This document shows, piece after piece, positions 1-64,000 of a stretch of DNA of 64,000 bases (its first letter is position 1; each line of letters starts with the position of its first letter). The notes beneath the pieces are model-generated. The model had not been told where the DNA came from. It made no database searches and was given only the letters and a program-made list of their open reading frames with translations. A program made the translations under genes and the position numbers. The stretch is from a virus (taxonomy: Duplodnaviria > Caudoviricetes), in the IMG/VR virus record IMGVR_UViG_3300017763_003980; one strand, written 5' to 3'.

Positions 1-2
1 CC

Positions 3-47
3 GTATCTGTACCCCAACCAACTTCTTCAACTGTATCTGGTTTATAA
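3..47 (+). CDS. 3' end of upstream gene (partial, ...VSVPQPTSSTVSGL*)
   Basis: Open frame from the window edge to TAA at 45-47, directly before a promoter. Confidence 0.4.
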   Translation, partial: VSVPQPTSSTVSGL

Positions 48-48
48 C

Positions 49-76
49 TTGACTTTTTAACATTCTATGCTATAAT
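49..76 (+). promoter_or_regulatory. sigma70-type promoter
   Basis: TTGACT(49-54)-N16-TATAAT(71-76) with TGn extended -10; upstream of ORF 145 (AGGAG RBS). Confidence 0.75.
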
Positions 77-144
77 TATAGTGTCAGACCTTGCCTAGTA
101 AAGTAGGCAAGAATAATATATACTATTACTTATAGGAGTATGGA

Positions 145-498
145 ATGGACGAAAAATTATCAAAAGCATTAGATTATTCTAATTATATGGTCACACTTAA
201 TAATCAAAAAAGATTATTAGAAGAAAAGTATCAACAAGATCTATTGCATTTTTATAATGGATGTCAGTTTACAGCATCAAAAGAATTAATTAATTTTGTA
301 AAACTTCTCCTTGATAATCATCAAAATGATATTGCAGTACTCACTGATGATAACGGCATACCTACCATTGTAGAAGATGTTGATAAGTTTTATAATGAAA
401 TTTTGCAAGTTTATTTTTCAGCATCTAACTCTTATCATACAGAATATATAAAATTAAAAAAGCAGAGAAGTGTAGAAAAATTAATTGAACATGAATAA
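145..498 (+). CDS. hypothetical protein
   Basis: 117 aa ORF with RBS; overlaps the next gene in operon fashion. Confidence 0.8.
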   Translation: MDEKLSKALDYSNYMVTLNNQKRLLEEKYQQDLLHFYNGCQFTASKELINFVKLLLDNHQNDIAVLTDDNGIPTIVEDVDKFYNEILQVYFSASNSYHTEYIKLKKQRSVEKLIEHE

Positions 499-1348
499 AA
501 CTAAAGGTGTATTTTTAATTGCAAGAAATAATTCTCAAGTTGACTATGTAAAACAAGCAGTTTTTCTTGCAAAAAGAATTCGAAAATATCTAGATTTACC
601 TACTACTATATTAACAGATGGAGTAGATTACTTAAAAGAAAATTATGACGAACGTGTGTTCGACAGAATTATTCCACTTGATTATTCTTCAGAAAAAAAC
701 GAAAAATTATATTTCGACGGAGCATTATATCAAAAGTTGGCAACTTTTAATAATAGACATAGATGTCAAGTATATGATTTAACACCATACGACGAAACAT
801 TACTATTAGATACAGATTATATTATATCTAATAGCATGCTAGCATCATGTTTTGATTCAAATGATGACTTTTTAATTTATAAAGATTCTATTGATATAGC
901 ACAAGTGCGTAATGAGCAAGAGTTTAAATATATTAGTGATACAGGTGTACCATTTTATTGGGCTACATGCGTGTTTTTTAGGAAAACAGAAGTAAATAAA
1001 ATCTATTTTGATCTTTTGCAACATATAGAAGAAGAATGGCAACACTACAGAAGAGTTTATCAAATTACTTCCCCTCTTTTTAGAAACGATTTTGCATTTA
1101 GTATTGGAATACATATTATGAATGGGTTTTGCCGAGGAAGTTTTGCAAAACAACTTCCTGGTAAAATGATGTATACTACTGATCAAGATATATTATGGGA
1201 TCTTGACGAAGAAAAAATGACTTTTTTAGTTGAGAAAAAAGACTATAAAGGAGAATACACTGCACTACGCACTAATGGACAAAATATTCATGTAATGAAC
1301 AAGTTTAGCTTAGGTAGAATAATAGATAAGGTATCTGCAAATGAGTAA
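485..1348 (+). CDS. GT-A fold glycosyltransferase-like protein (GT8-like)
   Basis: TLLLDTDYII DxD motif, YFDG..NxxR, RNDFAFS; paralog of the next gene. Confidence 0.65.
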   Translation: MNMNKTKGVFLIARNNSQVDYVKQAVFLAKRIRKYLDLPTTILTDGVDYLKENYDERVFDRIIPLDYSSEKNEKLYFDGALYQKLATFNNRHRCQVYDLTPYDETLLLDTDYIISNSMLASCFDSNDDFLIYKDSIDIAQVRNEQEFKYISDTGVPFYWATCVFFRKTEVNKIYFDLLQHIEEEWQHYRRVYQITSPLFRNDFAFSIGIHIMNGFCRGSFAKQLPGKMMYTTDQDILWDLDEEKMTFLVEKKDYKGEYTALRTNGQNIHVMNKFSLGRIIDKVSANE

Positions 1349-2180
1349 TGGTATACTAGTACTAGCACAAAATAACGAAACAGTTAATTATGTAGAACAA
1401 GCTCAATTATTAGCTATGAGTCTAAGCCATACAAATCCATCTATAAAAATAAGTTTAGTAACTAATGATGATGTAGAATTTAAAAATTTGTTTGACAATA
1501 TTATTCCAATACCGTGGAAGGATGATGCATATTCAACAGATTGGAAGATAGAAAATAGATGGAAATTATATTATGCTAGTCCTTACAATAAAACAATTGT
1601 TATGGACACAGATATGATAGTGTTACAAGACATATCAGAGTGGTGGAAATTTTTAAACAATTATAAATTATTTTTTACTAATAAAGTTTATACATATAGA
1701 GGCGAAATAGCAAAAACAACCCATTATAGAAAAGTGTTTGAAGCAAACAAGCTGCCAAATCTTTATACAGGCTTTCATTACTTTGAAAAATCCGAAGAAG
1801 CTCAAGAGTTTTATCATTGGTTAGAACTAGTAGTTCAAAACTGGCAAGCATTTTATGAAGTGTTCTTAGAAGGTGTTACAAGACCTAAACATATGAGTAT
1901 AGATGTTTGTGCTTCAATTGTAGCTTTAATATTATATTGTTCTTCGGATATTACAAATGATCATGCAAACTTTCCTAGCTTTACTCATATGAAAAAGGAT
2001 TGTCAGGGCTGGGTTGACGGATCTAGCAATTGGCAGGACAGAGTAGGATTTTATATTTCTAAAGACTGTAGAATTAAAATAGGAAATTATGTTCAGTCAG
2101 GAATTTTACATTATACAGAAAAAGACTTTTTAGAGAAAAGTCCTGTAATTGAACGCTATAGGAATTTATTAAATGTCTGA
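1341..2180 (+). CDS. GT-A fold glycosyltransferase-like protein (GT8-like)
   Basis: TIVMDTDMIV DxD motif, SPYNKT, C-terminal ILHY; paralog of 485..1348. Confidence 0.65.
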   Translation: MSNGILVLAQNNETVNYVEQAQLLAMSLSHTNPSIKISLVTNDDVEFKNLFDNIIPIPWKDDAYSTDWKIENRWKLYYASPYNKTIVMDTDMIVLQDISEWWKFLNNYKLFFTNKVYTYRGEIAKTTHYRKVFEANKLPNLYTGFHYFEKSEEAQEFYHWLELVVQNWQAFYEVFLEGVTRPKHMSIDVCASIVALILYCSSDITNDHANFPSFTHMKKDCQGWVDGSSNWQDRVGFYISKDCRIKIGNYVQSGILHYTEKDFLEKSPVIERYRNLLNV

Positions 2181-3528
2181 TTTGATTGATTTTATAAAAG
2201 AGTTAAAAACAGAAGTTGAACAAAATGATAGTACTTATGTTTACTATGAAAAAGAAAATGGAAACATTGTGTCAATTAGTAGTTCTTTTGACGAAAGTTT
2301 ATTAGACGGCCAAGAAGTAATAAAAGTATCTCAAGAACAAGCATTACCGTTATTAGTTGGTGATAAAAAGACTTCTGATTATGTTGTAATTTATGATATT
2401 GCACAAAAGCAAAAAGTATTAAAAGAAAAAAATTATCAAGATCTTAACAAAGAAGCCGGTGATATGTGTCACAAGCTTCCTTATGTTAGGAAAAATAATT
2501 CTGGACATGTATCTTGTGAAGAGATATACGAAGGAATGGATGTGTTCTTTTGGCAAAAAGCTTTGTCTTATAAAAAGGATGATATAGTTTGGTATAAAAA
2601 CAATGTTTATAAGATACTTGAATCAAATTATAAAGGTAGGGGATTCAGTTTAAAAAAATCTCAACTCATAGTACCTGATGTATATATAACAGATATTCCT
2701 ACGCAAGAACTATCAATTACAAAATTTGTTCACCGCAAAGAATATTTGGGAATACACATAGATGTATGGTACGATTCTTTAGATCATCTAAAAGGACAGC
2801 ATGTATGGTTCGAAAATAATGTTTATAAAATGATCAATGACCAATCATCACACACATGTTTTGATCCTAAAAATGCTGAATTAGTTATAAGAGGCGTTAT
2901 TTTATACAACGACGAAAACCCAGACTTAGATTTTAATCTTGTATTAGGTGATGGAGATCTATTTTTAGATAATAATCAAATCTATAGTGCTAAATTGGAA
3001 ACTGTATCATATTCAAAACAAGCAAATATTTCTGCCAAAGATGTACTTTTTAAAGGAGATAAAAACAATCTTCTATTATGGAGACATCAAACAAAAACTA
3101 CTATGCTAGTTGATAGTACCAAACATACAAAGTCAATGTCAAAAGGAAATGAATTAGAATTGTATGATTCACTTGATCTTAAAAATGGAGAAAAAATATT
3201 ATTAGGTAGTAGACTTTATAGTATAGGATCTAATAAAGATTATGATATAATCATTACACAAAATCTTCCAGAAAAGCATTGGATATTAAGTTTAAATCCT
3301 TCTACATTGAAATTTTTCCAACTATCTAATTATGGACAAGATGATATGCTGTACTTTAGTATTACTTCAAAGCATGATCCTAATATCTTATATAGATCAT
3401 TACAAATACCTTTATCTAAATTAAGACAAAAAGTAATTTTACCTATGGTTCATGACGACGAATTAGAAGATCTAAGTATCTTTACTACAAAGTACTTTAC
3501 AGCATATGGACACGAGGTGGTTACATGA
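2173..3528 (+). CDS. hypothetical protein with two CBM5/12-like repeats
   Basis: WQKALSYKKDDIVWYKNNVYK (2551-2613) and WYDSLDHLKGQHVWFENNVYK (2767-2829). Confidence 0.5.
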   Translation: MSDLIDFIKELKTEVEQNDSTYVYYEKENGNIVSISSSFDESLLDGQEVIKVSQEQALPLLVGDKKTSDYVVIYDIAQKQKVLKEKNYQDLNKEAGDMCHKLPYVRKNNSGHVSCEEIYEGMDVFFWQKALSYKKDDIVWYKNNVYKILESNYKGRGFSLKKSQLIVPDVYITDIPTQELSITKFVHRKEYLGIHIDVWYDSLDHLKGQHVWFENNVYKMINDQSSHTCFDPKNAELVIRGVILYNDENPDLDFNLVLGDGDLFLDNNQIYSAKLETVSYSKQANISAKDVLFKGDKNNLLLWRHQTKTTMLVDSTKHTKSMSKGNELELYDSLDLKNGEKILLGSRLYSIGSNKDYDIIITQNLPEKHWILSLNPSTLKFFQLSNYGQDDMLYFSITSKHDPNILYRSLQIPLSKLRQKVILPMVHDDELEDLSIFTTKYFTAYGHEVVT

Positions 3529-4448
3529 GTAAAACATTTAAAGTAACTGACTATGATATCATTTATCTAAGTTATGATGAGCCAAACGCAGAAAAAAATT
3601 ATGCAGACTTATGTTCAAAAGTTCCTTGGGCTAAAAGAGTGCATGGTGTTGAAGGTTCAGATGCTGCACACAAAGCGTGTGCAGAATTGAGTGAAACAGA
3701 TAGGTTTATCACAGTCGATGGTGACAACATTGTTAATCAAGAATTTTTAAATCAAGAAATTGATTTTGATGAACACGAGGATTTACAACACAGTGTAATT
3801 AGTTGGGCAGGATACAACATTGTTAATGGACTTATGTACGGAAACGGCGGGCTTAAATGTTGGCCTAAAAAGTTTGTGCTAGAAATGAAAACACATGAAA
3901 ATGCCGAACCAGATAATGCACATGCTCAAGTTGATTTTTGTTGGGATATTAATTATATTCAAATGAATAGTTGTTTTAGTTATGTATATAATAATTATAC
4001 TCCACAGCAAGCATGGAGAGCAGGCTTCCGTGAAGGTGTAAAAATGGCACTTGATAGAGGAGTTCGTGTATCAAAAGAAGAGTTTGCACAATTACATTGG
4101 AAAAATTTACATAGATTGTATGTTTGGCTAACAGTAGGAGCAGACACTGAAAACGGATTATGGGCTATATATGGTGCAAGAGAAGGTTTGTATAAAACCA
4201 TGGCAACAGATTGGGACTTTGTAAATGTTCGTGACTTTGAATATTTAAATAACTATTGGAGTGAAGTTGAACCAAAGGTGTCAATGGGAGGACTAGCAGA
4301 CTCTATTGAAGAGCTGGGCAAAAAGTTACTAAATGAACTTGATGTTCCAATTCCTGTAGTTCCATTTAGTCCTGAACAAAGTAAGTTTTTTAAAACAGTA
4401 TACCAGAATCCAGGACGTATGGAACACTTAGTAATAGATAGGGAATAA
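3525..4448 (+). CDS. GT-A fold (GT2-like) glycosyltransferase
   Basis: YDIIYLSYDEPNA, RVHGVEG, FITVDGDN (DxD), YGNGGLK; paralog of 13492..14166. Confidence 0.65.
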   Translation: MSKTFKVTDYDIIYLSYDEPNAEKNYADLCSKVPWAKRVHGVEGSDAAHKACAELSETDRFITVDGDNIVNQEFLNQEIDFDEHEDLQHSVISWAGYNIVNGLMYGNGGLKCWPKKFVLEMKTHENAEPDNAHAQVDFCWDINYIQMNSCFSYVYNNYTPQQAWRAGFREGVKMALDRGVRVSKEEFAQLHWKNLHRLYVWLTVGADTENGLWAIYGAREGLYKTMATDWDFVNVRDFEYLNNYWSEVEPKVSMGGLADSIEELGKKLLNELDVPIPVVPFSPEQSKFFKTVYQNPGRMEHLVIDRE

Positions 4449-4449
4449 A

Positions 4450-5676
4450 ATGAGAATACCATTAGCTTATAGAACTGACGATTATGATGTAGGATTTAAG
4501 TATTGTGTTGGCTGGCCTAAAAAATACCTAACAAGTGACTACTTTGTAAGGCAAGAATACGACTCAGGTATGTTTGGTTTATTTGGAGAACCGTTTGATG
4601 TAGTGTTTAAGGATAAGCTAGAAGGTCTTTCTGGGGTAAATGAAAAATACTGCTTTCCAATAATTGTGTCTTTGTCGCAAATATCAAACATTATGGAAGA
4701 ATTTACAATACCTAGAGATGTGTTATCTGATATTAGACAAAACAAATGTAAACTATTAATATTCAATAGTTACGAAGGTTGGTCTTGGGAGTTTTGGGAA
4801 AATAAAGTTATAAACATTCTTAGATCAAAGTATAATTTAGAATTTAATCATTTTGTAATTGTTTCTGCTAATTTGGCTGATACTAACAAATTACAAACTG
4901 TATATAATAACTTTTGGGAAAGACAAACCAAAATGGAAAATTTAGATTATGTAAATGGCATTGGTTCTATATCCATAGCATTAAGAAAGCAACGTAACAA
5001 TAAATTTATTTGTTTAAATAGGCGTCCACATGCAGGAAGGTTTGCAGCAATGACATTACTGCATCCTTATAAAGATCAAGGATATTTGTCGTTTGGAGTG
5101 AACGGTCAAATGTATGACGGCTATTTTGAAGAACAGGAAAGAATGTTTTCTTTAACGTACCCAGAAACAAATAAAATTTATCAAGAAAAGAGTATTAAAA
5201 AAACTCTTCCGTTAGTAATAGATGATGGTGTAAATGCAGAATTAGCAAACCCTGTGCATGATTGGTCTCATGATAAATTTTATGATTCTTTTTTACATAT
5301 TTGTCCGGAAACTTATCAATACTATAAAGAAGGCAGAGTATTCTTTAGTGAAAAAATATGGAAACCTATGATGTTTATGCAACCGTTTGTTCTTATTGGT
5401 GAGCCTAATGGACTAAAAAAATTAAATGAAATGGGATACAAGACATTTGATAAATGGATTGATGAAAGTTACGATACTATAGAAGACAATGAAACACGAA
5501 TATCTAAAGCTGTTGAATCGTCTATTAAGTTTTTTGACAGACCTAATGATCAATTATATAATGATATGGAAAACATGCATAATACCTTATCACATAATAT
5601 AGCCCATCTAACGTATAGAGCACAAATGTCAGACTCTAATCTCCGAAACGACTTAGAAAGGTGGTTATATGCTTAG
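4450..5676 (+). CDS. GT-B (GT10/exostosin-like) glycosyltransferase-like protein
   Basis: FICLNRRPHAGR and ICPET...FFSEKIWKPM...QPFVLIG...GYKTF...DESYD. Confidence 0.55.
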   Translation: MRIPLAYRTDDYDVGFKYCVGWPKKYLTSDYFVRQEYDSGMFGLFGEPFDVVFKDKLEGLSGVNEKYCFPIIVSLSQISNIMEEFTIPRDVLSDIRQNKCKLLIFNSYEGWSWEFWENKVINILRSKYNLEFNHFVIVSANLADTNKLQTVYNNFWERQTKMENLDYVNGIGSISIALRKQRNNKFICLNRRPHAGRFAAMTLLHPYKDQGYLSFGVNGQMYDGYFEEQERMFSLTYPETNKIYQEKSIKKTLPLVIDDGVNAELANPVHDWSHDKFYDSFLHICPETYQYYKEGRVFFSEKIWKPMMFMQPFVLIGEPNGLKKLNEMGYKTFDKWIDESYDTIEDNETRISKAVESSIKFFDRPNDQLYNDMENMHNTLSHNIAHLTYRAQMSDSNLRNDLERWLYA

Positions 5677-6370
5677 GACCCTATGGACATTCGGATGTAG
5701 CCATACATACGGCCATGGATTAGAAGATTGCATTACAGATGGTAATGGTGCTTCACCTAACCCGTCTCAACTAGGTTATGCAAGTATATTAGCAGAAAAG
5801 CTAAATGTGCCTTTAAAAAATATGTCTCGGCCAGGGATAGGAAACAAGCATATCTTTTTTAGGCTACAGCAAGAGATCTCTAAAAATAGAATTAGAAGTA
5901 ATGATATTGTACTCATACAATGGTCTTACGTTGAGAGAAATTGTATAATAAGGAGTATTGACACTCCTCCCCAACACCACTTTTTTAGCTCTGATAAAGA
6001 AGATGATGTATTAATGCTTGGACCGTGGATAAACCATAAGACTTCTAAAGTTCATTACAAATTTTTGTATAATGAAGCAGATGCTGTATGGCATACAGTA
6101 AATTATATAAATTTAGCACATGCAATTCTCAAAAGTAATGGTATAAATGATACATTACATATAGCTCCACCTTATGGAAATGTTGATCGTACTTTATTTG
6201 ACCTATTAGGAAAACAATATTTAATAGACGGTATACCTATGTGTAAACAAGGCATTACTGACATGGTTGTAGACAAAGCACTTGATAATAATCATCCTGG
6301 TCCAAAAACGCAACAAATCTTTGCCGATCACTTATTTGATAACCACTATCCAAATAAAATTTATAATTAA
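5669..6370 (+). CDS. SGNH/GDSL hydrolase-like protein
   Basis: N-terminal TFGCSHTYG and C-terminal DNNHPG (DxxH). Confidence 0.65.
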   Translation: MLRTLWTFGCSHTYGHGLEDCITDGNGASPNPSQLGYASILAEKLNVPLKNMSRPGIGNKHIFFRLQQEISKNRIRSNDIVLIQWSYVERNCIIRSIDTPPQHHFFSSDKEDDVLMLGPWINHKTSKVHYKFLYNEADAVWHTVNYINLAHAILKSNGINDTLHIAPPYGNVDRTLFDLLGKQYLIDGIPMCKQGITDMVVDKALDNNHPGPKTQQIFADHLFDNHYPNKIYN

Positions 6371-7810
6371 ATGAATAAAATTACTGAAATAGATCCTCAG
6401 ACAGCCGCAGAACAAGTTGTGCCTATGCTTGACGAAATTTCACCTACAATGTGTATGGCAAAATGGTTATGGAGCAGTATACATTTAACTAACGGACTTA
6501 CTAACAGTTGTTTTCTTCCGCCTTTACATAAGATTGATGCTGAAGCCGTAAAAAAGAATCCACGTGCATTGCACAACACACCAGAGAAAAAACAACAACG
6601 TGCTATGATGCTTAAAGGGGAGCAACCAGATGGTTGTAGTAGTTGTTGGAAAGTAGAAGCACAAGGAAAACAACTTAGTGATAGAGCATATCGTAGTTCA
6701 GAGCCATGGGCACAACAAGGATGGGAAGATGTAATAGACACGGGAGCAGATGGCGATATTGATCCTACATATTTAGAAGTAAACTTTAATCATGCATGTA
6801 ACCTAGCTTGTAGTTACTGTAGCCCCCATTTAAGTAGTAAGTGGGCAGAAGACATAAATGCTAATGGCCCTTATCCTACTAAAGTTCCGCATAATAGTAT
6901 TGACTATTTTAAAAGTATTGGCCATTATCCAATCCCCAATAGAGAAGAAAATCCATATGTAGAAGCATTTTGGAAATGGTGGCCTGATTTATATCCTAAA
7001 CTAAAGCATTTTAGAATGACTGGTGGCGAGCCGCTTATGGATAAAAATACATTTCGTGTGTTAGATTATGTTGTTGATAATGGACGTAAAGATCTTAACA
7101 TGAGTATAACTTCAAATGCCAGCGTTCCTGAAAAAAATTGGAATAGGTTTGTTGATACCGTAAGTTTTATTACAGAGTATGATAAATTAGAAAGTTTTAG
7201 ATTATTTGTTAGTGTCGACGGCTGGGGAGAACAAGCAGAATATATGCGTGATCCTTTAGATTTCGATTTATTGTGGCGTAACGTAAACAATTATTTGAAC
7301 AGAACCAAAGACGGGCTAGTAACCTTTATTGTAACATTAAATATGCTTAGTATGCCTAGCATAAAAAAACTAATGGAAGGGATATTAGAGTTACAACGTA
7401 TACACAACGTAACAAAAACTAGACGAGATGATAACGGTAAACTAATTTTTTACGGCATTCATAGAGTTTATGTAGATACGCCTGCACTACATTTTCCTGC
7501 ATGGCAAAGTTTAAAAGTACTACCAAAAGAGTTTTGGCACTATGGAGACGAATGTTTGGAATTTATGAAAGCTAATCCGGATAAAAATAGAGAAAGTAGA
7601 TGGGTAGGATTTAAACCGCATCAGATAGCTAGATTCTCTCGTAGTTTAGATTTTATGAAGCAAGGATTTTCATCAATAGAAGAAGAAGCAGAAGCACAAG
7701 AAAATTTTGTAAGATTTTTCGAAGCATATGATAAAAGACGGGGACTAGATTTTCATGCAACTTTTCCAGAACTAGGACCCTACTATAATAAATGGAAGGC
7801 AAGACTATGA
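6371..7810 (+). CDS. radical SAM protein with N-terminal twitch/SPASM-like Cys set
   Basis: CNLACSYC (CxxxCxxC), TGGEP; N-terminal C...C...CSSCW. Confidence 0.85.
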   Translation: MNKITEIDPQTAAEQVVPMLDEISPTMCMAKWLWSSIHLTNGLTNSCFLPPLHKIDAEAVKKNPRALHNTPEKKQQRAMMLKGEQPDGCSSCWKVEAQGKQLSDRAYRSSEPWAQQGWEDVIDTGADGDIDPTYLEVNFNHACNLACSYCSPHLSSKWAEDINANGPYPTKVPHNSIDYFKSIGHYPIPNREENPYVEAFWKWWPDLYPKLKHFRMTGGEPLMDKNTFRVLDYVVDNGRKDLNMSITSNASVPEKNWNRFVDTVSFITEYDKLESFRLFVSVDGWGEQAEYMRDPLDFDLLWRNVNNYLNRTKDGLVTFIVTLNMLSMPSIKKLMEGILELQRIHNVTKTRRDDNGKLIFYGIHRVYVDTPALHFPAWQSLKVLPKEFWHYGDECLEFMKANPDKNRESRWVGFKPHQIARFSRSLDFMKQGFSSIEEEAEAQENFVRFFEAYDKRRGLDFHATFPELGPYYNKWKARL

Positions 7811-9111
7811 GATATTCACATCACCATAACTTACATGATGCACATAATATTTTAAATCCTAATAATAGTGGATTATACAGTAACTATCCCCTAGGTCCTT
7901 CTTGGTTTCCATTAGTAGGAAAAACATCTATGCAACAAGGTTGGGACAAATACTTTGAACAAATGGAAAAAACTTTTTTTAAAGGTTATACAAATCCATA
8001 TGCTGTTTTTATGGGTGTAGGAAGTATAGAATATTTAGAATTAGCAAGCACTATTCTTGCTACAAAGCCAAAAAATAAGATTAATAAAAAAGGATTGAAA
8101 ATTTATCTATTAGAACCTCTTAGTACGTATAGAACTGATCAATCGAATAAAGAAGGAGTTAATTCTCATTATGTAGACTATGAAACTGATGATCTTGATT
8201 ATATAAGAGCAAGAGAATTAGACAGCATTGAAATTTTTATAGAACGTAATGACCTTAGAGATGTAAGTGTATACACACCTAATTTTAAAGTAAATGAATA
8301 TTTTGGTATGAAATATCCTACTATGCAATTATATTGTTCACCAGTAGGATGGGTATATCCAGCTACTATGGAAGCAAATCTAGAAATTCCAAAAAAACAA
8401 GATATAACTAAAAAGTTTTGGTGCGGAAATTGGAAATATGCTGCTCATAGACATTTGATAGCAAGTTATCTAGCAGGAAGATTCTCTCAAGATGATATTA
8501 ATCTAAGTTGGATATATAGTTCTAGTACTAGTATGCTACAAAATAATTTATGGTTTGATCTAAAAAAGTTGACAAAGTGGAAAGATCAAATTTTAGAAGG
8601 TACCCAAGTCTTAGATAGTATTACACCAAAAACAATGGGTATAAAAATGAAACGCCCATTAGATATTACAGAAAATTCACCTAATTTACATACAGGAACA
8701 AATCCTGTAGAATATTATAGAGAATCTTTTTGTGCTATAGTAAATGAAACTAGATTTGCAGAACCTACGGGATTTATTACAGAGAAAATTATGAATCCTA
8801 TGCTTAATTGTAAACCATTTATAATGGTTGGTCCACCTGGCAATTTAGAATATATGCGTAGATGGGGATTTCAAACATTTAGCGATTATTGGGACGAGAG
8901 TTATGACAAAGAAGAATGCCATTATAAAAGGATGGGGAAAATACTGGGACTTATCGATGAACTTGGATCTAAAAGTATAGAAGAATTACAGGAATTATAT
9001 GAGAGTATGTTGCCTGTGACTATGTTTAATCAAGTTCATATACTTGACTTGCAAGAAAAATTACTAGAAGAGCCTATTACTAAAAATATATTATTTAAGA
9101 GGCTAGGATGA
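7792..9111 (+). CDS. GT-B (GT10/exostosin-like) glycosyltransferase-like protein
   Basis: FWCGNWKYAAHR; IVNET...FITEKIMNPM...KPFIMVG...GFQTF...DESYD. Confidence 0.55.
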   Translation: MEGKTMRYSHHHNLHDAHNILNPNNSGLYSNYPLGPSWFPLVGKTSMQQGWDKYFEQMEKTFFKGYTNPYAVFMGVGSIEYLELASTILATKPKNKINKKGLKIYLLEPLSTYRTDQSNKEGVNSHYVDYETDDLDYIRARELDSIEIFIERNDLRDVSVYTPNFKVNEYFGMKYPTMQLYCSPVGWVYPATMEANLEIPKKQDITKKFWCGNWKYAAHRHLIASYLAGRFSQDDINLSWIYSSSTSMLQNNLWFDLKKLTKWKDQILEGTQVLDSITPKTMGIKMKRPLDITENSPNLHTGTNPVEYYRESFCAIVNETRFAEPTGFITEKIMNPMLNCKPFIMVGPPGNLEYMRRWGFQTFSDYWDESYDKEECHYKRMGKILGLIDELGSKSIEELQELYESMLPVTMFNQVHILDLQEKLLEEPITKNILFKRLG

Positions 9112-9704
9112 TTATAAAAAATGAAAAGCCATTAAAAATTATCGGGTATGCAGAAAGTACACTAACACAAGAAAGTTTATTCTATGGAAAAAACTTTGTA
9201 ATTGAAGATACTAGCTTAATGACCCCGCAAGAATTTAAGCAGTTAGATAATAAAGATGACTTCCAGTACTTTATAGGCTTTGCACTAGACTTAAAAGAAC
9301 GGGAGCAGACTATAGATCTATTAGATGAGTATGATAGTGACTGTGTTACATATGTACATGATAGTGCTATTGTGTTTGAAGGAGCAACAATTGGTAAAGG
9401 ATCATGTGTTGCAAACTTTAGTTCACTTATGGCAGGAGCAAAGGTAGGCAACCATTGTTTTATTGAAACATACTGTTTGGTAAGCCATGAAACAACAGTA
9501 GGTAATAATTGTATGCTACACAGTGGAACAATGCTTGCTGGTAAAACTACAGTAGGTAAAAATTGTATGTTTAATTTTAAAAGTGCTGCAATTAATAATA
9601 TTGAAATTTGTGATAATGTTACTCTTGGAGCATTTAGTAGTGCAACAAAAAGTATAACAAAAGAAGGCGTATATGTAGGCACGCCTGCAAGATTTTTGCG
9701 ATGA
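9108..9704 (+). CDS. hexapeptide-repeat sugar O/N-acetyltransferase (NeuD/PglD-like)
   Basis: Left-handed beta-helix repeats IGKGSC/VGNHCF/VGNNCM/VGKNCM, VSHE, YVGTPAR. Confidence 0.85.
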   Translation: MIIKNEKPLKIIGYAESTLTQESLFYGKNFVIEDTSLMTPQEFKQLDNKDDFQYFIGFALDLKEREQTIDLLDEYDSDCVTYVHDSAIVFEGATIGKGSCVANFSSLMAGAKVGNHCFIETYCLVSHETTVGNNCMLHSGTMLAGKTTVGKNCMFNFKSAAINNIEICDNVTLGAFSSATKSITKEGVYVGTPARFLR

Positions 9705-10675
9705 AGTATTTAAATATATGGAATGATATTGAACCAGCTGTAAGATGGAAAGGTGACGAAGGACTGATTGATTTTTTTATTGAAGAAAGTCAAAAAGAAC
9801 CTATTGCTTTAATGTGTGCCGAAGAAGCTAGTATGCATGCTGTTTCTTCTTTTTTCACTAAAGAAAAATTTTTGAAAGCCAAAGATGTTTATATGGTTCA
9901 AGGCGGCTATGATATAAATTATTATGACAGTATCTTAAAAGGGTTACCTAATTTACAATACGAAATTTGGCCTTTTTATTTTTTATATGAAAGTGTTTAT
10001 CATAATAATTCAGTAAGCAATACTTGTAATCCAGAAAAGTTATTTCTATGTATGAACTATAAGCCTAGGATACATAGGAAAAAAATATTAGATCAACTAG
10101 CAAGATTAAATTTGTTAGAATCTAATTATTTTACTTGGCATAATCCAGAAGAAAGCTATCATTACAAGCCTGATAGATTTGATGAAGATTATTATGAATG
10201 GAAACACTGGCAACCTAAACAAACTTATTTGCAAGGAACAACATGGGATCAATATGCACCTCCCGCTGAAATGGGCAAGTGCGTAATTGATGTTGTAACT
10301 GAATCTTTTTTACATTGTCCATTTACTACTGAAAAGACTTGGAACGCAATTATATCAAAAAAGCCATTTATAATTTTAGGTAAGCCGGGAATACACAAAT
10401 ACTTAGAGAGTATTGGATTTAAGTTGCCTAGTCAAATTAATTATTTGTTTGATAGCGTTGAAGATAATGATATGCGTATACAAATGATAGTTGATGAATT
10501 ATATAGATTATCAAAAATAGATTTACAGGAACTACATGAAAGTATGCAAGATGTAGTAGAGCACAATTATCAAAATGCATTAAATATTGTGAAGAATGAA
10601 AACCATACCCCTCATGTAAAAAAACATTATAATGAAGTTATAACTAGAGCAAAGAAGAAAGCTAATGAACTTTGA
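9701..10675 (+). CDS. GT-B (GT10/exostosin-like) glycosyltransferase-like protein
   Basis: FLCMNYKPRIHR; VVTES...FTTEKTWNAI..KKPFIILG. Confidence 0.55.
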   Translation: MKYLNIWNDIEPAVRWKGDEGLIDFFIEESQKEPIALMCAEEASMHAVSSFFTKEKFLKAKDVYMVQGGYDINYYDSILKGLPNLQYEIWPFYFLYESVYHNNSVSNTCNPEKLFLCMNYKPRIHRKKILDQLARLNLLESNYFTWHNPEESYHYKPDRFDEDYYEWKHWQPKQTYLQGTTWDQYAPPAEMGKCVIDVVTESFLHCPFTTEKTWNAIISKKPFIILGKPGIHKYLESIGFKLPSQINYLFDSVEDNDMRIQMIVDELYRLSKIDLQELHESMQDVVEHNYQNALNIVKNENHTPHVKKHYNEVITRAKKKANEL

Positions 10676-11264
10676 AACAGTACAAGAGTTTGAAAAACAA
10701 ATTGCAAAGTTTTATGATGCGCCTTATGCAGTAGCAACAGATTGTTGTACACATGCGGTAGAATTATGTTTGAGAATAGAACCAATGTCAGCAATGACAT
10801 GTCCTACTAATACATATCCTAGTATTCCTATGACTCTAGACAAATTAAAAATACGTTGGTTTTGGGGAGAAGAAAATTGGGAGGATTATTATTATCTAGG
10901 AAACACTCGTATAATCGATGCTGCTGTTTACTGGAAAGAAAATAGCTATTTGTCAGGCACATTAATGTGTTTAAGTTTCCAATTTCAAAAACATCTTAGT
11001 CTAGGACGCGGTGGCGCCATATTATGTGACAGTCTTCATACATACCATGTACTAAAATCAATGAGTTATGATGGTAGATTGCCAAATATACCTTGGAAAG
11101 AACAAGACATACAACATATAGGTTATCATTATTATATGACACCCGAAACTGCACAGCAAGGTTTAGACAAACTTCCTGATGCAAAAACACGTAAGCCTAA
11201 AAAATGGACGTCTGCAGATTATCCTGATCTCAGGAACATGACTGTCTTTCAAAAACATCGATAA
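10665..11264 (+). CDS. short DegT/DnrJ/EryC1/StrS-family PLP aminotransferase
   Basis: FEKQIAKF..YAVATDCCTHA, IIDAA, SFQFQKHL (PLP Lys), GGAI, GYHYYM; only 199 aa. Confidence 0.8.
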   Translation: MNFETVQEFEKQIAKFYDAPYAVATDCCTHAVELCLRIEPMSAMTCPTNTYPSIPMTLDKLKIRWFWGEENWEDYYYLGNTRIIDAAVYWKENSYLSGTLMCLSFQFQKHLSLGRGGAILCDSLHTYHVLKSMSYDGRLPNIPWKEQDIQHIGYHYYMTPETAQQGLDKLPDAKTRKPKKWTSADYPDLRNMTVFQKHR

Positions 11265-11289
11265 TTATATATGTACTTAAAGGTAGATA

Positions 11290-12273
11290 ATGTTAGTAGT
11301 CGAAAATGCATATGATAATGGAAATAAGCATGAACTAAGTTTCATGCAGATGAACCCTTCTGCTAGCAAATACAATGCAGATGTTTTGATATATGATGCT
11401 TATCAGTTCTTAACTGACGGCTATATTAAACGCCAAAGCGTAATTACTAATTTCCTTAATAAAAAAATATATATTGACGGTACATATGAACTAATGTCTG
11501 AACCAGTGCTTAATTTTTTAAATAAGGCATTTGAAAGTTTAAAAAATTTTTATTATTTCTTTATTCCGAGTAACCAAACTGAAACTAGTGACATATTAAA
11601 AAAATGTCTACAAAAAGGATTAGTAATACAGTCTTCGCAATATTTTGCAGACTATCCTAGTCGTTATCAACCAATATATAATAAAGAAATTGAAAAAAGA
11701 AAATTTTTATTTTATACTGGTAAACCATCTAAGGAAAGGACATTGCTTGTTTCGTTATTATCTTATTATAATTTATTAGATAATGGTTATGTTTCATATT
11801 TTGGAGAAAGTTATGTAGATAGTAATTTTGATAATCAAAAATCCAATGATATTTTTAATAGCCGGGTACCGTTGTTATTAGATGAAAAAAATAAAGTAAA
11901 AAAAGGATTAGATAAATTACAAATACCATTAACGTTGGATGTTAACGTGTTTGGACGAGGAACTGCTCATGCAAAAAACTTTAATGGTGACTATTATAAA
12001 GCTGTTGATTTTTGTATAATATCAGAATCAGATCATGAGAATGGATTTTTTATTACAGAAAAAACAGTAAAATGTATTAATCTCAATAAAAAGTTTATTG
12101 CGTTTGCCGCTCCAAACTATATAGAAAATCTTAAGGCTTATTATAAAGACAAACTTAACACAGATATATCACACCTTACTGACTGGTGCGATACTTCATA
12201 CAGTAAAGAACAATATACTTTTAAAAGAGCAGAGAAAATAATACAAATAGTTAAAGAGGAAACTAAAGAATGA
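11290..12273 (+). CDS. GT-B (GT10/exostosin-like) glycosyltransferase-like protein
   Basis: KFLFYTGKPSKER; IISES...FFITEKTVKCI..KKFI. Confidence 0.5.
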   Translation: MLVVENAYDNGNKHELSFMQMNPSASKYNADVLIYDAYQFLTDGYIKRQSVITNFLNKKIYIDGTYELMSEPVLNFLNKAFESLKNFYYFFIPSNQTETSDILKKCLQKGLVIQSSQYFADYPSRYQPIYNKEIEKRKFLFYTGKPSKERTLLVSLLSYYNLLDNGYVSYFGESYVDSNFDNQKSNDIFNSRVPLLLDEKNKVKKGLDKLQIPLTLDVNVFGRGTAHAKNFNGDYYKAVDFCIISESDHENGFFITEKTVKCINLNKKFIAFAAPNYIENLKAYYKDKLNTDISHLTDWCDTSYSKEQYTFKRAEKIIQIVKEETKE

Positions 12274-13499
12274 AAATAGGTTTTATTGGCACAGGCAAAT
12301 TAGGAATGCCGTGTGCAGAAGCAATAGCTAGCAAAGGACACGATGTCCGTGGATATGATGTAGCTAATCAAGACAGTAAAACTGTACTAGCATGCAGTGA
12401 CATATACACTTGTGTTAAAGATAGAGACATTGTTTTTATTGCAGTGCCTACACCACATGATCCTGCATATGATGGCAGAGAGCCAACTGCACATCTAGAA
12501 CCAAAAGATTTTAATTACGACATTGTAAAAGATGTTATGCAAGAAGCAAACAAGCATATGAATCCAAATCAATTACTTGTGCTTATTAGTACAGTACTTC
12601 CTGGAACTACTCGTAGAGAGTTTGCACACTTAGTAACCAATACAAGATTTGTCTATAATCCTTATTTAATTGCAATGGGAAGTGTAGCATGGGATATGGT
12701 AAATCCTGAAATGGTTATGATTGGCACAGAAGATGGAAGCACTACAGGTGATGCAAAACAACTAGTAGACTTTTATAAAACTATTATGGAAAATGAACCA
12801 CGTTACGAAATTGGTACGTGGGACGAGTGCGAATGTATCAAAGTATTTTACAATACATTTATTAGTGCAAAAATTGGATTAGTGAACATGATACAAGATG
12901 TCGCTGAAATACAAGGTAACATTGATGTAGATGTTGTTACAAACGCATTAGCAAAAAGTACAAAACGCATTATGGGGCCACAGTATATGACAGCAGGCAT
13001 GGGCGACGGAGGAGGATGTCATCCTCGTGATAATATTGCACTACGATATATGGCACAAGAATTAGACTTAGGTTATGATTTGTTTGATAGTATTATGAAC
13101 GCAAGAGAAATGCAAGCACAAAATTTAGCAATTACGCTTGTTGATATTGCCAATGAAAAGAACATGCCAATTTATATACACGGCAAAGCATATAAGCCCG
13201 GTGTACCATATACTGACGGCAGTTACAGTTTGCTCGTAGGCCATTATTGTGCAGAATACGATTTCGAACCAACATATATTGATCCATTGACTGGAGACGA
13301 TAATAGACCAGAGGAACCTTGTGTAATGCTTTTGGCGCATAGTGCAAGTACAACATACAAATATATGCAAGAAGAAGGCGATGACACTGATAAACTATAT
13401 TGTGACATTCCTAATAATAGTGTTGTTGTAGATCCTTGGAGAAAGTATACGAATGATAACTGTGAAGTAAGGCACTACGGTAACACAAGAAATGTATGA
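12270..13499 (+). CDS. ugd: UDP-glucose/GDP-mannose dehydrogenase family protein
   Basis: IGFIGTGKLG Rossmann motif, IAVPTP, STVLPGT, catalytic GGGCHPRD, AYKP. Confidence 0.9.
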   Translation: MKIGFIGTGKLGMPCAEAIASKGHDVRGYDVANQDSKTVLACSDIYTCVKDRDIVFIAVPTPHDPAYDGREPTAHLEPKDFNYDIVKDVMQEANKHMNPNQLLVLISTVLPGTTRREFAHLVTNTRFVYNPYLIAMGSVAWDMVNPEMVMIGTEDGSTTGDAKQLVDFYKTIMENEPRYEIGTWDECECIKVFYNTFISAKIGLVNMIQDVAEIQGNIDVDVVTNALAKSTKRIMGPQYMTAGMGDGGGCHPRDNIALRYMAQELDLGYDLFDSIMNAREMQAQNLAITLVDIANEKNMPIYIHGKAYKPGVPYTDGSYSLLVGHYCAEYDFEPTYIDPLTGDDNRPEEPCVMLLAHSASTTYKYMQEEGDDTDKLYCDIPNNSVVVDPWRKYTNDNCEVRHYGNTRNV

Positions 13500-14166
13500 T
13501 ATTGTATTCATTTCCTACCAAGAGCCTAATGCAGACGAAAATTACGATAAATTAAAAGAACGTTTTCCGTTAGCAAAACGTGTGCATGGTGTTAAAGGAA
13601 TACATCAAGCACATATTGCTGCCGCAAAAAAATGTTTTACTAAAATGTTTTGGATTGTTGACGGTGATGCACATATAGTTGATGAATTTAAGTTTGATTA
13701 TGAAGTTCCTAAACACCAATTAGATCATGTGCATGTGTGGAGAGCAAGAAACGCAGTCAATGCCCTTGTTTACGGATATGGAGGTGTTAAACTATTTCCT
13801 AAGCAGCTAACTATTGATATGGATCTATCAAAACCTGATATGACTACTAGTATCAGTGGAAAATTTAAAGCAGTACAAGAATTAGCAAACGTAACTGCAT
13901 TTAACACAGATCCATTTAATACTTGGAAAGGTGCTTTTAGAGAATGTGTAAAGTTAAGTAGTAAAGTTATCGATAGACAAAAAGATTTAGAAACAGATAA
14001 ACGTCTAAATACTTGGTGTACTAGAGGAAAAACTAATCCGTTTGGAGAATATTCTATACGTGGTGCAATAGAAGGCAAAGCATACGGTGAAAAATACCGT
14101 GATTCACCGCAAGAGCTGCGTAGAATAAATGATTTCGATTGGTTACAGGACAAGTTTAATGATTGA
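13492..14166 (+). CDS. GT-A fold (GT2-like) glycosyltransferase
   Basis: YDIVFISYQEPNA, RVHGVKG, WIVDGD, YGYGGVK; paralog of 3525..4448. Confidence 0.65.
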   Translation: MYDIVFISYQEPNADENYDKLKERFPLAKRVHGVKGIHQAHIAAAKKCFTKMFWIVDGDAHIVDEFKFDYEVPKHQLDHVHVWRARNAVNALVYGYGGVKLFPKQLTIDMDLSKPDMTTSISGKFKAVQELANVTAFNTDPFNTWKGAFRECVKLSSKVIDRQKDLETDKRLNTWCTRGKTNPFGEYSIRGAIEGKAYGEKYRDSPQELRRINDFDWLQDKFND

Positions 14167-14887
14167 ATGGCAAGATGATAATGATGTGTTTGGAAGAATG
14201 TATGTACTTACAGACGAACCTTTATTTAAAAATTTAAGAAATGCAGTTAATCAATTTGATGCAGATTTTTCAGATGCACTTAGTTGGGGACAACTAAAAA
14301 GCAAACGTTGGTTGGTAGAATCTTTAATAGAATCTAATAAATTAGTACTTGCTAGTACTAACGGTCAGCAGAGTTTACAATTAGACACAATATTTTTGTG
14401 CGGTGGCTGGTACGGTACACTTGCAGATATGCTTTTTAAGACAGGATTAAAGATAGATAAAATAAGAAGTTTTGATATTGATCCTACATGTGCTCCTATT
14501 GCCGAATGTGTTAATAAACAGTATGTAATAAATGAATGGCAATTTAAAGCTGCTACTTTAGATATACATGATTTAAGATACAGTAGATTTGATTATGTAA
14601 CACACAAGGCAGATGGTACAGAAATTAAATTAATTGACGATGCCAATTGTGTAATTAATACAAGTTGCGAGCATATATTAGATTTTGAGAGATGGTATGA
14701 TCATATACCTCACGGCATGTTAGTTATAGTACAAAGTAATGACTATTTTGAAGTACCTGATCATGTAAATTGTAGCGAAACACTTGAAGATTTTAAAAAA
14801 CAAACACCAATGCGTAGAGAATTATTTTCAGGTAAATTAGAATTATCAAGTTATAATAGATTTATGCGTATTGGATTTAAAGAATAG
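14159..14887 (+). CDS. class I SAM-dependent methyltransferase-like protein
   Basis: LCGGWYG motif I, IRSFDIDP, INTSCEH; start moved to ATG 14159 (overlaps previous stop). Confidence 0.7.
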   Translation: MIEWQDDNDVFGRMYVLTDEPLFKNLRNAVNQFDADFSDALSWGQLKSKRWLVESLIESNKLVLASTNGQQSLQLDTIFLCGGWYGTLADMLFKTGLKIDKIRSFDIDPTCAPIAECVNKQYVINEWQFKAATLDIHDLRYSRFDYVTHKADGTEIKLIDDANCVINTSCEHILDFERWYDHIPHGMLVIVQSNDYFEVPDHVNCSETLEDFKKQTPMRRELFSGKLELSSYNRFMRIGFKE

Positions 14888-16158
14888 TGTACGAAGAAAC
14901 AAAAAAAGAATTAGATAAGATTAGTCCTAGCTTTTGTATAGCAAAGTGGGCTAGAACTAATGTAAGAACCTATGAAGGCACATCATACAGTTGCCATCAC
15001 TGTAGACCTATAGTTACTCCCAAAGAAGATGTAGTAGCTAATTATGAAACTTTAACAAATAATGAAAAAGTAAAACAATACAGGCAACAGATGCTAAACG
15101 GTGAACGGCCAGAAGAGTGTGGCTACTGTTGGACTAGAGAAGATCAGGGCTTTACAAGTGATAGAATTATTAAAAGTCGTAAATTTATGAAATACCATCA
15201 TATAAACCCATATGATATTACTAAAGACTTAACACATGCTCCTGTACATTTAGATATTGCGTTTGATAGGACATGTAATTTTAAATGTTCATATTGTGGT
15301 CCTCAAAATAGCAGCCTTTGGGCAGAAGAAATAGCACAATATGGAGACATAAAAGGAGTACCTGCGTTTGCTGACAGAGAATCAATACCTAACAGAGAAG
15401 TAAATCCTTATAATGATGCTTTTTGGGAGTGGTGGGAAGCAGGTCTAAAGTATAGTTTACAACATTTAACTATTACCGGTGGCGAACCGCTATTGTCAAA
15501 AGAATTTTGGAAAGTATTAGATAAAGTTGAACAAGATGATTTAGGTATGACAGTTATGGTTAACACAAATCTATGCCCACCTGATAAAATATTCAACAAG
15601 TTTGTAAATAGAATACAAAACTGGGATCCTTTAAGGATGCGTATTTCCACAAGTATAGAATCAATGAGTAAAAAAGCTGAATACAGCAGGTTCGGATTAG
15701 ATTATAATAAGTTTATGAGTAATATGCATAGGATATTAACTGAAACTGATCTAAAAGTTGAGGTTAATCTTACAAATAATGCATTAAGTTTTACTTCGCT
15801 TACTGATCTAGTTCAAGAACTAACTAAATTTAAAATTAAATACGGAGAAAAAAGAGTAACAATGCATAGTAACGATGTTACTTATCCTCAACATTTAAAT
15901 TTACGCATACTTCCTAAAGAACTTAGAAATGCTGAAGTAATCAAGTTTAAAAGATTTATGAAAATTAATAAGAAATATTTTTCCGAATCAGAGAAATATA
16001 AGTTTATGCGTACATTAAAACTTGCACTAGTTGAATATGATGATCTACAAAAACACCGCGATGAATTTTTGATATTTATTGAACAATATGACAAAAGAAG
16101 AAATTTAAATTTTGATCAAACGTTTCCAGAAATAGCAAAATTTAAGGATAAGATATGA
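14887..16158 (+). CDS. radical SAM protein with N-terminal twitch/SPASM-like Cys set
   Basis: CNFKCSYC, TGGEP; N-terminal C...CHHC...CGYCW; GTG start. Confidence 0.85.
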   Translation: MYEETKKELDKISPSFCIAKWARTNVRTYEGTSYSCHHCRPIVTPKEDVVANYETLTNNEKVKQYRQQMLNGERPEECGYCWTREDQGFTSDRIIKSRKFMKYHHINPYDITKDLTHAPVHLDIAFDRTCNFKCSYCGPQNSSLWAEEIAQYGDIKGVPAFADRESIPNREVNPYNDAFWEWWEAGLKYSLQHLTITGGEPLLSKEFWKVLDKVEQDDLGMTVMVNTNLCPPDKIFNKFVNRIQNWDPLRMRISTSIESMSKKAEYSRFGLDYNKFMSNMHRILTETDLKVEVNLTNNALSFTSLTDLVQELTKFKIKYGEKRVTMHSNDVTYPQHLNLRILPKELRNAEVIKFKRFMKINKKYFSESEKYKFMRTLKLALVEYDDLQKHRDEFLIFIEQYDKRRNLNFDQTFPEIAKFKDKI

Positions 16159-17393
16159 ATAAAACTCCTTGGTGCATGGATCCGTTCATTCAAATGGCCC
16201 ATACTGCTGATGGGTTTTTTAGAGTATGTTGTATTGGAGAAGTACATAGAGAACGCACTGATCTTAATACTAAAGAAATGACTCCTTTGGAATACTGGAA
16301 CAGCGATGTTAGTAAACAGATTCGATCGGATATGTTAAAGCCTATAGAAGAATTTAGCGACATCACAAAATATGCATGTAGTCAATGTTTAAAAAATAAT
16401 AGAGATGGTGTACGCAGTCGCAGACAAACGGAAAATGTAAGGTACCAAGATAATAAAAAAGCAAAAATAAATGTTATAAAACATTTAAAAAATATTGATT
16501 ACACGTATGATGACTTACTATATGTAAATTTTAAAGTATTAGGAAATATTTGTAATTTAAAATGCGTAATGTGTAGTGCAAATGCAAGTAGTAAAATTGC
16601 TGCAGAAGCAAAACAGCATTACGGATTTCCTCGAGGATGGAGTGCAGGCGACAAAGCAGAACTAGAACCGTTTACTCCTGATACACGTAATGACTATTTT
16701 ACAGAATTACAAAAAATAATTGACAGTATTCCAAAATTTAATTTAGTCGGCGGCGAAAATTTAATACATCCTGATTTCCCTCGTCTGTTCCAAATGTTTA
16801 TAGACAGCCCAAATATCAGTAATATTGATATGCTAATTATTACCAATGGAACAATAGTACCGGATATTGTGCAAGACAATGCACATTTATTTAAAAGTAT
16901 GACTATACTAATAAGTATGGACGGTGTTTATGAAAGAGGTTCATATGTGCGTTCAGGACTCAATTGGAAAAAGTTTGATACTAACGTAAGAAAATTTGCT
17001 AGTAATCCTCATGTATTTTTAAGACTAGTGCCAGCAATACAAATGCTTAATGCAGGATATGTTAAAGAAATGCATGAATGGATAGAGTCTGTAGGCCTAG
17101 ATCCTAAGATGTCGATAGATTGGAATAATGTTGTTACATATCCTGAAACTTTACGTGCAATTAATTTACCTAAAGAAATAAAACAAGAATATATGCGTAA
17201 GATGATAGGACCTGATATAACACACCCGTCAATACGAGTAGTTTTCGATATACTAAAACAGCCTCAATATAGTCACAAAGAGTTCCTTGAGGGACTTAAA
17301 TACTTACGTAAATTAGATAAAATTCGGAACACAAATCTACTAGAACATTTTCCTGAGTTTGAGCAGTATATAGGAGATATAGATGATAACTAA
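16155..17393 (+). CDS. radical SAM protein with N-terminal twitch/SPASM-like Cys set
   Basis: CNLKCVMC, VGGEN; N-terminal C...CC...CSQC. Confidence 0.85.
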   Translation: MNKTPWCMDPFIQMAHTADGFFRVCCIGEVHRERTDLNTKEMTPLEYWNSDVSKQIRSDMLKPIEEFSDITKYACSQCLKNNRDGVRSRRQTENVRYQDNKKAKINVIKHLKNIDYTYDDLLYVNFKVLGNICNLKCVMCSANASSKIAAEAKQHYGFPRGWSAGDKAELEPFTPDTRNDYFTELQKIIDSIPKFNLVGGENLIHPDFPRLFQMFIDSPNISNIDMLIITNGTIVPDIVQDNAHLFKSMTILISMDGVYERGSYVRSGLNWKKFDTNVRKFASNPHVFLRLVPAIQMLNAGYVKEMHEWIESVGLDPKMSIDWNNVVTYPETLRAINLPKEIKQEYMRKMIGPDITHPSIRVVFDILKQPQYSHKEFLEGLKYLRKLDKIRNTNLLEHFPEFEQYIGDIDDN

Positions 17394-18105
17394 CGAAGAA
17401 AAAGCAGAACTAGCAAAGTTCAGCTATTTAGAAGCTTTTAGAGATGGTACATTACCTGCCCCTAAAATAATGGATTTAGTTTGCGAAAGTCAGTTAGCTG
17501 CACTAGGTGATTTTGTACCATTAAAAGTAAAGATAAAATTAGGTGAATTTAGAAACGAAATAAAAAAATATGACGGTAAATGGGTGCCGTATCTGCCGCG
17601 AGAAGGTGAATTAAATGATAGACAAGGACTTAACTATATAGGGTTAGAAGGAGACACACCTTTTGATAGCATTAGTCTTCCTGAAGCAAGAAAACGCACA
17701 GGGAAAAAATTAGTAGAAATTGACTTTAGTACTAAAACACAACTATATAATGATTTACCAAGTCTGAAAGCAATTACAGATGTTTGGCCAGACCCTTGTC
17801 GTTGTACACTAGTAAAAGTTAATAAAGGTGGCTGGTTTCCTTATCATCGTGATAGTGTGTTATTAAATAGAAGAACATTTAGAATAATTGCATTTCTTAC
17901 AAATACTGGCGCAGAGTGTTATCAATGGGAGCATGACTATACAATGCGTACAATTGAAGAAGGAAGATGCTATTATGTAAACACACAATTAGCTCATAGA
18001 ACCCATAGTTATGTACCCGATAGCATACACCTAGTAATGAATATACCAAAAACACTTGAAAATGTTTTTAGGGTAATGGACATACTAAAGCACGGCGAAA
18101 CATAA
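17383..18105 (+). CDS. 2OG-Fe(II) oxygenase (AspH-like)
   Basis: FPYHRD (HxD) ... NTQLAHRT distal His, IHLVMN. Confidence 0.65.
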   Translation: MITNEEKAELAKFSYLEAFRDGTLPAPKIMDLVCESQLAALGDFVPLKVKIKLGEFRNEIKKYDGKWVPYLPREGELNDRQGLNYIGLEGDTPFDSISLPEARKRTGKKLVEIDFSTKTQLYNDLPSLKAITDVWPDPCRCTLVKVNKGGWFPYHRDSVLLNRRTFRIIAFLTNTGAECYQWEHDYTMRTIEEGRCYYVNTQLAHRTHSYVPDSIHLVMNIPKTLENVFRVMDILKHGET

Positions 18106-18842
18106 TGGGCATAGTTACTAAAACTATTCGACGTGATCAACACATACATAAACTAAAAGAAAGAATGTCACCTGCTTATAGTATAGAAAATTTTTTATCT
18201 ACACAGGAGTTAAATGATCTATATAGTTTGTGGAACAGCAAACAGGAATGTGCTATTACAAAAAACACTGGTCCTATTACAGTAAATTTAAAAGACATTC
18301 GCGATTCTGATATTATTAAGTGTGTAATAAAAAAAATACAAAAACAAATTGGTGATGAATGTAGATGTTGGGGAGGACAATTTTTCTATACTAATGTTCC
18401 TTATGTAATACATAACGACGATGATTCACACACATTTCCAGATGCATTTAAAGCTGTTAGTATGCCTATTAAAGTGTGGCCTGAAGATAAAGAAAGTTCA
18501 TTAACTGAATTAGTATGTTTTGAACAAGCATATTTTGAAGGACCGTCAAAGTTTTTTAATGGTGGTCCTGAGCAAGAAACATATTATAATGTTGCTGTAT
18601 ATGATTATGAATATGTGCATAACTTAAAAGAACAATCAATACCAAAGATAATAACAGATAAATTGTTGCCACATCTAAAAACAGAATGGTTACAAGGATT
18701 AAGTATAGATAATAAATTTAAATGGCAATTAGGCAACGCAATAGTTTTTGACTCTCTTAAATTACATGCAAGTACAGATTTTAGAAAAAAAGGTATAGAA
18801 GGAAAGTTAGGATTAAGTTTATTTTTTGAGAAGGCACTATGA
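18105..18842 (+). CDS. 2OG-Fe(II) oxygenase-like protein
   Basis: YVIHND (HxD) ... FDSLKLHAS. Confidence 0.6.
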   Translation: MGIVTKTIRRDQHIHKLKERMSPAYSIENFLSTQELNDLYSLWNSKQECAITKNTGPITVNLKDIRDSDIIKCVIKKIQKQIGDECRCWGGQFFYTNVPYVIHNDDDSHTFPDAFKAVSMPIKVWPEDKESSLTELVCFEQAYFEGPSKFFNGGPEQETYYNVAVYDYEYVHNLKEQSIPKIITDKLLPHLKTEWLQGLSIDNKFKWQLGNAIVFDSLKLHASTDFRKKGIEGKLGLSLFFEKAL

Positions 18843-19402
18843 GATTAGAAACTTTTACACAAAAAACTATAAATGATAGACAACACGATGCACTAGTTAG
18901 TTTATCTCAGTATGCAAGTACACTTAATGATCCTGCTGCAAAAAATTATGCTGTAGATGATTGGGAAGAAAGAACAGACACTTTATTATATGCTTTTTAC
19001 AAGAAAAAAAGATTTGATATATTTAATATACTATATCATAAAGACACACCTATAGCAATGGCAGGAGCATATGTTTTTAATCATCAACCAATAATAGGAG
19101 TAAGAACATTTACGCATCCAGACTTTAGAGGCGGCGGACATTGGTGCCAAGCAAGATACATACTTCCTGCACAAATAGATTACTATGATGAACAAAATTA
19201 TAAAACAGTTTGGCTTACATTTAACGACTACAATACACGGCTAGTAAATTTTATCAAACGCATAAGTGAAGGCCGATCATCTCACCTAGGAGGCGGTCCG
19301 AAAAAGATATATCAAAATCTTACTTGGCACGATGAACCAAAAACAGTACAGTATACAAAGCAAATAATTGCTGAATTAAAAATATCAGATTATAAAAAAT
19401 GA
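18839..19402 (+). CDS. GNAT-like acyltransferase
   Basis: IGVRTFTHPDFRGGG resembles the acetyl-CoA-binding motif A. Confidence 0.5.
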   Translation: MRLETFTQKTINDRQHDALVSLSQYASTLNDPAAKNYAVDDWEERTDTLLYAFYKKKRFDIFNILYHKDTPIAMAGAYVFNHQPIIGVRTFTHPDFRGGGHWCQARYILPAQIDYYDEQNYKTVWLTFNDYNTRLVNFIKRISEGRSSHLGGGPKKIYQNLTWHDEPKTVQYTKQIIAELKISDYKK

Positions 19403-19881
19403 AATTAATTAAAATTAAAAAAATTTCAGGAAGTCGAGAAAGAAGAGTATACAAATATAAAACACATTATAGAAAACATTGGAACTTCGCTAGTAATAAG
19501 TTTGCAACAAGATTGCCAATAAAAGAGCATGTAGAAATGGTAAACAAACTAGTTCCTGGATATATTTTAGGATATAAAGTTTTAAAGAAATGTATGTGGA
19601 TAGACTACAATATAGTTCCAGGTATTCCTGCATCGGACATGACTGTGTTTCCAAGAACTCCAGAATTTATTACAAAAGTATATAACTTTTGTATTGACAA
19701 TATTAGAGAAACAGCACCATATGCTCACTATGATTGGTCATTAGATAACATAATTATTGATGGTGATAATTTACAATTAATAGATTGGGATCTTTGTGCA
19801 ATTTACACAGACCAAGAAATTAAAGAAAGATTTGAATCACAGTATATTGGTCAGCTGTACTCCAAACTTCACAGTTCTTAA
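19399..19881 (+). CDS. small APH/protein-kinase-like phosphotransferase
   Basis: HYDWSLDN catalytic loop and LIDWD metal-binding motif. Confidence 0.65.
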   Translation: MKLIKIKKISGSRERRVYKYKTHYRKHWNFASNKFATRLPIKEHVEMVNKLVPGYILGYKVLKKCMWIDYNIVPGIPASDMTVFPRTPEFITKVYNFCIDNIRETAPYAHYDWSLDNIIIDGDNLQLIDWDLCAIYTDQEIKERFESQYIGQLYSKLHSS

Positions 19882-19899
19882 AACTTAAAAGATTGATTG

Positions 19900-19906
19900 A
19901 TAAATA
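19900..19906 (+). promoter_or_regulatory. late-promoter-like box ATAAATA, 5 nt before ATG 19912
   Basis: Resembles T4 late TATAAATA; no SD before the ATG. Confidence 0.55.
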
Positions 19907-19911
19907 TATAT

Positions 19912-20682
19912 ATGATAAAAGATATATTTAGATCTAACACACAGCTTTTTCCGGTAGGGCAATTAGTAAGTACAATCACGTTGCTTTATATGCTATATCT
20001 TACAGCACTAGGCTCGGTTGCTCCACAATGGTGGTTAGCAAGTCTTGCGATGTATTTTTGCACAGGTTGTCTAGGAATTACTATTACATATCATAGATAT
20101 CTAACACATAGAAGCTTTAAGTATCGTTACAAATGGATGGAATATGTATTTTCGTTTTTTGGAGCGATGGGAGGTACAGGTAGTTCAATAGGTTGGGTAG
20201 CTGTGCATAATGAACATCATAAGCACACAGATAAAGATGGTGATCCTCATTCACCACACTTAGGTTTTTGGAATGTTATAATTCCAAGATATACATTTGA
20301 TATGAATAAATTTGCTGTAAGACACTTAGTAACTAACAAGTTTCATTTAGCACTACATAATTATTACTACTTAATAATGCTAGCTTGGATAGGACTACTA
20401 TATATAATAGGTGGCGCTAACTTATCTATATTTGTTGGTGTTATTCCGGTCGCAATTCAAATATGGGCAAGTGTAATGAGTAACTATGGTAATCATACTT
20501 GGGGATATAGGAATTTTGAGACTAAAGAAGAAAGCAAAAATACATGGTGGCTTGCAATATTAACTTTCGGAGAAGGATGGCACAATAATCATCATGCTAA
20601 ACCTGGTAGATGGAACTTTTCTCATAAATGGTGGGAAATAGATATGAGTGCTTGGGTTATACGATTATTAAAAACATCTTAA
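19912..20682 (+). CDS. membrane fatty-acid desaturase (delta-9 acyl-lipid/acyl-CoA type)
   Basis: His boxes HRYLTH, HNEHH, HNNHH; GDPHSP; GEGWHNNHH; hydrophobic segments. Confidence 0.9.
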   Translation: MIKDIFRSNTQLFPVGQLVSTITLLYMLYLTALGSVAPQWWLASLAMYFCTGCLGITITYHRYLTHRSFKYRYKWMEYVFSFFGAMGGTGSSIGWVAVHNEHHKHTDKDGDPHSPHLGFWNVIIPRYTFDMNKFAVRHLVTNKFHLALHNYYYLIMLAWIGLLYIIGGANLSIFVGVIPVAIQIWASVMSNYGNHTWGYRNFETKEESKNTWWLAILTFGEGWHNNHHAKPGRWNFSHKWWEIDMSAWVIRLLKTS

Positions 20683-20688
20683 TTAATA

Positions 20689-22152
20689 ATGTATCATGTT
20701 ATTATCTTTACAGGTATACTTCAAAGTCCCAGTTCTATCTTTAAACCCCTCGGCGCATATCGTATACGCACAGAACTAGAATCTCAAGGTTATAATGTAA
20801 AAGTTATAGACCATTATCATAATTTAACCGAAGAACATATACAAAAAGCATTTGAAAAATATGTTGGAAAAGAAACATTATGGGTCGGTTTTAGCACTAC
20901 CTTTCTAAATACAACAACTTTACTTGCAGACAGATCTCATTTTTATATGAGATTAAGAAAAAAATATAATGTTCCTATAGTTATTGGCGGCGCAAAAGCT
21001 ATGGTAGAATTTTTGCCATGGGCTGACATTTTCATTACTGGATATGCTGATGATGCAGTTGTATCTGTAACTAATCATTTAGCACAAAAAGGTAGCACTC
21101 CTAAATGGAAAGATTACAAAGGTAAAAAAATTATTGACAGCAATCATGAATATGATAGAAAAGATTTATCTAACATAGGAGTAGTTTGGAAAGCAGAAGA
21201 TGGTATAAGTCCAACTCAAGCACTACCTATGGAAATAGCTAGAGGTTGTATTTTTAATTGTGCGTTTTGTAATTTTCCGTTGAATAATAAATCTAAATTT
21301 GATTATGTTCGAGTAAAAGAAGATATGACAAACGAGTTTTTACGTAACTACGAACAATTCGGTACTACTTACTATTGTTTTATGGATGATACATATAATG
21401 ATAGCATGAAAAAATTAGAATTAATGCATGATGTAATAACTAATTTACCTTTCAAAATTAAGTTCGATACATATATTAAACCAGAATTATTAGCAACATG
21501 GCCCGACCAAGCTGATCTTTTAGTAGAAACTGGACTAGTAGGAGCAAGCTTAGGACTTGAAACACTTAACAGAGATGCAAGACAAGCTATCCAAAAGGGC
21601 AAGAATATAGAAAAAGTATTAGAATCTATTGATAAACTTAAAGAAAAGAATAACGGACAAGTAAAAATACAATGTAATATGATTGTAGGCCTTCCGCATG
21701 AATCAGCTCAAAGTATTTGGAAATCTCACGAACAAATTATTAATAATAAAAGCATTGATTGGTGGAACTGGTATCCATTACAAATACATTCAAAAGATCA
21801 TCATGAATATCATTCTCCTATCGATAGAAATCCAGAAAAGTTTGGCTACAAAATAAGTCAAACAAAATTAATAAAAAATAATAGGGTAGACACTAACTAT
21901 TGGCTTACAGACTGGAATAATGAACATATGAATTCTGACATGGCAGGAATGTTATCTGTGAAGTTGCGAAGTATGGCTCAACAACACGTTAAAGTAGCAG
22001 GATGGAACTGTAGTAGTTTTGAAAGTCTAGGATTAGACTTAGATGAACATTACAGTACGCATGAAGGATTAGTGCAAAATATGCCTATTGAAGATATGAA
22101 AATAAAAAAACAAAAAATAGTAGACGACTACATTCACAATGTAATAATGTAA
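20689..22152 (+). CDS. B12-binding radical SAM protein (class B methyltransferase-like)
   Basis: PLGAYRI...GYNVKVID N-terminal domain, IVIGG, EIARGCIFNCAFC, FMDDT, LGLET, IVGLPHE. Confidence 0.8.
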   Translation: MYHVIIFTGILQSPSSIFKPLGAYRIRTELESQGYNVKVIDHYHNLTEEHIQKAFEKYVGKETLWVGFSTTFLNTTTLLADRSHFYMRLRKKYNVPIVIGGAKAMVEFLPWADIFITGYADDAVVSVTNHLAQKGSTPKWKDYKGKKIIDSNHEYDRKDLSNIGVVWKAEDGISPTQALPMEIARGCIFNCAFCNFPLNNKSKFDYVRVKEDMTNEFLRNYEQFGTTYYCFMDDTYNDSMKKLELMHDVITNLPFKIKFDTYIKPELLATWPDQADLLVETGLVGASLGLETLNRDARQAIQKGKNIEKVLESIDKLKEKNNGQVKIQCNMIVGLPHESAQSIWKSHEQIINNKSIDWWNWYPLQIHSKDHHEYHSPIDRNPEKFGYKISQTKLIKNNRVDTNYWLTDWNNEHMNSDMAGMLSVKLRSMAQQHVKVAGWNCSSFESLGLDLDEHYSTHEGLVQNMPIEDMKIKKQKIVDDYIHNVIM

Positions 22153-22745
22153 TCTTTAAATTTCTTTAAGCTCATTTTTAAAATTTGACGATGCTTTATA
22201 ATATCTAACTCTCCAGAAATAGTCATAATTATTTTTCTGTCTGGATCAGTAGGCAAATCAGAAGCATGTAAGGCATCATAGTTATTTACAGCAAACCATT
22301 TTGTTAAATTGTTAGGATGTTTTATATACAATTTATCTTCAATATCTTTATCTTTTTGAAAATACATTAACGGTTTATCGTATACCATGAATGCTTTATA
22401 AGAGTCTGGTTGATCATTACTATTAATTGTTGCCTGTGAAGTCCTATCTCGGTGTAGCATACAAGGTATTTTTTGTTCTAAAAAATTTATATATGTAATA
22501 TCAGTAAATGGCAAATAATTTTCTACTATATGTTTTAAATTAGGTATTACCTTTAGTAGACTTTCATTCCATCCACTTTCTTTTTGGTATGCAAAACTTA
22601 CCAACCAAGGAGAAATAAAATCTTTTGTACAATGTCCAATGTTGTTTGTAGTACGTTTACGATTAGCTTCATGCCATGTTATAAATTGTTGCCTGTCAAA
22701 CTCGACCTCCGGTAAGTTAATTGGAGTATATAAAGCTAGTACCAT
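22134..22745 (-). CDS. 2OG-Fe(II) oxygenase-like protein
   Basis: MLHRD (HxD) ... NNYDALHAS, RKII. Confidence 0.55.
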   Translation of the reverse strand: MVLALYTPINLPEVEFDRQQFITWHEANRKRTTNNIGHCTKDFISPWLVSFAYQKESGWNESLLKVIPNLKHIVENYLPFTDITYINFLEQKIPCMLHRDRTSQATINSNDQPDSYKAFMVYDKPLMYFQKDKDIEDKLYIKHPNNLTKWFAVNNYDALHASDLPTDPDRKIIMTISGELDIIKHRQILKMSLKKFKDYIITL

Positions 22746-23443
22746 ATTTGGTATTCCTTATGCTTTTGTGTACTATCATTAAATAGTTTATATAATCTCT
22801 CCTTATCATATTCTCCTATTATCACACAGGTTATTCTACTACCAGTTGGAGTAGGATTTTCATCTAAGCCATGCCATGCTCTATAACTGTTAAGCATCCA
22901 GGCACATCGATCTTTCGGAAATTTAGCATAAATTTTTTCATCTCTACAAAAGTCTAAATGATTGCGCCTTTCTTTCAAAGGAGTACCGTCATCATCTTCC
23001 ATAGTACGTATCCTATGATTATGTGGTTCCTTCATCCTACTAAAGTAGAGTGCTTCCTTTGTTTTATTTTTTAAATAAAATCTCATCCCCCAACAATCGT
23101 CTGGATCACTATGCGGTGCAACTTTTGCTCCTCCAATTTGATTCAGGAAGCTTATACTTTTCATTTGTTTGAATGGAAATAAATTTAGATATTCAACTAA
23201 TTCTGGAAAGCGTTTATCAAATCCACATATCCAAGGCTCCTCAGTTTTATATGTATTCCACCATTTAGCCCAACTTATATGCCAACAATATCCTCCGTAT
23301 AAATTTGTACTGTTAACTTTATTTTGATTGTGTTTAAGCATGTAAGATTTTTGTTCGCTATGCCATGCTACAAACTCATCCATATCAACCTCAGGTGGGC
23401 CAGGGAGGTCTAGTGGCGAGAATATTAAATTTTTCCAATCCAT
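22736..23443 (-). CDS. 2OG-Fe(II) oxygenase (AspH-like)
   Basis: VAPHSD (HxD) ... NSYRAWHG, SRITC. Confidence 0.6.
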   Translation of the reverse strand: MDWKNLIFSPLDLPGPPEVDMDEFVAWHSEQKSYMLKHNQNKVNSTNLYGGYCWHISWAKWWNTYKTEEPWICGFDKRFPELVEYLNLFPFKQMKSISFLNQIGGAKVAPHSDPDDCWGMRFYLKNKTKEALYFSRMKEPHNHRIRTMEDDDGTPLKERRNHLDFCRDEKIYAKFPKDRCAWMLNSYRAWHGLDENPTPTGSRITCVIIGEYDKERLYKLFNDSTQKHKEYQIWY

Positions 23444-24118
23444 TTATTTCTTTCTACCAAATATTCTTATTTGTACTCTAGGTGAAAATATTTCTGTTGT
23501 ACAGTGCGGCAAACTATCGTCGAAGTGCCAGCATTTATATTTTGATTCGTCTACTTCAAACATTTCATTGCCTACTCTATACTGTAAGTGGCCGCCTCCG
23601 TCAGAAACATTTAGCGTGATAGCAACACCGCCATTTTTAAAGTATAACAAATTATCTCTATGTCTAGCATCGGCATGTACTATACCTTTGCTAGGTGGAG
23701 TTTGGCCTACAAGCCTAACACAACTAATGTATTCTAAATTAAATTTATTAACAATGTCAATCAAGCTTTGTGGCGCATCATCTTTCCAAGTCCATGCAGT
23801 ATCATATACATGCCATATAGGACTTCTTCCTCTAAATGTTTCCAAGTAACATGTATTTGAAGTTTCTGGTATACCCGGTATATGTGTGAAGTTATAGTTT
23901 ACAAATGTTTTATATTTGTTTTCTACTAAGTTACGATTGTCATCATAATGAGTTACATCATCGTACTTTTCAAAATAACCATCTTTGTCATAATTACTTC
24001 GTCCGTCAGTGTAAATAACTGTAGCAAGAAAGCTTTCGTCAAACATATTTGTTGACATTAGATCGTTATAAAGGCTTTGTTGATCAAAGTCAACATCTAT
24101 AGGTTCAAAAGCATTCAT
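23444..24118 (-). CDS. 2OG-Fe(II) oxygenase-like protein
   Basis: IVHAD ... FDDSLPHC, RVQIR; start moved to ATG 24118. Confidence 0.6.
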   Translation of the reverse strand: MNAFEPIDVDFDQQSLYNDLMSTNMFDESFLATVIYTDGRSNYDKDGYFEKYDDVTHYDDNRNLVENKYKTFVNYNFTHIPGIPETSNTCYLETFRGRSPIWHVYDTAWTWKDDAPQSLIDIVNKFNLEYISCVRLVGQTPPSKGIVHADARHRDNLLYFKNGGVAITLNVSDGGGHLQYRVGNEMFEVDESKYKCWHFDDSLPHCTTEIFSPRVQIRIFGRKK

Positions 24119-24123
24119 AATAA

Positions 24124-24130
24124 TACTTAT
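24124..24130 (-). promoter_or_regulatory. late-promoter-like box ATAAGTA, 5 nt before ATG 24118
   Basis: Same spacing as the other ATAAATA-N5-ATG sites. Confidence 0.45.
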
Positions 24131-24142
24131 CTGGAAGTCTTT

Positions 24143-25018
24143 ATGTCTATAAACTATCTGACACACAATAATTATTTTACTACATCTGGTCACGGAAAAG
24201 ACTGGACAGTACATTTAAAATCAGTTACACAAACGCCTAATTCTTGGTTTACTGAAAGTATAAGGTCGGCACAACTAATTAAAGAATCTGCAGATAGTCC
24301 TTTAGTGCTATTATTCAGCGGTGGACTAGATAGTGAATACATGCTTAATATTTTTAGACATGCTGGAATAGATTTTAAAGTTGCAATTATTAGCTATGGT
24401 GATTATAACATACACGACAATAAGCATGCATTCGAATATTGCAAAGCACACGGTATTGAACCTATAGTTATAGATATAGATATGGATTGGTTTATAAACA
24501 GCGGGAAAATAATTGAAATAGCTAATTTAGCTAAATGCTGTGCTTACCAAATTCCTAGTATTATGCACGGAATATCACAAATAGACGGCACAGTTATAAT
24601 GGCCAACGGAGAACCATATGTAAAAAACTTTGATGGAGATTGGCGCTGGGAAGAAACTGAACGTGTAAACAGCTATATGAATTGGTTTTCTTTGTTGCAT
24701 CTTGAAGGCACTCCAGATTTTCTAAGATACACTCCAGAAATGACAGTAAGTTTTTTAATGGAACCTAGAGTAATACAGCTAGTAAATAATGAACATCCTG
24801 GCAAGCTTAGTACTCGTACAAGTAAACATATGATATATACCCAGCACTTAAAAATGTCTAAACGAGCAAAATTTACAGGTTGGGAAAAACTAGAAAAACT
24901 TCCAATAATGCAACATGAATTATTTAAAGAATTTGATTTATTGAAAGAAAAGTATAATGGAGTTTTTGAACTAGGTTATAACGACCTTGTTGATGAGCTG
25001 TTAAAGTACGGAACCTGA
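24143..25018 (+). CDS. PP-loop (adenine nucleotide alpha hydrolase) ATPase-like protein
   Basis: LLFSGGLDSE PP-loop; start moved to ATG 24143. Confidence 0.65.
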   Translation: MSINYLTHNNYFTTSGHGKDWTVHLKSVTQTPNSWFTESIRSAQLIKESADSPLVLLFSGGLDSEYMLNIFRHAGIDFKVAIISYGDYNIHDNKHAFEYCKAHGIEPIVIDIDMDWFINSGKIIEIANLAKCCAYQIPSIMHGISQIDGTVIMANGEPYVKNFDGDWRWEETERVNSYMNWFSLLHLEGTPDFLRYTPEMTVSFLMEPRVIQLVNNEHPGKLSTRTSKHMIYTQHLKMSKRAKFTGWEKLEKLPIMQHELFKEFDLLKEKYNGVFELGYNDLVDELLKYGT

Positions 25019-25414
25019 GACACCAGATCCATTTTCGTAGTTAGGATCTAATTCTGTTTTCCTTGCATGTTCTACATACGTTTCATCTCGTTCAGCAGCA
25101 AAAGTAGCAAATTCATCAAACGTTATATCTTCTACAATTGTGTCTACGTGCCCTGTTGCTGATTCTAGATAAGCACGATGAGGAGCAAAATTACTTACTG
25201 ATGTTTCCGAGTCTAAAATAAACACACAATTAATATTTTCGCCTTCGTGTTCATAATTTCTAAACCAAATGTCACCGTTTTCAGTCATAGTTTTTAGGCC
25301 ATTAAACATATTGGCATATGCTGTTTTGTCATTATCTAATTCATCAATAATTTCAGTAACAAATTGTGTAATACGTCTTCCATTATGCGGATATCTAATA
25401 GTGACTTTTTTCAT
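25001..25414 (-). CDS. hypothetical protein
   Basis: 137 aa ORF with AAGGAG RBS. Confidence 0.7.
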   Translation of the reverse strand: MKKVTIRYPHNGRRITQFVTEIIDELDNDKTAYANMFNGLKTMTENGDIWFRNYEHEGENINCVFILDSETSVSNFAPHRAYLESATGHVDTIVEDITFDEFATFAAERDETYVEHARKTELDPNYENGSGVSGSVL

Positions 25415-25432
25415 GTTTACTCCTTATGCTAG

Positions 25433-25449
25433 TATTTATCAGTTAAATA
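25433..25449. promoter_or_regulatory. back-to-back late-promoter-like boxes
   Basis: ATAAATA on minus (25433-25439) and TTAAATA on plus (25443-25449, 5 nt before ATG 25455). Confidence 0.5.
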
Positions 25450-25454
25450 TATTT

Positions 25455-26153
25455 ATGTTAAACAAATTAGGATATGAAATATTAAGTAATGCATTCGATC
25501 CAACTGCATTACTTTCTGCGAGTAATGATGTGCTAGAAAAAAGAACTCAATCGTTTATATACGAAAATGATGGAAGTATAAGAAGTGTATTCGCACCACA
25601 TTGGTATAACAAGGATGTGAAAGATTTTGTATACGATAATCCAGCAATAGCTAATGTAAAAGAAGTATTAGTTGATGATATTTATGTACATCAAGTACAC
25701 TTTAATTATAAGCTAGCAGGGGTCGGTGGCGAGTATGCATGGCACAGTGATTATACATATTGGCATCATTATGACGGTATGCCAAATCCAGATGCTATTA
25801 GTGTATTGTATCTTTTAGATGATATGACTAGTATAAATGGGCCACTAGAAGTATTAGAAGGTAGTCATCTGGATCCTGTTGAAGAACCACCAAAAGGCAA
25901 CTGGACTATAAAGCATAATAGCACAGAGATACCTAATAATACACCGTCTAAGAACGCATATAAGCGTCATACAGTAACAGGCAAAGCTGGGGATATCATA
26001 TTGATGCATGCAAATTTAAAGCATGCTAGCACGGCAAATAAGAGCCATAAAAATAGAAAAGTGCTATTTGTATGCTATAATACGGTAAAAAACGCCACGA
26101 CAGGCGCCGTAAGACCTGATTATATTACACTAAAAGATTTTACGCCTGTTTAA
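25455..26153 (+). CDS. phytanoyl-CoA dioxygenase/EctD-like 2OG-Fe(II) hydroxylase
   Basis: YAWHSDYTYWHHYDGMP, LDD..SINGPLEVLEGSH, LKHAS..N, RKV; start ATG 25455. Confidence 0.8.
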   Translation: MLNKLGYEILSNAFDPTALLSASNDVLEKRTQSFIYENDGSIRSVFAPHWYNKDVKDFVYDNPAIANVKEVLVDDIYVHQVHFNYKLAGVGGEYAWHSDYTYWHHYDGMPNPDAISVLYLLDDMTSINGPLEVLEGSHLDPVEEPPKGNWTIKHNSTEIPNNTPSKNAYKRHTVTGKAGDIILMHANLKHASTANKSHKNRKVLFVCYNTVKNATTGAVRPDYITLKDFTPV

Positions 26154-27285
26154 CTACGTTGATGTGTGCTAGTACGTTTTTCCACTTTAACTCGGCATCT
26201 AAGAGCCTTTTATCTGTAGTTATAGCGTAACCATTTAATCCGACTAGCATATCCAAACGTCTAAGATATTGTTGTGAATTAGGCATGGATAGTTCATTAT
26301 ATTCAGCACCTTCCTTCATGCTTATATTGTATTTTCCTTTTTCAAGATTGAAGTGTCTGAATACTACAGCTTTGTCTAGTTGTACTCTAAGGTCTGATTT
26401 GCATGTAATACTATCCATTACAATTCTATTGTAATCACAGTCTGCTGAATATTTTATTATAGTTTGTCCACTAGTGCTTAACCTTGGACTAAAATCTACT
26501 AGATAAGGTACTTCATCTCTAACAACAAAGTCAGCCATAAAAGGACCATTATCGTATCCTATGCTTTCGCACATTATTCTGCAATATTCTTTTATATCTG
26601 ATTGTACTGGTGTGCTAGATTTACTAGGCCATGTGAATCCTGTTTCTGCTCTATATGGAAGATCACTTATTTCAATATCATATATACAGTCTAAAATAAA
26701 TTTCCCATTTACTATTCTGCCCGATACACTTACTGTTGGTCCTTCTATATATTCTTGGAATATATAACCTGCATCTAAATCATTATAGTGTATGTCATCT
26801 AAAAAATAACGGTATTGACTCCAATTTTCAAGAACCTTTATACCGATGCCGCCTGTACCGTTTGCAGGTTTTGCTACTACAGGGAATGTTTTACGTAAAG
26901 ATGTGTGAGTCATTGGTACTGGTATACCAATATTGTAAGCATGTGCAGTATAATTTTCTTTGTTTGATAGTATATTACATTGTTCTTTTGTGATACCGAC
27001 TAGGTCGTGTATGTAAGGAAGCAACATGTCGTTATATAAGGGAAATATATAATCTATATTATTTTCATTTATAATTTTACGTAACTGATTAGCAAGGTCT
27101 GATCTATCTTTAGCTTTAATAGCATAGTGTTCTATACCGTCAGGAACACTAGGTATCATTTTATCTAGCAATGGAAATTGAGAGTTAGTATTTGCTTGCC
27201 AAGTACATAGTTTGTAATTTGTTAGTTCTTGTAGGGTATACCTTAAATTATTGCTTTGGTAATTTATAATTACTTTAGGCTCCAT
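26140..27285 (-). CDS. ATP-grasp ligase
   Basis: VVAKPANGTGGIGI, IFQEYIEG, FMADF, LVDFSPRLS. Confidence 0.8.
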   Translation of the reverse strand: MEPKVIINYQSNNLRYTLQELTNYKLCTWQANTNSQFPLLDKMIPSVPDGIEHYAIKAKDRSDLANQLRKIINENNIDYIFPLYNDMLLPYIHDLVGITKEQCNILSNKENYTAHAYNIGIPVPMTHTSLRKTFPVVAKPANGTGGIGIKVLENWSQYRYFLDDIHYNDLDAGYIFQEYIEGPTVSVSGRIVNGKFILDCIYDIEISDLPYRAETGFTWPSKSSTPVQSDIKEYCRIMCESIGYDNGPFMADFVVRDEVPYLVDFSPRLSTSGQTIIKYSADCDYNRIVMDSITCKSDLRVQLDKAVVFRHFNLEKGKYNISMKEGAEYNELSMPNSQQYLRRLDMLVGLNGYAITTDKRLLDAELKWKNVLAHINVVKQA

Positions 27286-27895
27286 AAGTAATTTTATCCC
27301 TCATAATAGTATTGGTATACTTTATTTTCATAGTAATAAATCTTATAGTAGAATCATATGGTAAGGGTTTGTTGCCTAAGCAATAGTCATACAACTTATT
27401 ACCAGTTAAATGGCCAGCTTTGACAAAAGCAGCATCTGTAACATTATATTTTTCTTCATATATTGAAGCATACTTCTTACCATACTTTGAAACATCTAAG
27501 CCTTGTACATTATGTGTATTTCTTTCTTTGTTTGCTCTTTCAATGTCTTCACTGCGTACCCAAAAAAATCCCCATTTGCCTCGAGACTCACATTCATTTA
27601 ATTGGAATTGCATTACTTTCAAAATGTTTCTAAAATTAGCAAAATGGCTTTGGTCTTTTCTTGCCAGTAATGTATCACATAACACCCACGGCATATTTGG
27701 TAAATCTTCGCCTGCAACAATTGCTTGTATTTCTTTATTTTTTAATACAGCATAAATGTGTCTATTAGGTTCTATAAATTTTATATTTTGCCAATGAAAA
27801 TCGTTCTGTAAATTATGTGATTTAATTTGGTCGTTTATAAAATTAAAGAATAAATCTTTATGATCAGGCGTTAATTTGATACATTCATCAATCAT
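27275..27895 (-). CDS. hypothetical protein (possibly GNAT-like)
   Basis: 206 aa ORF coupled between panD and the ATP-grasp gene; HIYAV...IQAIVAG pattern only weakly GNAT-like. Confidence 0.55.
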   Translation of the reverse strand: MIDECIKLTPDHKDLFFNFINDQIKSHNLQNDFHWQNIKFIEPNRHIYAVLKNKEIQAIVAGEDLPNMPWVLCDTLLARKDQSHFANFRNILKVMQFQLNECESRGKWGFFWVRSEDIERANKERNTHNVQGLDVSKYGKKYASIYEEKYNVTDAAFVKAGHLTGNKLYDYCLGNKPLPYDSTIRFITMKIKYTNTIMRDKITYGA

Positions 27896-28232
27896 AGTTT
27901 ATAGTCTTTTCAATAGTATTGTACTTATTTGTGTATATTACTGTAGCTCCATCAAATTGAAAAGAAGTAGTATAACTAAGGACTACACATGGATCTCCTA
28001 TTTCGCCTAATCTTGCACCACCGCCGTTTAGTTCAAACACACCTTTGTTTCCTGGAATTACATATGTAGTCCAACGGTCACCGGTATTCATATTTACAAT
28101 ATCAACTTTTTGATACGGATCAAGATCAACTTTAGACATTAAATCACGACAGATAGTTACACTACCATCGTAGTCTAACGATTTATCAGTAACATGAATA
28201 TTTTGAATTTTAGATTGGATATACTCTCTCAT
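27888..28232 (-). CDS. panD: aspartate 1-decarboxylase (pyruvoyl-dependent)
   Basis: SKIQNIHVTDKSLDYDG|SVTI self-cleavage site, NMNTGDRWTTYVI, LNGGGAR, GD..VVLSY. Confidence 0.92.
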   Translation of the reverse strand: MREYIQSKIQNIHVTDKSLDYDGSVTICRDLMSKVDLDPYQKVDIVNMNTGDRWTTYVIPGNKGVFELNGGGARLGEIGDPCVVLSYTTSFQFDGATVIYTNKYNTIEKTINYD

Positions 28233-28238
28233 AGTACT

Positions 28239-28267
28239 ATTGTACTATAAAAAATTTGTGTTGTCAA
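28239..28267 (-). promoter_or_regulatory. sigma70-type promoter of the panD operon (leaderless)
   Basis: TTGACA-N17-TACAAT; -10 ends 6 nt before the panD ATG. Confidence 0.7.
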
Positions 28268-28271
28268 CCTA

Positions 28272-29801
28272 TTAGTTTAAGTCTACCCAAGCTGAGCCAG
28301 TATAGCCTTGGAATTTAGTGCCAGTACTATTAAAGATTATCATACCTGCAGCTGGTGTTGTTACAGCCGCTGACCTTGCAGTATCGTCAGCAACTACTTT
28401 AAGCTGGATTGCTCCACTAAATGATGCTACAGAATCTGTTTGTGCAATTTGTAGCACTACAGTTTGATCGCCATTTGCTGCTGAATTGTATAATTCAATA
28501 TTTGTTGGTATTCTGTTTGCCTCTGGAGCTGCCGAAGCAAGGAATCTAATACCTCCTGAGGCCCTATAAGCTGTACCGTTATATCCAGCTGCTGCATATG
28601 CTCCGAGTTGATCACCCGATTGTACTGCTGTTGGTGCAGCCTTTGTACCTCTAGATCTTAATGCACCATATGTACTTCCGTAGCCTGCATCAGAAGCATG
28701 AAATGTTCTTATTGTTGTTGTACCTTGTGTGACAGCGTCATTATAAACACCAAGTGTTCTGTTGTTGCCTGTGTCTGTAACACCGCCAACTTGTGAACTT
28801 CTGCCTAATACTATCGATCCAGCAGTATTTTCAGTAGTGATTGTAAAAACATTACTTTCAGTATTTTGCTCTAAGAACATTGTATTCTTACTAGTAGCTG
28901 AAGTTAGTTTAATATTGCCAGCTAGTACGCCTAATTGTGTACTAACTTGTCCAGTAATCTTATTGTTAATACCATCTACAAGTAATGAACTATCTTCACC
29001 AAACACACTACCGCTCATAGTACCAAGTAATTGACCATTTACAGTACCGTTAAATACTGCATTAAAACTATCTAATATCTTAGACGAGTCATCAGTTGAG
29101 CTGAATATATCACCTTGTATATCACCTAACCATTGGCCTGTAGCTTTATCAAATACCTTCCTTAAACCAAGATCAAAAATGTCACCTTGGAAATTACCAA
29201 TAATATCACCGGTAAACAATTTAGTAGTTGGATTATATGCTGTTGTTCCATCACCGGCTTCGATGGTCATATTTTTAACAGTGCTAGTACTTGTATCAAC
29301 TAGCTGGGTGCCATCAAGTTTGTATAAATCTCCGCCATATACATCGCCCATAAGTCTATTATTATCATGATCAACTAATAAACTACTATTGTTTCCTACA
29401 ATACTTAATCTAATCTGTGAGTCTTTTAATTGTTCAACTTTAAAGTTACTTCCATCATGTATCAGGATCTGACCCCAACCCGGGCCACCATCTGGATATA
29501 TTACATCGTCATGATTATTTAAATTGCCTAGTGTTGCACCTGCAGGGTTTACTGCTGTCCAATAGTTGTCGCTTGAAGACCATGCTAAAACTTGCCCATC
29601 ACTAATGCTACCCAGTGTAACATCATTTAAATCATTTAGTGATGATGCGCCACCGCCGCTTCCTTGTACTACAACACCGCCAGCAGTTGTACCATCACCA
29701 ACATATAACGACTTTGTATCAGTTGTGTAGATAAGTTCGCCCGCTGCTGGTGTAATAAGCTGACGCTCAGCGTTGGTACCTCGTCTTAGCCTTAATGCCA
29801 T
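28272..29801 (-). CDS. tail fibre / virion structural protein with Mtd_N-like N-terminus
   Basis: MALRLRRGT..ER....PAAGELIYTTDTKSLYVGDG, LNDLNDV repeats, G/T/S-rich, C-terminal GMIIFN...FQGY..SAWVDL. Confidence 0.7.
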   Translation of the reverse strand: MALRLRRGTNAERQLITPAAGELIYTTDTKSLYVGDGTTAGGVVVQGSGGGASSLNDLNDVTLGSISDGQVLAWSSSDNYWTAVNPAGATLGNLNNHDDVIYPDGGPGWGQILIHDGSNFKVEQLKDSQIRLSIVGNNSSLLVDHDNNRLMGDVYGGDLYKLDGTQLVDTSTSTVKNMTIEAGDGTTAYNPTTKLFTGDIIGNFQGDIFDLGLRKVFDKATGQWLGDIQGDIFSSTDDSSKILDSFNAVFNGTVNGQLLGTMSGSVFGEDSSLLVDGINNKITGQVSTQLGVLAGNIKLTSATSKNTMFLEQNTESNVFTITTENTAGSIVLGRSSQVGGVTDTGNNRTLGVYNDAVTQGTTTIRTFHASDAGYGSTYGALRSRGTKAAPTAVQSGDQLGAYAAAGYNGTAYRASGGIRFLASAAPEANRIPTNIELYNSAANGDQTVVLQIAQTDSVASFSGAIQLKVVADDTARSAAVTTPAAGMIIFNSTGTKFQGYTGSAWVDLN

Positions 29802-29833
29802 GTTTATAACTCCTGAAACTTATTTCTTATTAG

Positions 29834-29841
29834 TATTTATA
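29834..29841 (-). promoter_or_regulatory. T4-type late promoter TATAAATA
   Basis: Exact T4 late consensus upstream of the tail-fibre gene (AGGAG RBS). Confidence 0.65.
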
Positions 29842-29866
29842 CCTTTTTAAAGATAAACTATATTAA

Positions 29867-30181
29867 CTAAGATCTCTTCATAAAGGTTTTTGTATGAGAT
29901 TTTACATCATTTACAAGTGAGGGAGTATCTAACTTAAATTCTACTGTTTTAATTACATCATTAAATTCATTAAAAAACAAGTTTAGTGTTTCTTCTAAAT
30001 CAATTTCAGCAGATTCTTTCTTTTTCTTATCTTCGTCTAAATCTATTTGCCATTCTTTGCCGTCTTTAAAGACTACTTGTACTTTGGATATGTATTTGAT
30101 GGGTACTGCTTTGATTTCGATATGCTCAAAAACTTCAGGCCAGTAGTCGACAACTTCTGTAGGGAGTTTATTTTTAGACAC
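29867..30181 (-). CDS. hypothetical protein
   Basis: 104 aa ORF, GTG start, coupled to the upstream gene. Confidence 0.7.
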   Translation of the reverse strand: MSKNKLPTEVVDYWPEVFEHIEIKAVPIKYISKVQVVFKDGKEWQIDLDEDKKKKESAEIDLEETLNLFFNEFNDVIKTVEFKLDTPSLVNDVKSHTKTFMKRS

Positions 30182-30788
30182 TCTCTACGGTCTTTTTAGC
30201 AGTCTTCTTCTTTGTAGGAACTAGCTCTTCTGCCTGTTCTCTTAGAGCCTTTGCTTCTTTAAAAAGAGCATCTGCTTGTGACCTATATTGAGCTGCTAAA
30301 TCAGCATCACTTAAAACACCATCATTGCTTGCACCTGCTGCAACCTGTTCAGCACTCAAACTTGGATCTGTAGTTTCTGTAACAACTTCTGGTCTGTTTC
30401 CAGCTTCGTCAGCTAATGCTAAATCAGCAACAGTAACACCTTTTTGTTCTGCAATAACTTCGTTAAGTTCAGCAAGGCTTATTGATGTATTATTGTTAGG
30501 AGTCATTTCCACATCAGCTGATGCAACTTTCATCATTTTGCCTGTTGCATGGAATCGTGCTAGCATATTAGAACCGTCTGGTAGTTGTGTTCTTGCCATT
30601 ACAGTTGCAAATTCATCTGCTTCTTGTCCTGCTGATCCTTCAACAGTTTTAATAAGTGTGTCATGCTCTTCTGCCATTAAACTACTAGTGTCAACAATAA
30701 CACTTTGATCAGGCTCTCCTGGTACTACCCTATAAGCTACAACAACTCCTCTTTGATTTTTGGCCATTCGACCTACATGTTTTAACAT
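30174..30788 (-). CDS. hypothetical protein
   Basis: 204 aa ORF with RBS. Confidence 0.8.
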   Translation of the reverse strand: MLKHVGRMAKNQRGVVVAYRVVPGEPDQSVIVDTSSLMAEEHDTLIKTVEGSAGQEADEFATVMARTQLPDGSNMLARFHATGKMMKVASADVEMTPNNNTSISLAELNEVIAEQKGVTVADLALADEAGNRPEVVTETTDPSLSAEQVAAGASNDGVLSDADLAAQYRSQADALFKEAKALREQAEELVPTKKKTAKKTVESV

Positions 30789-30789
30789 A

Positions 30790-31065
30790 TTATGCTCCTT
30801 GTGGCTGTTCCTGTTGATTCTGGGAGACAGCTTCTAAAAATGCTTCTAATTTATTATAAGTTTGACCAACTGTCATCATTTCGTTAGGCTTAAATGCTCC
30901 GCGTTGACTAGCAACGTCGATTATGCTTCTTAATGCCTGAAGATCTTGTACAGTTAGATCAGGACCTGCTGGTGCTTGTTGCTGAGGTGCTTCTACAGGT
31001 TCTCCTGATAGTGCTGCCGCAACATCTGCAGAATCAACTGCGTCATTTACTTCATTCTCGCTCAT
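30790..31065 (-). CDS. hypothetical protein
   Basis: 91 aa ORF with AGGAG RBS. Confidence 0.75.
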   Translation of the reverse strand: MSENEVNDAVDSADVAAALSGEPVEAPQQQAPAGPDLTVQDLQALRSIIDVASQRGAFKPNEMMTVGQTYNKLEAFLEAVSQNQQEQPQGA

Positions 31066-31103
31066 AATTTCTTTCTCCTATATAATTAATTATGCGTAAA
31101 TTT

Positions 31104-31385
31104 TTAGGTATACTTTAAATGTGGACAAGCCAACATAAAGTAACTCATTTCTTTGGTTTCTTCGAAGCCAATAGTAATTACCTGATTAACTTTGTTGTCG
31201 TTATCTAAAGTGACTTTCCTACCAATATAATAACGGTTACGAAGATTAGAGTCAATCCAATTAGATAAACTTTCTTCTATATTATAAGATGATGGTAGAT
31301 TTACGTATTCAAAATAAGGAATAGGTGTTTTAACCTTCCTTATTCCAAATACATCATATGGATTTGGTTTTTTATTTTTTATCAT
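31104..31385 (-). CDS. hypothetical protein
   Basis: 93 aa ORF, ATGA overlap with the VWA gene. Confidence 0.7.
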   Translation of the reverse strand: MIKNKKPNPYDVFGIRKVKTPIPYFEYVNLPSSYNIEESLSNWIDSNLRNRYYIGRKVTLDNDNKVNQVITIGFEETKEMSYFMLACPHLKYT

Positions 31386-32740
31386 GCAGCTTCGTCATAG
31401 TGTGCAGTAACACCAAATGGTGCCTGCAAGTTTTTATCTCTATTACTGTGTATAACAAATACTGTATCACAGTAATCCTCATCGCCCCATGAGTCCCATG
31501 CATATCCATCTGTAAACATAAGGAACTTTTTAGGTTGAATGTCATTTTCTTTCATATAAGTCCAGTTAACCATAAAGTCAGTGCCGCCTCCACCTTTTAC
31601 TTCATAGTCTTCTAGACTATCTCCGCCATCTGCACTAAAGTCAGCTTCGTTATAAACTTCTGTATCGAAGCACCACAATTTAATATTGTAGTCTCTGTAT
31701 TCGTCCATAATGCCTTTTACTTCGCTTAAGAAGTCTTTGGCTTGCACATCACCAATTGAACCTGACATATCAATACAAATACATAGATCAATTGTTTCTT
31801 GAAAGTTCATTCCTGGAAGTATAGCACCAGTGTGCCAACCTTTTCTGCCTGGACGACTAAAAGTGTAATCATCACGTATAGTAGACTGTATCTGCTGACG
31901 TAGTATTTCACGCCAGTTCATTTTAGGCTCTGTAAGTTCTTTAATCATACGTTCAACACCTGCAGGAACATTACCAGCACCTGCACTCTGTGCCGCGGAA
32001 ATCATATTCTCTTTGATTTCGTCACGTATCTTTCTAAGCTCTTCGTCACTGTAAGTTGGACGACCTTTACCTTTTTGGGTTCCACCGTCACCGTTGGCAC
32101 TAGCGCCTTGGCCTTGTTCTTCTTCACCCGGATCTTTACCCCAGTCAACGTGTTCGTCAAGTAATTCACCAAGTTGTTTTAGTTCTTCTTCGTCATATTT
32201 CTTGTGAATATCATCATATACTTCTTCAGAAGTCCAATTTTCGTATTTAAAGTCTTGATAGCAATCAATAATCTTTGGTTTCTCTCCAATACGATCACGT
32301 ACTAATATATTGTTTACAATATAGTCAGCCGCGATATTATAAATTAATGCATCGCGATCTTCACGTCTAATAAGGTGATCAAAAACGCAATGTAATATTT
32401 CGTGTGCAATAACAAATTCAATTTCACGATTTGAAAGTGCATTAAAGAATTGGGTATTAAAGTATAAGTTTCTGCCATCAACTGCGGCAGTAGGGCACCA
32501 GTCATCTGCACATTGTATTCTAAGGCGTGTTGCCATGTTACCAAAAAATGGATGTCTAAGGAGTAAGCCTACACGAGCAACAATAATTCTATCTTGGACG
32601 TCTTCACGCATTGTGTCCAATTCTGCTTCAGTAAGATCTGGGTTAGGTTGCCAATGTTTTTTACCTGCAACATTATAAATTGGAGCATGTAAATTAACTA
32701 AATCGGAATAGTGTGTTTCTATTTGTGCCAGTGCGTTCAT
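31382..32740 (-). CDS. VWA-domain protein with N-terminal HExxH metallopeptidase-like domain (DUF2201-like)
   Basis: IAHEILH; CIDMSGS (MIDAS DxSxS), GGGGTDF, FTDGY. Confidence 0.85.
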   Translation of the reverse strand: MNALAQIETHYSDLVNLHAPIYNVAGKKHWQPNPDLTEAELDTMREDVQDRIIVARVGLLLRHPFFGNMATRLRIQCADDWCPTAAVDGRNLYFNTQFFNALSNREIEFVIAHEILHCVFDHLIRREDRDALIYNIAADYIVNNILVRDRIGEKPKIIDCYQDFKYENWTSEEVYDDIHKKYDEEELKQLGELLDEHVDWGKDPGEEEQGQGASANGDGGTQKGKGRPTYSDEELRKIRDEIKENMISAAQSAGAGNVPAGVERMIKELTEPKMNWREILRQQIQSTIRDDYTFSRPGRKGWHTGAILPGMNFQETIDLCICIDMSGSIGDVQAKDFLSEVKGIMDEYRDYNIKLWCFDTEVYNEADFSADGGDSLEDYEVKGGGGTDFMVNWTYMKENDIQPKKFLMFTDGYAWDSWGDEDYCDTVFVIHSNRDKNLQAPFGVTAHYDEAA

Positions 32741-32775
32741 TGTGCTTATACCCTCTTTTCTAACTTTATATACTT

Positions 32776-32803
32776 ATTATAACATCTATACATAGTTTGT
32801 CAA
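32776..32803 (-). promoter_or_regulatory. sigma70-type promoter
   Basis: TTGACA-N16-TATAAT upstream of the VWA gene. Confidence 0.7.
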
Positions 32804-32812
32804 CCGAAAAGA

Positions 32813-32838
32813 ATGGAGGGGGCGTTAACCCCCTCCAT
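32813..32838 (-). terminator. Rho-independent terminator after the MoxR gene
   Basis: 10-bp stem ATGGAGGGGG/CCCCCTCCAT, 6-nt loop, followed by TCTTTT on the minus strand. Confidence 0.8.
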
Positions 32839-32845
32839 AATTACA

Positions 32846-33937
32846 TTAAACGCCTTGTGCGGCCTTAATGTATTTGCCATAACGCTCGTGGAATTCATCA
32901 AAACAATCCACTTCGTCTGGATCAATGGGTAATGCATACTGTGTAAGTGCGAGCTTAATGCCCATAACCACTAGTTCAGTATCGAAGTTATCCATTGCAA
33001 ATCGCAGGAAGTTATTGACTTTAGAGTCGAACTTCTTATCACCTTTATCACAAGCTTCTTTCAGCTCGTAGCATAATGACACAGTGAGGGAATACATAGC
33101 ACTGATTTCTTTACTGGTCATTTCAGTGACTTTGCCTGCGAGTATTTCAGTTGGATTGGGCATTTCGCTAGCTACTTTACGGTGTGCCATAAATTTAACT
33201 GCTAGTCCTTCACCAACTGCACCACTAACCAAATCGGTTAATGTGGTTTCGTCAATGTCGTCATCCAATAATTCGGATACAAACGACCATGAACGAGGTG
33301 TTGCAAACGAACGACTTGGACTTTTTGGATCAAAGTCATACAAGTCTTTCTTTGCAAATGTCAAGTAACCAACAACGTCTTGGTGCTGATTATTATTTAC
33401 TGACCACTGGAACCAATCATCCCAACCAACTACAAGTTCTAAGTGGATAAATCTGTTAGCTAACGGAGCAGGCATTCTGTAAGTAACGCCCTTGTCAGCT
33501 TCTCTATTACCAGCTGCAATAATTAAAACATTGTCTGGAAGCTTGTATTGTCCAATACGTCTGTTAAGAATAAGCTGATATGCAGCCGCTTGCACACTAG
33601 GCGCAGCTGAATTCATTTCGTCTAAGAAAAGAACAACCCAATCAAATTGTGCCGCAAACTCTTCACTTGGAAGTTCTGCAGGAGGTGCCCAAACCATTGT
33701 ACCTGCATTACTATCAAAATACGGAATACCTTTAATATCTGTAGGTTCCCATAGTGATAATCGAATGTCAATCAAATGACTGTTACCTAAGTCATTTGTA
33801 ATTTGTCCAACAATGTCGGATTTACCAATGCCTGGAGGCCCCCATAAGAAGATTGGACGCTTCTTTTTCAAAGCGACATTAATGCTCTTCTTTGCTTTAT
33901 TTGGTGTTACGGTTCTAAGTGCTGTTGCAGTTTCCAT
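32846..33937 (-). CDS. MoxR-type AAA+ ATPase
   Basis: WGPPGIGKS Walker A, LFLDEMN Walker B, AAGNR, LANRF. Confidence 0.88.
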   Translation of the reverse strand: METATALRTVTPNKAKKSINVALKKKRPIFLWGPPGIGKSDIVGQITNDLGNSHLIDIRLSLWEPTDIKGIPYFDSNAGTMVWAPPAELPSEEFAAQFDWVVLFLDEMNSAAPSVQAAAYQLILNRRIGQYKLPDNVLIIAAGNREADKGVTYRMPAPLANRFIHLELVVGWDDWFQWSVNNNQHQDVVGYLTFAKKDLYDFDPKSPSRSFATPRSWSFVSELLDDDIDETTLTDLVSGAVGEGLAVKFMAHRKVASEMPNPTEILAGKVTEMTSKEISAMYSLTVSLCYELKEACDKGDKKFDSKVNNFLRFAMDNFDTELVVMGIKLALTQYALPIDPDEVDCFDEFHERYGKYIKAAQGV

Positions 33938-34000
33938 CTTGTGTTTCCCTCTTATCTGTTATCAAGTAAGTTATCAGTGCTAATTTCTAACTATACATAT

Positions 34001-34028
34001 AGTATAGCACCTTTTAAGGAAATGTCAA
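34001..34028 (-). promoter_or_regulatory. sigma70-type promoter
   Basis: TTGACA-N16-TATACT with TGn; upstream of MoxR. Confidence 0.7.
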
Positions 34029-34038
34029 CCAGAAAATG

Positions 34039-34698
34039 CTATTTTTTTGAAAAAAGATTGGAAATATCTTGGGCAGATAGTGTATTAAAGTCGACTCCTA
34101 CATTAATACGTAGACTGTTTGGATTGGATTTTTGCACACTATGCCACTCAAAATGATTAAAAATTAACCATTTATCTTCTACTAATTGTGCTTGATCTGC
34201 TACTTCTAACTTAGTTACATCAGGAATGCGATATTCGTCTACTACTTTAAAGTCTTCTGTGTTCTTCCACCATGTAGTAGTCTCTTGGTCGCCTTGTAGT
34301 AGCTTAAAAATACTTGCTTTTCGATAGTGTCCTTTGTGTGGATATAACATAGTTCCGCCTGTGCTAACTTGTAGAATTGGAACCATTTCGTCTCTACCAA
34401 GTTCTTTTAAAAATTCAGGTAGACTATCTATCAGTTCATCTGCTAGATCATCTGGTAAACTGTATTGACTAAATTCTAGTCTAGTAGCATCTGGAAACTT
34501 GCGAAGCATTAATAGCTTGCGCCGCATTAGTTCTTTGGCATCGCGTACTCCGACAATAGCTTCCATTTCTTTTATTGTACTACTGTGGCTTAGTTTCCTC
34601 CATGCAGGGTTTCGTAATATAAATTTATCAAGAGGAGTATTTTTTATTTTATTACAGATATTTGTAGAAAAATCAGTTTCAATATATTCGTAATACAT
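34039..34698 (-). CDS. cupin/2OG-Fe(II)-like protein with HxG motif
   Basis: GGTMLYPHKGH ... FNHFEWHSV, RINVGVDF; same layout as neighbouring oxygenases but Gly at the carboxylate position. Confidence 0.5.
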   Translation of the reverse strand: MYYEYIETDFSTNICNKIKNTPLDKFILRNPAWRKLSHSSTIKEMEAIVGVRDAKELMRRKLLMLRKFPDATRLEFSQYSLPDDLADELIDSLPEFLKELGRDEMVPILQVSTGGTMLYPHKGHYRKASIFKLLQGDQETTTWWKNTEDFKVVDEYRIPDVTKLEVADQAQLVEDKWLIFNHFEWHSVQKSNPNSLRINVGVDFNTLSAQDISNLFSKK

Positions 34699-35318
34699 TA
34701 TTCTTGATCCATAAATGAATTAAATCTTATGTTAAAGCTAAGGCTTATTCGTTCGTGATCAGTTTTATTAGTAGCAGTTTGATGTTCTATCATTCCTGGC
34801 CAAAGATATAATGCACCTACTTCTGGCATAATAAGTTTATCTGGATTTATCATTGACATTACATAATTACTCTGCAACATTACATTAGGATTGCGTAAAC
34901 TAAGTTCACCATCTTGATTATTTGATTGTACATAATACACGCCAGCTATATCAGCATCACCATGGGAATGAAGATGGGCATGTTGTCCTTTTTTAGTTTT
35001 AGTGAACCAACTTGCAGTAATTCTATAATTAGGATGTTTACTTAAATTGTTTGAAACTTCTGAATTAGGAAGTGTATTAAGATATTGCTTGATACAAAAG
35101 TCTAAATGTCGTAAAAAATTATTACACTCATTTTTAGTAAGAATACATTCATTAAACGGATTTTCACTTAGTTCATGTGTATTACTAGTCCAGTGTCTAT
35201 TTTGTGCAAACTTTACACTATCACAAGCCTCAAATAATTCTTTCTGGACTATATCTAATCCAGAGCCTTCTAGCATTTTTCTATAAATAGGAATACCAAA
35301 GAGTTCTATAGTATGCAT
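34698..35318 (-). CDS. putative 2OG-Fe(II) oxygenase (TIGR02466-like)
   Basis: HLHSH...IAGVYYV, LYLWPG.IEH, RISLSFN. Confidence 0.8.
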   Translation of the reverse strand: MHTIELFGIPIYRKMLEGSGLDIVQKELFEACDSVKFAQNRHWTSNTHELSENPFNECILTKNECNNFLRHLDFCIKQYLNTLPNSEVSNNLSKHPNYRITASWFTKTKKGQHAHLHSHGDADIAGVYYVQSNNQDGELSLRNPNVMLQSNYVMSMINPDKLIMPEVGALYLWPGMIEHQTATNKTDHERISLSFNIRFNSFMDQE

Positions 35319-35824
35319 TATATAGCCTCCAAGCTTGGTAGTTGTCCTGTAATTTGTAATGTATAACGGTCTTTAAGACCAAGATTAGCTGCAGAATGTT
35401 CACAAAAAGCGTCAAATAAAACAAATTCTCCGCGTTTGTAATTTACAATAGCACGATGCTCGATATCAAAATAATGTCCAGGCTCCCAATCTTGAAGCAC
35501 AACTACAGCTCTCCATACTTTGGATTTTTCTACATTAAATATTTTTTGGTAAGTATTAAAATGATCTGTGTGTCTTGGCATTATATCACCTGTAGACATT
35601 TTATAAAATGTAAATCCACAATTTGACAAGCCAATTTTTTCTGCTATTTTGTTAAGCCAGATATAGTTTTCTTTTACTACATGCATTGCACCAGTAAAAC
35701 TAGTATGAGTATAACCTTGTCTTTTCCAATCTGTTATATCATATTCGTATGCTGAACGTTTTTCGTATGCTAAATTTTTATATTCGTTATAGACGGGAAG
35801 TTCTACTTGTCCTTGAAACCACAT
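35318..35824 (-). CDS. 2OG-Fe(II) oxygenase-like protein
   Basis: MPRHTD ... EHSAANLG, RYTLQITG. Confidence 0.7.
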   Translation of the reverse strand: MWFQGQVELPVYNEYKNLAYEKRSAYEYDITDWKRQGYTHTSFTGAMHVVKENYIWLNKIAEKIGLSNCGFTFYKMSTGDIMPRHTDHFNTYQKIFNVEKSKVWRAVVVLQDWEPGHYFDIEHRAIVNYKRGEFVLFDAFCEHSAANLGLKDRYTLQITGQLPSLEAI

Positions 35825-36213
35825 TATTCACCTTTCTCTGTTGATCTTGACATTGCTTTAGTAAGTCCATATTTTCTTAAATCTCCCGAAAAAAGAGTTA
35901 GTTCGACTGCTTTCTTTTCATTAGTAACTATAATAGATCGAGGACTAATGTAATATGGACAATCTATAAATTTATCTAGGAATATAATTACTTGGGTAGT
36001 TAATGGCATATCTTTTGGATAAGGAACATCGTATGTTGCTAAGTCTATTTCATTAACTACTTCAAATCCTAGATCTGTTAATCGTAAACCGCTTGCTCCT
36101 TTGTTTCTAGTGTTCTTCCACCATAGTGGCATGAACTCTTTTATTGTCAATTCGTTTGCACTTTTACCTTGTTCTTTTAAAAAGATCTTAGTATATGCTT
36201 CTTTCCAGTTCAT
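35824..36213 (-). CDS. hypothetical protein
   Basis: 129 aa ORF with coupled overlaps. Confidence 0.75.
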   Translation of the reverse strand: MNWKEAYTKIFLKEQGKSANELTIKEFMPLWWKNTRNKGASGLRLTDLGFEVVNEIDLATYDVPYPKDMPLTTQVIIFLDKFIDCPYYISPRSIIVTNEKKAVELTLFSGDLRKYGLTKAMSRSTEKGE

Positions 36214-36500
36214 TCTTCAATAACTACTTCGCCGTCTGTTAATCTATAAACAGCAAACTCTTCACTTGAAAACATATCGTTTAGTTTTTTAGCTAGATTA
36301 TGTGCATGGCCTGGGTTGGAAAAAGAAACTTTCTTGTATTTCGGACCTGGGTAGTTAGTCAGCATGTTTGCACTTTTTAAATTAAAAGGTTTATCTTTAT
36401 AAAAAACTGCCCAAATAGCTTCAGCTTCTAACACTTGATCTGACTTATAATTATCGTTATTAATATGCTCCAATATCACTGTGGGTTTTGGTCTGCTCAT
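36210..36500 (-). CDS. hypothetical protein
   Basis: 96 aa ORF with GAGGA RBS. Confidence 0.8.
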   Translation of the reverse strand: MSRPKPTVILEHINNDNYKSDQVLEAEAIWAVFYKDKPFNLKSANMLTNYPGPKYKKVSFSNPGHAHNLAKKLNDMFSSEEFAVYRLTDGEVVIEE

Positions 36501-36535
36501 ATGCGTATCCTCTTATTAACTACGCATATATTTAT
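36499..36535 (-). promoter_or_regulatory. late-promoter-like box overlapping an RBS/start-codon hairpin
   Basis: ATAAATA (36529-36535); 9-bp inverted repeat ATATGCGTA/TACGCATAT enclosing the SD and pairing the AU of AUG. Confidence 0.6.
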
Positions 36536-36547
36536 CTCTTTTAGAAG

Positions 36548-37345
36548 TTAAGTACCTATATATCCTCCAGCAAAGTCATAGTAAAAATATTGTGTACCTG
36601 TTCGAGGAACATTTGTTACCCATTCTCCGTTTATTATTACTCCACTTTCACTACTAGTTTTGCCATGATATTCTTCGCCAGTCATATGTATGCTATTATC
36701 TACAGTAAAGATAGGAATTTGTGAAGCTCTAGACAATAATCTAAAATGTGCATCGTGCCACCTTTCGAAGTATTCATCTTCATCGTTACCTCTATTGCCG
36801 TTTGTACTATGTATAAAGAGACCTACGCCGCCCGTTTTTTGTGCTTCATTTATAATACATTTTCCACCTAACCAACTGTGTCCCCATAGATCATTACATA
36901 TTAATCCAACTATTGGTATATTACACTTTTCTGTAGTCAACCAATGAATTCGAATGCCATCCTTTTCTAAGTCATTAGGTAATGATGCATCGTGTTCGAT
37001 AATATGACTTTTATTAGTTACACCAATTAATTCACCATTATTATAAAAACGTATTTGGTTCCTTCTAACTCTTCCAAAATATTCATCTTCTTGCCACATT
37101 GTTCCTAAACAAAGACCTACTTTTTTCTCTGCGGAATATTTTTCTATTTCTGTAAGGGCGGCTTGTACATCCTCAAAGTTATAATATGGCACATACCCAC
37201 TAAGACTTCCTTCAGGAGTAACTAAGTAATCAACTTTATTTTCAGAAGCCCAATCAATTGCAGTTTTTATGGTGATAATATTTTTTTGTATATCTGCTCT
37301 TACTGGAATTTGTGCTCCGCCGATACGTATTGATCTTACTTCCAT
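36548..37345 (-). CDS. carbon-nitrogen hydrolase (nitrilase superfamily)
   Basis: Catalytic triad motifs VTPEG, NKSH, LICNDLW. Confidence 0.85.
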   Translation of the reverse strand: MEVRSIRIGGAQIPVRADIQKNIITIKTAIDWASENKVDYLVTPEGSLSGYVPYYNFEDVQAALTEIEKYSAEKKVGLCLGTMWQEDEYFGRVRRNQIRFYNNGELIGVTNKSHIIEHDASLPNDLEKDGIRIHWLTTEKCNIPIVGLICNDLWGHSWLGGKCIINEAQKTGGVGLFIHSTNGNRGNDEDEYFERWHDAHFRLLSRASQIPIFTVDNSIHMTGEEYHGKTSSESGVIINGEWVTNVPRTGTQYFYYDFAGGYIGT

Positions 37346-37578
37346 CCAGACCCGCCATCAAGATTTATTTCTATTTTTTCATCTGATTGGCTACTTTGTG
37401 ATACTAATTTTTCCAAGTCGCCTTCTAATCTACTCATTACAATTCCTAATGTAAAAGCTAAATTTTTGGCTGTTGCAATATCTATTTTAATTTCTCTAGA
37501 TTGACTAGATTCAGCACTCTTTACCTGTTGAATAAAAAGTTGTAAAGGTATTGTGTTTAATGGCTCAACGGTTTGCAA
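37336..37578 (-). CDS. hypothetical protein
   Basis: 80 aa ORF, coupled. Confidence 0.7.
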   Translation of the reverse strand: MQTVEPLNTIPLQLFIQQVKSAESSQSREIKIDIATAKNLAFTLGIVMSRLEGDLEKLVSQSSQSDEKIEINLDGGSGWK

Positions 37579-38032
37579 TTGACAACTCCGATCTCATTTC
37601 AACATCTGTTTTAAACGGTCCTTTATATCCATATCTTTCCACAGTAACTAATTTAGGACAAAAACTTTTAACCCATCCTTTATCAAACTTAATAATATAA
37701 TATCCTGCACAATACAAACTATTTGATTTTAAAGACTTTGTAAACAAAGGTAGTTTGCGTTGTACATCATACATTGTATTATGTGGTGTAACACTAGTTG
37801 GATAACCGTGTACAATTTTTTCTGATGTTGTTATAGTCTTTGGGACATCCTCGTCCCAGTGTATTGTTCCTAATTTTTTACTAATTTGCTTTGTATTGTC
37901 AAAGAAACAAGTTTCGTTATTACACGAATATAGGTATCGTTCGTCATTATAACTTAGTGTTCCAACTTTTTTACCATCATCTTCTACTATCCAAAATTTA
38001 TTTTTTAAAACAGTATTTGCTTTTATTGTCAT
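37565..38032 (-). CDS. hypothetical protein
   Basis: Start moved to ATG 38032 (ATGA overlap with the RNase H gene stop). Confidence 0.75.
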   Translation of the reverse strand: MTIKANTVLKNKFWIVEDDGKKVGTLSYNDERYLYSCNNETCFFDNTKQISKKLGTIHWDEDVPKTITTSEKIVHGYPTSVTPHNTMYDVQRKLPLFTKSLKSNSLYCAGYYIIKFDKGWVKSFCPKLVTVERYGYKGPFKTDVEMRSELSIANR

Positions 38033-39015
38033 ACAGGGTACCTCGCTTGTAAAGGGGTTGCATATAGCTGTGCTTGATCTGCAATACGTTGCATATCCCA
38101 CTTAGCACAGAACTTCATAAGACGCATACCTACTTGTTGTACTTCTTTAGGGGTCATTGCTTCTTCTATAGTATCGTTAATAATAGTTCTAATGTTATCA
38201 GGCTGTGCAGTGAGATCGCACAATATAACATTACGTTGATAATCTTCTAGCACACGATGCTCTACACCATCATGATCAGTCCAACGTTGTAGCATCATGT
38301 TATTCCAGTTGTAGCCCTTTGTGTCTTTGTCTGCAAATGCTTCTAGTAGTCCAACTTTATTTTTAGTACCTTTCTTACGTACACCTGGATATGCACTAAA
38401 CACGTTGTCGCTAGTGTCACCACGCATACATTTCTCAAATAACATAAATGCAGGCACAGGTGCAGGCTTCGGCTCTTTAGTTTTCTTATCAATAACATGT
38501 TCACCTTTGTCTGTAAAATAGCCTTCATGAGTGATAGTTGTATTACTAACACCATTGTATTGTTTACAGTTAGGAGCAATTAGTTGTGCAAAGTCACCGT
38601 CTGTACTAATGATTACATGTGTGTCTTTAGGATGTGCTTGTACCCAGCCTGCAATAAGATCATCTGCTTCTAGTTGCGGATGTTGCATAACAGTACAATT
38701 AGTTTTGTCTGTAACAAAGTCCTTAAACTCATCAAAGATCTCCCAAAACAATGTATCTTCTTCTGCTTCTTTTACTGTAAGTGCATCACGTGCTACTTGC
38801 CTATTACGTTTGTAAGGTTCGTAAAAGTCCTTACGCCAACTACGACCTTCTAAGCAAAACACAACATGATCAGCATCAAAGTCTTGCCAAGCCTTCTTAA
38901 TGCTGTTAAGTGTAATATGTAGTGCCATGCCTACCTTAGTGTCAAGGTCACCACGAACTACATGTCTAGCACGAAAGAATGTATTTGCAGTGTCTACTAG
39001 TACATATGTACTCAT
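38029..39015 (-). CDS. rnh: 5'-3' exonuclease / T4-type RNase H (FEN/PIN fold)
   Basis: LVDTANTFFR, LEADDLI, ISTDGDF, RGDTSDN. Confidence 0.88.
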   Translation of the reverse strand: MSTYVLVDTANTFFRARHVVRGDLDTKVGMALHITLNSIKKAWQDFDADHVVFCLEGRSWRKDFYEPYKRNRQVARDALTVKEAEEDTLFWEIFDEFKDFVTDKTNCTVMQHPQLEADDLIAGWVQAHPKDTHVIISTDGDFAQLIAPNCKQYNGVSNTTITHEGYFTDKGEHVIDKKTKEPKPAPVPAFMLFEKCMRGDTSDNVFSAYPGVRKKGTKNKVGLLEAFADKDTKGYNWNNMMLQRWTDHDGVEHRVLEDYQRNVILCDLTAQPDNIRTIINDTIEEAMTPKEVQQVGMRLMKFCAKWDMQRIADQAQLYATPLQARYPV

Positions 39016-39044
39016 AAGTCAATCCTTAAATAATTTATAATACT

Positions 39045-39073
39045 ATTATAGCACCAGATCTGGCTTGCGTCAA
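39045..39073 (-). promoter_or_regulatory. sigma70-type promoter
   Basis: TTGACG-N17-TATAAT with TGn. Confidence 0.7.
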
Positions 39074-39759
39074 CCACTTTCGTTAGACTGTAAATCATCT
39101 TCTATATTGAAAAATTCTTCTGATATTATATTTTCGCCAACACTATAATATGGAGGCATATCGAGATATAAATCAAATGCTATACTTACCCTTGGAGTTG
39201 TTCCAGTATACTCTGGAACAGCATGTTCGACGTAACTTGGAAATAGAGTCATTCCACCTTTGAAGTTTGATACCTCTTGACCTTGCTCCATATGCTCGTA
39301 GTATGTACATGTCTCATAGTCATCCAAATGCATATTACCACTTAAATATGCACTAAACATAGCACTGTGCCTATGTTTTGTAATACGATCTCCTTTGCGT
39401 ACTACATTAAACCAACTACCAATACGTAGATTATATGGTCTAGTTCCATCTTGCATAATATAGTTAAAGTATTGAAATTTAAGCCATTTTAGTAAATCTC
39501 CTATTTCAGGACATTCATCTTTAAATTCAAATGTATTAAATCGACCATGCCTAGTAGTAACATTGTTAGCGTCTAATCCTGTTCTACCATCATTACGATA
39601 AGGTAAGTCATTAATAATCTTTTTTTCTTTAGCTAAAAGGAATTCTCGAATAGTGTCTACTTTGTCGCTTTCATCCCATTGTGCAAATCCAAGAGGAGCG
39701 TTCCAAACTGGAGCATAAGGAGATATTGGATGCTCACTTTTAAGTCTAAGTATTTCCAT
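39070..39759 (-). CDS. putative 2OG-Fe(II) oxygenase (TIGR02466-like)
   Basis: WFNVVRKG..ITKHRH...LSGNMHL, LFPSYVEH, RVSIAFD. Confidence 0.75.
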   Translation of the reverse strand: MEILRLKSEHPISPYAPVWNAPLGFAQWDESDKVDTIREFLLAKEKKIINDLPYRNDGRTGLDANNVTTRHGRFNTFEFKDECPEIGDLLKWLKFQYFNYIMQDGTRPYNLRIGSWFNVVRKGDRITKHRHSAMFSAYLSGNMHLDDYETCTYYEHMEQGQEVSNFKGGMTLFPSYVEHAVPEYTGTTPRVSIAFDLYLDMPPYYSVGENIISEEFFNIEDDLQSNESG

Positions 39760-40169
39760 TAGCTAACCTCAGACTTTCCATCTCCTGTTGAAACTATTTT
39801 AATATGTCCCATATCTCTATCTGTAGACTGTCCTTCTTCCTCTAACATTTGTACTACAATACTCTTAAACCAAGCATCTACTATAGCTTCATTTGTTTCG
39901 CCTTGATACCCTGCATCTAGTAGTTCTTCAATAAATTGATTGTTCCAATCTAATTCAAAGAATCCATTTTTAATATTTTCTGGATTAAGTTGTGTATCAA
40001 GAACTGCTACCCAAGCCTTACCTGCTTTAGTAGCTTCTTCTTTTTCACGTTCAAGCACTGCCCTACGTTCTTCTTCTGAAGTAGATTGCACTTGTACTTC
40101 AGGTTCGACTTTCTTTTTACCTAATGTATTGTTTACAAAGTTTGCAAACCAACTTTTATCTTTTTTCAT
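39759..40169 (-). CDS. hypothetical protein
   Basis: 136 aa ORF with AGGAG RBS. Confidence 0.75.
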   Translation of the reverse strand: MKKDKSWFANFVNNTLGKKKVEPEVQVQSTSEEERRAVLEREKEEATKAGKAWVAVLDTQLNPENIKNGFFELDWNNQFIEELLDAGYQGETNEAIVDAWFKSIVVQMLEEEGQSTDRDMGHIKIVSTGDGKSEVS

Positions 40170-40265
40170 ATCCTCTCCTAAAAACCTTTCTGTCTTAGCC
40201 TTTCTATATCTATCGGTGCTTTCATAGCTTTTGATAGTTTTTCTTGTCTTTCGCGTTCGACTTTA

Positions 40266-41165
40266 TCATGTACCCCATGCATTTCCGAATAAGGATATGT
40301 GGAGTCTTGGGGTGAAACGCCATCCTCTTTCCATACACGCCTCCGCAACTTCTTGAACATTAAGGTTGTACTCTTCCGAACGTCCGCCCAGCGGCATAAG
40401 ATATACTGGACAGTCGACCCCGGCGCTACGATACTCTTCGACAGCTCTAGTAACTTCATCAAAGTCATCTTTAGTAGCAACCACAAACTTAAGATAGATA
40501 TTGCTACCATCCACATTGCTATACTCACTAGCAACATCAGGCTTAATAGCAGTATCCCAAGGTTCTCCGCTAACTGATAGTTTTGGGGAACAAGACCAAG
40601 TAACTTCAAATCTGTCTTGATTGCTGAGATAGTCGCAGAAATCATCTTTGAGACGTTGCGTAGTATTTGTTTCAAATGTAACATTTTTTAAATCCTGCAT
40701 GCGTGGATGTTCGAATAGCTCAATGTAAAGCCGTTGCCACGCTAACAACGGTTCACCGCCTGTCATAATTAAATGTATATCTTGTCCATTATCCATTGTC
40801 CACTTACCTTCAGGAGTAAGTGAAAGAAGATGTTCTACTACTTCATCTACTTCTTTTTGCTTATTAAAATGCTTAAACTCAGGATAGATACTTGCATAAG
40901 TATCACAGCCTGTGTGTATAATAGGCAAATCGTTAAAGTCTACAGTTGTTTTATGTACATCTTTTGCAATTAATTCTGCAACCTCTGCATTATGCTTTTT
41001 ACCTGCTTTGTGTTGTTCCCAACGATCTCTTGTTTCATCTGTACCAAAATTCATACAACGAAAGTTACAACCGAAGGTACGTAGGAATACACTAGGGACT
41101 CCTACAAATCTACCTTCACCTTGTACAGAGTAAAAAGCTTCTGAGTATCTAAGCTTATTTCCCAC
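40266..41165 (-). CDS. queE: 7-carboxy-7-deazaguanine synthase (radical SAM)
   Basis: FYSVQGEG..VG.PSVFLR..GCNFRC...GCDT, TGGEPL, ETNTT, SPK, C-terminal PRLH; GTG start 41165 with AGGAG RBS. Confidence 0.88.
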   Translation of the reverse strand: MGNKLRYSEAFYSVQGEGRFVGVPSVFLRTFGCNFRCMNFGTDETRDRWEQHKAGKKHNAEVAELIAKDVHKTTVDFNDLPIIHTGCDTYASIYPEFKHFNKQKEVDEVVEHLLSLTPEGKWTMDNGQDIHLIMTGGEPLLAWQRLYIELFEHPRMQDLKNVTFETNTTQRLKDDFCDYLSNQDRFEVTWSCSPKLSVSGEPWDTAIKPDVASEYSNVDGSNIYLKFVVATKDDFDEVTRAVEEYRSAGVDCPVYLMPLGGRSEEYNLNVQEVAEACMERGWRFTPRLHISLFGNAWGT

Positions 41166-41844
41166 ACGCGAACTCCTGCTGAAGTTTAACATTATCGATA
41201 AACTCTTTTTTAGTTGCAGGATCGTCTTTAAATGCACCACGCAATACAGTTGTTTGTGTTAGACTACTTTTTGCTCTAATACCTCTGTTCTCACAACAAC
41301 CATGTGTCGCTTGTACGTATACGCCAACGTGTTCACTACCAGTTTGCTCTTGTATTGCATTTGCAATCATAACATTAAGCTCTTCTTGTAGTGTTCCTCG
41401 CATAGCACACCATTGTGCAATACGTGTGTACTTGCTAAGACCTAATAGTTTAGGACCTGCAATAATACCAATGTATGCCACACCTTTTACTGTTTGGTGA
41501 TGATGCGAACATAAACTTGTAAGTTCACTACGCACAACCAACATACCTTCATAACCACCTTCAATGTAGTTAGGAAATGCACTTGGGTTAGGCATTGTAT
41601 CATAACGACCAGACATAATTTCATTAATGTACATCTTAGCCATACGCCTTGCGGTGTCTTGACTGTTAGGATCTGTTTTTGTATCAATTAACAGTGTTTG
41701 TAATACATTTTCGAAAGCAGGAACTGCTTCTTCAATTAGTTGTTGCTTGTCGCCTTCTTCAAGTACTTCACTAATGTTATCATTAGCCCAGTATCTAATA
41801 CCAGCTTCTTCTAGCTTTGTTTTAATTTCTTCTACTTTGCTCAC
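41155..41844 (-). CDS. folE: GTP cyclohydrolase I
   Basis: DTARRMAK, LCSHH, LSKYTRI, LQEEL, HGCCENRG. Confidence 0.93.
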   Translation of the reverse strand: MSKVEEIKTKLEEAGIRYWANDNISEVLEEGDKQQLIEEAVPAFENVLQTLLIDTKTDPNSQDTARRMAKMYINEIMSGRYDTMPNPSAFPNYIEGGYEGMLVVRSELTSLCSHHHQTVKGVAYIGIIAGPKLLGLSKYTRIAQWCAMRGTLQEELNVMIANAIQEQTGSEHVGVYVQATHGCCENRGIRAKSSLTQTTVLRGAFKDDPATKKEFIDNVKLQQEFACGK

Positions 41845-41911
41845 GTTTTATATCTCCGATGTTAAGGCAGTGGATTGCCATTAATAATAAAATACAATGC
41901 ACAATAATATT

Positions 41912-41940
41912 ATTATACATTGTATTTAGGTTTTTGTCAA
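41912..41940 (-). promoter_or_regulatory. consensus sigma70 promoter of folE-queE
   Basis: Perfect TTGACA-N17-TATAAT; a CTAAATA late-like box lies in the spacer. Confidence 0.8.
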
Positions 41941-41945
41941 GTATT

Positions 41946-42167
41946 TTATACAAAATACTTTTCTAGCATATCAATACGGTCTTGTGCGGCCGCCATTTGA
42001 TCAAGCTCTTTCTGTATCGTTTCAATGATATCAGAATGTTCACCAATGCCTACAACCTTTTGCATGTAAACTTCGATGTTAGTCTTATGCAACTCTAACT
42101 CCGCCTCGGCGTGTTTGATAGCTGCATTCACCATTTGTTGCTTCAAATTATCCATACCTTTCTCCAA
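41946..42167 (-). CDS. small helical hypothetical protein
   Basis: 73 aa ORF, VGIGEHSDI motif. Confidence 0.75.
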   Translation of the reverse strand: MEKGMDNLKQQMVNAAIKHAEAELELHKTNIEVYMQKVVGIGEHSDIIETIQKELDQMAAAQDRIDMLEKYFV

Positions 42168-42174
42168 TATTTGG

Positions 42175-42558
42175 TTAACTTAACTGGTAATTACCTTTTT
42201 CTGGAATAACATGTCTAACGCCACCACGTGGGTCTTTAGTGTCACCATCTCTTCTAAAAATCAAATGCACGTGGGGGTACATGCAAGTTTGCCCTGCACT
42301 CTCGCCTACATTCAACCCGACATTGTATCCAGTAATATTGTTTCTATTACTTTGCACATTGTCGTAACCCATAGTAACTGCATAATTAAAACACTTGAGG
42401 ATATTCTCTTGTGTTGCTTCTCTAGGTACGATAAGAGTATGTCCTTCTGTAACCGGATAAGCATCTTTATATACTATGAAATCTCGTGTCTCCAATTCGA
42501 CATCTGTCCACGGAGCTCTGTTGTCTTGTTGTGCTAATGTTAGTGTATCAGCTTTCAT
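42175..42558 (-). CDS. HIT-family nucleotide hydrolase
   Basis: DAYPVTEGHTLIVP, YNVGLN.GESAGQT, YPHVHLI. Confidence 0.88.
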   Translation of the reverse strand: MKADTLTLAQQDNRAPWTDVELETRDFIVYKDAYPVTEGHTLIVPREATQENILKCFNYAVTMGYDNVQSNRNNITGYNVGLNVGESAGQTCMYPHVHLIFRRDGDTKDPRGGVRHVIPEKGNYQLS

Positions 42559-43115
42559 TCGTATTTACCTACGTTTTCCCAAGGGTAAACTAACCAAACA
42601 TCTTCCTCAGCTTTGTTTACTTCGTGGGCATAAAAATTAGTATGATGGAAGTCGCTAGCTAAGTTTTCTGTAAGCACTGCAAACTTTACACTGTTGCCCC
42701 AAACACTTGCCCAAGCATTATCTTCATGGGGGAAACAACCTGACATCCAGTCATTTCTAATCCAATTAAAAGTAGCACCAGTGTCATTGATATCGTCTAC
42801 AATAAGAATCTTTTTTCGTCTATCAGGATCCCATCTGCTTTTATATGTTCCTTGCTCATTATAAGGAACAATGCCAAATGCATCTTCGGCCATTGAACAG
42901 TTACTTTCTAATATGCTACCGTCACGTAGGCTAACTTTAATTGCTTCACATGGTATACCAGTCATGTTACTAATAATTGTAGCGGGAACATTGCCACCCC
43001 TTGTAATACCTACAATATAATCAGGCTTATAGTTACTTGTATACATTGTAGTTACAATTTCTGTACACATTGTTTCAACGTCTTTCCAACTATAGAAATG
43101 CTTATTGATTACCAT
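42555..43115 (-). CDS. type I phosphoribosyltransferase (purine PRT-like)
   Basis: IVGITRGG and PRPP-binding LIVDDINDTGAT, WLVYPWE. Confidence 0.88.
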   Translation of the reverse strand: MVINKHFYSWKDVETMCTEIVTTMYTSNYKPDYIVGITRGGNVPATIISNMTGIPCEAIKVSLRDGSILESNCSMAEDAFGIVPYNEQGTYKSRWDPDRRKKILIVDDINDTGATFNWIRNDWMSGCFPHEDNAWASVWGNSVKFAVLTENLASDFHHTNFYAHEVNKAEEDVWLVYPWENVGKYE

Positions 43116-43584
43116 TTAAATACTCCTCACTGTCTACCCAAGTATAACCACCGTCTGAATAAGAAGTGCCAAACTTAAAAGGCATAAAGCCCCAGCTTTT
43201 TGCTTTCTTACCCATATAAAAAAGACTCCAACAAGGTATTTCATTACCATCTTCGTCTTTAGCTAATTCTAACCAATGTAGATCATCTGAATCACGATAT
43301 CTAAAATGCCCTGGTCCTCGCCATACTGACTTACTACCTACAACAGCACCTTCTCGTGATCGAATAGGTATATGCTCATAGTAACCGCCTTTAAGAATTA
43401 GTGTTGCATAAGACCATGGATGATCATGTAACACTTCTTCGTCACTCTTTAAAACTTTGTGTAGAGTAAAGTTAAAAGGAAACCATGTACGATCTTTTAA
43501 AAATAGATAGTATCTTATAAGATAAGGAATTTTACCTGCTCTATCGTAAATTACTCTTTTTCTGTTTTTGAAAAAACTAATCAT
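43102..43584 (-). CDS. cupin-fold protein
   Basis: LHDHPW..ATLILKGGY.EH ... HWLEL, WSLF. Confidence 0.7.
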   Translation of the reverse strand: MISFFKNRKRVIYDRAGKIPYLIRYYLFLKDRTWFPFNFTLHKVLKSDEEVLHDHPWSYATLILKGGYYEHIPIRSREGAVVGSKSVWRGPGHFRYRDSDDLHWLELAKDEDGNEIPCWSLFYMGKKAKSWGFMPFKFGTSYSDGGYTWVDSEEYLNGNQ

Positions 43585-43972
43585 TTACTTTTTTCTTCCC
43601 CATCCAATCTTGATGAACCATTTTGTAAGTAACTTTAAAATTATCAAATGCTTTGCTCAATCCTGGATACTCTGCACACATGTCTTGTATTTTATTTAAA
43701 GTAGGTAATTGGTCTACAAAATCTACTGGATCGTGTGTAGTTAAAGTAATATCATCACTACCAAATGTAATATCACCACCAGTACTGATTGTAAATGTTG
43801 ATGCAGGATTACTACCAATTGTAAGTGTATCAGTTGTCCAAGAGCTCATTGTAGCAGAACTGTCGATATAACTAGTATCAATAGTATCACTTACACCAGT
43901 AAGTTTTATAGTATAATCATTATCATTTGTAAAAATATCTAACTGCTCTTTCCAATCATCGTTATTACTCAC
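43577..43972 (-). CDS. hypothetical Thr/Ser-rich protein
   Basis: Start moved to GTG 43972 (overlaps the GT stop, GAGGAG upstream). Confidence 0.65.
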   Translation of the reverse strand: MSNNDDWKEQLDIFTNDNDYTIKLTGVSDTIDTSYIDSSATMSSWTTDTLTIGSNPASTFTISTGGDITFGSDDITLTTHDPVDFVDQLPTLNKIQDMCAEYPGLSKAFDNFKVTYKMVHQDWMGKKKVND

Positions 43973-45023
43973 CTTTAATCTCCTCGTAAAGATCCTTGCC
44001 ACTAAAAAAGTTTTTCTTAAGTTTGTTAGTTTGCTTTTGTAAAGCTGGAAGATAGTCGTCATAATTTTCCATGTACTCAATTATTTTATCTATTACGTCT
44101 TGCTTATGTAACAAATAAGTTTGAAAATCTTTAGTCCATTCACTTGGATACTTAAATGTATCTGTAGCCATTTCTGAATAGCTAAGTCTGTCTGGTACCA
44201 TAGGAATTGCATCAACTACTGCGCCTTCATACCAACTAATACCTAGTGTTTCCTGTAAGTTTGCACTAAACACCATCTTAGCTTCACCAAGTAAATTATG
44301 ATATTCATTCTTTGTTAGTTGTTGCTCTTGGCATACAATAAAATCATATTGTGGAAGTGACTGTCGAAGATCATTAAAGATATCAACTTGCTTTTCAGGA
44401 GCAATTCTATGTGGAAATAATATTACATCACGTTTTTCCATATGTCGATATTGCTCTAAAGAAGTACAAAGATACTCCATAGGCCATCCAACACGTACAC
44501 TTTTTCTTTCAAAGTCTAATTCAGCTGATGCAAAGGCATCTTCGAACATATCAATGTGGAATTCGGTTGCAAAAAAATTATGATCATAACACTCATACAT
44601 ACTTGCTTCTGCAAGCCTAACCCAAGGTTTATCACCTATGAGTCTACCTAAAAAGTCTTGTGGATCATAACTACCTGCATGCCACATGCCACCAATATAA
44701 ATGTCAACACCTAGTAGCTCTGCCATATAACGAAGCTGTATAACAGTAGGGTTCCAAGCGTCGGTATACAAAAAATAGTCGCCATCACTAATCTTTCCTT
44801 TGCAGAAAAGCTCACCGATTTGTTCGAGTTGCTTGCTTTTATATACATTTGTTCCTCCGAAATTAAGGAAAGCTCCAGGCGTAGTTGCCTGAGGCGTTTC
44901 CCCTCCACTTATAACTAAAACTTCTTCATTTGTAGCTCGCTTTAATTGCTTTGGAAGATGCTCCTTCCATTGTGCAGTGTAACGAGTATCAACTGCTTCG
45001 ATATCTACAATATGAATTGTCAT
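43965..45023 (-). CDS. GT-B fold (GT4-like) glycosyltransferase
   Basis: WHAGSYD, VGWP, FPHRIAPEKQ, ETLGISWYEG (ExxGxxxxE), YPSEW. Confidence 0.75.
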   Translation of the reverse strand: MTIHIVDIEAVDTRYTAQWKEHLPKQLKRATNEEVLVISGGETPQATTPGAFLNFGGTNVYKSKQLEQIGELFCKGKISDGDYFLYTDAWNPTVIQLRYMAELLGVDIYIGGMWHAGSYDPQDFLGRLIGDKPWVRLAEASMYECYDHNFFATEFHIDMFEDAFASAELDFERKSVRVGWPMEYLCTSLEQYRHMEKRDVILFPHRIAPEKQVDIFNDLRQSLPQYDFIVCQEQQLTKNEYHNLLGEAKMVFSANLQETLGISWYEGAVVDAIPMVPDRLSYSEMATDTFKYPSEWTKDFQTYLLHKQDVIDKIIEYMENYDDYLPALQKQTNKLKKNFFSGKDLYEEIKGE

Positions 45024-45026
45024 TAG

Positions 45027-45218
45027 TTACTTCCTTTTATTAAAGCCGGCCTTCTTAGCACGAAGCCACCCACGATACCTTTCGTAAGCTTGCCAGTTTG
45101 GATCGCTCTTTTTGTAAAGAGCTTTTTCATCAAACTTCTTTCCCTCAAAGCGGCAATAGTCGCGATAAGCGTCGAGGTCGTTGAAGATCTTTGCCACAAC
45201 CGGGTTTTTAATAGACAT
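45027..45218 (-). CDS. small basic hypothetical protein
   Basis: MSIKNPVV... start ATG 45218 with upstream purine-rich RBS. Confidence 0.65.
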   Translation of the reverse strand: MSIKNPVVAKIFNDLDAYRDYCRFEGKKFDEKALYKKSDPNWQAYERYRGWLRAKKAGFNKRK

Positions 45219-45240
45219 AGTATAATTCTTCCTTTTGTCA

Positions 45241-45774
45241 TTAACTATTTGGATAAAAAATTGAACAGCCGTTTTCGTTATCTTCACTTACTTCAATTTC
45301 GACAAAACGGCCGGGATGTCGATTTGAAATTTCTTTATATAGTTCATCTGCAATCATTTCGCAGGATTTATGATCTAGAACAAGCACTTGACCTTCAGCG
45401 GAATCACTGTATAGTCTTTCAAGCCATCGCTTGAACTGAATGAATTCAATGTCTCTATCATCGTGAAACACCTCAATACGCACCCTGAAGTGGAAAATGT
45501 GACGATGAGGATGACCAAGAAAACTAACATCATCCCACCCACCTGTTGCAAGTTTGGGATCATCTAATGCTGCCGGATAACAATGAATACCTTCCTTTGA
45601 GAATGTAACCCATATACTTCGTTGTGCATTATTTAGTGCATTTTCTTTTTGCATTTTAGCATCTTCCTCTCTCATTCGTCTACCCATGTAATCATGATAG
45701 CTTTCACGATTGACTGCATCATACGATGGGTAACCTTTTTCAAAAACTGGTGATGTGTGTTCATCTTCTACCAT
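45241..45774 (-). CDS. QueD-like T-fold protein (DpdL-like)
   Basis: GIHCYP His, FLGHPHRHIF (LxxxHRHxF instead of CxxxHGH), IEFIQFK, SCEMIA, IEVSEDNENG. Confidence 0.65.
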   Translation of the reverse strand: MVEDEHTSPVFEKGYPSYDAVNRESYHDYMGRRMREEDAKMQKENALNNAQRSIWVTFSKEGIHCYPAALDDPKLATGGWDDVSFLGHPHRHIFHFRVRIEVFHDDRDIEFIQFKRWLERLYSDSAEGQVLVLDHKSCEMIADELYKEISNRHPGRFVEIEVSEDNENGCSIFYPNS

Positions 45775-45780
45775 ATTATT

Positions 45781-45809
45781 AGTATACTTTCATTTAATAG
45801 GTTTGTCAA
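45781..45809 (-). promoter_or_regulatory. sigma70-type promoter (leaderless) of the QueD-like gene
   Basis: TTGACA-N17-TATACT; -10 ends 6 nt before ATG 45774. Confidence 0.7.
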
Positions 45810-46305
45810 GGCCATATTTGGACCAATTAGTAAATTTATTTGCATCCATCAAGTCATGAAGTCTGTGACTCCAAACACCTGGATTAGTTGCGGCAAATCC
45901 TTTGTCATCAATTTTAATCATAGTGTTGTAGTTCCATAGTTTTACATATGGAATCGGAACACGGATTTGCGGAATAAAATTGTCGTACTCTGTGAGACCG
46001 TCTTCCAAAATCTCTTCTGCACAAGTAATCGGAATATCTAAACTACACCAATAATCTTGTTTTAAGAAGTGTGTAATCATTTCTCCCCAACCAGGTCCGA
46101 CCTTATTTGCTTGCACACTATGATTAGCACCAAAGAAAATATGTTTTACTTGATTATATGCCAATAGTTGTTCTTCGATATCTTTAACAGGTTGTACTCC
46201 TGTTACAAACAATGTATACATACCATATGCAGGAGTATGCTCTACTTCTGTACCAGTAAAGTATGTTACGTTATCAAACTCGCCTGCGTCATAATTTCTT
46301 TTCAT
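45790..46305 (-). CDS. hypothetical protein in the dpdA locus
   Basis: 171 aa; FTGTEVEHTPAYGMYTLFV, HIFFGANHS. Confidence 0.75.
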   Translation of the reverse strand: MKRNYDAGEFDNVTYFTGTEVEHTPAYGMYTLFVTGVQPVKDIEEQLLAYNQVKHIFFGANHSVQANKVGPGWGEMITHFLKQDYWCSLDIPITCAEEILEDGLTEYDNFIPQIRVPIPYVKLWNYNTMIKIDDKGFAATNPGVWSHRLHDLMDANKFTNWSKYGLDKPIK

Positions 46306-46514
46306 GATATAGGTCCTAGGTCAACAAGTTTCTTTTCAATTCGATGTATTTCGTCTTTAAACCATAATTTTTTTGTTTTGAGTACTACAAGTTCTTGATC
46401 TGGCATTAATTTTTTATATCCTTCGATAATTTCTTTGTCCAGTGTTCTATGCTTTTTATAAAGTTCTTGTAGGTATATTGCATATTTTTCATGCTTCGCT
46501 GTGAAGTTGCTCAT
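46302..46514 (-). CDS. small coiled-coil protein (DUF465-like)
   Basis: LYKKHRTLDKEI...LKTKKLWFKDEI. Confidence 0.6.
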   Translation of the reverse strand: MSNFTAKHEKYAIYLQELYKKHRTLDKEIIEGYKKLMPDQELVVLKTKKLWFKDEIHRIEKKLVDLGPIS

Positions 46515-48048
46515 CCTCTAGTACCTCTAACTTTTCTTCATTAAGTTCCTGCTCTTGTTCTTCTTCAACATTATCGTCTGTGTCAAACAATGAATTAAAG
46601 TAGGTTTGTGCATTAACAGTCTTTTTACCAATAGCACCTCTAGTACCTGGTATTGACATCCAGAATTTTGAAAATTCTTCAATTACTGCATTCGCTTCGT
46701 CTCGACTGTCAGTTGCGAATATTGCTTCCACAACATCTCTAAAAAATAACCTGTCGAAACGTTCTTCAACAAGCATGTTCGGAATGATTCCATTGTCGTA
46801 TTGTCTATTTGCTTCTTGTACTGCATTAATATGACTCCATACATTATGACCCATTTGGATCGCATATGAAAAACTATCCCAAGATGTTTTTCCTTCTTTA
46901 CCTATTTTATTTAGATCTCCTGGACCATATATGCATATATCTTTGGCTTGTAGTTCAGCAGTAATAGGAGAATCTTTAAAGCTAGTGTGCTTACCTTCTC
47001 TTACAAATGCACTGCCAAATGGTGTAGTATCTTGTGATAATCCTTTATCATCAATACTAGGAACCATTCGATATACCCATTTCAATCTATCTTGTGTTTC
47101 GAGTTCACAATAAATCTGTCCATTAGCAGTTGCTAAGAAAGGACTTGCACAATCAAATGTAATCATAAAGTTTGGATTATGATATTTACGAACTGCTCTT
47201 TGTATATCAGTTAGTAGTGTAGCCCACTCTAGTTTTGATGTACCTAAGAAGTGCATTACATCATGTATGCCTGTTTCCAGTAGTCCGTCGAATCTCAATG
47301 CAACTAGACGTTTAAGAACCAAATGTACATCACACATGTTCTGACCACCCATTGACCACCCATTAAAATGTGTGTCTGGATATACTTTAGGATCGCAGTA
47401 GTCTTTCATTTGATTGTACCAATCATCTGCGTCTGCGTGATTTTCGCCTTGTAATACATTTAAAAATTTACAAGCACCTGTTCTGTGCTTCATAAAATAA
47501 TCATTGTTAATACGTGTTGCGGCTACTGCTTCTGCATATGTTGAAATACCTGTTGCTTTTGCACCTTCTGGAGAACGTGCTACCCAAGCTGGAATATCAA
47601 GTATCATTCCATAGTCCATGTAAGCATCCATCCATTTAAGAACACCGTCACGTTTCTTTTGTGCTTTAGGACAGTTGGGATCTTTCCAGTCTCCTTCCCA
47701 AACGCCTTTACCAATTTGGAAACCGCCACTATCACCTAATAACCAAGTATTTGCTCTGTCTCTGTTTCGTACCATATCTTCTTTAGGTACAAACTTAGTT
47801 GTGTCTAAGTCGGCATGCCCTGCAGAATACAAACACCATTTGTATTGGAACATACCTTCTTGTTTATTAAGATAGTTTAAGCTTTCAACTCCATTTGGAA
47901 AGTTGCTAGGTACTCTAGCCGGATCAACATACGGACCTTTCACAGGATCAGGATGTCGCTGTTTACCAACATACGTTGCAAAGAACCCGCTAAGTGCTGG
48001 TAAAAAAGTTGCGTAATCCTGTTGTGCTTTTGTCAAGTCTGTAATCAT
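46489..48048 (-). CDS. dpdA: DNA 7-deazaguanine transglycosylase (TGT-like)
   Basis: LGDSGGFQ, MILDIP, VLQG, SMGG, HFLG, FDCASP, GHN: ordered TGT active-site motifs, next to folE/queE. Confidence 0.8.
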   Translation of the reverse strand: MITDLTKAQQDYATFLPALSGFFATYVGKQRHPDPVKGPYVDPARVPSNFPNGVESLNYLNKQEGMFQYKWCLYSAGHADLDTTKFVPKEDMVRNRDRANTWLLGDSGGFQIGKGVWEGDWKDPNCPKAQKKRDGVLKWMDAYMDYGMILDIPAWVARSPEGAKATGISTYAEAVAATRINNDYFMKHRTGACKFLNVLQGENHADADDWYNQMKDYCDPKVYPDTHFNGWSMGGQNMCDVHLVLKRLVALRFDGLLETGIHDVMHFLGTSKLEWATLLTDIQRAVRKYHNPNFMITFDCASPFLATANGQIYCELETQDRLKWVYRMVPSIDDKGLSQDTTPFGSAFVREGKHTSFKDSPITAELQAKDICIYGPGDLNKIGKEGKTSWDSFSYAIQMGHNVWSHINAVQEANRQYDNGIIPNMLVEERFDRLFFRDVVEAIFATDSRDEANAVIEEFSKFWMSIPGTRGAIGKKTVNAQTYFNSLFDTDDNVEEEQEQELNEEKLEVLEDEQLHSEA

Positions 48049-48251
48049 TATTTTCCCATATTCATTGGCGAATATTGTTCGCCATTATATTGAGACCCAG
48101 TTTTATTTGGTCCAGTCTCAACACCGTTATTACATGCAAATACTACAACGCAAAGAAAAATTGCACTCCACATCAAGCCTTTCTTAGACCAAGCCATAAA
48201 GCCGTCCATAGCTTGTTCTGCTTGTTTTTGTGCTTGTTCTGCTGGAGTCAT
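48048..48251 (-). CDS. small membrane protein
   Basis: Single hydrophobic segment LMWSAIFLCVVVFA. Confidence 0.6.
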   Translation of the reverse strand: MTPAEQAQKQAEQAMDGFMAWSKKGLMWSAIFLCVVVFACNNGVETGPNKTGSQYNGEQYSPMNMGK

Positions 48252-48983
48252 TTATTTGCTCTGTGCTGGAAGTATGTAATCATATTTTGCCAAACCACTA
48301 TCTACACTAATTTGCATAGCACCTTGATCACTAATACTCATAGTAATATCACCATCTAAATTTAAGATAGCTTGCACTTGTGCAACAGGCCAACTCCATG
48401 TATGAGATAATGTACCTTCGACACCAGCTTCAAAAACAAATGTACCTGCGTGTGTACTTGCATCACCAAAGCTAAACACTAAGTCATTGTCTTTAGTTGA
48501 AACATTAAATGTAGGCTCTTCTGAGTGTGCCGCACTTTGCAATTTCATTCTACCAATTGCTGCCATACTAGGTTGAAATGTTACATTCCAAGACGCACCT
48601 TTAAATTTTACACTTTTAAGTTTTTCTTCAATGATCTGTTTATTCATAAATCGATAATCATTTTCAAAGTCACCACTTGCGTTTTCAAAGTGTATATGTG
48701 TAGGAATAACTTCACCGTTCCTATCAGCAGTTACTACATCAATTTTAGCATCTTTTTGATACTCAGGATTTTTTAAATGTAATGCTAGTTTATCTAGGTT
48801 AGGCATTCCAAATGTGCCGTTAAATTCTGACACAGCTGAGTGCGTAGTAGAATTTAAAATCACAGAACGATCTTCTGCCATACTTTCGAAAGTTGTTGCT
48901 TCGCTTTCACTGTTTACCTTTACTAAGCTTAAAAAGCCTAGTGCGTGGGTTTTAGCAACAACGTCTTGTAAAATGTCTTTCAT
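48252..48983 (-). CDS. putative sliding clamp / replication accessory protein
   Basis: 243 aa, two-domain beta-rich pattern, C-terminal YDYILPA, location near DNA polymerase; no decisive motif. Confidence 0.45.
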   Translation of the reverse strand: MKDILQDVVAKTHALGFLSLVKVNSESEATTFESMAEDRSVILNSTTHSAVSEFNGTFGMPNLDKLALHLKNPEYQKDAKIDVVTADRNGEVIPTHIHFENASGDFENDYRFMNKQIIEEKLKSVKFKGASWNVTFQPSMAAIGRMKLQSAAHSEEPTFNVSTKDNDLVFSFGDASTHAGTFVFEAGVEGTLSHTWSWPVAQVQAILNLDGDITMSISDQGAMQISVDSGLAKYDYILPAQSK

Positions 48984-49744
48984 GCGGGTTCTCCATTAGT
49001 TATATTAAGTATAATGCCTTTATCAGCGTTTGTCAAGTAGTTTTCTATACTATATTTAGGTTTAAAGCCTAAGCTTTTCATTTTTTCTGTATTAGCACAT
49101 GTAAATGTCCTTTCGTTCGGGGTATTTAGACGAATAGGAGCATCAGGTGCTAAGTCACGGACTTTAATCGGGTTACCTGATCCGATGTCTAATACTCCTT
49201 TGACATGGGGTTTATTAATTAGTATTTGTATAGCATCGCAAACATCATTAATATGTATGAAGTCTCGATGATGGTTAGTTACGTATTCTAATTTATTGTT
49301 AAAAAGTTTATCAAGAAACATTCCTTTTCTTGGAGTGTCACTCCATACAGTATGAAATCTCATACCTAATGTATTTGGATAGCGTTCTGCTAATTCTTCT
49401 AGCACATATTTACTTGCCGCATAAGGATTTAAGTCTGGTTCGTATGCACTCGAACTGCTCGCATACAATATACGTGTTTCAGGATAACGCTCAAACAATC
49501 GCCTACTTGCTTCTATATTATTCTGCCAATATGCCGCAGGATCATTAATGCTTTCACGAACACCAGAACGTCCTGCTAAGTGTATAATTAAATCAAAATC
49601 TACGTTAGGTAAATCACAAGTAAGCAAGTCTTGTCCGTCTAATAAATCGATACCTACTACGTCATTGTGTAATAGTCTTTTGTGCAATCTACTACCAATA
49701 AATCCTCTATGACCTGTTAGTAGTATTTTTTGTACGGCTATCAT
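48980..49744 (-). CDS. NAD-dependent epimerase/dehydratase (extended SDR)
   Basis: ILLTGHRGFIG, IHLAG, YASSSS, YAASK, RFHTVW; start approximate. Confidence 0.85.
   Translation of the reverse strand: MIAVQKILLTGHRGFIGSRLHKRLLHNDVVGIDLLDGQDLLTCDLPNVDFDLIIHLAGRSGVRESINDPAAYWQNNIEASRRLFERYPETRILYASSSSAYEPDLNPYAASKYVLEELAERYPNTLGMRFHTVWSDTPRKGMFLDKLFNNKLEYVTNHHRDFIHINDVCDAIQILINKPHVKGVLDIGSGNPIKVRDLAPDAPIRLNTPNERTFTCANTEKMKSLGFKPKYSIENYLTNADKGIILNITNGEPA
49008..49036 (-). promoter_or_regulatory. sigma70-type promoter
   Basis: TTGACA-N17-TATACT upstream of 48983. Confidence 0.7.
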
Positions 49745-50460
49745 GATGCTATTCCAGACTCTTGAAAAAATTGTAGATACTCTCTTGTTTGCTGCCAACT
49801 ACTTACTGCTCTAGTGTGGTTCACAACTTGTGCTAAAGGATAATCGTTTCCGTCCTTATCCATTCTATCTCCGAAGAAATATTTAGTATCTTCGGCATCA
49901 AAGTCTTTTATAATTTGTGCTTTATCAGTGCCGATAGGTGATATATCGATACCTGTTTCTCCGCCTACTGTTGCCTTGATCTTAGGAAACAATGCATTGA
50001 ATTGTCTTGCAATTATTTCACGTTCAGAAGTTAAAGAGTCATAAACTACATATTTTTCTCTTTGTTCTTTTGTTGCATTGCGACCAACAACACTAAAATT
50101 TACCATACCAGGACGATGTTCAAAATGCAATCCTGTTCGTAAGTTGAAATCACTTTCTGTGAGCTCAATACTAAGCCACTCGTGTGCATCTTCTGGTAAT
50201 ATCCAATCGTTAGATCTAACATTTACATCTTTTTCCCAAACATCATTACCATTGCAATTATATACACGTTTACAGCTATTATAAATTGTTTCGCCGATTT
50301 GTTCGAGCGTTTTAGGCCGATCACTGCCTGTAACAAGATAAACATCATTTGATTGGCAAAACGATTTAAACCAAACTGCAAATCGTTCATCGATTACTTG
50401 CCTGCTCGGAGTTAATGTTCCGTCAACATCAAAAATAAATTTATTTTTTACTTTTTTCAC
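49741..50460 (-). CDS. HAD-IIB phosphomannomutase-like protein (eukaryote-type PMM)
   Basis: FIFDVDGTLTPSR, LVTGSD, GMVNFS..GRNA..EQR, GGETGIDI, FFGD...GNDYPL; GTG start 50460. Confidence 0.8.
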   Translation of the reverse strand: MKKVKNKFIFDVDGTLTPSRQVIDERFAVWFKSFCQSNDVYLVTGSDRPKTLEQIGETIYNSCKRVYNCNGNDVWEKDVNVRSNDWILPEDAHEWLSIELTESDFNLRTGLHFEHRPGMVNFSVVGRNATKEQREKYVVYDSLTSEREIIARQFNALFPKIKATVGGETGIDISPIGTDKAQIIKDFDAEDTKYFFGDRMDKDGNDYPLAQVVNHTRAVSSWQQTREYLQFFQESGIAS

Positions 50461-50620
50461 CCTTCTTTTTCCTTTTTGCATACATACCACTAGTATATTC
50501 TACTTCTTCAGATCTAGCACCATATGGATAAACTGTAATTTCGTTGCCTTTAGCTAACCATTCTTTGACTAATTTTCTGTCTGCTTCAATAGCCAATCTC
50601 TTTTCTTCTGCGTCAGTCAT
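50441..50620 (-). CDS. small hypothetical protein (59 aa, absent from ORF track)
   Basis: MTDAEEKRLAIEADRKLVKEWLAKGNEIT...; ATGA overlap with the upstream stop. Confidence 0.65.
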   Translation of the reverse strand: MTDAEEKRLAIEADRKLVKEWLAKGNEITVYPYGARSEEVEYTSGMYAKRKKKGEKSKK

Positions 50621-51033
50621 TTCTTCTCCGTGTCAGCTACTCGTGAACGTAAATCACTTGTGCTGAATCGGTGATCTCGTTTATTAAAATGCAAATCTAT
50701 ATCTCTACTACGACATATATCCTTGCCAGTAAAATCCTTATCGCGATATTCTTCTCCTAATATTCTAATGTTTATAGGATACATCTGCAAAATATCTTCT
50801 AAATCTTCTTCTGTGCCATAAGGGATAATTTCATCTACATAACCAACTGCTTTTAATTGTGTATAACGTTCTACAATAGTTTGTATTGGTGAGTTCTTTT
50901 CTTTTCTATCTACGCTAGGATCAACTTGTAACCCCACTAACAAATAGTCGCATTGCTCTTTCGCTTCACGTAGCATAATTACATGTCCTGCATGTAATAG
51001 ATCAAATGTACTGCAAGTAAATCCTACTTTCAT
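50617..51033 (-). CDS. glycerol-3-phosphate cytidylyltransferase-like nucleotidyltransferase
   Basis: TFDLLHAGH (HIGH), LLVGLQVD, RILGEEY, RDHRFSTS. Confidence 0.88.
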   Translation of the reverse strand: MKVGFTCSTFDLLHAGHVIMLREAKEQCDYLLVGLQVDPSVDRKEKNSPIQTIVERYTQLKAVGYVDEIIPYGTEEDLEDILQMYPINIRILGEEYRDKDFTGKDICRSRDIDLHFNKRDHRFSTSDLRSRVADTEKK

Positions 51034-51362
51034 TAGTGTTTCCTTTGCCCGTCAAAGACGCAAATAAAATACATGTCTGCATCACGTGGATTTATTACTT
51101 TATGGAATACACCATCATTGATAGGTACTACATCGCCTGCTTCTACTTCGATAAATTCATTATCCAATTGCATTTGTCCTGCCCCTTCGATAAACAAATA
51201 TACTTCTTCTTGTCCATCATGTTTATGTCCACTTGTTTCTTTATGTCCGTGTAATCTGGTACTGCTTAGGACTAGTGTATTACCAAAAGGATTGTCTTTA
51301 ACAACATACCTATCATCTTGTTTTGCAATATAACCGCCTATGTCATCCAGATTTACTTTCAT
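51033..51362 (-). CDS. cupin_2 protein (mannose-6-phosphate isomerase-like)
   Basis: HKHDGQEEVYLFIEG.G...GDVVPI.DG.FHKV. Confidence 0.8.
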   Translation of the reverse strand: MKVNLDDIGGYIAKQDDRYVVKDNPFGNTLVLSSTRLHGHKETSGHKHDGQEEVYLFIEGAGQMQLDNEFIEVEAGDVVPINDGVFHKVINPRDADMYFICVFDGQRKH

Positions 51363-51463
51363 TGTCTCTCCTTTAGTTCTTTTAGTACATCCATTATTTG
51401 TTCTACTAAGTCTGCATCATCAGGCTTATCAGAATCAATTTCAATCTCTACTTTAATTTTCAT
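51359..51463 (-). CDS. small hypothetical protein (34 aa, absent from ORF track)
   Basis: MKIKVEIEIDSDKPDD...; fills the gap between polymerase and cupin with ATGA coupling. Confidence 0.6.
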   Translation of the reverse strand: MKIKVEIEIDSDKPDDADLVEQIMDVLKELKERQ

Positions 51464-54133
51464 TTATTCTCCAAAATCAAATAAACTGTTAAACGTATTG
51501 TTACGCTTTGTATCTTCTAACGGATAGTTTAGCACACCAATTAAGTTGTCTAGCTTATTATCAATAATAGTTTCTGCCATTGCTGCATCGTCAAATGGCA
51601 GTTCTTTGAACCAATCAGGTATATGAAGCTCATCTGTTGGATAAGCAACACTTGTATACCCTAGTGGGTTCTGTTTTAATTTACAAACAATAACTTTCAT
51701 ACCGTCAACAATTTCTTGCGAATACTTGTCGCCATTCATGCGTTTAAGTGTATTCCAGTTAATGCTTGCTCGTACATGACCAGGCATATTTGCCTTGCCT
51801 TGTTTTTCTTCTAGTCGCTGATAGTGACCAATTTTATTAGCACGTTTCGGCGAACCCTTTTCCCAACCAGGACGTTCACTAAACTCTTTACGGAATACAG
51901 TAATACGTTCTAGTACATCTTCTACTGGCTTGTCTGTTAGTACCATTAGTAATAGTTCACTTAAAAACTCTTGCATAAACACAGGTGTATCTGATCTACG
52001 CAAGTCTAAGCCCATAGCTTTTACTTTTCCAGCTTTGCCATCAACGTCAGTTCTAAACCCTTCGTTGTCAATTACTAGTGCTGCATAACGTTTCTTAGTA
52101 ATATATAATCCGCTTTCTGCAACAATTTCTCTACCAGCTGCAATAACTTCTGCACGACTTGCTGGACAGTGAAATGCTTGGGCCATAAATTTTGTAAACG
52201 TACTATCTACAGCCTCGCTTACTTGATCATAAAGCTTAATAGCATTTTCTTTTGACCATGGAATTTTACCTGAATCAATATCAGCTTTAAGTGTTGGGTA
52301 TGCACTAAAATATACAGAGTCAGTGTCACCATAAATTACTGCTTCACCTGTGTGATCATACTTACCTGCAATGACGTTGTTAGCTTCTGCACTCATATGC
52401 TTAACAATAGTTCGACCACTTAGTGTGGTTGATTGACCAATTCTTTTATCAAAAAATCTACAGCCTGGATTTAAAATAGCACCATACAAACTATTCAAGT
52501 TAATCTTCTTAACAAGTTGACGTTTGTCCCAGTATTCAATTTCAATAGAATTGCCTGCGTCTTTTGCTTTTTTAAGTTGTGCTTGTAGATCTTTACGTTC
52601 ACTATACCAACGCTTTAGAAGTCCAGGAATAACACCTTCGTATTCTGTTGTAAAAATTGTGCCATTTGAACTAAGCATCCAAGGTTTATTACTATCAAAG
52701 ATTACTTTGTATATTTCAGCACCACTCATTACCTTTGATTCGCCGTTCTCAAAGTCAACTGTAAGTGCAACATCTTTGCGTTGCTCCATAACAGCTTCGT
52801 ATTCTTCTGTACTAAAACGCCCTTCCCAACTACCTGCAAATGACTTTTTCTTTAGACCCATATCTTCTGTTACACGAGCATCTGAAATATCAGGACGTAT
52901 TTGTCCAACAATAGTTGCCGGATCCATATTCAATGCACGAATTACACTAGGATATAGACTGTTCAAGTCCATACTTGCAATCCATTTGTGCAGTCCTTTT
53001 TTCGGAAATGCCACATACGCACCTGCGGCTTGTGTGTTTTCATCATCACGTTTTGCACGATTAGGAACTTGCATGCCTCGATGATGTGCTTCGTTGACAA
53101 TGGCTTGTTCTGTAACTGCTACGGCCCCCATAGTGGTTTGTAGCAAAACAGTGTTTGCATGAGCAAGTTCGTTACTAAGATCAATAAATCTTAGTTTTTT
53201 GTCCAGCTTGTCCAGTAGTGCGGTATCTTGTATGTTGTATTCGATGAACTTTCTAAAGTCATTGTTGTACAATGCGTCCAAAGTACCTTCATAAGGGACC
53301 TTGTTCTCGCCAACTTCGATTTCGCCAATGGCATCAAGTCTATATGTGTGTCTTTCTTCATATGTATATTTACGATATAAATTCAAACTATCTAAATGCA
53401 CTCTGCCTATTAGGTCAAAGGTTTGTGCTATTTTACCATACTTTTCATATTCACGCTTCTTAGGAAGTTGTCCCCACAAGCAAAATCTACGTGTGTCATC
53501 TTTGCTTAGTACACGAGCAGTTCTGTTTACAGTATAAGGAATATCATAACCTTCGCTGTTCCAACCTGATAAGATATCACTATCTTCAATCAGTGTCAAG
53601 AAAGTGTCAATCATGTCACCTTCTTTTTCAAACAACATTACATTGTCGATACCTTCAAGTTCTTTTTTAGCTTCGTCCATAGTAAGTGTCTTAGGAGGAA
53701 CAGCCAAGCATACCATTGTTTCTAACCATTGCAAGTATACTGAGATACTTGTAATAGGCATAAAGGGATCACTTGGATCAGCAAAGCCTCTCTCTGGATC
53801 AAAGTCAGTCTCAATATCAAAGAATGCAATGTTTAGTTTAGGTGCATCTTGATTAAGATAGTTTTCACTTAAACATTGAAATATAGGATTAATGTCGCTT
53901 TCGAATAGTTGCTTGTCTCTATTAATAGCAACTTCTTTGCGGAAGTCTTTTGTGTTTTTGCAAACAATACGACTTAGTGGGTCACCGTATATACTTTTAT
54001 ACTTGCCACGTTGGTCTTTGTAATAAAAAGTATACTTTACCGGATACTCTGTAAAATGTCTTTTGCCTTCTCGACGTTCAACAGCTCTAATAATATCAGA
54101 ATCTCTATCGAACATTGCGTCCACGTAACTCAA
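51464..54133 (-). CDS. polB: family B DNA polymerase (T4 gp43-like)
   Basis: Exo motifs FFDIETD, WNSEGYD, YNIQD; pol motifs DLNSLYPS, KINLNSLYG, YGDTDS, KKRY; TTG start with GAGGAGG RBS. Confidence 0.95.
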   Translation of the reverse strand: MSYVDAMFDRDSDIIRAVERREGKRHFTEYPVKYTFYYKDQRGKYKSIYGDPLSRIVCKNTKDFRKEVAINRDKQLFESDINPIFQCLSENYLNQDAPKLNIAFFDIETDFDPERGFADPSDPFMPITSISVYLQWLETMVCLAVPPKTLTMDEAKKELEGIDNVMLFEKEGDMIDTFLTLIEDSDILSGWNSEGYDIPYTVNRTARVLSKDDTRRFCLWGQLPKKREYEKYGKIAQTFDLIGRVHLDSLNLYRKYTYEERHTYRLDAIGEIEVGENKVPYEGTLDALYNNDFRKFIEYNIQDTALLDKLDKKLRFIDLSNELAHANTVLLQTTMGAVAVTEQAIVNEAHHRGMQVPNRAKRDDENTQAAGAYVAFPKKGLHKWIASMDLNSLYPSVIRALNMDPATIVGQIRPDISDARVTEDMGLKKKSFAGSWEGRFSTEEYEAVMEQRKDVALTVDFENGESKVMSGAEIYKVIFDSNKPWMLSSNGTIFTTEYEGVIPGLLKRWYSERKDLQAQLKKAKDAGNSIEIEYWDKRQLVKKINLNSLYGAILNPGCRFFDKRIGQSTTLSGRTIVKHMSAEANNVIAGKYDHTGEAVIYGDTDSVYFSAYPTLKADIDSGKIPWSKENAIKLYDQVSEAVDSTFTKFMAQAFHCPASRAEVIAAGREIVAESGLYITKKRYAALVIDNEGFRTDVDGKAGKVKAMGLDLRRSDTPVFMQEFLSELLLMVLTDKPVEDVLERITVFRKEFSERPGWEKGSPKRANKIGHYQRLEEKQGKANMPGHVRASINWNTLKRMNGDKYSQEIVDGMKVIVCKLKQNPLGYTSVAYPTDELHIPDWFKELPFDDAAMAETIIDNKLDNLIGVLNYPLEDTKRNNTFNSLFDFGE

Positions 54134-54146
54134 ATCTTTGCCTCCT

Positions 54147-54164
54147 CGTTGCTTGCGGCCAACG
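54147..54164 (-). promoter_or_regulatory. hairpin abutting the polymerase RBS (possible translational operator)
   Basis: CGTTG-N8-CAACG immediately 5' of GAGGAGG. Confidence 0.4.
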
Positions 54165-54209
54165 CTAACCTTACTTGCTCTTTAGTGAGCGAATCTATAC
54201 TAATATATA

Positions 54210-54491
54210 TCACTGTAACACAAACAATTGTATTAAAGCGATTGTATTCATTACAACAAACCAGCTACATAATATAATTGTAAATGCCGCTTTGCGTATA
54301 ACAGTACTAATCAAACCTAGCAAACTACCTATGAGATACATAGGAATAAAAATTTCAGTTGCAGGATCGAGTACTGTAAATGTTAGTACTGCACTAGCAC
54401 CTACTAGGAAAATAGTTTCAACTAATTCACAGTAGAATGCAAATGGACTTAGTCGATAACTTTCTTTGAAGTAGCCAACGATACCATTCAC
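54210..54491 (-). CDS. small membrane protein
   Basis: Three hydrophobic segments, 93 aa. Confidence 0.7.
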   Translation of the reverse strand: MNGIVGYFKESYRLSPFAFYCELVETIFLVGASAVLTFTVLDPATEIFIPMYLIGSLLGLISTVIRKAAFTIILCSWFVVMNTIALIQLFVLQ

Positions 54492-54748
54492 TTATCTTTA
54501 CCCACTGTTACAACAAGTGTTTCAAGATCATCAAACGCATCGGCATGTTGTGCCCAATCGCCTTTTTGTGCAATCTTAATTGCTTTGTTAATAAGAGTAG
54601 GTTTCATGTCCAATTCTTCTGCTACTGCTTTAACAGTTTCCTTTAGACCTGTGCTTAAATCTTCAATTTCTTGTAATACTGTTACGCCTTCGTTGACAAG
54701 ACGTTCTAACTTAGCTTTTTCTTCAGCGCCATAGGTGCGATCACTCAT
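54488..54748 (-). CDS. small dsDNA-binding protein (T4 DsbA / GapR-like)
   Basis: KLERLVNEG...EIEDL...LKETVKAV...KPTLINKAIK helical pattern. Confidence 0.55.
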   Translation of the reverse strand: MSDRTYGAEEKAKLERLVNEGVTVLQEIEDLSTGLKETVKAVAEELDMKPTLINKAIKIAQKGDWAQHADAFDDLETLVVTVGKDK

Positions 54749-54783
54749 ACAATTTCTCCATTAGGTGTTAGTGTAATTGTATT

Positions 54784-54812
54784 ATTATACTACAGTTTTA
54801 AGGGGTTGTCAA
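54784..54812 (-). promoter_or_regulatory. consensus sigma70 promoter of the replication operon
   Basis: Perfect TTGACA-N17-TATAAT. Confidence 0.8.
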
Positions 54813-55637
54813 CTACTTTTTTGAGTTTAATGCTGCCCAGAGTTGGGACTTTATGGATTCATTAGTATCTTTATGTTTTTGTTTACGGGGAATGGTTTTT
54901 GTTTTATCTTTATGACCGCCTGCGGCACCACTTTTTCGTAGGTCATTCATATACTGAGCATTTGGATCTCTTGCTTTGATAGGTTTTTGTTTGTTCTTTT
55001 TATTTGCTGTTAATTTGTCAACAGCGCCACCAACTGCTTTGGCTGCTAATCCTCTAGCTGCCATACCTGCTATTGCTGGTAATATTTCATCTAGCTCTTG
55101 TGATATTGCTTCAATTAAAGAATCTTGATCAAAATTTAACGATTCTTTTTGACCTTGTTGCGCCTTGTATTCATCTTTATAATCTTTAGATGTCTTAGGC
55201 TTTGGCTTGGCTGTAGGTACTTTTGGCTCTTTAGCTTTATCGTATTCGTCTTTAGCAGCCTTAAACGCTGGACTTAGTTTATGAGGATCTTTATAGCCTG
55301 CTTTTGCTCCAGTTTTAAAAGAGCTGGCACCGGACTTGACTGCAGCTTTTGCCGCTTTAGCACCAGTTTTAATAGTTTTCTTAAAATTATCGAACTTTTC
55401 GCCTTCATTAAGTTGAACGCCTGCTAGTTTAGCAAAATCACTTATACTATAATCTTTATCTACTGGCATAGTGCCTTCTGGAATATCAGAAACACTTTCT
55501 TCTAAATGATTTACTGTTAAATCTTCAGATCCAACGGATGCTTTTCCTGAAGCCATTTCAGTAAGCTTGCGTATATCTTCTGCAGGATCTGCAGGATCAA
55601 TTTCAAATAGTTTTTGCTGGAGAGCATGATAGTCCAT
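54813..55637 (-). CDS. modular Lys/Ala-rich putative internal head protein
   Basis: Alternating acidic and basic segments separated by xxE sites (LNE, QKE, LDE, TNE). Confidence 0.55.
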   Translation of the reverse strand: MDYHALQQKLFEIDPADPAEDIRKLTEMASGKASVGSEDLTVNHLEESVSDIPEGTMPVDKDYSISDFAKLAGVQLNEGEKFDNFKKTIKTGAKAAKAAVKSGASSFKTGAKAGYKDPHKLSPAFKAAKDEYDKAKEPKVPTAKPKPKTSKDYKDEYKAQQGQKESLNFDQDSLIEAISQELDEILPAIAGMAARGLAAKAVGGAVDKLTANKKNKQKPIKARDPNAQYMNDLRKSGAAGGHKDKTKTIPRKQKHKDTNESIKSQLWAALNSKK

Positions 55638-56353
55638 TATCTCTTGCCTGAAGCTTTCGCGGCATGTACTGCTTTACGGTGTGCAGCTGATTTGAACTTT
55701 TTCTTACCTTCTAATTTTAAATGTAGTTCTTCTTTGTAAGATTCTTTCTTTTTTGATAACCGGTTCATAGCTTTTTTTGCTCTAGCCGCCTTGTCCATAT
55801 GACCATGATAGAAATCTGACTTCATATCCCCAACCTCTTCAGGTGATTTTCCGCTTGTGTCTATTCCTGACTTATCGAAATTTGCAAGGTCTGATTTTTT
55901 ATATTGTTTCTTGAGCTTTCGCTTCATCATCACTTTACCGGCACCTTTAAATGGACCTTCGTTAGTTGATTCATTAGTTGCATTGCAATTACAATGCTTG
56001 CATGTCGGAGGACATCCACAGTCTTCTGCTTTAACATCTGCGCCACAGCATTTGTCTGAACAGTGTGTGTCTTTTTTTGCTTCGCCTACTACAACAGCTT
56101 CGTCTGCTAGTCCACTTTCCTCATAGTCCATATGATGATAAACACTACCGAGCATGTCTGCTGCTTTGGTAATTTTGGATTGTACCCAACCTTCTAAGCC
56201 TTCTGCTTCACTTACACCTTTGAGCATGTCATGTAGCTTAATTGCATATTTGGCAGACTTATAAAGGTCAGCACGAGCCATTTGTACTTCGTGATCACGT
56301 TCGGCAATATCTGCTAATTCGCCTAATCCTTCAGTAATCTCTTTTTCTCTCAT
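55637..56353 (-). CDS. modular putative internal head protein with Cys-rich module
   Basis: MREKEITE N-terminus; HCSDKCCG...CGCPPTCKHCNC. Confidence 0.55.
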   Translation of the reverse strand: MREKEITEGLGELADIAERDHEVQMARADLYKSAKYAIKLHDMLKGVSEAEGLEGWVQSKITKAADMLGSVYHHMDYEESGLADEAVVVGEAKKDTHCSDKCCGADVKAEDCGCPPTCKHCNCNATNESTNEGPFKGAGKVMMKRKLKKQYKKSDLANFDKSGIDTSGKSPEEVGDMKSDFYHGHMDKAARAKKAMNRLSKKKESYKEELHLKLEGKKKFKSAAHRKAVHAAKASGKR

Positions 56354-56378
56354 CTTACAGTTCCCGTTATTCTATATG

Positions 56379-56385
56379 TATTTAT
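56379..56385 (-). promoter_or_regulatory. late-promoter-like box ATAAATA
   Basis: Intergenic, upstream of 56353. Confidence 0.5.
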
Positions 56386-56591
56386 CGTTTAATAGCTTTG
56401 CCGCCCATAACGTTGGCCTTCATATCTAGTGCGTTTTTAGCAGTTCCGTCTGCTTTAGTAGCTTGGGGAGCCTTAGGTGCACCGTACTTACCTTTTTTAG
56501 TTTTAACAGTTGGATTTGCTACTACTGCCATACTACTTGCGTTAGTGCCGCCTGCTGTTGCTTCTTCGTCTAATATTTCGTACATTTTCAT
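56382..56591 (-). CDS. small basic putative internal protein
   Basis: MKMYEILDEE N-terminus followed by a Lys/Ala/Gly-rich body. Confidence 0.65.
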   Translation of the reverse strand: MKMYEILDEEATAGGTNASSMAVVANPTVKTKKGKYGAPKAPQATKADGTAKNALDMKANVMGGKAIKR

Positions 56592-56596
56592 AATAA

Positions 56597-56603
56597 TATT
56601 TAT
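56597..56603 (-). promoter_or_regulatory. late-promoter-like box ATAAATA, 5 nt before ATG 56591
   Basis: ATAAATA-TTATT-ATG. Confidence 0.55.
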
Positions 56604-56608
56604 CCTTA

Positions 56609-56899
56609 TTATTTTCTTTTGCCACGAAATCTACGTACATGACCTGTGTAGAATATCATAGTATACCAAGGATTGTGCCTATACATTTTACGAGTATATT
56701 CCCAAGCTACATTATCTTGGTCTACCCATACTACATGATAACCTCTCCATCTACGTGAAGGATACCATTCAATACTACCGCCGTCTTTAATTAATTTTTC
56801 TAGTGTCCAAAAGTAACAGTTGTTCTTGCTAGTAAATAGTCTCATAGGCCAAAACCAAAAAAAGACTGCCATAAGCAGTCCTGTGTTTAGTAACTTCAT
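56609..56899 (-). CDS. hypothetical Trp-rich protein
   Basis: 96 aa ORF, ATGA coupling. Confidence 0.65.
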   Translation of the reverse strand: MKLLNTGLLMAVFFWFWPMRLFTSKNNCYFWTLEKLIKDGGSIEWYPSRRWRGYHVVWVDQDNVAWEYTRKMYRHNPWYTMIFYTGHVRRFRGKRK

Positions 56900-57627
56900 G
56901 ATAAAAATTTATTCTCTTTAAGATACTGATATATCTTAAAATGTCCTTCTCTATTTGGATGGTGTCCATCTGGCCACATTATAGACTCTTTAGTATATAG
57001 TTCCCATAAATTATTTTGTGCATATATTCTTTTTACAGCTTTTTTGTTTGTGTTGTGTTTACTGATAGTACTAAGATGATGTACAAACATTACATCGTGT
57101 TGCTTACTATTAGGTACAAGTAATTCTAATATACTAGGTATTGCTATTTTAAGTTGTGTGTCTTTTAGTAAATCACTTGTTACTTTAGATAATCCTCCTA
57201 TTAAATATACCTGACCAAGTATTTTATTGTTTATACGAGATATATCAGCAATAAATTCACGTAAATTATTGTTATGCATCTCAACATAATCTTGGTACGA
57301 GTAAGCTTTATCCCATATTTTGCCTCTCTCAATATTACGAAGAGTATCGGTTACTATAATAAAGGTTGCATCATATGGTTTATATGGTTTAGAATCATCT
57401 TCAACTTCTTTATCTAGTAAGTGTTTCTTTCCTTGCATTCTTATTTGATAATGTATAGTTTTGAGACTAGCCCCAGGTACAGAAACATTTTTTACCTCAT
57501 GATTATCTTGTGTTAGATATTCTTCTAAACCTTTATGGGCAACAGCATCATGTCTTCCTTCTAATAGACGATTATATTCTTTCCATTCGCCGCAGCCCCA
57601 ACTATCCCCTGCTAACAATATTCTCAT
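56896..57627 (-). CDS. SGNH/GDSL hydrolase-like protein
   Basis: ILLAGDSW, NVSVPGAS, DGHHPN (DxxH). Confidence 0.7.
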   Translation of the reverse strand: MRILLAGDSWGCGEWKEYNRLLEGRHDAVAHKGLEEYLTQDNHEVKNVSVPGASLKTIHYQIRMQGKKHLLDKEVEDDSKPYKPYDATFIIVTDTLRNIERGKIWDKAYSYQDYVEMHNNNLREFIADISRINNKILGQVYLIGGLSKVTSDLLKDTQLKIAIPSILELLVPNSKQHDVMFVHHLSTISKHNTNKKAVKRIYAQNNLWELYTKESIMWPDGHHPNREGHFKIYQYLKENKFLS

Positions 57628-57632
57628 ACTAG

Positions 57633-57639
57633 TAATTAT
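57633..57639 (-). promoter_or_regulatory. late-promoter-like box ATAATTA, 5 nt before ATG 57627
   Basis: Same spacing as the other sites; no SD. Confidence 0.4.
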
Positions 57640-59612
57640 TATTTTTTAGAACGACCGCTCTTCATGTTGGCACACCAGTGATACATTTTACGCTTTTCAC
57701 CACTTGCGCCTTTGGCACGTTTGCGTAGATCAGTTACTGAGCCTTTACAACTAGCACCAGACTTTTTAACTCTACCTGGACGACTTTTGCCTTTTTTCTT
57801 ACCGTCAGCAAAGTTTTCAGTCATGCCTAGTTCTGCTCTTTTAATCCAATCACGTTCGTATTCTACTGGAATAAAGTCTTCGAGTTCTTCGTCTTTATAT
57901 TCTGAACCCATCCAATCAAATACCATAGCAGGATCAAACTGCATTTTTTCACTTGCTTTGTAGTATGCTACGTAAGGATCTAAGCCGTTTTTAATTAACT
58001 TCATAGCAAGTAATCTAATGTCTAGATATTCATCTTCAATGTCTGTAAATGCACGACTTGTCTTGCCTGTAGTATTAGTTTGTTGATACTTGTCAATTGC
58101 TTTACTAGTATCCTTGCTCATATTGCCTAATGCAACCGCTGTGTCTTTAGACATGCCAACAGGACTGTTTTCTTTTAGCTCTGGATGATATTTCCAGTGA
58201 ACATTTTTTGCATCTTTACTAACTGACTTACCGTCAACTTGAACTTCAATAGGATATTTCTTTTTAGGATCATTATACCAATAGTACGAATCATAACTGC
58301 CATCAGCATTACTACGTATAACAAGTCCTCTTGTATATTCGTCATCGTCTGCTTGCAAAACTATATTTTTACCATTTGGTAATTTTAAATCTGCATCAAA
58401 TTTAACTTTTTTTATATCACCACTATGTGCATCTTCGTCTACGTGTGCATCATCACCCTTACTACCGGCGTCTTGTGTTTTGTAGCCTGCTTTTTTAAGG
58501 CCTTTCTTAAGGTGTTTCTTTTCTTTTTCGCCACCGAAAGGAACAACCATTACATCAGGTTCATCTCTGTTGTCGCTCTTTTTTGCGTTAGATAGATTAG
58601 AAATTGTTTTGCCTACACGTAGAAAATCGTATGCTGTGTCAGCTTTTGTAAGAAAAGTATTTTTTGGGTTTTTAAAATGATGTGCTTCAAAAACTTCTAG
58701 TATTTGTTCTAGTGTATAAGGTAACCTAGCAACATCTGCTTCTTTAATACCCAGCATTTGTAGTGCAGTATATCTATGATGTCCGTTAACAATTCTATTT
58801 TTGCTATCAACTATAATTGGATTGTACTCGCCTGCAACAATATTGTCTACTTGCTTTTTAAAGTTTTCTACTATACGTTCCTCTTGTACTGGTATAAGTT
58901 TTTTTACGTTTACTGTTTCAAGAGTATGTTTGATATTTTCAAGTTGCTTGTTTTTAATTTGTGGTAGTTCATTGCGATTGTAATTTGCTTTAAGTTTTTT
59001 TGTTTTCTTTTTAGGTTTTTTATCTAATGATAGCTTTTTTACATTCATGTATTCGCCACCAACAGGTACATCCTTTGTTGCATTTTGTTTTGTTACAATG
59101 CCAACACCGTATTCTTCAATACTGTCTTTTACTTTATTTTTTACATTTTTAGCTTTACCACGTCTGTCCGGATTAGGATCATTCTTTCTTTTTCTTTTCA
59201 CAGCGTTACTTATAGCTTTTTTACCACCACTTGATCTAAGACTTGCTGCCTTAGACTTGCTTAAACATTTTGGTTTGCCTTCACCTGGTTTAGAATCTCC
59301 GCATTTTCCAATGCGTTCGCCTTTTGAATTGTAACGATCCCACCCGCCGCCGCCAGCGCCGCCTTTTTTACCTTTGCCAAACCATGCACGTAGATCTTCT
59401 TTTACTAGGATTCCATCGTTGTCCACTGTATGACCATCAGGAATTGGTTTGCATTTTTGATCTGTATTACAAAAGTATTCGCCTTCTTTGCATTGTGCTT
59501 CTGCTTCATTCTTTACACAATTAGGCACACGTTTGCCAAACATGGTTTTCATGCCCTTTTTCTTGTAGCCCTTCCAGCAACGTGTTCCTTCTTTAAAATC
59601 GTCGAACTTCAT
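57639..59612 (-). CDS. large modular (polyprotein-like) protein with ParB/Srx-like domain and basic Cys-containing modules
   Basis: MKFDDFKE N-terminus; CWKGY..PNCVK; PIIVDSKNRIVNGHHR; C-terminal basic module with HWCANMK. Confidence 0.6.
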   Translation of the reverse strand: MKFDDFKEGTRCWKGYKKKGMKTMFGKRVPNCVKNEAEAQCKEGEYFCNTDQKCKPIPDGHTVDNDGILVKEDLRAWFGKGKKGGAGGGGWDRYNSKGERIGKCGDSKPGEGKPKCLSKSKAASLRSSGGKKAISNAVKRKRKNDPNPDRRGKAKNVKNKVKDSIEEYGVGIVTKQNATKDVPVGGEYMNVKKLSLDKKPKKKTKKLKANYNRNELPQIKNKQLENIKHTLETVNVKKLIPVQEERIVENFKKQVDNIVAGEYNPIIVDSKNRIVNGHHRYTALQMLGIKEADVARLPYTLEQILEVFEAHHFKNPKNTFLTKADTAYDFLRVGKTISNLSNAKKSDNRDEPDVMVVPFGGEKEKKHLKKGLKKAGYKTQDAGSKGDDAHVDEDAHSGDIKKVKFDADLKLPNGKNIVLQADDDEYTRGLVIRSNADGSYDSYYWYNDPKKKYPIEVQVDGKSVSKDAKNVHWKYHPELKENSPVGMSKDTAVALGNMSKDTSKAIDKYQQTNTTGKTSRAFTDIEDEYLDIRLLAMKLIKNGLDPYVAYYKASEKMQFDPAMVFDWMGSEYKDEELEDFIPVEYERDWIKRAELGMTENFADGKKKGKSRPGRVKKSGASCKGSVTDLRKRAKGASGEKRKMYHWCANMKSGRSKK

Positions 59613-59803
59613 TTTTTTGACTTATTGCCCCAATTCTTTGCGCCTACTTTTCGACAGCGTACTAATGCTCCACTTGCATATGCACTTGGCCAAACTTTGT
59701 AGCGACTTTTAACTTTGTTATAGCAAGCATCTTTTTCACCTGCAGCTTCGTCAAATTCTGCTTCTGTCATAAGTTGTTGTTCTGTTACTTCATTTACTTT
59801 CAT
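59609..59803 (-). CDS. small basic putative internal protein
   Basis: MKVNEVTE N-terminus; KDACYNKVKSRYKVWPSAYASGALVRCRK. Confidence 0.7.
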   Translation of the reverse strand: MKVNEVTEQQLMTEAEFDEAAGEKDACYNKVKSRYKVWPSAYASGALVRCRKVGAKNWGNKSKK

Positions 59804-59804
59804 T

Positions 59805-60050
59805 TCACCACACCTTCTTAATATGATATTCTATTGGTTTCAAAAATTTTAATTCGTTTCTATTATTATCTAAATCTTTAAAAATAATGTGCTTTGGTGT
59901 TACCTTTACAAGTTTCTTTGCTTTGTATTTAACCTGTTTAGTAGATTCAGTTCTAGTTCCGTCAGCATGAACCAATGTATCATTAGATACTGTTAAAATT
60001 AGTTCGTATTCTTCTTTAGTAACTCTTTGCCACCAAGTTTTTAAGCTCAT
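59805..60050 (-). CDS. hypothetical protein
   Basis: 81 aa ORF, coupled. Confidence 0.65.
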   Translation of the reverse strand: MSLKTWWQRVTKEEYELILTVSNDTLVHADGTRTESTKQVKYKAKKLVKVTPKHIIFKDLDNNRNELKFLKPIEYHIKKVW

Positions 60051-60256
60051 TACTTCCTTCCTCTAAAAGTTGCTCCTGTCATATAAGGTTTACTAAACCA
60101 AAGCTCAAACCATTCCTTATCTCCAGGCTTTATATTGTTTTTCTTTTCCTTCTTCTTTAGCTCGTTAGCAGTTTTGCTCATGTTTTCTAGTGTATATTCT
60201 GTATAGCCTTTGTATTCATTTACACCTGCTAGCTCTTTAAGTCGTTCGATATTCAT
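60050..60256 (-). CDS. small hypothetical protein
   Basis: MNIERLKELAGVNE; IKPGDKEWFELWF. Confidence 0.7.
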   Translation of the reverse strand: MNIERLKELAGVNEYKGYTEYTLENMSKTANELKKKEKKNNIKPGDKEWFELWFSKPYMTGATFRGRK

Positions 60257-61269
60257 TTTTTCTTCTTTAAACGTTTTCTAAGTTTATCACTTATATCTGC
60301 TGGATGATCTGGATTGTCTTTGTCTAATGAGTAATATCCTGGTCCCCTAAGTCCCTTTAATACACGCCCAATACCTTCTTGAATATCTTCATCGCTAATA
60401 GTGTAGTATCTATTATTACGTGTTTTAATTTTCTTACCACTTAGTTGTTTTAGTATGTAGCTTAACTTTTCTACATCATCCTCTTCACGAGCAAAACGTT
60501 CTATTTCTTGTTGTAAGTGATTAACTAACGCACTTTTGTCTAAAACAAGATCGCCTTCGTTAACATTATCTTCTTTAGCAAGTTTTGTTGCTGTTGCATA
60601 CATTACTGCATCCGCATCTTTGCCATAACGCTTTTTGAATCCGCCTTTAGCTTTCTTCATTCCTTTGACAATACGTTCTTTTTCTTTTTCTTCGCCTTTA
60701 CTAAGTTCACGCTCGGTAAGTCCCATACCCTTACGTACTGCGTCATATAATGCATTAGCTAATGACTGATCGACTACACCCTGTTTAAATGTATCAAAGT
60801 CATCTGACATCGCAGACGCCCGCATTTTGCTAGCACTCATACCTTCAGCACCATCTGCGTCAGGATCACGTTCGCCTGCACTAACAACACTAATATTATT
60901 AAAGTTATAGTCCTTGCCGTTGTATTTGGTAATAAGATTTTTAAAGTCTTCAACTCTATCACTACCTGCTACATATGTAATACTTGTGTAGCCCATTGAT
61001 TCTAGCTTTTGTAGTGCTTTTATAATTGTGTTTACTTCACTATCTCCAACAGTTACATTAGGAAAAAACTTTGTTGCAAATTTTAATTTAGTTTGAAAAT
61101 CTAAAGGATCTGTTTTAGGTTTTTGTGTGTGGGTTATAAAAAGGAAAGGATCGCCAGGCTGAGATGCTACAACGTCAACAAGTTTTTTATGTCCAATAGT
61201 AGGAGGATTCATTCTTCCGAATGCTAGTGATGCAGCTTTTTCAGCTTCGTATAATTCCCTGAGTAGCAT
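60253..61269 (-). CDS. cytidylyltransferase-like nucleotidyltransferase with appended basic modules
   Basis: AFGRMNPPTIGH (HIGH), VAGSDR, SAGERDPD, GMSASKMR (KMSKS-like). Confidence 0.8.
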   Translation of the reverse strand: MLLRELYEAEKAASLAFGRMNPPTIGHKKLVDVVASQPGDPFLFITHTQKPKTDPLDFQTKLKFATKFFPNVTVGDSEVNTIIKALQKLESMGYTSITYVAGSDRVEDFKNLITKYNGKDYNFNNISVVSAGERDPDADGAEGMSASKMRASAMSDDFDTFKQGVVDQSLANALYDAVRKGMGLTERELSKGEEKEKERIVKGMKKAKGGFKKRYGKDADAVMYATATKLAKEDNVNEGDLVLDKSALVNHLQQEIERFAREEDDVEKLSYILKQLSGKKIKTRNNRYYTISDEDIQEGIGRVLKGLRGPGYYSLDKDNPDHPADISDKLRKRLKKKK

Positions 61270-61599
61270 TTAGTATGCTCCGCATTCAATCATTTTCATT
61301 TCTTCGCCATATACCTTGTTAATGCACTCATCTCGGTCTTCTAGCTTAAAAATTTTTTCTCTTTTACCTAGTTTAAATTTATTGCAATATAACTCCATAG
61401 CTTCGTCAACTATAGGTCCTAATAACTTTTGTGGTGCAATACTTTGTTGCCTACCATAAGCATCTTTCATTTGCATAATGCAAGGAAACATTTTCTTTCT
61501 ATAAAACATAGGATCATTACGCATAAAGATAGAAAGATCGTCTACCACATCAAATGGCATACGAGCTTCTTCTGGTTTTGTAAACTCGTCTATACGCAT
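61270..61599 (-). CDS. hypothetical protein
   Basis: 109 aa ORF, MRIDEF N-terminus. Confidence 0.7.
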   Translation of the reverse strand: MRIDEFTKPEEARMPFDVVDDLSIFMRNDPMFYRKKMFPCIMQMKDAYGRQQSIAPQKLLGPIVDEAMELYCNKFKLGKREKIFKLEDRDECINKVYGEEMKMIECGAY

Positions 61600-61600
61600 T

Positions 61601-62194
61601 TTACCACTTCCTACATGACCAGTAACGTGCCTTAGTGCGTGGACCTGGATTGTCGCAGTTATGTCTTGCTCTAAAACTTCTACGTGCTTTAGGATTATTT
61701 TTTCTAATACGCATGGACTTGCCTTTTACACTTGATCCACCATGGCCAAAGTTAACTTTTTTAACATTACCAGTCTTTGGATCCTTAACGTAAACTTTAA
61801 ACTTTTTTACGTCACCGGCCATTGGCTTTCCCAATTTTACTTTACGTCCTTGATACTCTGCTTCGTCCATTGGATCGTCATCTTCGTTATACCAAAGCAT
61901 ACCATATTCTTCATAAAACTCGTCATCGTCATCATAAGTTTCTTCGTCAATTGGGTCTGTCATATCTGTACTAATTTCGATATCAAAGTCTTCGAAGCCT
62001 GATTCAAACATATAGTTTGCTAAACGATTAGCATACTCTGTTGCTTCATCTTCGTCAAGTAATCTGTCTAAAGGTATTTCAATTACTGTTGCACCTTGCT
62101 CTGATTCATACACCTCGTTATTAGGAAGTATAGACTCGTCTAGCTTAGTTATACTCTCGTCTTTTTCCATTACTATTCTTACAAAGTGTTCCAT
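61601..62194 (-). CDS. acidic protein with C-terminal basic Cys/His module
   Basis: Asp/Glu-rich N-half; after MDE: KLGKP...VKKVNFG...FRARHNC...ARYWSCRKW. Confidence 0.7.
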   Translation of the reverse strand: MEHFVRIVMEKDESITKLDESILPNNEVYESEQGATVIEIPLDRLLDEDEATEYANRLANYMFESGFEDFDIEISTDMTDPIDEETYDDDDEFYEEYGMLWYNEDDDPMDEAEYQGRKVKLGKPMAGDVKKFKVYVKDPKTGNVKKVNFGHGGSSVKGKSMRIRKNNPKARRSFRARHNCDNPGPRTKARYWSCRKW

Positions 62195-62203
62195 ATTATT
62201 TCC

Positions 62204-62545
62204 TCAATGATTCATTACTATTGAATTTACAGTTCCGTCAGTATATGTTATTTGGGCTTTTAGCCATACATAATTTCCGGTAAAATTACTAATAGTACTT
62301 CCTGTACTATTTGATAGTGTTATACTGTCAACTTGAAACCAATCACCGTCTACAGGTGTAGTAGTTAATGTAGCTTCTATTTTCATTGTTCCAGTAAATC
62401 CAGTATAATTATATTGGACAGTATGCAAGCCGTCGCTACGACCGTAATATCCGTCTCCTTTGAAATGAGAGCTTTCTACTGCTACAGAAGTACTATCTCC
62501 TGGGTGGGTGTTTGCTGATAAAATTATTTCACTATTACTGCTCAT
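62204..62545 (-). CDS. beta-rich putative virion protein
   Basis: Start moved to ATG 62545, which lies 5 nt after an ATAAATA box. Confidence 0.65.
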   Translation of the reverse strand: MSSNSEIILSANTHPGDSTSVAVESSHFKGDGYYGRSDGLHTVQYNYTGFTGTMKIEATLTTTPVDGDWFQVDSITLSNSTGSTISNFTGNYVWLKAQITYTDGTVNSIVMNH

Positions 62546-62549
62546 ATAA

Positions 62550-63251
62550 CTATTTATCAATAGTTGGAGGCATATGTAATAATTTGTATACACCGCGTAT
62601 AGCATGTCCTATTAACATATGTACAATTGATAGCACCTTTTCATCACGTACATGTAAGTAAAACCCTCCCATATGTAGATTATCGTCAATACATTGCAAT
62701 GCTTTATCACCTATCCTAGACTTATCTCTATTTGCACGTAACCAATTAGCAAAGTCAGGTGATATCTTTTCATCTTTAAGCATTATTCGAAATGGAAACT
62801 CTGGAGGGCGATCAACTATAATCGTATCATGTTCTAATAAATGTTTTCCTCTAGAATTTGGTTTCCATATATTTTCTAAAGTATATTGAATACGATTAGT
62901 AATGTTATCCAATAAATTATCATCGTTAGTATAGATAGATAAACTAGTTCCGGTTTCGACTCTAACTTTAAAATTTCCGTTTTGATTCTTTAATATTAAG
63001 TATAAGTTCTTAGCATCTAAGTAATGATTCATAGGTACTTCACGTTCTGTTCTAAAGAATGTTTGTACTAATGGCTGACCATTACGATAGTTACTAGCAA
63101 ATTCGTCTAGCTTATCTCTTGTATAAGAAAGATTTTTACTTTTTTGAAGTTCGGCTCTAAAAATATGATTAAGTTCATTATTTAAGGATATTTTATAAAG
63201 ATACTTTTTATAAAAAAGTTTTTTTGTTTCATGCAGATTCGGTGATTTCAT
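62550..63251 (-). CDS. hypothetical protein
   Basis: 233 aa ORF overlapping the ClpA stop. Confidence 0.75.
   Translation of the reverse strand: MKSPNLHETKKLFYKKYLYKISLNNELNHIFRAELQKSKNLSYTRDKLDEFASNYRNGQPLVQTFFRTEREVPMNHYLDAKNLYLILKNQNGNFKVRVETGTSLSIYTNDDNLLDNITNRIQYTLENIWKPNSRGKHLLEHDTIIVDRPPEFPFRIMLKDEKISPDFANWLRANRDKSRIGDKALQCIDDNLHMGGFYLHVRDEKVLSIVHMLIGHAIRGVYKLLHMPPTIDK
62551..62557 (-). promoter_or_regulatory. late-promoter-like box ATAAATA, 5 nt before ATG 62545
   Basis: ATAAATA-GTTAT-ATG. Confidence 0.55.
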
Positions 63252-63999
63252 CTTCTACACAATCCAACTGTATCTCTTTATCACGATAATCGATAATGAG
63301 TGAACCGCCATTTTTCAGTTTACCAAATAACATTTCTCTTGCTAGTTTACGTTTGATATCTTTATCGATTACTCTTTGTAAAGGTCTTGCACCCATTTTA
63401 GGATCAAATCCTTTATCTACTAAGTAATCTAATGTATCGTCTGTAATAGTTAGTGCAATATCTTTATCTTTAACCATGTCCTTTAGCTCAACAAGGAATT
63501 TGCCAACAATTTTCATCATTATCTCTTTGCTTAGTTTAGCAAAAGTAATTGTACCATCAAGTCTATTTCTAAATTCTGGTGCAAAGAACTGTTTAAGATC
63601 AGTGTCTTCATACTGTTGTTCTAGTTCTCTTGTAAAGCCAATTGAATTTTGTTCAGCTTTATGTGAACCTAAGTTAGTTGTTAAGATAAGTGTACAATTA
63701 CGTGCATCAGCTACTTTACCATTGGATCCGGTTACTTTACCATTATCCATTAGTTGCAATAAAATTTGAGAAACATCCGGGTGTGCTTTTTCAATTTCGT
63801 CAAGTAGCAGTACACAGTTAGGTGATTCCTGTAATTTAGTAATTAGGATGCCGTTATTCTCTTCATAACCTACATATCCTGGAGGCGACCCAATAAGTTT
63901 TGCTACACTATGTCGCTCCTGGTACTCACTCATATCAAAACGTATAAGTTTAACACCAAGATTTTTTGCAAGTTGTTTTGCAGTTTCAGTTTTACCTGT
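63229..63999 (-). CDS. clpA: ClpA/ClpB-type AAA+ unfoldase, C-terminal part (5' truncated by the window)
   Basis: TGKTETAK Walker A at the window edge, RFDMSEY, LIGSPPGYVG, LLDEIEKAHPDV, PEFRNRLD, GARPLQR. Confidence 0.9.
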   Translation of the reverse strand, partial: TGKTETAKQLAKNLGVKLIRFDMSEYQERHSVAKLIGSPPGYVGYEENNGILITKLQESPNCVLLLDEIEKAHPDVSQILLQLMDNGKVTGSNGKVADARNCTLILTTNLGSHKAEQNSIGFTRELEQQYEDTDLKQFFAPEFRNRLDGTITFAKLSKEIMMKIVGKFLVELKDMVKDKDIALTITDDTLDYLVDKGFDPKMGARPLQRVIDKDIKRKLAREMLFGKLKNGGSLIIDYRDKEIQLDCVEDEITESA

Positions 64000-64000
64000 G

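Follow-up and report, generated by a model that had tools for sequence, protein, structure and literature searches.

The closest described counterparts of the locus analysed here are the internal proteins of the phage T4 head. IPI, IPII, IPIII and Alt of T4 carry a capsid-targeting sequence (CTS) and are processed by gp21. For the 10-residue CTS, roles in both targeting and processing have been established, and an Asp at P1 is blocking (PMC9026906). Read from the T4 genome (NC_000866), the leader is MKTYQEFIAE in IPII and IPIII and MAKINELLRE in gp24, and gp23 is cut after LTE. A second precedent comes from the polyvalent proteins, including DdrB of P1, which are multi-domain and shuffled, are predicted to be packaged and delivered, and undergo processing either ahead of packaging or later (Iyer et al., 2017, PMC5512222). 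Additionally, mass spectrometry identified the cyanophage protein families T4-GC119 (13 peptides) and T4-GC190 (25 peptides) in virions of S-SM1 (PMC3037559 Table S8), and the cytidylyltransferase was also detected by mass spectrometry in virions of S-CREM2 (PMC10665884). We found no paper in the literature describing the design of the array presented below.

Gene content and predicted late expression

The array lies in a window of 64 kb, which is the whole stretch of viral DNA that was analysed. An earlier note on this DNA had read it as a cluster of packaged polyproteins with T4-like targeting sequences and Glu cleavage sites. Positions 54813-62194 are filled by 12 minus-strand ORFs, which adjoin replication genes and do not lie within the head module: ClpA/DnaJ-like genes flank the array on one side, with a ClpA-like gene directly upstream, and a DNA polymerase operon flanks it on the other. 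In the direction of transcription, the features are:

62551-62557, minus: T4-type late-promoter-like ATAAATA, 5 nt ahead of the ATG at 62545; probable start of the late operon
62204-62545, minus: 113-aa beta-rich protein, short form of the listed ORF 62204-62605; first gene of the predicted late operon, just outside the cluster
61601-62194, minus: 197-aa protein; acidic N-domain (pI 4.1), MDE junction at residues 109-111, basic two-Cys C-module (pI 11)
61270-61599, minus: 109-aa protein; leader MRIDEF
60253-61269, minus: 338-aa protein; leader MLLRELYE, predicted HIGH-type nucleotidyltransferase (residues 9-186), then small modules
60050-60256, minus: 68-aa basic protein, start MNIERLKELAGVNE; N-terminus with a motif like the scaffold C-terminus (basic-LAG-V/I), then NE
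59805-60050, minus: 81-aa ORF; no leader, kept in syntenic loci; probably not cargo
59609-59803, minus: 64-aa protein; leader MKVNEVTE, MTE14, two-Cys DUF5872-like basic module
57639-59612, minus: 657-aa putative polyprotein; leader MKFDDFKE, seven supported junctions (E8, E72, E167, E306/309, E393, E481, E599)
57642-57815, minus: 58-aa C-terminal module of the 657-aa protein (pI 11)
56896-57627, minus: GDSL/SGNH-like hydrolase; weak Lipase_GDSL match, no leader
56609-56899, minus: 96-aa membrane ORF; hydrophobic N-terminus, no leader
56597-56603, minus: ATAAATA, 6 nt ahead of the ATG of the 69-aa gene
56382-56591, minus: 69-aa protein; leader MKMYEILDE, copy of the cleavage-site and N-arm segment of the major capsid protein, Lys-rich tail
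56379-56385, minus: late-promoter-like ATAAATA, 25 nt ahead of the 238-aa gene
55637-56353, minus: 238-aa protein; leader MREKEITE, acidic helical domain, 8-Cys/2-His module, basic tail (pI 10.1)
54813-55637, minus: 274-aa protein; distinct conserved 27-aa N-terminus, LAG motif and LNE78, 196-aa basic body (pI 9.9)
54784-54812, minus: perfect sigma-70 promoter TTGACA-17-TATAAT, which starts the early DNA-polymerase operon at the downstream end of the late array

The window has far fewer copies of ATAAATA than expected (11 against 44), and those at the array are kept in place: ahead of the 113-aa gene it occupies the equivalent position in the syntenic loci L064, L022, L009, L082 and L030, and ahead of the 69-aa gene in L022, L003 and L054. 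In the 238-aa family the motif occurs in 21 of 26 unique upstream regions, against 78 of 1125 in the background. The arrangement with the sigma-70 promoter at the end of the array recurs in L022, L082 and L030, and none of the best sigma-70 matches (at least 10 of 12 positions) falls inside the array. Judged by these motifs, the array is predicted to be expressed late. The 113-aa protein at its head, whose orthologues begin at the equivalent Met, matches phrog_13657 (E 9.5e-14) and phrog_14467, a 'virion structural protein' (E 2e-6).

Leaders of the T4 propeptide type

Seven of the 12 ORFs start as the earlier note had quoted them, and all the xxE linker tripeptides that it listed are found in the cluster proteins. 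These seven carry a leader of some 10 residues with (I/L/V)-x-Glu at its end, which orthologues keep; in the 109-aa protein, for instance, Met-basic-I/L-x-Glu-Phe is kept by 29 collinear homologues. The same leaders are seen in the sequences of T4 IPI-III, gp24, gp23 and gp61.1, and the comparison with NC_000866 places those of the cluster in the same class as the verified propeptides of T4, as the note had supposed. Defined as Met, basic, hydrophobic, x, acidic, hydrophobic, ..., Glu, the pattern matches five of the 12 cluster genes and four of the 73 other genes in the window. Over 80 related IMG/VR loci it is present in 144/348 dereplicated cluster-family ORFs (41%) against 87/803 others (11%, p=3.5e-30), and at least 53 families in the 80 contigs bear it.

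Neither the 274-aa nor the 197-aa protein begins with a leader of the quoted type. The leader is absent from the GDSL-like (56896-57627), 96-aa (56609-56899) and 81-aa (59805-60050) ORFs, all three of which are probably not cargo; the GDSL-like gene, which sits at differing places in related arrays, is a probable insertion.

Conserved sites at the module junctions

A hydrophobic-x-Glu site precedes every well-sampled module, whether the module stands at a gene start or inside a fusion. The junction residue is Glu in 75-100% of contexts and almost never Asp (background 7.3% Glu and 7.5% Asp), and P3 is hydrophobic in 49/56, 36/37, 23/30, 20/20, 15/15 and 9/9 contexts, against a background of 30%. 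Before the commonest, C-terminal module, P1 is Glu in all 56 contexts (86/86 in an independent set) and P3 is one of ILVMF in 49 of the 56, whereas P2 and P4-P8 are near-random (3.4-3.9 bits). Similar sites lie ahead of eight further module families, again with Asp near zero, and in the 197-aa protein the junction Glu is kept in 37 of 38 contexts and a hydrophobic P3 in 36 of 37. Such predicted sites match those cleaved in T4, both in the hydrophobic-x-Glu pattern and in the strictness of Glu. Part of this conservation could be inherited, because homologous sequences are not independent samples. The combination of near-random P2 and P4-P8 with an invariant P1 Glu, never Asp, and a hydrophobic P3 argues for ongoing selection on the site.

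Could these signals simply follow from composition? Lys/Glu-rich proteins of an AT-rich genome (29-39% G+C) might begin with MK(I/L)xE for efficient translation, and tripeptides of the form xxE are frequent; hydrophobic-x-Glu is found at 2.2% of positions overall. We regard this as very improbable. The motif is equally conserved at internal junctions, where no translation begins. Asp, despite a background frequency matching that of Glu, is excluded, and the leaders are enriched relative to neighbouring genes of the same genomes. The junction statistics, the leader enrichment and the repeat in an independent set all contradict it.

That the proteins are chains of unrelated modules, another claim of the note, is borne out by two observations: HSP ends cluster at the junctions, and the AF2 model of the 657-aa protein consists of confident islands between low-confidence linkers. 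In this model 8 of the 11 hydrophobic-x-Glu sites lie in or beside such linkers, an enrichment that is not significant alone (p=0.15, single model). The module-level homology comparison that the note had proposed places shuffling, gene fission and gene fusion exactly at the junctions. In the 657-aa protein, junctions 167, 309 and 599 coincide precisely with the starts of separate genes in other phages, and the internal FQDFQE of the S-SM1 and Syn9 fusions corresponds to the N-terminal MKFDDFKE here, so that leader and internal junction are interchangeable. In the 338-aa protein, small modules follow LTE186, VNE238 and IQE298, where HSP ends coincide with junctions.

The modules themselves are diverse. 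Those of the 657-aa protein comprise CW-KGY, a Cys knuckle, a DUF6321-like and a ParB/Srx-like module, three without fold assignment, and the C-terminal module. The ParB/Srx-like assignment is tentative: residues ~200-306 match phrog_620 (ParB/Srx) at E 5.9e-9 with no match to Pfam ParB_N and an AF2 confidence of 53-77, and the relative P0120 reaches E 4e-4 against ParB_N, under the cut-off. The 64-aa protein scores 16.2 bits against Pfam DUF5872, under the gathering cut-off of 27.5, matches phrog_727 at E 9e-25 and is 93% identical to residues 324-366 of SSM1_115, a virion protein of S-SM1 that has four modules in common with three genes of the window. The C-module of the 197-aa protein is shared with podo-, sipho- and archaeal viruses. 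As for the enzyme domain of the 338-aa protein, it matches phrog_3041/395 and is 41-48% identical to the cyanophage 'cytidylyltransferase' T4-GC190; its AF2 model (pLDDT 89.5) has a PPAT-like fold with the leader outside, matching PPAT 1o6b (E 2.7e-6), and its profile matches NMNAT 1f9a (E 1.3e-3). The alignment shows invariant N21, P22, G26 and H27, the last two being the GH of the HxGH-type motif. Predicted Rossmann-like fold and motif together place it among the HIGH-signature PPAT/NMNAT-like enzymes. Overall, the predicted mature parts are basic (median pI 9.5, against 6.0 for other ORFs), as are the T4 internal proteins (pI 8.9-9.5).

A putative locus for internal head proteins

We favour, with moderate confidence, the interpretation that the cluster encodes the internal head proteins (cargo) of a marine jumbo phage (~350 kb) that is uncultured and belongs to the T4 superfamily. 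The genes would be transcribed late, and an acidic leader of ~8-14 residues, of the T4 capsid-targeting/propeptide type, would carry every precursor into the prohead's scaffolding core. Once there, the proteins would be cut by a T4-type S77 prohead protease after hydrophobic-x-Glu, behind the leader and at the module junctions, which would split acidic leaders and pro-domains from the very basic (pI 9.3-11) two-Cys mini-domains, which would remain with the DNA. A few enzymes, such as the PPAT/NMNAT-like nucleotidyltransferase and the ParB/Srx-like domain, would be freed inside the head. Charge neutralisation or binding of DNA is the most likely function of the small basic modules, and an effector role of the enzymes is possible.

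The protease was seen in related contigs only: it scores above the Pfam cut-off in the three largest (146-210 kb, 41-60% complete), which also hold a gp22-like scaffold gene and a gp23-like capsid gene, and it was not found in five smaller fragments (16-23% complete). Some modules of the array are shared by viruses that lack a T4-type protease. The polyprotein reading of the earlier note stands in part. Leaders, Glu junctions, shuffling, late motifs, S77 in the large related contigs and homologues in cyanophage virions speak for it; targeting, cleavage, head retention, ejection and the roles of the modules are what we infer from them.

Alternatively, the proteins could be packaged and lose only the N-terminal leader, the multi-module chains staying intact in the head. 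Modules travel together with leaders, so that fusion would leave a leader remnant at each junction, and the T4 internal proteins lose their N-terminal propeptide only (PMC9026906). We consider this unlikely, given the near-random residues around an invariant P1 Glu and a hydrophobic P3 in 54 of 54 internal contexts; moreover, T4 Alt and head proteins of phiKZ and SPN3US have several cut sites each (PMC9026906).

Quite unlikely, in our view, is that the proteins stay in the cytoplasm late in infection, as DNA-condensing or assembly-modulating factors or as decoys that time the protease, with leaders serving regulation or turnover rather than capsid entry. The position of the array, with ClpA/DnaJ-like genes on one side and the DNA polymerase operon on the other, would fit, a capsid-mimicking 69-aa protein could compete, and Syn9 gp114 was not detected among Syn9 virion proteins (PMC3037559 Table S8). 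Against this, homologues of two families are present in purified S-SM1 and S-CREM2 virions, the T4 internal protein genes are likewise scattered outside the head module, and the ClpA and DnaJ genes stand behind sigma-70 promoters, outside the late unit.

Two further observations are new here. The HMM of the 69-aa family matches residues 37-58 of three related capsid proteins (E 2e-7), and the protein thus copies the cleavage region of the capsid protein. Several predicted cargo proteins carry basic-Leu-Ala-Gly-(Val/Ile/Leu), the extreme C-terminus of the gp22-like scaffold of this lineage; in several unrelated families it stands at the start or further inside, about fourfold above expectation. 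Additionally, ~6,000 protein clusters carry the 58-aa pI-11 module, preceded by an invariant Glu, and its fusion partners in relatives include the enzymes Cu/Zn superoxide dismutase, NT5C nucleotidase, pterin dehydratase and Pol-beta nucleotidyltransferase. Food for thought, if rather doubtful, is that both are address labels in addition to the T4-type leader: the LAG motif might attach cargo to the capsid protein in the manner of the scaffold, much like encapsulin cargo-loading peptides, and the 58-aa module might be a removable DNA- or core-binding handle, which would amount to a general programmable packaging system of abundant ocean phages.

If the cargo interpretation is true, abundant marine jumbo phages deliver a large, fast-shuffled protein set with their DNA, and T4-like cyanophages do likewise through shared modules. 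This would give a role to many 'hypothetical' virome genes and explain the 'non-structural' enzymes reported in cyanophage virions, and leader plus hydrophobic-x-Glu junction would become a sequence rule predicting virion cargo from metagenomes.

Comparison with known systems

Like the T4 internal proteins, the array proteins combine a leader of ~10 residues ending in hydrophobic-x-Glu with small basic bodies (pI about 9, 13-16% Lys), and in both cases the genes lie scattered outside the head module, vary in content and belong to a lineage with an S77 protease, seen here in the large related contigs. The array differs in that at least 10 genes are gathered into a single conserved, predicted late unit, many of them encoding strings of 3-8 shuffled modules with a site at each junction, and in the invariant Cys pairs of the modules; no similarity to the bodies of the T4 proteins was found in it. 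T4 gp61.1 (54 aa) resembles the 69-aa family in its leader, its copy of the post-cleavage N-terminal segment of the capsid protein and its Lys-rich tail, but each copies the capsid protein of its own phage, and the T4 gene lies beside primase.

The polyvalent proteins share recurring ParB/Srx-like and nucleotidyltransferase domains with the array. They have their own zincin-like peptidase or MuF/portal fusions, whereas the array has mostly tiny basic domains and the prohead protease as predicted cutter; Pfam, PHROG and NCBIfam scans found neither these nor other polyvalent hallmarks beyond the two shared domains. The jumbo phages phiKZ, 201phi2-1 and SPN3US, whose cleavage motif has small residues at P3, belong to another group and have no sequence relation to the array. 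In many of their inner-body and ejection proteins, a gp21-related protease makes several cuts, each after a Glu (PMC9026906).

Most other families of the array were not found in cultured phages. True homologues are T4-GC190, of the nucleotidyltransferase, and T4-GC119 (S-SM1 SSM1_115, Syn9 gp114, P-SSM4_160), of the DUF6321-like, DUF5872-like and CW-KGY modules and the middle module of the 338-aa protein. No clear N-terminal leader was seen on the T4-GC119 proteins. In the cyanophages these modules are fused in one protein, whereas the present array distributes them among three leader-bearing genes.

Gene array and phage lineage

Between 54813 and 62194 the window carries 12 closely packed open reading frames (ORFs), all on the minus strand, which we name by the length of their products. 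The earlier note had described here a cluster of putative internal-head polyproteins that begin with short tags resembling the T4 capsid targeting sequence (hereafter leaders) and are divided by xxE tripeptides. This observation is confirmed and made more precise: the N-termini quoted occur exactly in seven of the 12 ORFs, and every one of the tripeptides is found in the cluster proteins. On balance, the array is somewhat likely to be a T4-type head-cargo locus, in which late transcription would be followed by the leader addressing each precursor to the head, and the prohead protease would then cut at every module junction. The pI lies at 8.7-10.2 in nine of the 12 proteins, and those bearing a leader consist of 11-18% Lys. 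Three ORFs lack a leader, namely a GDSL-like hydrolase, a hydrophobic ORF of 96 aa and an ORF of 81 aa, and these look like inserted passengers. We found no publication describing such a leader-plus-junction cargo array, nor any paper on Syn9 gp114 (a cyanophage member of protein cluster T4-GC119), on DUF5872/DUF6321 or on targeting-like leaders in cyanophages.

The window derives from an uncultured phage of marine origin, whose family-B DNA polymerase (51464-54133) is nearest to the enzymes of Phosso, Atu_ph07 and Rak2-like jumbo myoviruses (350-490 kb), with identities of 41-50%. From the completeness ratings of related IMG/VR contigs (16-60% for lengths of 64-210 kb) we estimate a genome size of ~350 kb. 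Directly upstream of the array (62550-63999) come a 233-aa ORF and a ClpA-like ATPase; in four related loci (L064, L022, L009, L030) the ClpA-like gene, of ~745 aa, is preceded by a DnaJ-like gene and by sigma-70-like promoters. Among jumbo phages, ClpA has been described in subgroup 2.2 (PMC7824862).

N-terminal leaders

A search with the 657-aa protein as query gathered 80 related viral loci, most of which hold the array in the same gene order. The leader pattern (Met, basic, hydrophobic, x, acidic, hydrophobic, x(1-2), Glu) is kept in six unrelated families, those of the 69-, 64-, 657-, 338-, 109- and 238-aa proteins. In the window a simple regular expression for the leader matched 5/12 cluster genes versus 4/73 others; across the 80 loci it matched 144 of 348 dereplicated cluster-family ORFs versus 87 of 803 others (p=3.5e-30), many of these others being additional genes of these arrays that bear a leader. 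By similarity, the 246 dereplicated ORFs with a leader form 53 groups, the largest with 126 ORFs connected through common modules, and the median pI of their mature parts is 9.5, compared with 6.0 for other ORFs. A translation-start artefact was rejected as the origin of the leader, since the identical motif also stands at internal junctions.

Module identities

Searches of Pfam, NCBIfam and PDB sequences returned nothing significant for most cluster proteins, and Foldseek found no PDB match to the 657-aa model at E below 0.1. The nucleotidyltransferase of the 338-aa protein is confidently predicted to form a PPAT/NMNAT-like Rossmann domain (pLDDT 89.5) that does not include the leader. In the 657-aa protein, residues ~200-306 resemble ParB/Srx domains, as judged by PHROG only; such domains occur in head-packaged polyvalent proteins, for example P1 DdrB (PMC5512222). 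An invariant Trp and exactly two invariant Cys are present in each of five small basic modules; one module contains 8 Cys and 2 His. The simplest role to propose for the small basic modules would be to neutralise charge or bind DNA; injection and anti-defence functions of the array proteins are speculation.

The C-terminal module of the 657-aa protein (57642-57815, minus strand; 58 aa, pI 11, two Cys) recurs in ~6,000 protein clusters of 103-2000 aa from public metagenomes. Among cultured phages neither this module nor the 68-aa protein had a match. In relatives the module stands behind NT5C nucleotidase, pterin-4a dehydratase, sigma-70 region 4, Cu/Zn superoxide dismutase (database protein P0067), Pol-beta nucleotidyltransferase and ParB_N domains. 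Pelagiphage podoviruses and siphoviruses also carry the basic C-module of the 197-aa protein (61604-61861, minus strand), as do Roseobacter phages, where it is annotated 'HVA1 family', and a Nitrosopumilaceae spindle-shaped virus.

Junctions between modules

We defined 14 modules, built one profile for each and scored the residues upstream of every non-redundant occurrence (P1 being the last, P2 and P3 those before it), with a background per position of 7.3% for Glu, 7.5% for Asp and 2.2% for hydrophobic-x-Glu. Ahead of the 58-aa module P1 is Glu in 56/56 contexts and never Asp, P3 is Val, Ile, Leu, Met or Phe in 49/56, and P2 and P4-P8 are near random (3.4-3.9 bits). In an independent sample, 120 database clusters out of the ~6,000 carrying the module, P1 was Glu in all 86 unique contexts and the only further constraint was at P3; the module was C-terminal in 100 of 119 proteins. 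Similar sites, with Asp near zero, precede eight further modules: the DUF6321-like, DUF5872-like, Cys-rich and mid-657 modules, the bodies of the 69- and 68-aa proteins, the N-domain of the 238-aa protein and the C-module of the 197-aa protein. The T4 prohead protease gp21 and the leader of the T4 internal protein IPIII combine a hydrophobic P3, a free P2 and an obligatory Glu, Asp not being tolerated (PMC9026906), and the junction pattern agrees with this documented one. The T4-type cleavage motif claimed earlier holds at the level of sequence.

Leaders and internal junctions appear from their sequences to be equivalent. An ATGA overlap joins the 64-aa and 657-aa genes, and in cyanophages S-SM1 and Syn9 their modules are fused into a single protein, whose internal FQDFQE occupies the position of the N-terminal MKFDDFKE of the 657-aa protein. 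The suggestion that modules are shuffled was likewise upheld: in other phages, separate leader-led genes start exactly at the 657-aa junctions 167/168, 309/310 and 599/600. The AlphaFold model of this protein has a mean pLDDT of 61 and, in keeping with the proposed chain of modules and linkers, predicts confident islands at 90-150, 340-385, 525-570 and 620-655 with low-confidence linkers between them. Within the model, 8/11 hydrophobic-x-Glu sites lie within or adjoining linkers and 3/11 lie inside the ParB-like domain. That the proteins are packaged and undergo no internal cutting seems to us unlikely. If the head-cargo reading with cleavage holds, cutting at the supported sites is predicted to yield, besides acidic leaders (pI 4.4-5) and some acidic domains, basic modules 40-196 residues long (pI 9.3-11). 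In the 657-aa protein the predicted cuts would fall after E8, E72, E167, E309, E393, E481 and E599.

Promoters

Three minus-strand copies of ATAAATA, the core of T4-type late promoters, lie in or at the array, and a different promoter follows it.

62551-62557, minus strand: ATAAATA, 5-6 nt before the start codon (ATG) of the 113-aa gene, first in the operon; kept in syntenic loci
25 nt before the 238-aa gene, minus strand: ATAAATA; position kept in 21/26 unique upstream regions of the family versus a background of 7%
56597-56603, minus strand: ATAAATA, 5-6 nt before the ATG of the 69-aa gene; kept in syntenic loci
54784-54812, minus strand: perfect sigma-70 consensus promoter TTGACA-17-TATAAT, immediately after the array

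Given the spacing of 5-6 nt, late transcripts of the 113-aa and 69-aa genes would be nearly leaderless. The conserved form is the shorter ATAAATA and not the exact T4 late promoter TATAAATA, which was not found within the cluster. Over the window ATAAATA occurs 11 times versus 44 expected and TATAAATA twice versus 13.5 expected, a depletion that would fit with a functional late-promoter word being avoided. The sigma-70 promoter begins an early operon (an 86-aa regulator-like gene, a 93-aa ORF and the DNA polymerase), and related loci are arranged likewise.

Published virion data

In S-SM1 virions, 13 peptides of T4-GC119 and 25 of the "cytidylyltransferase" T4-GC190 were reported, and gp21 as well (Sullivan et al. 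2010, PMC3037559 Table S8). SSM1_115, the S-SM1 protein annotated GC 119, shares four modules with three window genes, the identity being 93% for one of them, and its putative junctions lie after IQE323 and FQE380. The window nucleotidyltransferase is 41-48% identical to the cyanophage cytidylyltransferase. The latter is also contained in S-CREM2 virions, and its frequent detection in cyanophage virions has been noted (PMC10665884). As cultured carriers, the cyanophages with T4-GC119/190 and HTVC008M come nearest. By contrast with these proteins, gp114 went undetected in virions of Syn9 (PMC3037559), and the phAPEC6 virion paper has nothing on cytidylyltransferase. Alternatively, the array proteins could serve a late role without being packaged, which, with the virion peptides and the Syn9 result both in view, we hold to be unlikely.

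Comparison with T4 and the phage head

The proposed head-cargo locus can be set beside the head proteins of T4 itself. T4 IPII and IPIII begin with MKTYQEFIAE, IPI begins with MKTFKEF and is cut after ITE, gp24 begins with MAKINELLRE and gp23 is cut after LTE (NC_000866); the T4 internal proteins have a pI of 8.9-9.5. An exact 42-mer of the window had no match in IMG/VR or in the metagenome contigs, and protease and capsid genes were read from related contigs. A Peptidase_S77 prohead protease is present in each of the three largest of these, neighboured by an acidic core protein, a scaffold of gp22 type and a gp23-like capsid protein; in L083 the protease gene lies at 1465-2103. In L083 (2114-3214), L085 (2079-3170) and L084 (reverse strand), gp22-like scaffolds carry basic-Leu-Ala-Gly-(Leu/Ile) at, or at most two residues from, the C-terminus, an ending absent from the Syn9 and T4 scaffolds. 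The same motif, usually followed by x-Glu, stands at the start of the 68-aa family, lies at residue 69 in the 274-aa family and recurs in several further cargo families (89 observed versus 21.6 expected). Finally, the profile of the 69-aa family matches residues 37-58 of the related contigs' capsid proteins (E 2e-7), a stretch that, read from sequence, comprises the predicted cleavage site and the 17 residues with which the mature protein would begin. In design, T4 gp61.1 stands to gp23 as the 69-aa family stands to these capsid proteins.
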